A stretch of 20,000 nt of DNA, from contig JYFJ02001929.1 in the NCBI GenBank assembly GCA_000934665.2, positions 46,384 to 66,383 on the forward strand, in the 5' to 3' direction. Source of the DNA: Catajapyx aquilonaris. Its lineage: Eukaryota. Both the position numbers and the translations under genes were made by a program. The stretch's first letter is position 1, and each line of letters opens with the position of its first letter. The notes under the pieces were generated by a model. It was not told the DNA's origin. It saw only the letters and a list, made by a program, of their open reading frames with translations, and did not search any database. Positions 1-20,000 of the stretch are shown in pieces.

Positions 1-263
1 CGTGCAAATAATGTTTTGACAAAGTTTTCGGATGACGGACGAGAGAATCGACTTCGGATTGATGCAACATGCAGTTTCATTCGCAGGATTTATTTTTCCA
101 GCCCAACCGCATGTCCGTTGTTTGTGAAGTGCAATCATACTTTTAAAAAAATTGTGTCACTCCATTTTTGCCACATGAATTCACACGATATATTGGAGTA
201 AATATTGAGCTGTGTTGCTGACCAAAGCGTTCAAGGATCAGGCATTTCAAACTTGACCTCCAG

Positions 264-521
264 ACCCCTACAAGCCAGCCGGCCCTTCTGTTCAGCTTCA
301 TGAACCCCCTGGCAGTGGAAATATGGCTGTACGTGCTGGCAGCCTACATCCTGGTCTCCTTCACCCTCTTTGTGATGGCCCGATTTTCCCCATACGAGTG
401 GAACAACCCCCATCCGCCAAGGGAGGAACCTCCAATGGTCGAGAACCAGTTCTCCATCTCGAACAGTTTCTGGTTCATCACTGGTACATTTCTCAGGCAG
501 GGCTCAGGACTCAACCCGAAG
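264..521 (+). CDS. Grik: Pore exon A (pre-M1, M1, M2; R at Q/R site), 86 codons
   Basis: Acceptor cag at 261-263, donor GTCAGG at 522, 258 nt, phase 0/0. Translation [21 protein letters not shown]...[18 protein letters not shown]. Confidence 0.93.
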
Positions 522-2973
522 GTCAGGTTGATTCTCACAACCCAATATGACTGCTGGAGGAAGGAGGTTTTAAGAGGACTCGTACTGGGGGAGACCACTC
601 TTATGTCTTATGATCATGTGTCCGGGGGTCATTTTCCTTCTATTTTTCTATTTTTTTGGACATTTTTAGGTCCCTCAGAGCATGCCCCGTCGTCTGTTCT
701 CGTTCATGACCCCCCTTGCGACAGAGATCTGGGCCTACATCGTGGCCGCCTACCTGACAGTGTCCGTCACCATTTGGGTGGTGGCCAGGTTCTCCCCCTA
801 CGAGTGGACAGAGCCCCCTCACACCAGTGACCCCTGCCTGATGACCCCTTCCCCGTCAGACACCACTCAACCCGTCAACAACTTCACCCTTTCCAACTGC
901 TTCTGGTTCACCATGGAAACTCTCCTACAACAAGGATCCGGAATCTACCCGAAGGTACCATAGAGTTGGAATCTCGTCATGTGCCACCTGAATCTTCAAC
1001 ATTTAAAGATATAACATTGCTCAAAATGATTAGGCTGGAACATCCTGTTATACATTTTTTATCGGTGGCCTCACGAGTGAAAATAAGCACCATTATTAAA
1101 CGATTACATCGCAGGTGAATCCAGTCGTGAAAAATATTTAGATTCATCATCATTGGCGTGGGATGCCCCCTGAACTTAATGATTCCTGTACCGTAGAGGA
1201 ATTCAAAAATAAGCACCGAAATTTAATTTCATTCACTTACCCCAATGTTACTTCATTCTACTACTGTTATGTCTATCGGTCTCTTTTTTTATTTTAATGA
1301 AGTGCAGGATAGAAACAATCTAAATCATTGGCATACGGATTACACTCACAGATTGAGCTTTCACAACCATAACCTTTTTGATGCGTTTAATGTGTTTTGA
1401 GCTACAAAACTCCCCATCAATGGCTTCAAGGCTAATGCGACCAGTGACTGCCGTTTACTTTTACATCTTTTCCAACAATGGTGCTTATTTTCAAAACTCT
1501 ATGGTACATGAAATCCTTGTAGCTACATGTAGTTTCACAAGCTTTTCCCTTGCATTAGTTTAATTTAATCAGTAATAATAACCCATCACCAATCATCGAT
1601 CGTCTATGATTTAAAAAAACAGGCAGCTTCCACACGGATAGTTGGCGGAATCTGGTGGTTCTTCACTCTGATCATAATATCTTCATACACGGCGAACCTG
1701 GCAGCCTTTCTGACTGTGGAGAGGATGATCACTCCCATAGAGAGCGCGGAGGATCTCGCGGATCAAAGCGAAATACCGTACGGCACCTTGGAGAGTGGAT
1801 CGACCATGACCTTCTTCAGGGTGAGTCTATTCCAGTCAAAAGATCAACAACTTGTGGAATGACACTCGTTTCGTAGGACTCGAAGATCGAGACGTACCAG
1901 AAGATGTGGCGGTACATGGAGAGCCGAGAGCCAGGCGTGTTTGTGTCCACATATGAGGAAGGTGTGAAGAGAGTCCTGAGGGGAAACTACGCCTTCCTGA
2001 TGGAGTCGACGATGCTCGATTATGTGGTGCAACGAGATTGCAACCTGACACAAGTCGGTGGACTTCTCGATTCCAAAGGATACGGGATCGCCACTCCTAA
2101 AGGTACATTTCTAATAATCCATCCTACAAAATGTGTTCAACCTATGACAATATTCAGGTTCGCCATGGAGAGACAAGATATCTCTGGCCATACTAGAGCT
2201 TCAAGAAAAAGGGACCATTCAAATCCTGTACAATAAGTGGTGGAAGAACACTGCTGACGTGTGCAACCGAGAGGAAAAGGGAAAGGAATCAAAAGCCAGT
2301 GCACTGGGCATTGAAAACGTCGGTATGTAACTACGATGCATTGCCATCAATTGTGGTCATGTCACTTCTTTAACACGCTTTGTTACATCTCAGGAGGCGT
2401 TTTTGTGGTGCTGTTGTGCGGACTGGCTCTGGCCATAGTGGTGGCCATTTGTGAATTTTGCCTCAACTCGAGGAAAAACGCCAAAACAGACCATGTAAGT
2501 AAACTCATCCGAGAGTGAAACTACAGCATGAGGCATAAGCACAAAAAATATTGCAACAACACAAACCAATCTCCGGGAGTGCTAGTGACTTCTTGCTTTA
2601 AATGATCCTGTAATTTACTATCAGAGCTCTCAGCAGTAAGAACAACAAAATGATTTCAGAAATCAATATGCTCCGAAATGGCCCAGGAACTTCGCCTGGT
2701 GCTCCACTGCTCATCAAAAGCATCTCGAAAGAAGTCTGATCTCAAGAGATCATGTTCCAGATGCTCTCCCAGCACTTACATGCCCGCCTCACTTGATCTA
2801 CATCAGCTTAATAGGGTGCCGGTAAGTTACATGTTACGAGCGAAATTAAATATCTTGTTTAAAATAATCTAAGTCGCATCTCTTTCTTCTTTGCGTACAT
2901 ATAGGAAAACGGGATCATACCAATGATAGAGTTGGACAAATCTCCGGTGATGAGATTCGGAATGGATCAGTGA
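264..2973 (+). CDS. Grik: Kainate-type ionotropic glutamate receptor subunit (CG11155-like), 3' portion. Spliced CDS: [264-521 OR 670-954], 1623-1820, 1877-2102, 2158-2322, 2394-2494, 2660-2821, 2905-2973. The 5' exons lie upstream of the window.
   Basis: Manual splicing at GT-AG sites gives one continuous frame with iGluR hallmarks: LFSFMNPL-M1, ARFSPYEW, M2 pore FWF..G.FLRQGS, M3 [16 protein letters not shown]2 [13 protein letters not shown] and [30 protein letters not shown]4 [14 protein letters not shown]. Clade assignment is from recalled similarity, not a search. Confidence 0.95.
551..632 (+). promoter_or_regulatory. Intronic element complementary to both flanking duplicated exons (candidate docking or editing-complementary sequence)
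   Basis: 578-594 pairs with 384-399 (exon A) or 791-805 (exon B). 624-632 pairs with 300-309 or 706-714. Further colinear helices are present. Function is inferred. Confidence 0.5.
670..954 (+). CDS. Grik: Pore exon B, a paralogous duplicate of exon A (Q at Q/R site), 95 codons; putative mutually exclusive alternative
   Basis: Long pyrimidine tract 633-667, AG at 668-669, donor GTACCA at 955, 285 nt, phase 0/0. Translation [21 protein letters not shown]...[18 protein letters not shown] aligns end to end with exon A. Confidence 0.88.
1623..1820 (+). CDS. Grik: Exon: M3 (SYTANLAAF gate) and start of S2
   Basis: cag at 1620-1622, GTGAGT at 1821, 198 nt. [66 protein letters not shown]. Confidence 0.95.
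1877..2102 (+). CDS. Grik: Exon: S2 ligand-binding lobe
   Basis: tag at 1874-1876, GTACAT at 2103. [18 protein letters not shown]...[12 protein letters not shown]...[15 protein letters not shown]. Confidence 0.95.
2158..2322 (+). CDS. Grik: Exon: end of S2 and S2-M4 linker
   Basis: cag at 2155-2157, GTATGT at 2323, phase 1/1. (G)[54 protein letters not shown]. Confidence 0.95.
2394..2494 (+). CDS. Grik: Exon: M4
   Basis: cag at 2391-2393, GTAAGT at 2495. (G)[33 protein letters not shown]. Confidence 0.93.
2660..2821 (+). CDS. Grik: Exon: cytoplasmic C-terminal tail
   Basis: tttcag ending 2659, GTAAGT at 2822, 162 nt in frame. [17 protein letters not shown]...[14 protein letters not shown]...RVP resembles the S-x-CSEMAxELR tail of this clade. 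Confidence 0.88.
2905..2973 (+). CDS. Grik: Terminal coding exon ([22 protein letters not shown])
   Basis: Pyrimidine tract 2879-2892, tag ending 2904, in frame with the phase-0 donor at 2821, TGA at 2971-2973, polyA signal downstream. The peptide itself has no diagnostic motif. Confidence 0.7.
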   Translation, partial: ENGIIPMIELDKSPVMRFGMDQ

Positions 2974-3164
2974 TGGTGATCCAGATGGATTGAACCACAT
3001 TGCAGCTGAGAAAAGCCAAAGCCTTAAAGTCTGTGATATAACCACCAACCAAAAAGAAACCATTGAAACGGCGAATGCTGCTCACTCATCGCTATCTTTT
3101 TAAAAACTTTTCTATTGTAAGCCCACTTGCATACACTTGTGGGACCGTGACATGTCAGTGTTTT

Positions 3165-3170
3165 AATAAA
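3165..3170 (+). terminator. Polyadenylation signal AATAAA of receptor gene 1
   Basis: Canonical hexamer about 190 nt after the stop codon, followed by U/GU-rich sequence (3182-3226). Confidence 0.65.
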
Positions 3171-3730
3171 GAACGCAGTTATTTTTATTACTAACATTAT
3201 TGTGTAATTCGTTAGGGTTTTTCTGGTCAATTTTTTAAATTATGCCCTACTGTTATAAACCGTAAGGGAACAGCTGACGAAAGCTTCTGTCAGACCTTGT
3301 GAAAATATAATCCAAATTACGTATTTGTTTATCAGAAAAAAGCAATCAAACTGTTATTCGTATAATTGATTCTGACCAGAATCAGACAAAATATTGATGA
3401 TTTCATAACACGGAGAATTGAAGGCCCGATACTTATAAAGGCCAACCTTGAATGCAATGAGCATCCTCTGAACCTTCAACTCCGCGAAATCCAATCCTTT
3501 TCCAAGATCCGATTAGAGCGTTTCCGCCGGTGCTCAAGTACCCGCGATTTAATTAGTCAATGCGCCCCGTACAGTAATATCCAAGGCCTGAAAGGCTAAG
3601 GCCCCCATTTACAGCCAAATCTTCATAAGGATCGTGTTAAGAAACACGTTTAACTGGGATGCGTTGGTAATTAAACAAGACAGAAACTGTCGGAATTGCA
3701 ATGTATACGTTTCATACCAGGCTTACGGTA

Positions 3731-3883
3731 CAGGGTAGCTTAAATTCCAACGAGACAGGTAAAGTTCTCAAAGAGATTACACTGTCTTAATCTACACATA
3801 TTTATCAATTTCTCTTATATATGAAAAATTATTTTAAATATCAAAATTAAAGTGGGGCCAAAGTTTCTTGCTGAACCACCCTG
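3731..3883. mobile_element. Probable Tc1/mariner-type MITE relic (153 bp)
   Basis: Ends CAGGGTAGCTTA and (reverse complement) CAGGGTGGTTCA match 9/12. Both are flanked by TA (3729-3730, 3884-3885) and the interior is AT-rich. TA|CAG ends are typical of Tc1/mariner. Inverted similarity does not extend further. Confidence 0.4.
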
Positions 3884-6800
3884 TACAAAATTGCTTCAAT
3901 TGGATGCCCAACTGCGGATTGGATCGAATTTCATTAACGAGTAGCGCTCAAGTTTTGCGAATCGCGAATCTTCGCAAAAGTTTTCCAAAAGTTGGAAGGT
4001 GCATTTCCCTGGCTGGAAAACAAGCAGCGAGGAAATGCAACCAAGTGTAGCAAAAGCGAGCAAAAGTCCGGCAGTGGAATGAAAATGGGGGGTCCCAGCA
4101 GTGTTCCCCCCCCCCCTTCCCCTCTTTTCCAGCAGGGTTGGAAGAGAGAAGTGGACCGAGCGAGTGATGCTGGGGCTGGACCGAAAAACCTTTCATCTTT
4201 TGGCAGCAACGGAACCGAAAGGATCAGCAACGACTCCAGCTTCCGCTTCCCATCCCAAATCATTGGCTTCCAATTCAAAAGAGACTTAGTTGCTCGACTT
4301 ACGAGCCGGAACTAATTGGCTGCTGGACGGAGAAACTTCTGTCTCTGTGACAAAGTGTGAGCAGAATTCAAACAAAAAAAAATCCCTTAATGACTCGTCG
4401 TTTCAACGCCAATTAAGAGTAAAAATTTTCAACTGAGATTCTAAATTATTTGAGATTTTCATATATAAGCTGTGAATATTCGCATAGTCTGACATTTACT
4501 TTAAATGTGTTGTTATAGTGTGTTTAGATTTCAATCACATCCACAGACTGTTGCACGCGATTTTCAGAGCGAAAGCGCTTGGCAGTTCCATTTAATTAAT
4601 GTTGGTGAATGAACGGAGCAATATGCATGATTAAATCTGTACAGTGCAACCTACCTGTACGACCAGTTCATTTCAGTATTGCGAGCAATTAGTTCTTGGA
4701 GTGAAGACCATTTACATTAAGGTTGGTATCCATTAAAGACATCACAATTAGAAGGTGTATATGTATGTTTTTTAAATGATTTATTTAGGACCGTCTCTGT
4801 ATTGCTGTGCCAGTTACAGTCATAGCCCATTAATGTGCCATTTTAATATGCATTGAAACTGAAGAAGAAAAGCAAACGTCTCGGATTACGACCTTCTTTA
4901 CGGCAGTTCATTTCTTCTGCCCCGGGAAAACAATGGTGCTAAAGAAACCCTATGTCTTCAGTAATTAAAAGAAAACATGGGCTGACCGCAATACGAAAGT
5001 CATCATTGGTACCATCAGCTTGGAGCAGTTTCGATTGTGAACCAAGCTAGATGAGAGAGGAAAAAAATAAGAGTTCTCTGCAGGAAGGAGCGTCATTCGG
5101 ATTGAACACTTGGAGAGTAATGTGGGCACTTCGGAGCATCGAGAGAGAAACGTCCCTTAAAATACCGCTTAATTACTCTATTACCATCCAGTCGTTTACG
5201 CGGATTTAAGGAGGCAAAAATGGCTCCATTCAATCCAACTTAATTGCTCCTATGCGCCACTCTCTTTTTTATATTATATATTTTTTCTCTGGGAGTCTCC
5301 GATTTATAGCTGATTTAATCGCCACCAGTTAACGTCCTGGAAATCCATAAAATCACTGAATTTGTTGGGTCACATATTCACACTCTAATGACCTTCACTT
5401 TTACATTTAGCAAAACTTGGCAACACTGCCTTGCCCACACTGGATATGTAGTACCACATGCCTCACATACATGGCACATCCTTCCTCTCTGAACAAAATA
5501 AGAAAATTTTATGCTCATTACATAAGAGGTACGTTTTATGAATCTGTTCAGTACTTAATATGCATAAAGTGAAGGAATCAATAAGCCTGGTTTTCCCTTC
5601 ATCAGCAGTTGTTGCAATCTAACTTAGAAAGATCCTCTGATTGAAAGTGCTTTTTTTATTCAAATAAAGGGGAAACCGGCAGACAGCGGTGTACTTAAAG
5701 GTCGAGGTATACGTTAGCAGCAAAGTTCTTCGCATAGTATAACGAAGGCCTCAAGCAAAATCCTTTCTAGAGATAAGCCGTCAAAGACAGTCAAAATTTG
5801 GGCAGACATAACTAATATTCTTATAAGGTTGTTCCAACCACCGCAGGCCAAAATAATAAAGCTATTTTAAAAAATTTATTGTAATTTCGTAATTTTCCAT
5901 AACTTTTGCTAGAATATTTTACTAACGAGAAACCTCAAACTGAGCTTCTGAGTTTGTTCTGGTCCAGATATATTCCTCTTTCCAAAATCCCATGGCCAAG
6001 TCTTCCTGGCGGCCACAATGCAACTGGAATGTCAATGGCTCAGAGGTCCACACACCAAGGAAGCCCACGACTCCCTTCCACTATGGAAACCTGCAAAAAC
6101 CCGCACCATAAGTACGCCCGAGGGAGAGCTAAAAATCAACAAGAGTTTCGGGAGGGTTATGGCATTCACTTTGAAACTTTTCATTCCGATACGGTTTTTT
6201 TTTGCAAAAAAATAAGACCAAGTTTTAGATGTAGCAGATCTGCACGTGAAAAATAAATCCAGAAGAATCCACTGTGCATTACAGATTATTACATATCTTC
6301 CAGCATGTTGAATCCTACATACAACGGAATGAAATTTTCTGACATACTTTCCATAAAATTAAAAGGATTTTACTGTATGTGTTTTAGTCACATTGAGATC
6401 AACTATCAGATGATGAAACTAACAAAGTGAAAGCAAAAACAATCGATTTGTTAAGTCCTCTGTTAGTAATCCAATAATAACATTAGGTTCCAATTATTAT
6501 TTTAATGGAATTAAGCAAACGAGAGGACTGACTCGTCCCTTGCACACGACAAGTTCAATGCAGGTCTGACAAATCCTTGTCTTTTCTGACTCGAATGTCA
6601 ATTACCACTTCCCTTTCATGCCATTCCGGATGACAGCAGGCGAATGTTGAGTAAATGAGGTGTAAATAAGCGAACCCCCCCGTCAGCATTTCCATGCGTT
6701 GAAGAGCACTTGTACGTTGATAAAATTTGAAATTGCGAACTTTCATTTCCAAAAAAAAACCCGCACACATAATGCAAGGTATGTGAGAGCATAAATATTC

Positions 6801-9800
6801 CAGCAGGCGTTAACCAGCTCAGAAGCTCAAAATTTACGACATCTCCTGAATCGTCAACCGCGAGGTGACGAATTACATGAGCTCGTAATTAAGCCATAAA
6901 ATGGGATATAGAAGGGAGTGGCATAGAACAGACCAGTGTAGGCCCCAGAAGTTCATTATCGGCATTGCCATGAAATATACAGGTCCGTAAATTATATTAA
7001 GGCTCGCAGTGTACATTACGGTTTCAAAAAAAAATTGTATAAATCAGAGGGCTATCGATTACGTTGCTGTATAAAGCTTCGAACGTGTGGATTTCACGTT
7101 CATTTTTCAGCAGCCCCGTCATTGAAAAATTATCGCTTCACACGTAAATCCATTCCCCCTTCACATAATCACCTTCACAATGCCATTAGAAGAGGCGACA
7201 TTGCCTTTTATAGCCCAAGCGGCAAAATGATAAACATGTTAAGTTTGGAGCGATTAAAACCCTAAAATGAAGCTTCTACTTCTACAGAAAAAAATAGTCT
7301 TGTTTACCTCACGCAACTCAGGATTTTACCACACTGTTTCACGCCTTGTCCATTAGAGAAACTTTACGACCGCTTTTCGTCCGGGTGTTTAATAACTTTG
7401 TACCTGCTGTTATAGCATGGAAATGGTACGTCACGCTGCAATTAAAAAGCGTTTAGTGGCTGGCTGGGATCTCCTCGCTTCAGCTACCAACCGGCTTAAT
7501 TTCCTCACCGACAACCAGCCAGATGAAGCCATTTACACTTCCTAGAACCAGCTTCCGAGAGCATTTTGGTAAGGTTAAGAAGGCCAGGTTTATTAAGAGG
7601 TCTCCACACGCACTCTTACGTCAGAAATTAATTACGATCCGATTGCAATTTATCCAGTAAGTACTGCTGTCAACAACTTGCTTCACCTCCATTATAAAGA
7701 GGAAAAAACATTTGTGATAATGCGTTTGGCGCCTTTACAAAAACAAGGATGATGAGTTCTCTTCTATAGTGATCCGAGAAAACAAAAATTGCAAAAGTTT
7801 CTCACAAAATGAAGCAAAAGGGATTAGCTTTTCACGTAAATGTTATAAAAACGATCGATGCTTTAATTAAAGCCCTAGGAGCAACTTTTTCCCCTCCCAT
7901 TCCCAAATTATTCAAGAGCAATTTCAAGCCAAGCTCCAATCGTTGCTGGAAAAGGTGGCAAAGGCAAAAAAAACGGTTTACTAACTTGGCTTAAACAACA
8001 TGTTAACATTGATAATTTTATCAGTTAGTATTACCGTTAGTATTATAATTTCAATGACTTTATTTCCATTGGACTTGCCAAAAAAGTAGCCAATATCGTT
8101 CCCTAAGGTGAAATCAATACCCAGTGGAAATGGGTGTGGAAGAGAGCGATCCACTTAACCCACCCTTCTACACCCCAATCCCTGCTTGAAATTTAATGTG
8201 TCCAGTGGACTTGGACCTTTCATCTCTTCCCCCATGCTTCTGATGTCATTTTTCGGACACTCAATCGGAGTCAGGGGCTGTCTGGCCGCAGGATAACAGT
8301 CTCAACAATTTTTATTGAACAAAAGGTCTCCTTTCATCCTCCCCATTTGCACAAGAAGACAACCCGGGCCCCTTCAACAATCCAACCCAATCACTCTCCA
8401 TAATCCAGCTGGGGGTCCAAATCAGCAAAAGTGTTATTTCCAAGCCCTAGAAGCTGGGGGAGAGGAAGAAGCGCGGTAAAATCAAATAAAAGGCAAGCTT
8501 TGATCTTGTCCCACAGAAAAAGAGAAGGCTTTTTCACTCTTCATTCTGTATATCTAGCTGTGTGATCCTATGTTTGTGAGTCACGTGCTGAGAGTCAGAT
8601 ATTGCTTCTGAAATAGAGGCTGTTGAGGCAAAGCTGAACTTATGGCACACCTTGTATATCACGTAGCAGCGATTGGTAGAAAATAAATCCTTGCTAATGG
8701 AAACTGCCAGCAACCTTGGTCCCAATCCCAAGGGCATCGATTCCCCCAATTAATGGGATTGGGCTTGGTGTATATATGGGCCAATGGGCGTGGGAATAAT
8801 ATTATAGGAAACAGACTGAAGGAGACAGACAAACGGCCATCTTTTAATTACAACCCAGATTATTAATATCGGGTGAGCAACAAAGGTGTTTTCAGCTACA
8901 AAGTAACCAAAGTAAGTTGATGGAATGTTGATCTTTCCCTTTAACGCAACAACCAGATCTAAGAGGGGATGATCAAAGAGACCTCAAAAGCGAAAACATA
9001 ATTAGTTTCAGATGAAATTCCAATTTGTGGTGTGCCTTAGAAAAGCCAGGATTATCCTTCAGTCCTACCTGCACCTCCTATTATTCATTCAGTCCACATT
9101 TTTTTTCGCCAAGCAAGAAAATCTATCCACCGAAAACAAGAGCGATTTGTTCGGCAATCCCTTTTCCATCAAAGCCCTAACCGTACACCCAAATTGTTAT
9201 TTTATCCCCTTCGAACATCGTTGTATGTTGTGCGTGTGTGTACACATTGGGAGAAAACTCCCCAAAGGCTGATGCTCACCCACTATGAACCGGAGCATTA
9301 TTCATGCAATGATCCTCTTTGTACTGTCCATATTTGATTGTGTGTTGTTTGTCTTTGTTTGAATAACTGATGCGGTCTGTTTCTCCCTTCGGGTTACACC
9401 CGAATTCTGTCGACTGTGTGTCCAGTATGGGGCAAACAGCGCATTATTGCATTTTATTCTCAATTTTGGACCATGTTTAAAATATCTTTCATGTCCTTCT
9501 CTCCAAGTGTTTGTATACTTGTACAATGCAGTGGGTTTCTGAGTGACAATGAACAGAATAAAGTGTCACCAGCACCAGTTAGAGAAGGTGGTGGACGGAA
9601 CAAGGTGGTAATTGACCCGTCAGTGGACTCAACATATCTGACCGCGACCAATTAACACCGCCATAATTAAATCTCAGTAATGTCTGGCATGTCTAGAGAT
9701 TTTTTTGTGGATATGTCGCCTCAAAAAAATGAAGGCTCTTTCTCTCGCTTTAGAAAAAAAAGCGTGAATATATCTCCTGAAAAGCGAAGCAGGCAGCATG

Positions 9801-10070
9801 AAGGAGATGATGTCAATTACAACCCATTATAAGCTGAGAGAGACCCGTCTTTGCCACGAACACTCGCCAATTTCCGACGAAGGTTTATCAAGGCTCTGAC
9901 GCTAATGACTTTTTTTTTCTCTCGCTCGCTCGTCGCAAGAAATCCGTTGCGTCAACTGTGCAAGAAGTCTGTTGATTAGCTCTCGCTTCCGCCTTGGAAC
10001 TTGATCTGCCTTGTTCAGAATCACATGCTTTACATTCGTATAAAAACTGTTCTAATTATTCACATTTTTT

Positions 10071-10176
10071 CCTTGCCTACCCTTACCATACCTTACTTAA
10101 CCTTCCCTAACCTAATCTGACCTAACCTAACCTAACCTAACCTAACCTGACGTAACCCTAACCTTTGAACCTAACC
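10071..10176. repeat. Interstitial telomere-like (CCTAA)n / (TTAGG)n pentamer array
   Basis: About 20 pentamer units: perfect (CCTAA)5 at 10121-10145, with degenerate units (CCTTA, CCATA, CCTGA, CGTAA) on both sides. Confidence 0.9.
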
Positions 10177-12122
10177 ACAGGAAAATTATTAACTAGATTT
10201 TAGTAGCCTACAGTACTTGGATCAAATAAGTGCAGACATCTAATGCTGTATTTCTTACTTGAAAATATTTCTGCATTCATGTAGATCACGTACAGGCAAA
10301 GGAGGAATGGCGCATTGAGGTGTTATGTGGCGGTTGATGAAGCCTGGTTCTACCTCGTGCAATATTATTCAGTTGGAGGCTCCGGAATCTCCCTCGGATA
10401 TGAGCATACCCGGAATTCCAGAGTGAGACACGACAACTTTCTCACCCCCCACCCTTATACTTGCAGGGACCTTTCCCAGGGGTCTCTTTTTCGCCAAAAA
10501 TATATTCTCATACTCTGGAGGGGAAGTCCAAGGTGAAGGCAATATAAATACAACCCACCCCTAGAGGCCTCTGGAATATGAGGCTGCTGTGGTCTGACCT
10601 TACCCTTGTTTAGGAGATGTTTAAAGCCGGACAAGATTGTGATTAAATCCAGTATTTTTCCTACACGAAGCGAGCAACATCGATCATGCAAATGAGGTTT
10701 AATGTGAAGCGGATATAACGGATTTCGCTTATGGAATATTAAGCCATGTAATTTTCACTCGAATAATTTTCTCTATACTACTAGGGAAAAGTGCATTGAC
10801 TAAAGAAAAATGACAGAAGCTCTAGTTTGAAATGTTGATCAGTTTTTGATCGATAGTTGTTGCGAGGCTGATAATGTCGAGTGGTGAGAGCATTGCACTC
10901 AACCAGAGCACGCGAGAGACCTCAAAACAATCATATTGTTCGCTCTCGCAGGGCTTTATAAATGAGCGGTTGACCGCAACAAAAGAGCATTTGTGTCATT
11001 ATTAAGCTTTTCCTATAGCCAACTGCGATATAGAGGACTGAAATCAGCTCTATCAGATGTGGTCGCATGGCTTTTCATAATAATCCGCAATTTTTGATGG
11101 CCTCGAAACATTGACGAAAATTCCGGGACTGTGCGTTGAAACAATGGAAAAAATTAACTCCACTTCCAGATAACATGCGTTATCGCATCAATGTGACCAT
11201 TTCGCTGGACCTTAATTGCCGTGCAGAACATTATGCAATGGTTGCGGCTAATTGCTGATGCAAGAAAATGTGGGAATAATCGCAATTAATCATAACAAAT
11301 GTATAGTTTCGCACCGATTGTGTGTTACATTTCAGTTGCTGATTTCTCCTCATTAAATTAATGATTGGAGAGGCTCAATATTTTTTTATTGCGTGAAATA
11401 GCATATTAACACCACAATAATTAATTCAAATATTAATTTCTTCACTTTCTCTGCTCATCTTTAGAGTCTCACGTGCCATTGACTCTCGCTTGCCATTTGC
11501 AAGGTACAGCCTGAGCCAAGAGAAAAGGAGGCTGCATTACGCCGGATTAGTTCCGCAGTTGGTTTGAAAAGGAGCCAACATTTCTTGTGACGGGTTGGTG
11601 GGGGAAGGGGATGGAGAGGAAAAGGGGTTGAAAGGGAGAGGGAAAGAAGTGGTATCAAGGCGAATCATTATTGATCCTCCATAAGAAGAAGAAAGTTGAG
11701 GGGAGTTGGGGGGAGGCCAGATTTTCCAGAGCAACTGGAGCATGCGAAACATCCTTCTCTTTTTTTCTGACTCACTAAAAATGTGCAGAGTCCATGTCGC
11801 ATATTGTATAATGGGCATGTAATTCAAGGAAGATCGTAAATTATTGTGACAGTTTAGTAACAGTACTGTTGTAATATGTCGTTAAAAAATGTGTTTAAAG
11901 CTGGCTTTGAAGGGTATGCAACTCTGTGTGGAAAGGGTGGAGCCTGGTGATGGGGGGCCCGGAGTCTCATTCGTGGGACTGAATCCGGGCAGGGCACAGG
12001 CGCAGGTTTTAGGCGGAAGGGTAGGAGGTGGATGGGGTGGGCCTAAAAATATTAGGCCCTTTACTGGTCTGGGTTTCGGTTCGCCTGGCAGAGGCACGTG
12101 GGACGGATAGGAACCATGAGCC

Positions 12123-12228
12123 ATGCCGTTGCCCAGGGGCCACGGGGCGGGCCTCCTCGCCCTCACAGCCCTATTCTTCTGCCTCGGGGCCGCCCCTGTG
12201 CTGGCCCTGCCACCGGTCATCAAGATAG
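12123..12228 (+). CDS. Grik: First coding exon (signal peptide plus start of the amino-terminal domain) of a second kainate-type iGluR gene
   Basis: gccATG at 12123. MPLPRGHGAGLLALTALFFCLGAAPVLA|LPPVIKI(G) has a hydrophobic core, a V-L-A signal peptidase site and the LPPVI(K/R)IG start typical of insect kainate receptor mature N-termini. Phase-1 donor AG|GTCAGT at 12229. Locally GC-rich. Confidence 0.82.
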
Positions 12229-15200
12229 GTCAGTAAATGGCTTCTGTGCATTAATTTTGGGGTTAGCATATTAATAGCAATATTAACATATTTTTAAACC
12301 ATACACGCAATAAAGCCATCCCACATTAAGAGCAATGAATATGCCAAATGAATTATTGGATTCCAATTTAATCCACTTATTGATCATAGATTGGCACAGT
12401 CCAAAATGACAGTTGGTCACTGCAAATAATTATGCTAGTTATCCACAAGAGCATTTTGTTTCATTACATCTTATTAGTGTGGTTTGGAATGGAACGTAAT
12501 TACTTAATTACTTCGCGTATGCCACAAATGTGAGTGACTCTTCAGCAAATTTCGATGACCGGATAGGAATCACAGCCATTTACAGCTGTTGCGATTATTG
12601 ACAATGATTCCGTCAGTTTAGTACTTAAAAAACTAGATGTAATTTGTCTCACTTTTCGGCATATAAAAGCCTCTCCCGGCAACTGCAATGTCCAAGGCAA
12701 TAAAGGCATGTGACAGTCTATGACCGGATATTTACCTTTCTGGCTGCGAGGTTTGATTAGGAAACCAGATGCGATACTGGGGGACCAAAAAGGCCGGAAA
12801 GAGTAATTCCGGACAGAGAATGAATTCTTGTGGGAATTCCTCGGGTGCTCATTTACAAAAGAGACTGAACCGCGTCGGTTTATTTACTCGTGCCATAAAG
12901 CAAGCGCTTATAAAGCCCCCCCCCCTGCGGTTCCCAGCTCTACAATTACACAGATAGGAAGCTTAAAAATGGTTCAGAGAGGCCGATAGAGCCAGACTTT
13001 ACAGCCCTAAAATTATACTGGGACCAGTGTCGGCAACAACACTTACTTCCGACTCACTACGCAATCTAATGGATTGTTCGAATCGTTTTTGAAACATCCT
13101 GTAGCTTTGTAGCAGCATTTATTGAGCGTACGACCTGCCTCTCTGAGCAGACAGAATGATCATTACGCACTTGGTCATTTCCATAAGCAAACCATCCTCG
13201 GTGGGCATCACTCTTGAAACAAAATGTCAGTCCTACTCTCAGCTTGCAAAATCTCGAATTTGCATACAGAGCCTGGATGCGAATTCCGATTTTATACGAT
13301 CAGTAGGGGTTTTTTTTGGGGGGGGGGGGGGTGGAAAGTACGAGGAGGCCACAAATCCTGGTCGTGACCGTTTATGCCGAGTCCTTCTCGTAACATTATT
13401 CAGGCTTTCAAAAATACATAGAGTGGTGGAAAAAATGAAGAGAAAAAAGAGAGAGAAAAAATGAAAGGAAGAGAGAACCGCCATTTTCACTTAAGAGTGA
13501 CCCTGACATCACCAGTCAATACCTCTTTTTCTCTCTCTCTGAACTAGGTCTGACTGCTCTTTTCAGATTTGAAGAAGACAAAAAAAAAATGGAGGCAAGA
13601 GAGAGACAGGCCTACCTTTTGTGCTAGTCCATCAGACGGAAACTTGGGGCTATTCTCAGGCACGAACAGGACCTGGGAACATAAGATTTGTCTTAGTTTC
13701 TTCCACACGAAAAATCACTGACTTATAGACTTTGGTCACGTCACATTCCTTTGCTATAATAAATTGTGTAAAGCAAAGAACTACTGTCCGCATCAAACCA
13801 AAAATGCTTGGATTTCAGCTTATTAATGACATGGAAAGAAGCTACTAATTGTAGAGAAGTTGGTTTGAATGAACTGTTGGAAAGTCGTATGTCCCTGGGC
13901 TTAGCTCCCTCCAAATTCGGGGCTTAGAAGGCGCTTTAATTCCGAACATCACCGCTGGTTCTCTCCCGCGATCTTCATCTAATCTTGGCCCCAAAACTCT
14001 CCTCTGCTTGATGTTAAAGAGCAAATCCCTCCGGAACCTCCCCTGAATTCGGATGGACCTTCTTGCCCTGTCCCTCAACCCACTTCTCTCAGGAAGGGAC
14101 AATTCAAAGGTCAGATTTCCAGACCTCTGTAATCGTTTATTATACAACGAACAGAAGCTCCTGACATGATAATCCCTTCCAAGTTTGGGCAGATGAGCAA
14201 CAAATATTCCGAACCGAGCGGATTAATCATTAACTGCTGGCGGAAGTTGAGTCATCAAGGCCCTCGTCTTAATATACTTGCCCATCAAAATGAGAGCCAG
14301 GATTCCTTTAATTACCATAATAAGCCGACTTTGCAGCCAGGAGCAGAAATGGAGGGTTATAAATCGCAAGGACAATTATTGTCTGCAGGGTATTTCATAC
14401 TTATTCCTCGAAACGCTTTGATACACCCTGTAGGCACCCCCCAAAAATGTCTGCACCTCCCAATCCATCAGTTAGAAAAATGGAATCGGGATCAATCAGC
14501 GTTCAATCCACATCAGAAACGAGGATGGGTCCAATAATTTATTCGGCGTCATCCTCTCTTTCTATCCAGGAGAGCGTTTACCCGATGGAAAGCTGTCTTT
14601 ATAAATCAGTGTGATCCAAAAGAGAAGGTTGTGTGACTGGTCCTCCTCTTGCTTCCTCCACATTCATGGCTCCAAGCCAGATTTCGAAGGGGGACCCAAC
14701 TGGCGCCGACTGGAGTACCAGAAACAACCTACTCCAACAATAGTCACTGACCTACCCGAATCTAAAGCATTTTGCTCCTTTACAATTTGTAGATTTGGAT
14801 GTGGTAATCCACATGTCCTGAAAAAGAGGCTGTTCACACTTCTTTTTTTTCTGAGCAGTTAGCTCGTCATTAATCCCAGTGCCTTAAGCCTTCATCCCTC
14901 TTAAGACAGTTTGCGCTCCTTCAAACGGCGAGGCAAAGAAATGCGAGAAGAATCCCCGAGAAAATCCCTCAAGTGGCGTGCATCATCCCTTACATAAATC
15001 CCCCACTGCAGACTGGTGCAAGTGAGAGCCACAAATGGTTTCAAATCTAAGATCAAAATTAATCACAAGCTATAGAGAATTGACTCTTTTTTTCACTTCC
15101 AATTATTTAAAATGTATCCTGTGTGTAAAGTAACAAAGTTTTCACCATGACAATACTCAGCTAGTGCTCCTAATTCTATATTAAAATTTGCATATATTAT

Positions 15201-18200
15201 GGACGTCAAAATGTTTCCCATTACTATAAGCTGAGTTCTTCTCTATTCCCCAACCTACAATGCAAGTTAGAAGCATAAAACGAGCCCTCTTTTGATTGGA
15301 CGAGTCTTCTTATTTTTCAGCCCTTATTCTACGCGGGTATGCCTTACAATGAATGATGCCATCACCTCGTTTTGCACCAAGTGTAAATTGTTCCAGGAGA
15401 AAACGTGGTTCAAATATCATCCAGAAATGAGATACACAAGCTCAGGCAGTACATTTTCCTCCAGGGATATACGCCGTTTTCTAAGTCTCAGAAAAAAAAA
15501 ACTAGCTCAAATATTGCCCGTTTCGTCCATGCAGAATTGGGCATAAATCGAGGCTTCCCTTGCTTCATTTTCGCACTAATTATTATCTGGCGAGTTTCAA
15601 CTATGCTAAAAACTGGGAGGAAGGGAATGGGTTGTATAATTGGGTGGAAAAAAGAGAGGAAGTTGTTCGATAATCCCTCAGGCATTATTCAGCCTTGCAA
15701 TTTGTAAAAGTACGCCGCCTGCTTATTTTAATGACGAGATTTCAGCTTAAATTAGCTGGTTTCTTCAGAAAGTCAGATTATTATTTCTTAAACGTAAAAA
15801 AAGTTGGTTCCTATACTTTTATGTGCATTCATAACGCGACACTCAATATGTGGCTTTAAGATCCGCATGCAAATGGCGTTCATTGTTGCGAAGGGTTGTT
15901 CCAGCCAAGCATTTATCACGTAGCATTACGCACTCATTATAATTAATTCCTTGCTTAAAGCACGTCACCCTGACTTAATGACTTGTCATGCAGGACTCCA
16001 TCATGTATACGATTCATTATTGCGCATCGTGAAGTGACTTCTATTCGGACAGGCAGCATTGTGCCATGGTTACCATTCAAAATCTCAAATTAATCCCTCG
16101 TTTAACTGAAATCAATGTACCTTTTTGGCGACTGGCTTAATTAAACGGTCAAGATCGGATCGCACATTATTTTTTGAGTCGGACCTTGATCGACAACCAC
16201 GACTGGTTTCAATTAGGTCGTCTAATGCGTTAGGTGCCAAACCCCCTGATATCTGGAGGGGCTCGTTAACTCGTGATTAATGAGCCCCAAGCGTATGCAC
16301 CTTTCCCATCCATCAAACTCATCCCTGTGACTCAAGTGTCGAGCAATCCTGCCCTAGGTGGTTTCAGGATTGAAAATCAAATATTGCCTAGTCTCAGCTT
16401 CCAGTCTCCAAATGTTTGTTCCCAGTTTTTTTAAAAAAAAAAAGTTGACCCGAGCAAATGTAACGACTTTTTTTTTTGTCCAGACCATGATTCACACACA
16501 CTGCGACAATGGGAACTGGTGACAGGTTTGGAGGGGGGGGGGGGGGAAAAAGGTCGCAAAAATTACGATGGGGGAATTTCGGGGGGAGTAATTTTCAAAA
16601 AAATTAAGATTTATGCACCCGGTGCTGTTGTTTGTCTGATGCTTTTATGGCAAGTTTATAGTCTCCGGGAAGGATAGCCCTGTCCTGTCAGACGCCTTCC
16701 AGCCAACATAAATTATGGAAAATGTTCCAGGCCTGAACCCCATATCACTTTCCAGCACCTATGAAGAGTTAATAATCTGCACTTTTGATAATTGCAATTC
16801 GCAGCTCGAACTTATTGTCGGACACGAAATAATAAAAACGGCGGGGATTTGTAGGAATTAACTCTGCCCGCTAATGAATGCCTGTGTTAATTACACCCGT
16901 GCGGCTGTTCCTGGGCAGCGGAATAGTCGGACTTAATCAGAGGTTCTGAATAGGACCACTCCATAAAATGTACAGTGCTGTGGAAACCTGAAGATTAAAA
17001 AATATATACAGTTTGAATATGCGGATTGGACAAGAAACCAGGTTTCATTCGGATGTGAAGTGCGTCATATTCCATCAGGATGAATTTTGAGCTATTGAAA
17101 CAAATATTTACCGTTCCTGCAAGTGACAGGCGGCCCCCACACAATATCACTTCCATGTAGTCCGAAACGATGACAAATTTTGGTCCTAAGAGACGCATCA
17201 GTTCTGGCAAAAAAAGTGATGAGAAGAAGGGTGCATTTGACATGCCAAACAAGACACGAACAAGTGTGTCTGGAAGGTGGCGGGGAAGATCTGGCTTCTG
17301 TCACGTAGCTAAATGATCAATAGTTGGCTGATGTAATGCGTTGCTGCTTAGACAGAGAAGGATGTCAAATGTACCTCTTGTTCCTGCTGAAATTTCAGGA
17401 CAGTCAAATTCAAAGAAGTTCAGGGATAATACGTCACATCCAGAAGCTTGAAAAGAAACGCAACTTTGCTCAGTCATAAACGCCATGTCATTTTTCAGAC
17501 CTTTTTTTTTTTTGGCACTGGAGTCCGTGAGGTGACAGAAAAATGGGGTAGGAAGATGCGGGAAGGCGGTGACAAATGGGTGGAAAGGACCGCTCGACCC
17601 CAACCCAGATCGAGGACCGGCCCACACATTTTTGTCGCCCAGGGTGATAAGGCCAGTGGTATAAAAAGTTGCGATCATAAATTCCCCCACAAAAAAGACT
17701 TGACCTCCTTCGGTTCCACTATCAAAATGGAAGCAAAGTGCCCTGAACGCGATTAAACACACCTTTTTGTATCAAATAGCTCAGGAATATCCTCTATGAA
17801 CTTTAATAACCGGATAAGTCACATACAGTGTTCTTTCGCAGTGAACAACCTCAGTGTATCGATCATGTCGCTTCGAGAGAAGAGACAATATTAGAGCCTG
17901 CAAAATTCTCCGCAGAATTCCAATTGGAAGGACCCCTGAAGACGTCGATTTACATTGCAAATTGCACCCGCTTCTTATTAAGTCCTCGTGTCTCATTTCC
18001 CTGATTTATTATGTTGGGGGGGCTAATAATGGTTAGAAAAAAGTGCGGAAAATTGTCCTTCTTGATGGGAATGGTAATGACCTCTCCCTTCCCTGCTTTA
18101 CTTTCTTTCTAATTATTTCATGTCCGCTCGCGCCTGAGTCATTTGGTGGTCTTGGAGGCCACAAGAATAGTGCTCTTAACTTCTAGACGAAAAAAAATAC

Positions 18201-20000
18201 ACGCCATTACTCCGCAACTGCAAAGTCAGGCCAGCTTTTGTTCCCTTGTCGCTATAACTTCACAGCCAAATTAATCTGACCATTTGAAGCATGACTCTCA
18301 GCTCTAAAATTTTACTTCGGGCCTTGTTGTCTTGCAGAAAAACGTACTTATTTATTATAAGAAGGTTAAGGCACATAATATTTTGTGTGCTAATCACTGT
18401 TATTTAAAAAATCGCCGTTTTGCTCAGCATCATTGATAATAAATGAAAATGTCTGTTGTCTGGTGTAGGAAAATTGTACTTCATGCACTAATTTTCGGCA
18501 TGGAAGGGAATTCTGCTGGCGAAATTAAGGAAGCCTGGTCCTGCAAATTGGCCCATTCCGGAGGGTCGTTCCTGGCAAGAAATTCCGGAGACCTTAGTTC
18601 CTCCTTACTTCCGGAGTAAAATTCCTTCACGGTCCGGGCATAACACCTTTCCTTCCACCAATATTCCCTCGCTCAAAAAAGATAAAACTGGTTTTTTCCC
18701 CCCTTGCAATGACCAAAGTTGGGAAAAGGGAAAGTTATGTCACTCATGTTTCAGCTCATGTTGAATTCATGCGCTGCAATAGTGCAAAACCATGAGTCCG
18801 TTAATAAACAATTTGGGAGCGGGCTTTGTTGTCTGGCTGCTTGGAATATTTAGGCCAACCCGAAGCCCATTTAGGTTAACACGACCGCACAATTGAGTCG
18901 TTAACGAGCATTTAGCTGCAAATGGCGCAACCTCATTAATGCAAATTTAGGTGTAATAAGGAAAAAAATTCACGCGTACAATTCCATGGTGAGAAAAAGA
19001 CTTCCACTTTTTTTTGGGAGGGACCAAAATTGATGTCACTTTCTTATGAAGGGAGGTACCAGCCGCGGAAGCAAAGAAAGACTTGGTTCCATCGGAAGAA
19101 AGATTGGCAAGTGGGTTATTCCCTTTGGCCCCGGGGCGACGAAGCAAGACGGGAACTAATGTCGGTCTGCCCCGGAGAGAGAGTGACTCTTCCAACCGCA
19201 GCAAGAGATCGAAAATTCCACAGAGGCGATATCCTAGAGAAATAGATCACAAAATAGCGATTTTTTTTTCAAAGTGTAGGAAAAATCATATGGTCTTCGT
19301 CGAAGGCCAAATATTATATGAGGCAATAAAAATGGAATGAATATCGGGTATACATTTGGCAGAAGTGCACTTTCATATAATATTACACTGATCAAAAATG
19401 CACGACTCTAAATGACATTCTGAAATTACATTTCAGAAGACAAAGGAATAACGGTAGGTACTGATTAAATTTGGATTCAGTGTGCCCCCCTTTCAAAATG
19501 TAATAATGCTGCACATTAAGTAGAGTAAATACATTTCGAATTCTTTAAAAAGGAACGAGCCAAGCAGCCTGTAAGAAATTGCCAGTCTCTTATTCGCAAA
19601 GTTGGAGAGGCACAGCAGGATGCGGTGGTAGAATCGCATTGCTATGCAAGAAATGAGGCCCAAGCATCCAACCGTGTATATAGAGAGTGGAGGAAGGAGA
19701 GGGGGAAAAAAAAGGAGCAAGAGTTAATCCCCACGTCTGTTTTGCGTATACGAAACTACGTGACGCCGTGTTCCTGGTTTTTTATTCCCGTGTCTGGAAG
19801 GGCAGATAATGTGCAAATAAGCTTCTTTTTCCACCCCCGATCCTGCTTCCAGCTTAAATTAAAGCTCGACAGATCCGGAGCAAGTCAGGCGCGGAATTGC
19901 GATCAAATTACTTGTGAAATTCCTATACGTGTCACACACACTGGAGTGTTCCCAAAGGCAGTGTCTCCATCACAATAATGCAATTCCCATGAAAGATAGA
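12229..20000 (+). other. Probable first coding-region intron of the second receptor gene (over 7.7 kb, open-ended)
   Basis: Starts at the GTCAGT donor. No phase-1 acceptor continuing with (G)AIF... was found by eye, and there are no credible ORFs. Confidence 0.6.

Follow-up and report, generated by a model that had tools for sequence, protein, structure and literature searches.

Paired R- and Q-type pore exons in a kainate-type receptor gene of Catajapyx aquilonaris: a probable ancient, splice-encoded R/Q switch

The receptor gene and its two pore exons

Sequence similarity identified a kainate-type ionotropic glutamate receptor gene, orthologous to Drosophila CG11155, whose 3′ half lies in the window, by which we mean the whole stretch of 20,000 nucleotides of Catajapyx aquilonaris DNA that was analysed (Table 1). 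The exons for the amino-terminal domain and the S1 half lie 5′ of the window, and orthologous full-length models contain PF01094, PF10613 and PF00497. The best PDB sequence matches of both exons that encode the pore, referred to here as A and B, are GluK2, GluK1 and GluK3, which rank before the GluA chains. In addition, exon A is 85-88% identical to its pancrustacean orthologues and 84-88% identical to Drosophila models that bear the name CG11155 or are grouped under it. The remainder of the window, from 3 to 20 kb, yielded no Pfam matches among 17 open frames of 101-156 aa and no Rfam matches.

Table 1. Features of the receptor gene, in window coordinates
Feature	Position	Strand	Basis
Exon A: pre-M1, M1, M1-M2 loop and M2 pore loop, R-type	264..521	+	sequence, GluK2 alignment, Pfam
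Arginine codon AGG, aligned to the GluK2 Q/R site	495..497	+	GluK2 alignment, codon reading
Intron A-B: 148 nt, GT...AG, 42% GC	522..669	+	sequence read
Exon B: pre-M1 to M2 pore loop, Q-type, atypical pore	670..954	+	sequence, Pfam, tree
Glutamine codon CAA, Q/R-site position	928..930	+	GluK2 alignment, codon reading
Exon B 5′ splice site, perfectly complementary (13 nt) to 1495-1507	955..967	+	inverted-repeat analysis
Intron B-C: 668 nt, 36% GC, three copies of a ~34-nt motif	955..1622	+	sequence, repeat analysis
Intronic motif, second direct copy; potential competitor for pairing with the inverted copy (duplex -35.0 kcal/mol)	1186..1218	+	
Intronic motif, inverted copy; pairs with 1078-1097 (20 nt, 95%) and 955-967	1474..1507	+	
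Exon C: end of pore region, M3 (SYTANLAAF) and start of S2; common acceptor for A or B	1623..1820	+	Lig_chan 66-113, tblastn
Exon D	1877-2102	+	tblastn with eight relatives, boundaries read from sequence
Exon E	2158-2322	+	tblastn with eight relatives, boundaries read from sequence
Exon F (M4)	2394-2494	+	tblastn with eight relatives, boundaries read from sequence
Exon G	2660-2821	+	tblastn with eight relatives, boundaries read from sequence
Exon H, stop TGA at 2971-2973	2905-2973	+	tblastn with eight relatives, boundaries read from sequence

Exon A is 258 nt long (86 codons, phase 0) and is bounded by an AG at 262-263 and a GT at 522-523, while exon B is 285 nt long (95 codons, phase 0), with its AG at 668-669 and its GT at 955-956. 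Their translations are identical at 48 of 95 aligned columns (51%; BLASTP E = 2e-31), far above chance, the M1-M2 loop of exon B being 9 residues longer than that of exon A. A and B thus have the attributes of duplicate exons: they are adjacent, homologous, similar in length and equal in phase, and their splice sites are intact. These data bear out the preliminary description of the locus, made from the DNA sequence alone, which had recognised two paralogous phase-0 M1/M2 exons here. No other copy of the M1-M2 unit was found in the window by tblastn with eight relatives. The 148-nt intron between A and B, which would cause a frame shift if retained, carries a long pyrimidine tract ahead of exon B, the strongest in the gene, and exon C, likewise in phase 0, is preceded by an acceptor AG at 1621-1622.

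The two exons also match the same part of the receptor. Exon A aligns with positions 2-64 of the Pfam Lig_chan profile (E = 5.6e-19) and exon B with positions 2-63 (E = 8.9e-16), and exon C continues at positions 66-113 (E = 4.7e-21). Both A and B therefore encode the same portion of the domain, which would be duplicated in a protein that contained the two. Solved GluK2 chains likewise match each exon singly, over residues 551/552-629 of 908 (E = 1.9e-26 for A and 3e-20 for B), so that by profile positions and GluK2 residues alike A and B are one and the same structural element.

Arginine or glutamine at the Q/R site

In non-NMDA glutamate receptors, Ca2+ permeability, conductance and polyamine block depend chiefly on the residue at the Q/R site. 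In vertebrate GluA2, GluK1 and GluK2 this site is switched by ADAR2, a textbook case of essential RNA editing. In our alignments, the first Q of the GluK2 motif ‘MQQGS’, which is Q621, the Q/R editing site, is matched by the R of exon A and by the first Q of exon B. This confirms the earlier reading of AGG as the Q/R-site codon of A and CAA as that of B. The pore sequences also differ at the +4 site, which is G in exon A and D in the B consensus.

The arginine of exon A is encoded directly in the genome, which sets it apart from an ADAR-edited Q/R site. At the same position, orthologues use the arginine codons AGA (9), CGA (6), CGC (5), CGT (1) and AGG (1), with no Q codon among them; the R of exon A is thus genomically fixed, through synonymous codon turnover. 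The suggestion in the preliminary description that an AGG codon speaks against a fixed edit is of little force, as CGA, CGC and CGT also occur among orthologues. Around the CAA codon of exon B, a candidate exon-intron duplex of the ADAR type was considered and rejected: the sole inverted repeat is 25 nt long and 72% complementary, and the local fold at this codon is no more stable than those of shuffled sequences (z = +0.5; 67/100 shuffles).

We then looked for the pair in other genomes and proteins, using a full HMMER search with exon B, as a word-index search for longer proteins had given no matches. Malacostracans, branchiopods and insects were each found to have R-then-Q units, which also occur in a second, paralogous gene. 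In an alignment of 23 proteins that covers named malacostracans, branchiopods and insects, all 22 A units have R and all 22 B units have Q, and every M1-M2 hallmark is kept in both units across the three groups, as would be expected only if each is a working unit in some transcripts. The pore loop of A is identical in 23/23 copies, namely the window and all 22 R-type units from metagenome loci. Exon A is by far the more conserved of the two in the unit alignment; 68 of its 86 columns are near-invariant across 22 species, and the window deviates at 3 of them. None of the 37 metagenome loci exceeds 86% DNA identity to the window, and hence no close relative for dN/dS was available among them.

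In a tree of 46 units, all R units, whether from orthologues, the paralogue or barnacles, lie on one side of a split with support of 100/99, and the 14 orthologue B units, that of the window among them, group together (93/84). Barnacle models have one unit only, as do full-length cDNA-like contigs of another crustacean lineage. On the sequences compared, the R/Q exon pair is old and widely conserved rather than peculiar to the Catajapyx aquilonaris genome. We lean somewhat towards a more specific history, in which pancrustaceans choose between an invariant R/+4-Gly exon, which arose once and is common to two paralogous genes, and a Q/+4-Asp exon; this choice would predate the split of malacostracans, branchiopods and insects, and some crustacean lineages would have become R-only. 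The ancient origin of the pair, the +4 difference and the atypical pore of the window's exon B (see below) do not figure in the preliminary description.

Joint or alternative use of the two exons

The preliminary description had proposed that this gene sets its R/Q state by mutually exclusive splicing in place of editing. Of that proposal, the paralogous R and Q exons and their conserved contrast are borne out, whereas exclusivity itself is less well served by public protein models of relatives, most of which are tandem, with few single-unit forms beside them. Both units occur in tandem in 109/120 best hits and in 90/95 and 14/15 unit-bearing members of 20 clusters, although both samples are biased towards tandem proteins, because a protein with two units obtains a higher score and the clusters were picked via tandem representatives. 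Many RefSeq isoforms of deeply RNA-sequenced species are among the tandem models, and in Artemia all eight isoforms examined (seven of eight cluster members and X10) carry both units. Furthermore, a UniRef-only record of the paralogous gene from Clastoptera, which has no genome contig, contains both units; if this record is transcriptome-derived, spliced A-to-B RNA exists. These observations, with their predominance of R-then-Q tandem models, would be explained if both exons were normally co-included to yield a protein with two M1-M2 units in series, either as a non-conducting or regulatory subunit or with A as an extra membrane hairpin and B lining the pore. The splice sites would allow it, as the A-B intron is short and its acceptor strong, and the co-included product would escape removal through frame or nonsense-mediated decay, each exon having a length divisible by 3.

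Even so, we regard normal co-inclusion as improbable. A and B match equal Pfam positions and equal GluK2 residues, and from the established topology of ionotropic glutamate receptors two serial M1 helices would be expected to invert M3, S2 and M4. An M2 segment with a central R would also make a poor membrane span. The same tandem models often contain, in addition, two copies of an S1 ligand-binding exon, a doubling that cannot fit one clamshell. Concatenation of mutually exclusive exons is a documented annotation artefact, and the Mhc and DSCAM clusters had been annotated as constitutive in non-melanogaster Drosophila, according to passages of PMC3923563. Co-inclusion is also at odds with the single-unit barnacle models and crustacean cDNA-like contigs mentioned above, and with the isoforms and the A-to-C contig described below. 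If A and B are alternatives, the models with both exons, apparently the majority of the public ones in this family, describe a nonexistent protein, and these tandem models would mislead cloning, structure prediction and phylogenies.

As the preliminary description had anticipated, single-unit isoforms are already annotated in related insects. Forms with A alone were found as Apis laboriosa isoform X2 and as partial models of Dendroctonus and Bactrocera oleae, and forms with B alone as D. virilis isoform C and D. gunungcola X2. A Q-only form is present in the paralogous gene (Cryptotermes X9), and in one protein fragment, P0228, the end of S1 is joined directly to the B unit. A cDNA-like metatranscriptome contig, L001, has exon A joined directly to exon C and continues through to the stop codon; its exon A is 94% identical to that of Daphnia pulex, and it is a single contig, from an organism that we assume to have an exon B. 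Four further full-length cDNA-like contigs that join A to C (L003, L006, L011 and L012) were set aside as uninformative on exclusion, because genomic loci with the same ‘IPSGKPTRL’ start of exon A have M3 about 90-120 nt from A and no B unit. Among 120 short fragments, most of which are genomic exons, 3 join the R unit to M3 and none contains a spliced A-to-B junction.

In the Drosophila clusters, tandem and B-only models were seen and no A-only model, and two hymenopteran isoforms, Cephus X5 and Cotesia X3, combine A with only the M1 half of B. One might accordingly read the pair as a simple cassette, in which one exon is constitutive and the other optional: the Drosophila single-unit models, all of which lack A and keep B, and the two hymenopteran isoforms, which keep A and part of B, would speak for it. 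We consider inclusion or skipping of this kind very unlikely. It requires a working tandem protein, with the topology and domain problems set out above; forms with A alone occur in a bee, a beetle, a tephritid fly and the cladoceran-like contig; and A is far better conserved than B, which would be odd for an optional insert.

The sequence offers no obvious means by which either-or use would be enforced. We found no feature that would forbid removal of the A-B intron, which has a length of 148 nt and a strong acceptor, all splice sites being of the ordinary GT-AG type, and the pair shows none of the known routes to exclusion, namely steric hindrance, incompatible sites, competing pairing, or a frame shift coupled to decay. 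A candidate competing pairing between positions 578-592 of the A-B intron and the segment that codes for SPYEW in both exons (12/14 pairs in the window) was rejected, as 14-21 of 100 shuffled introns did equally well; three further loci that possess both A and B have no similar pairing, and whole-region duplexfold comparisons gave diffuse structures that could not be interpreted. The complementarity between the exon B donor and the inverted intronic motif (Table 1) is only modestly unusual, since it recurred in 8 of 200 sequences obtained by mononucleotide shuffling of the intron pair, and it is species-specific.

The condition of exon B in this particular genome raises a further possibility, that the exon is no longer used here, or is on its way out, and that the gene effectively encodes an R-only subunit, as in barnacles. 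Among the 35 near-invariant columns of the B consensus, the window's exon B deviates at 4, which all lie in the pore; the changes include a Glu at -4 in place of the Gly found in all 22 other B units and the loss of the +4 Asp. Its branch in the unit tree is long (1.36 versus 0.23 for exon A), its donor, GTACCA, has no G at +5, where one is usual, and is expected from the predicted pairing to lie within a perfect helix of 13 bp, and other lineages (the barnacles and the lineage with single-unit full-length cDNAs) have either lost B or lack it. Against this, exon B has an open frame of 95 codons, an intact AG and GT, and the best pyrimidine tract in the gene. The GC3 of exon B (0.77) is of the coding type, compared with 0.53-0.73 in the constitutive exons, and far above the GC content of the flanking introns (0.36-0.42), and outside the pore the exon keeps every near-invariant B column. 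Branches just as long lead to other B exons, for example in Drosophila and Artemia, and the constitutive exon D has a similar donor (GTACAT). We therefore think it unlikely that exon B has fallen out of use in Catajapyx aquilonaris.

A proposed splicing model and its relation to known systems

Taken together, these data lead us to favour the reading in which either-or use of the ancient A and B exons sets the R/Q state of the pore in this CG11155 orthologue. The exon for pre-M1, M1 and the M2 pore loop would have been duplicated in tandem long ago, which left two alternative versions of the unit, with one unit per functional subunit and with productive mature mRNAs that carry either A or B joined to C. 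By analogy with vertebrate receptors, exon A, with R at the Q/R site and G at +4, is predicted to give a channel that is poorly permeable to Ca2+, of low conductance and free of polyamine block, and exon B, with Q and, in most species, Asp at +4, would give a Ca2+-permeable, polyamine-sensitive type. Exon choice, and not editing, would then determine which residue lines the pore. A is probably the main form, in keeping with its near-invariance in Pancrustacea and its presence as the sole unit in lineages without B, and B is probably a minor, faster-evolving form. If this model is right, the pair would provide a genetically tractable handle on Ca2+-permeable versus -impermeable kainate receptors in an invertebrate nervous system.

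Within ionotropic glutamate receptors, a close parallel is the pair of flip and flop exons of vertebrate AMPA receptors, which lie before M4 in the ligand-binding domain and tune desensitisation. There, too, adjacent homologous exons of the same phase give functionally different subunits, whereas the A/B pair encodes M1 and the pore loop itself. Tandem-duplicated, mutually exclusive exons are also known from arthropod channel genes and from Dscam and Mhc. There, exclusivity has been shown experimentally and in some cases explained by competing RNA pairings, whereas for A and B it is inferred and no conserved pairing was found. The formal features of such clusters, as given in passages of PMC3923563, are those of A and B as well: neighbours of similar length that share homology, frame and conserved splice sites.

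Drosophila CG11155 itself, the orthologue on chromosome 4, has the same R-then-Q order of units, although its B unit is about 80 residues longer owing to an insertion in the M1-M2 loop. In the passages of papers that mention it, CG11155 appears as one of five neuronal kainate receptors or in connection with RNAi lines, and none of these passages describes its pore exons. Similarly, the portions of the literature covered by our search contained no paper on an R/Q pore-exon pair, which FlyBase or surveys of exons may nevertheless list.

Finally, the comparison with vertebrate ADAR2 editing is the one that bears most directly on function. In both systems R and Q are at stake at an equivalent position of the pore, and the same effects on Ca2+ permeability, conductance and polyamine block would be expected. 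Here, unlike in vertebrates, R is genomic, resides in a separate copy of the exon and is written in five synonymous codons among orthologues, and the choice of the other exon alters not only this residue but also the +4 site, all of M1 and the loop between M1 and M2. A splice-encoded R/Q switch of ancient origin is thus probable in this gene; it would represent a counterpart of vertebrate ADAR2 editing, with exon choice in arthropods and editing in vertebrates as convergent solutions to one physiological need.

A duplicated pore exon in a kainate-type receptor gene

On its forward strand the window contains the 3' part of a glutamate receptor gene, the features of which are collected in the table. 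The remaining 17 kb after its stop codon show no sign of a second gene; none of the 17 open frames (101-156 aa) at 3000-20000 had a Pfam match, and Rfam gave no match anywhere in the window.

Features of the receptor gene, by window position
Feature	Position	Strand	Details
Exon A (R-type)	264-521	+	AG 262-263, GT 522-523; 86 codons
Exon B (Q-type)	670-954	+	AG 668-669, GT 955-956; 95 codons
Exon C (M3 exon, next after B)	starts 1623	+	
Further exon	1877-2102	+	tblastn, eight relatives
Further exon	2158-2322	+	tblastn, eight relatives
Further exon	2394-2494	+	tblastn, eight relatives
Further exon	2660-2821	+	tblastn, eight relatives
Further exon	2905-2973	+	tblastn, eight relatives
Stop codon	2971-2973	+	
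Segments of the three copies of the ~34-nt motif	955-967, 1078-1097, 1186-1218, 1474-1507		

Exons A and B share 51% identity (E = 2e-31), and each, taken singly, can be aligned with solved GluK2 chains over residues 551/552-629. They match Pfam Lig_chan profile positions 2-64 and 2-63, respectively, with exon C at 66-113. In these alignments the AGG of exon A (495-497, Arg) and the CAA of exon B (928-930, Gln) both fall on the first Q of the GluK2 ‘MQQGS’ motif, the Q/R editing site. Splice sites, GluK2 alignments and Lig_chan matches thus bear out the preliminary description of two paralogous exons with R and Q codons in every coordinate.

Conservation of the R/Q pair and lineages that differ

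Kainate-type models from decapods, isopods, an amphipod, Daphnia, Artemia and many insects match exon A at 84-88% identity; among them are Drosophila proteins that bear the name CG11155 or are grouped with it. None of the matches was identical, and by the tblastn comparisons and the 46-unit tree the gene looks pancrustacean, of uncertain class. In the parts of the literature consulted, published lists count CG11155 among the five neuronal kainate receptors in the fly, Ekar is its neighbour CG9935 rather than CG11155 itself, and the passages mentioning CG11155 describe no channel properties for it.

The relatives fetched contain both units (a unit being the protein segment from one A or B exon) in the same R-then-Q order as the window. 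In an alignment of 22 A and 22 B units from 23 proteins of named species, all A units combine R at the Q/R site with G at +4 relative to it, and all B units have Q at that site, with D at +4 in 20 of the 22. Near-invariant columns make up 68 of the 86 in A units, the window deviating at three; B units are far more variable, and their cytoplasmic M1-M2 loop tolerates insertions of up to ~160 residues. Exon A of the window has Pro at 417-419 (M1-M2 loop, NPHPC) where all 22 orthologues have Cys, and AL replaces TR near its start.

The A pore loop is also letter-for-letter the same in 22/22 R-type units from 37 metagenome loci retrieved with exon A as query. Arg is spelled there AGA (9), CGA (6), CGC (5) or CGT (1), and AGG in the window; with five codons behind one pore loop, the residue is evidently under selection while its codon drifts across both Arg codon families. 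Given these spellings, the earlier suggestion that AGG argues against a simply fixed edit carries little weight. In a maximum-likelihood tree of 46 units, read as unrooted and built on only 86 columns, all R units (orthologues, barnacle and paralogue) fall to the same side of a 100/99 split, and the 14 orthologue B units, including that of the window, form one group (93/84). This deep conservation strengthens the plausible proposal that the gene may make its R/Q choice by exon use in place of RNA editing.

The receptors of a barnacle and of one crustacean group are R-only in the genome. The barnacle has only the R unit in both annotated isoforms (P0152, P0384), as does the crustacean lineage in full-length cDNA-like contigs and matching genomic loci (metagenome loci L003, L006, L011, L012, L013, L015, L022 and L024-L026). 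At L013 and L015, the genomic loci in this group that allowed the unit end to be placed, the M3 exon follows the R unit within ~90-120 nt, leaving no room for exon B. A paralogue, the second kainate-type gene seen in termite, locust, hemipterans and mayfly (protein models P0029, P0051, P0074, P0069, P0049), has its own R-then-Q exon pair. Its Q unit is conserved and its R unit fast-evolving (branch 1.18 in the 46-unit tree), and its R units nest inside the R clade of the CG11155-type gene. These reversed roles fit the idea that one exon of the pair may be dominant in each gene.

Other variants were seen alongside. Single-unit related receptors (P0165, P0168, P0176; L021:4205-4255) have His (MHQGC) or Lys (MKQGC, codon AAA) at the Q/R-site position. 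In Hymenoptera (P0084, P0354) exon B is split in two, and some isoforms join exon A and the M1 half of B to M3, which makes no obvious topological sense. Many models of the gene and its paralogue (seen in P0001, P0003, P0004, P0112, P0029 and P0074) contain, in series, two homologous copies of the exon for the first half of S1, which lies upstream of the window; Artemia X4-X7 apparently have one copy, judged from lengths with the sequences unconfirmed, and Artemia X10 has none. The duplicated S1 exon probably represents another pair of alternative exons, this one in the ligand-binding domain.

Use of exons A and B

Tandem models, in which A and B units follow in series, account for 109 of the 120 best exon-A matches among public models (down to 207 bits), a sample skewed towards them because two-unit proteins score higher against exon A. 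They also account for 90/95 and 14/15 unit-bearing members of 20 clusters, a sample biased because the clusters were entered via tandem representatives. Stringing alternative exons together is a known artefact, Mhc and DSCAM clusters having been annotated as constitutive in eleven Drosophila species, according to the Kassiopeia paper (PMC3923563). Several tandem models also concatenate two S1 ligand-binding exon copies, and a single domain cannot hold both. Single-unit models include A-only (Apis laboriosa X2, Dendroctonus and Bactrocera partials), B-only (D. virilis isoform C and D. gunungcola X2, both of which fall exactly 86 residues short of the tandem isoform in length) and, for the paralogue, Q-only forms (Cryptotermes X9), and the fragment P0228 joins the end of S1 straight to a B unit.

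The metagenome contig L001, whose exon A shares 94% identity with that of Daphnia pulex, has intron-like sequence 5' of A, then A fused to exon C and an open frame through to the stop. It is the one RNA-like piece of evidence, and its source presumably has exon B, as Daphnia models do. Among 120 short fragments with an A-like unit, most of them plain genomic exons, three join the R unit to M3 and none has a spliced A-to-B junction.

We favour alternative use of A and B, with one exon per transcript as its prediction, because both units keep every hallmark of a working M1-M2 region across the whole depth sampled. Since they occupy the same Lig_chan positions, a subunit has room for just one of them. 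Given the established topology of ionotropic glutamate receptors, two consecutive M1 helices would misplace M3, S2 and M4 across the membrane. That A is near-invariant and survives where B is absent suggests A as the main form, with B minor or specialised.

Outside the pore, exon B of the window agrees with the B consensus at every near-invariant column. Its pore departs from that consensus at four such positions (Glu for Gly at -4, Leu for Met at -1, Gly for Asp at +4 and Ile for Leu at +5) and its branch is long (1.36 in the 46-unit tree), as might be expected of an exon no longer used in this genome. We consider such disuse unlikely, however, as B exons of Drosophila and Artemia have similar branch lengths, and the exon retains an open frame, intact splice sites and a GC3 of 0.77, against 0.53-0.73 in constitutive exons and an intron GC of 0.36-0.42.

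Examination of introns, splice sites, frame and pairing revealed no mechanism enforcing exclusion: the 148-nt A-B intron is of the ordinary GT-AG type, its pyrimidine tract is the best in the gene, and both exon lengths are multiples of three. A candidate intronic element, with complementarity to the stretch of both exons that codes for SPYEW, was rejected, being at chance level and not conserved. The intron after exon B contains three copies of a ~34-nt motif found nowhere else in the 20 kb, a count reached in 0/200 shuffles. One copy begins exactly at the exon B donor; in the minimum-energy and the centroid fold alike, it pairs perfectly over 13 bp with an inverted copy that lies 527 nt downstream, a donor pairing equalled by just 8 of 200 shuffled introns. 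A second direct copy is a potential competitor for this inverted partner (-35.0 versus -22.2 and -26.2 kcal/mol for the two halves of the first). These repeats, a lead from one species, might regulate exon B use.

Comparison with known systems

In the literature searched, as far as its text was available, we found no published description of this exon pair. It resembles vertebrate Q/R editing in outcome but is not a member of that class, because the genome itself encodes its R, and neither the inverted repeats nor the local fold around the Q codon of exon B revealed an editing-type duplex. Its form is that of a tandem-duplicated mutually exclusive exon pair, and in these formal respects it is like flip/flop; the defining feature of such pairs, one exon per transcript, is a prediction here.

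Follow-up and report, generated by a model that had tools for sequence, protein, structure and literature searches.

An intronic stretch antisense to both of two tandem pore-segment exons in an arthropod kainate-type receptor gene: a candidate two-way splicing switch

The window (the whole stretch of 20,000 nt of DNA that was analysed) holds, judging from its sequence, the 3' half of a kainate-type glutamate receptor gene of an arthropod. Matches to the Pfam Lig_chan profile were obtained for exon A (5.6e-19), exon B (8.9e-16), and the exon that follows them (1.3e-21), and the M1, pore loop, and M3 parts of this profile occurred together with the SYTANLAAF motif, as expected of a kainate-type receptor gene. 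A sequence search revealed matches in 984 of 1021 candidates, the top ones being named kainate 2-like and coming from arthropods. The nearest solved relatives were GluK2 and GluK3. Exon A encodes M1, the RFSPYEW motif, and the pore helix; it covers Lig_chan positions 2–64, aligns with GluK2 residues 552–629, and is 84–88% identical to arthropod kainate-type receptors. Exon B, which could also be aligned with GluK2, covers Lig_chan positions 2–63 and is divergent, with 50.5% identity to exon A. An index-free search gave 931 relatives of exon B, the best public one being 63% identical. Exons A and B form a tandem pair of homologous exons for the segment from M1 to the pore: they are adjacent, similar in length, both in phase 0, and code for a common protein segment (Lig_chan 2–64). 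Alignment using HMMER placed one codon of each exon at the vertebrate Q/R site, which marks exon A as the R-type and exon B as the Q-type alternative; going by this alignment, exon choice would set arginine (A) or glutamine (B) at that pore position. The exon at 1623–1820 is the acceptor common to either alternative, and in cDNA-like contigs it was spliced straight onto an A-type exon. The coordinates, exon limits, and frames given in the initial annotation could be confirmed (exons of 258 and 285 nt with a 148-nt intron between them). No relatives were found when the genome-contig and viral-contig sets were scanned with exon A, and a search of positions 1–3000 against Rfam (E up to 1) returned no match. 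The features of the locus are collected in Table 1.

Table 1. Positions of the exons, the intronic element, and its pairing sites in the window
Feature	Positions	Strand	Remarks
Exon A	264–521	+	258 nt, 86 codons; AG 262–263, GT 522–523
Partner site in exon A (M-A-R-F-S-P-Y-E-W codons)	375–400	+	core helix 384–399
AGG (Arg) codon, exon A	495–497	+	aligns with GluK2 Q/R site (HMMER, FLRQGSG / LMQQGSE)
A–B intron, GT...AG	522–669	+	148 nt
Purine-rich stretch	551–569	+	imperfect pairing with B843–859; 563–569 with A427–433
Central element, candidate docking site	577–600	+	antisense image of V-A-R-F-S-P-Y-E-W codons, both exons
Two CTTAT branch-point-like motifs (A603, A610)	600–611	+	directly 3' of the element (regex scan)
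GGGGGTCAT	624–632	+	9/9 pairs with B706–714, or one-bulge pairing with A300–309
Exon B pyrimidine tract and 3' splice site	633–669	+	sequence
Exon B	670–954	+	285 nt, 95 codons; AG 668–669, GT 955–956
Partner site in exon B (V-A-R-F-S-P-Y-E-W codons)	780–806	+	core helix 791–805
CAA (Gln) codon, exon B	928–930	+	Q/R-aligned position (LLQQGSG / LMQQGSE)
Next exon (AASTRIVGG...SYTANLAAF...TMTFFR, M3)	1623–1820	+	ORF; Lig_chan positions 62–113

The tandem pair of an R-type and a Q-type exon was found to be widespread in crustaceans and insects. Annotated proteins with exon B only were present in three decapods (P0133, P0135, P0136), and five cDNA-like contigs from other species carried exon A only (L001, L003, L006, L011, L012); the exon peptide of two of these (L011, L012) equals that of a genomic locus without a B exon (L013). 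Many public gene models contain both exons in tandem, and these two-exon models are taken to be prediction artefacts. As exons A and B cover the same Lig_chan segment, there is room for just one of them in a functional subunit, and exclusive use of A or B is predicted for this organism. Two common mechanisms of exclusivity had been argued to be unlikely, and both arguments stood. Nonsense-mediated decay could be rejected because both exon lengths are multiples of 3. Steric exclusion requires a branch point at roughly under 50–60 nt from the upstream donor; it is unlikely here, as the only YTNAY candidates in the 3' part of the intron, A603 and A610 (motif matches), lie 81–88 nt from the exon A donor. 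Literature searches brought up no paper that deals with R-type and Q-type alternative exons of arthropod kainate receptors, nor any splicing or editing study of CG11155. A catalogue of mutually exclusive exons in Drosophila has reportedly been compiled, and the exon cluster may already stand in such a catalogue.

RNAduplex analysis of the A–B intron revealed each of the helices named in the initial annotation at its claimed position. Intron 578–594 paired with A384–399 at −21.5 kcal/mol and with B791–805 at −24.3 kcal/mol, and the extended duplexes reached −24.2 kcal/mol (577–598 with A375–400) and −30.4 kcal/mol (577–600 with B780–806). Intron 624–632 paired with exon B at −16.4 kcal/mol and with exon A at −12.6 kcal/mol, while the helix of 563–569 with exon A had −9.6 kcal/mol and that of 551–569 with exon B −20.9 kcal/mol. 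The named helices are nested, and the left and right folds occupy identical intron bases, so that the two folds compete as had been claimed. The element can pair with either exon because the exons are homologous. When only exon A and the intron were folded, partition function analysis gave a mean pairing probability of 0.55 between the element and exon A; once exon B was added to the fold, pairing of the element with B rose to 0.95 and that with A fell to 0.00, and 624–632 paired with B at a probability of 0.97. One intronic element has two potential partners at homologous exon positions, and the two pairings are mutually exclusive in silico. Among 1434 windows, 577–600 was the best partner of both RFSPYEW sites (−23.5 and −29.2), the next-best windows giving −15.8 and −19.7. 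With up to 3 mismatches allowed, the element was found just once in the 20-kb window, and a repeat or transposon origin was rejected for this reason. The AG dinucleotide is absent from about 611 to 667, and A603 and A610 may act as branch points.

The excess of pairing over chance was evaluated in the window against dinucleotide shuffles of the 148-nt intron. By the strict local pairing score, 1344 of 10000 shuffles reached the score for exon A, 1837 of 10000 that for exon B, and 296 of 10000 both. When duplex energies were computed locally over 24 nt, 76 (A), 32 (B), and 10 (both) of 581 shuffles were as good, and by the nested whole-core duplex, 255 (A), 43 (B), and 10 (both) of 1343. Across these three statistics, shuffles equalled exon A in 13–19%, exon B in 3–18%, and both jointly in 0.7–3%. 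The fold of 264–669 had a z-score of +1.15 (92 of 100 shuffles folded at least equally well) and that of 522–954 a z-score of −1.18 (12 of 100 at least equal). The excess over shuffled introns is weak in this window. When the RFSPYEW site, chosen post hoc in this window, was fixed beforehand, the outcome varied with the statistic: the 21-nt pairing score was reached by 5/1000 (A) and 0/1000 (B) shuffles, the 36-nt score by 26/1000 (A) and 36/1000 (B), and the 36-nt thermodynamic value by 19/58 (A) and 4/57 (B). In 24-nt windows the central intron gave −28.0 (A) and −32.6 (B), whereas the window's two remaining introns reached no more than −19.6 to −23.0, their best values being −21.6 and −23.0. 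The signal within the window is marginal, and for exon A several statistics put it at the level of chance.

Comparison loci were metagenome contigs carrying the same gene, and about 25 loci were tested. In a mayfly-like locus (L010, exon A peptide identical to mayfly proteins) and in ant-like loci (L007/L008, identical to attine-ant proteins), an intronic stretch was antisense to the RFSPYEW codons of the same gene. These stretches had the same register as in the window, matched their own synonymous codons, and showed irregular pairing at the Tyr/Phe codon or next to it. The pairing CGT TTT TCA with GCA AAA AGT was seen in L010, compared to TTC TCC CCC with AG AGG GGG in exon B of the window; such codon-matched differences are compensatory at synonymous sites, the comparison being between the three lineages only. 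For L010, 1/1000 (21-nt score) and 2/1000 (36-nt score) shuffles were as good, and the thermodynamic test gave 3/256 when larger steps were used for the null than for the real sequence and 0/92 at equal steps. For L007, the corresponding values were 69/1000 and 61/1000 (21-nt score), 31/1000 and 89/1000 (36-nt score), and, in the thermodynamic test, 0/118 and 0/112 (coarser step for the null) and 1/56 (equal steps); L007/L008 together gave 27–89/1000 by the pairing scores. Taken alone, L010 is borderline after correction for about 25 loci. Judged from these sequences, the pairing signal appears strong in L010 and moderate in L007/L008.

Of about 6 lineages having the exon pair, 3 carried an antisense copy. 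Conservation was partial: it held in mayfly-like and ant-like orthologs but not in the termite-like L009, where the whole 2.9-kb A–B intron was present and 965/1000 and 932/1000 shuffles were as good. No signal was found in about ten further loci besides L007/L008/L010 (L002, L004, L005, L013, L014, L016–L018, L027, L028), which are orthologs or paralogs, several of them incomplete contigs. Among 14 control loci (without a B exon, cDNA-like, or distant paralogs) the lowest value was 86/500, indicating that the test does not over-call. The position of the element differed among lineages: in the window it lies between exons A and B, in L010 it follows the donor of exon A by 135 nt, and in the ant-like loci it occupies the 3' end of an intron that interrupts exon B. 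The 5' end of this intron was a further partner of the L007 element (−32.7), which may thus simply bridge the intron.

The overall evidence for a switch is moderate. A competing exon–intron pairing that resembles the R1/R3/R4 system of ATE1, but with coding-sequence partners, is tentatively preferred, at somewhat less than even confidence. In the proposed model, a competing RNA structure would have its only docking site at 577–600 (roughly 24 nt). As the gene is transcribed, the element could first pair with exon A and place the exon A donor inside a loop of about 180 nt; when exon B is transcribed, the stronger B pairing would displace the A pairing and enclose the acceptor of exon B together with its pyrimidine tract and candidate branch points. 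Exon choice would be biased by the balance of the two folds, with A-to-B joining disfavoured and the paired exon being the disfavoured one. Any effect on splicing, as well as its direction, is a prediction of this model. A 180-nt loop that encloses a splice site is not known to have a silencing effect as direct as that of a helix formed over the site.

The arrangement has partial counterparts among known systems. As in Dscam1 exon 6, 14-3-3zeta, Mhc, and srp, one docking sequence faces several selectors related by exon duplication. Known selectors of this kind are intronic and activate the adjacent exon; unlike in those arthropod systems, the role of selector would here fall to the conserved RFSPYEW codons, with pairing predicted to disfavour the exon concerned. 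As in the editing sites of vertebrate GRIA2 and GRIK1/GRIK2, a downstream intronic stretch forms an imperfect duplex with M1/M2 coding sequence, but here the Q/R-aligned codon lies outside the duplex and is R or Q in the genome. In human ATE1, a case proven by experiment, exons 7a and 7b are governed by competing pairings R1–R3 and R3–R4; double inclusion rose when the central element was blocked, and the isoform ratio tracked the helix energy difference (Kalinina et al., Nucleic Acids Res 2021, PMC7797038). Both cases have tandem homologous exons, one inter-exon element, a repeated partner on each side, and exclusive pairings; the ATE1 partners are intron sequences that directly overlap both 3' splice sites with their pyrimidine tracts. 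In the present locus, by contrast, the partners belong to coding sequence, 120–140 nt into the exons, and flank the element from either side, so that a donor is enclosed in one fold and an acceptor in the other; the arrangement is one of sequence and predicted folding. A model in which duplication of only one stem arm leads to two selectors for one docking site was described by Ivanov and Pervouchine (Genes 2018, PMC6071210), and its expected outcome is exactly the arrangement seen here. The initial annotation had called the architecture unusual, which is overstated; since a central two-way element is already established for ATE1, only the coding-sequence partners are unusual relative to known switches.

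Several other explanations were weighed against such a switch. It is somewhat unlikely that the pairing has no function and reflects base composition together with chance, the core of the intron being rich in G and the codons opposite, for example TCC CCC, rich in C, or a neutral by-product such as a short inverted copy produced by template switching in replication. This would fit the 13–19% (A) and 3–18% (B) of shuffled introns that do equally well, the unremarkable fold z-scores (+1.15, −1.18), the 19/58 of exon A in the thermodynamic site test, the many orthologous loci without the signal (the majority), and an element position that is different in every lineage; moreover, the reverse complement of each element resembles a shortened copy of the exon segment, as after a local inverted duplication. 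However, joint A-and-B matches were reached by only 0.7–3% of shuffles, three lineages share the exon site and register with lineage-specific synonymous codons matched, and the 14 control loci were negative. Neutral inverted copies of such age should have decayed, and it is unlikely that one site was hit three times recently and independently.

A function other than a two-way switch could also be considered. Pairing with either exon might act one way only, masking the exon B branch point as a tunable silencer of exon B, with the element of ant-like loci serving as an intron-end bridge; this is quite unlikely. The branch-point-like motifs A603 and A610 lie 3–10 nt downstream of the helix with 611–667 free of AG, the B pairing is the one populated at equilibrium (0.95, against 0.00 for A), and the L007 element pairs with its own intron 5' end (−32.7), all of which would agree with one-way masking. 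It gives no account of the homologous partner site in both exons or of what blocks A-to-B joining once the helix opens, and the branch points are motif matches only. Even less probable is an editing-site complementary sequence, in which the exon–intron duplex would recruit ADAR and recode adenosines in codons of the M1 end and FSPYEW; the complementarity to both exons would then follow from their homology and not from a switch. Exon–intron duplexes of glutamate-receptor M1/M2 exons are classic ADAR substrates, intronic sequences are reportedly required for Q/R editing of GRIK1 and GRIK2, and GRIK2 has further edited sites, located in M1, that contribute to cation selectivity. The L010 duplex, with 26 pairs in the MFE fold and 29 by RNAduplex, is within the usual size range of ADAR substrates, but the core helices of the window have 15–16 pairs with a bulge. 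The Q/R-aligned codons 495–497 and 928–930 lie outside the duplex, R versus Q being hard-coded here, and editing of adenosines within the duplex would change Y or E of FSPYEW, a motif preserved in all 5 cDNA-like contigs examined from other species.

If the two-way switch is true, the selectors of a competing-structure splicing switch would lie within conserved coding sequence, and synonymous sites of a channel motif would be under RNA-level selection. The switch would also be tied to a sharp functional choice, R versus Q at the position in the pore on which the calcium permeability and rectification of vertebrate AMPA and kainate receptors depend. It is a further, unlikely extension that an old pancrustacean switch uses the RFSPYEW codons of each pore exon as selectors for one intronic docking element, so that Q/R would be set by structure-guided splicing. 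In vertebrates, the Q/R position is set by ADAR editing guided by an exon–intron duplex in the homologous exon, and the arthropod switch and the vertebrate editing stem could share an ancestral exon–intron stem. Moreover, many public models appear to hold both exons at once, and a recurrent annotation error is thereby flagged.

Translation revealed that exons A and B each encode an ionotropic glutamate receptor segment comprising M1 helix, RFSPYEW motif and pore helix, and both covered positions 2-64 of the Pfam Lig_chan profile. The nearest solved structures were GluK2 and GluK3. The nearest public proteins carry the name 'kainate 2-like' and come from arthropods (decapods, isopods, Daphnia and many insects, among them Drosophila with CG11155); they were 84-88% identical to exon A, and no public protein identical to the window exons was found. 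Exon B was unusually divergent (best public relative only 63% identical) and may be specialised or decaying.

Features of the twin-exon region
Feature	Position	Strand	Description
Exon A	264-521	+	258 nt, open, in phase, canonical AG/GT borders
Exon B	670-954	+	285 nt, open, in phase, canonical AG/GT borders
A-B intron	between 521 and 670	+	148 nt
Next exon	1623-1820	+	SYTANLAAF; Lig_chan positions 62-113, continuing from the twin exons (Pfam)

HMMER alignment placed the Arg of exon A (AGG, 495-497) and the Gln of exon B (CAA, 928-930) on the first Q of GluK2 MQQGSE, residue 621, which we take to be the Q/R editing site. The exon B pore helix (904-930) carries Glu in place of the Gly of FWFxxG, which exon A, GluK2 and every listed relative share. 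Among the 120 best exon A matches (P0001-P0120), an R-type exon (LRQGSG) with a Q-type exon (LMQQGSD) immediately after it was the arrangement in most non-dipteran models; decapods, isopods, an amphipod, Daphnia, Artemia and many insect orders all have annotated proteins with this pair, which also occurs in a paralogous gene. These tandem public models are probably a recurrent annotation error or prediction artefact, because the two exons correspond to one and the same profile segment; such an error is possible since both preserve frame, and the resulting protein would have two M1 and pore segments. B-only annotated forms could be identified in Panulirus ornatus, Penaeus monodon and P. japonicus, and an A-type exon was joined straight to the M3 exon in five cDNA-like metagenome contigs, two of which (L011, L012) shared their exon peptide with genomic locus L013, which lacks a B exon. 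The pair of exons thus appears to be of old origin and, among relatives, to be used alternatively; we infer mutually exclusive use of exons A and B in the window's own organism. Only the R-type exon was present in L013 (2690-3304), L015, L019, L022-L026 and L034, with the M3 exon about 144 nt later or without an intron; some of the recovered arthropod-like sequences therefore lack the pair. These R-only lineages have an additional intron within M1, between EIWL and YVLAAY. No description of an arthropod R/Q alternative-exon pair was found in the literature searched, and the pair is worth reporting in its own right.

The initial annotation proposed that the A-B intron is antisense to both exons and pairs with either in two competing folds. 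All helices it named were present and nested, and the pairing is real. In partition functions of exon A and intron only, 578-590 paired with 388-399 at a probability of about 0.55-0.67. When exon B was included, the intron element (577-600) paired with 791-805 at 0.95 and 624-632 with 706-714 at 0.97, while the exon A pairings dropped to 0.00, which shows the two folds competing in silico for the same intron bases. An exon-exon inverted repeat (493-506/828-841; 14 nt, 93% complementary) spans the Q/R-aligned Arg codon of exon A and loop codons of exon B; the duplex energy of 486-515 with 821-850 was -25.3 kcal/mol.

Against chance, the window alone was weak and its statistical weight marginal. 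Dinucleotide-shuffled introns reached the strict local pairing score in 1344/10000 (A), 1837/10000 (B) and 296/10000 (both) cases, and natural 148-nt windows drawn from 3-20 kb in 68/1686, 132/1686 and 20/1686. Chance matches for local duplex energy were 76/581, 32/581 and 10/581, and for the nested whole duplex of the intron core 255/1343, 43/1343 and 10/1343. RNAfold of 522-954 returned the predicted right-hand fold as MFE, but gave z -1.18 relative to shuffles, and 264-669 gave z +1.15. The central intron did stand apart from the other two introns of the gene, reaching -28.0 (A) and -32.6 (B) per 24-nt window, compared with at best -21.6 and -23.0.

A metagenome contig scan with exon A yielded 37 loci, in which the main helix was taken as a fixed hypothesis by searching for a non-coding stretch antisense to the locus's own RFSPYEW codons, with 50-nt block shuffles as null.

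Antisense copy of the RFSPYEW codons: null counts (thermodynamic site test: window exons, L010, L007)
Locus	21-nt site	36-nt site	Thermodynamic
Window exon A	5/1000	26/1000	19/58 (equal scanning steps)
Window exon B	0/1000	36/1000	4/57 (equal scanning steps)
L010 (mayfly-like)	1/1000	2/1000	3/256 (null scanned more coarsely than observed value); 0/92 (equal steps)
L007 (ant-like)	69 and 61/1000	31 and 89/1000	0/118 and 0/112 (null scanned more coarsely); 1/56 (equal steps)
L008 (ant-like)	52 and 48/1000	27 and 70/1000	

Recurrence in other lineages was partial: the antisense copy recurred in L010, which shares its exon-A peptide exactly with two mayfly proteins, and in L007/L008, whose peptide is identical to attine-ant proteins, but was not detected in others, including termite-like L009 with its complete A-B intron. 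With the 21-nt site, counts were at least 139/1000 in L009, L002, L004, L005, L013, L014, L016-L018, L027 and L028; the 36-nt test covered these except L017 and gave 94/1000 for L028. In several of these contigs, no more than 0.4-1 kb of sequence is available beyond the exon. The lowest count among another 14 loci, which comprised distant paralogs, cDNA-like contigs and genes lacking a B exon, was 86/500. Once about 25 tests are corrected for, the L010 result is no better than borderline. In this locus the donor and the downstream element are 135 nt apart, and 480-509 paired with 773-805 in the MFE fold of 375-830. The register is common to all three positive duplexes: the GAG codon pairs with CTC and the Pro codon with GGG, the helix is irregular at or next to the Tyr/Phe codon, and a second helix covers the V-M/V codons. 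They also show compensatory differences at synonymous sites. When reverse-complemented, all three elements resemble shortened copies of the exon segment, which fits either helix co-evolution or repeated local inverted copying.

Element position was not constant across lineages. In L007/L008 it immediately precedes the acceptor of an additional intron inside exon B. Pairing was equally strong with exon A (-33.3), exon B1 (-35.3) and this intron's own 5' end (-32.7), so the element may chiefly bridge that intron. The intron has GC-rich terminal inverted repeats (L007 6374-6394/6884-6905, L008 1712-1732/2223-2244; 13 perfect pairs and 5 others, -32.7 kcal/mol) around an AT-rich remainder, and their 5' arm is similar to the FSPYEW codons. 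Just past the exon B2 donor (L007 7062-7079) lies one more antisense copy, in this case of the FVMAR codons.

Vertebrate GRIA2 and GRIK2 contain the classic exon-intron editing duplexes, which suggest an ADAR substrate here; the window duplex, however, misses the Q/R codon, and we regard this reading as improbable. The helix might instead act one way, mainly masking the adjacent putative branch point of exon B; the only branch-point-like motifs are CTTAT (A603, A610), followed by an AG-free pyrimidine-rich stretch, and we regard this variant as improbable. The distance from these motifs to the exon A donor is 81-88 nt, so steric exclusion is weak, as had been argued, and NMD is equally weak as an exclusion mechanism since both exons preserve frame. 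A pairing with no function, compatible with the marginal window statistics, is unlikely but a serious contender; the switch interpretation is partly supported by independent recurrence in two other lineages. Given the weak alternatives, the ATE1 precedent and a duplication model, we tentatively favour a competing exon-intron structure that would bias A/B choice. ATE1 is the closest proven system to this competing pairing in the literature consulted, and the model of Ivanov and Pervouchine (PMC6071210) predicts that duplication of one stem arm yields two selectors for one docking site. The window's arrangement, initially considered unusual, is not a new architecture.

In ORF translations, recognisable homology to the receptor gene stopped near 2.8 kb of the window, and the six longest remaining ORFs tested in 3000-20000 had no Pfam match. 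Tandem repeats were located at 10090-10164 (ACCTA, 14.8 copies) and 13429-13465.
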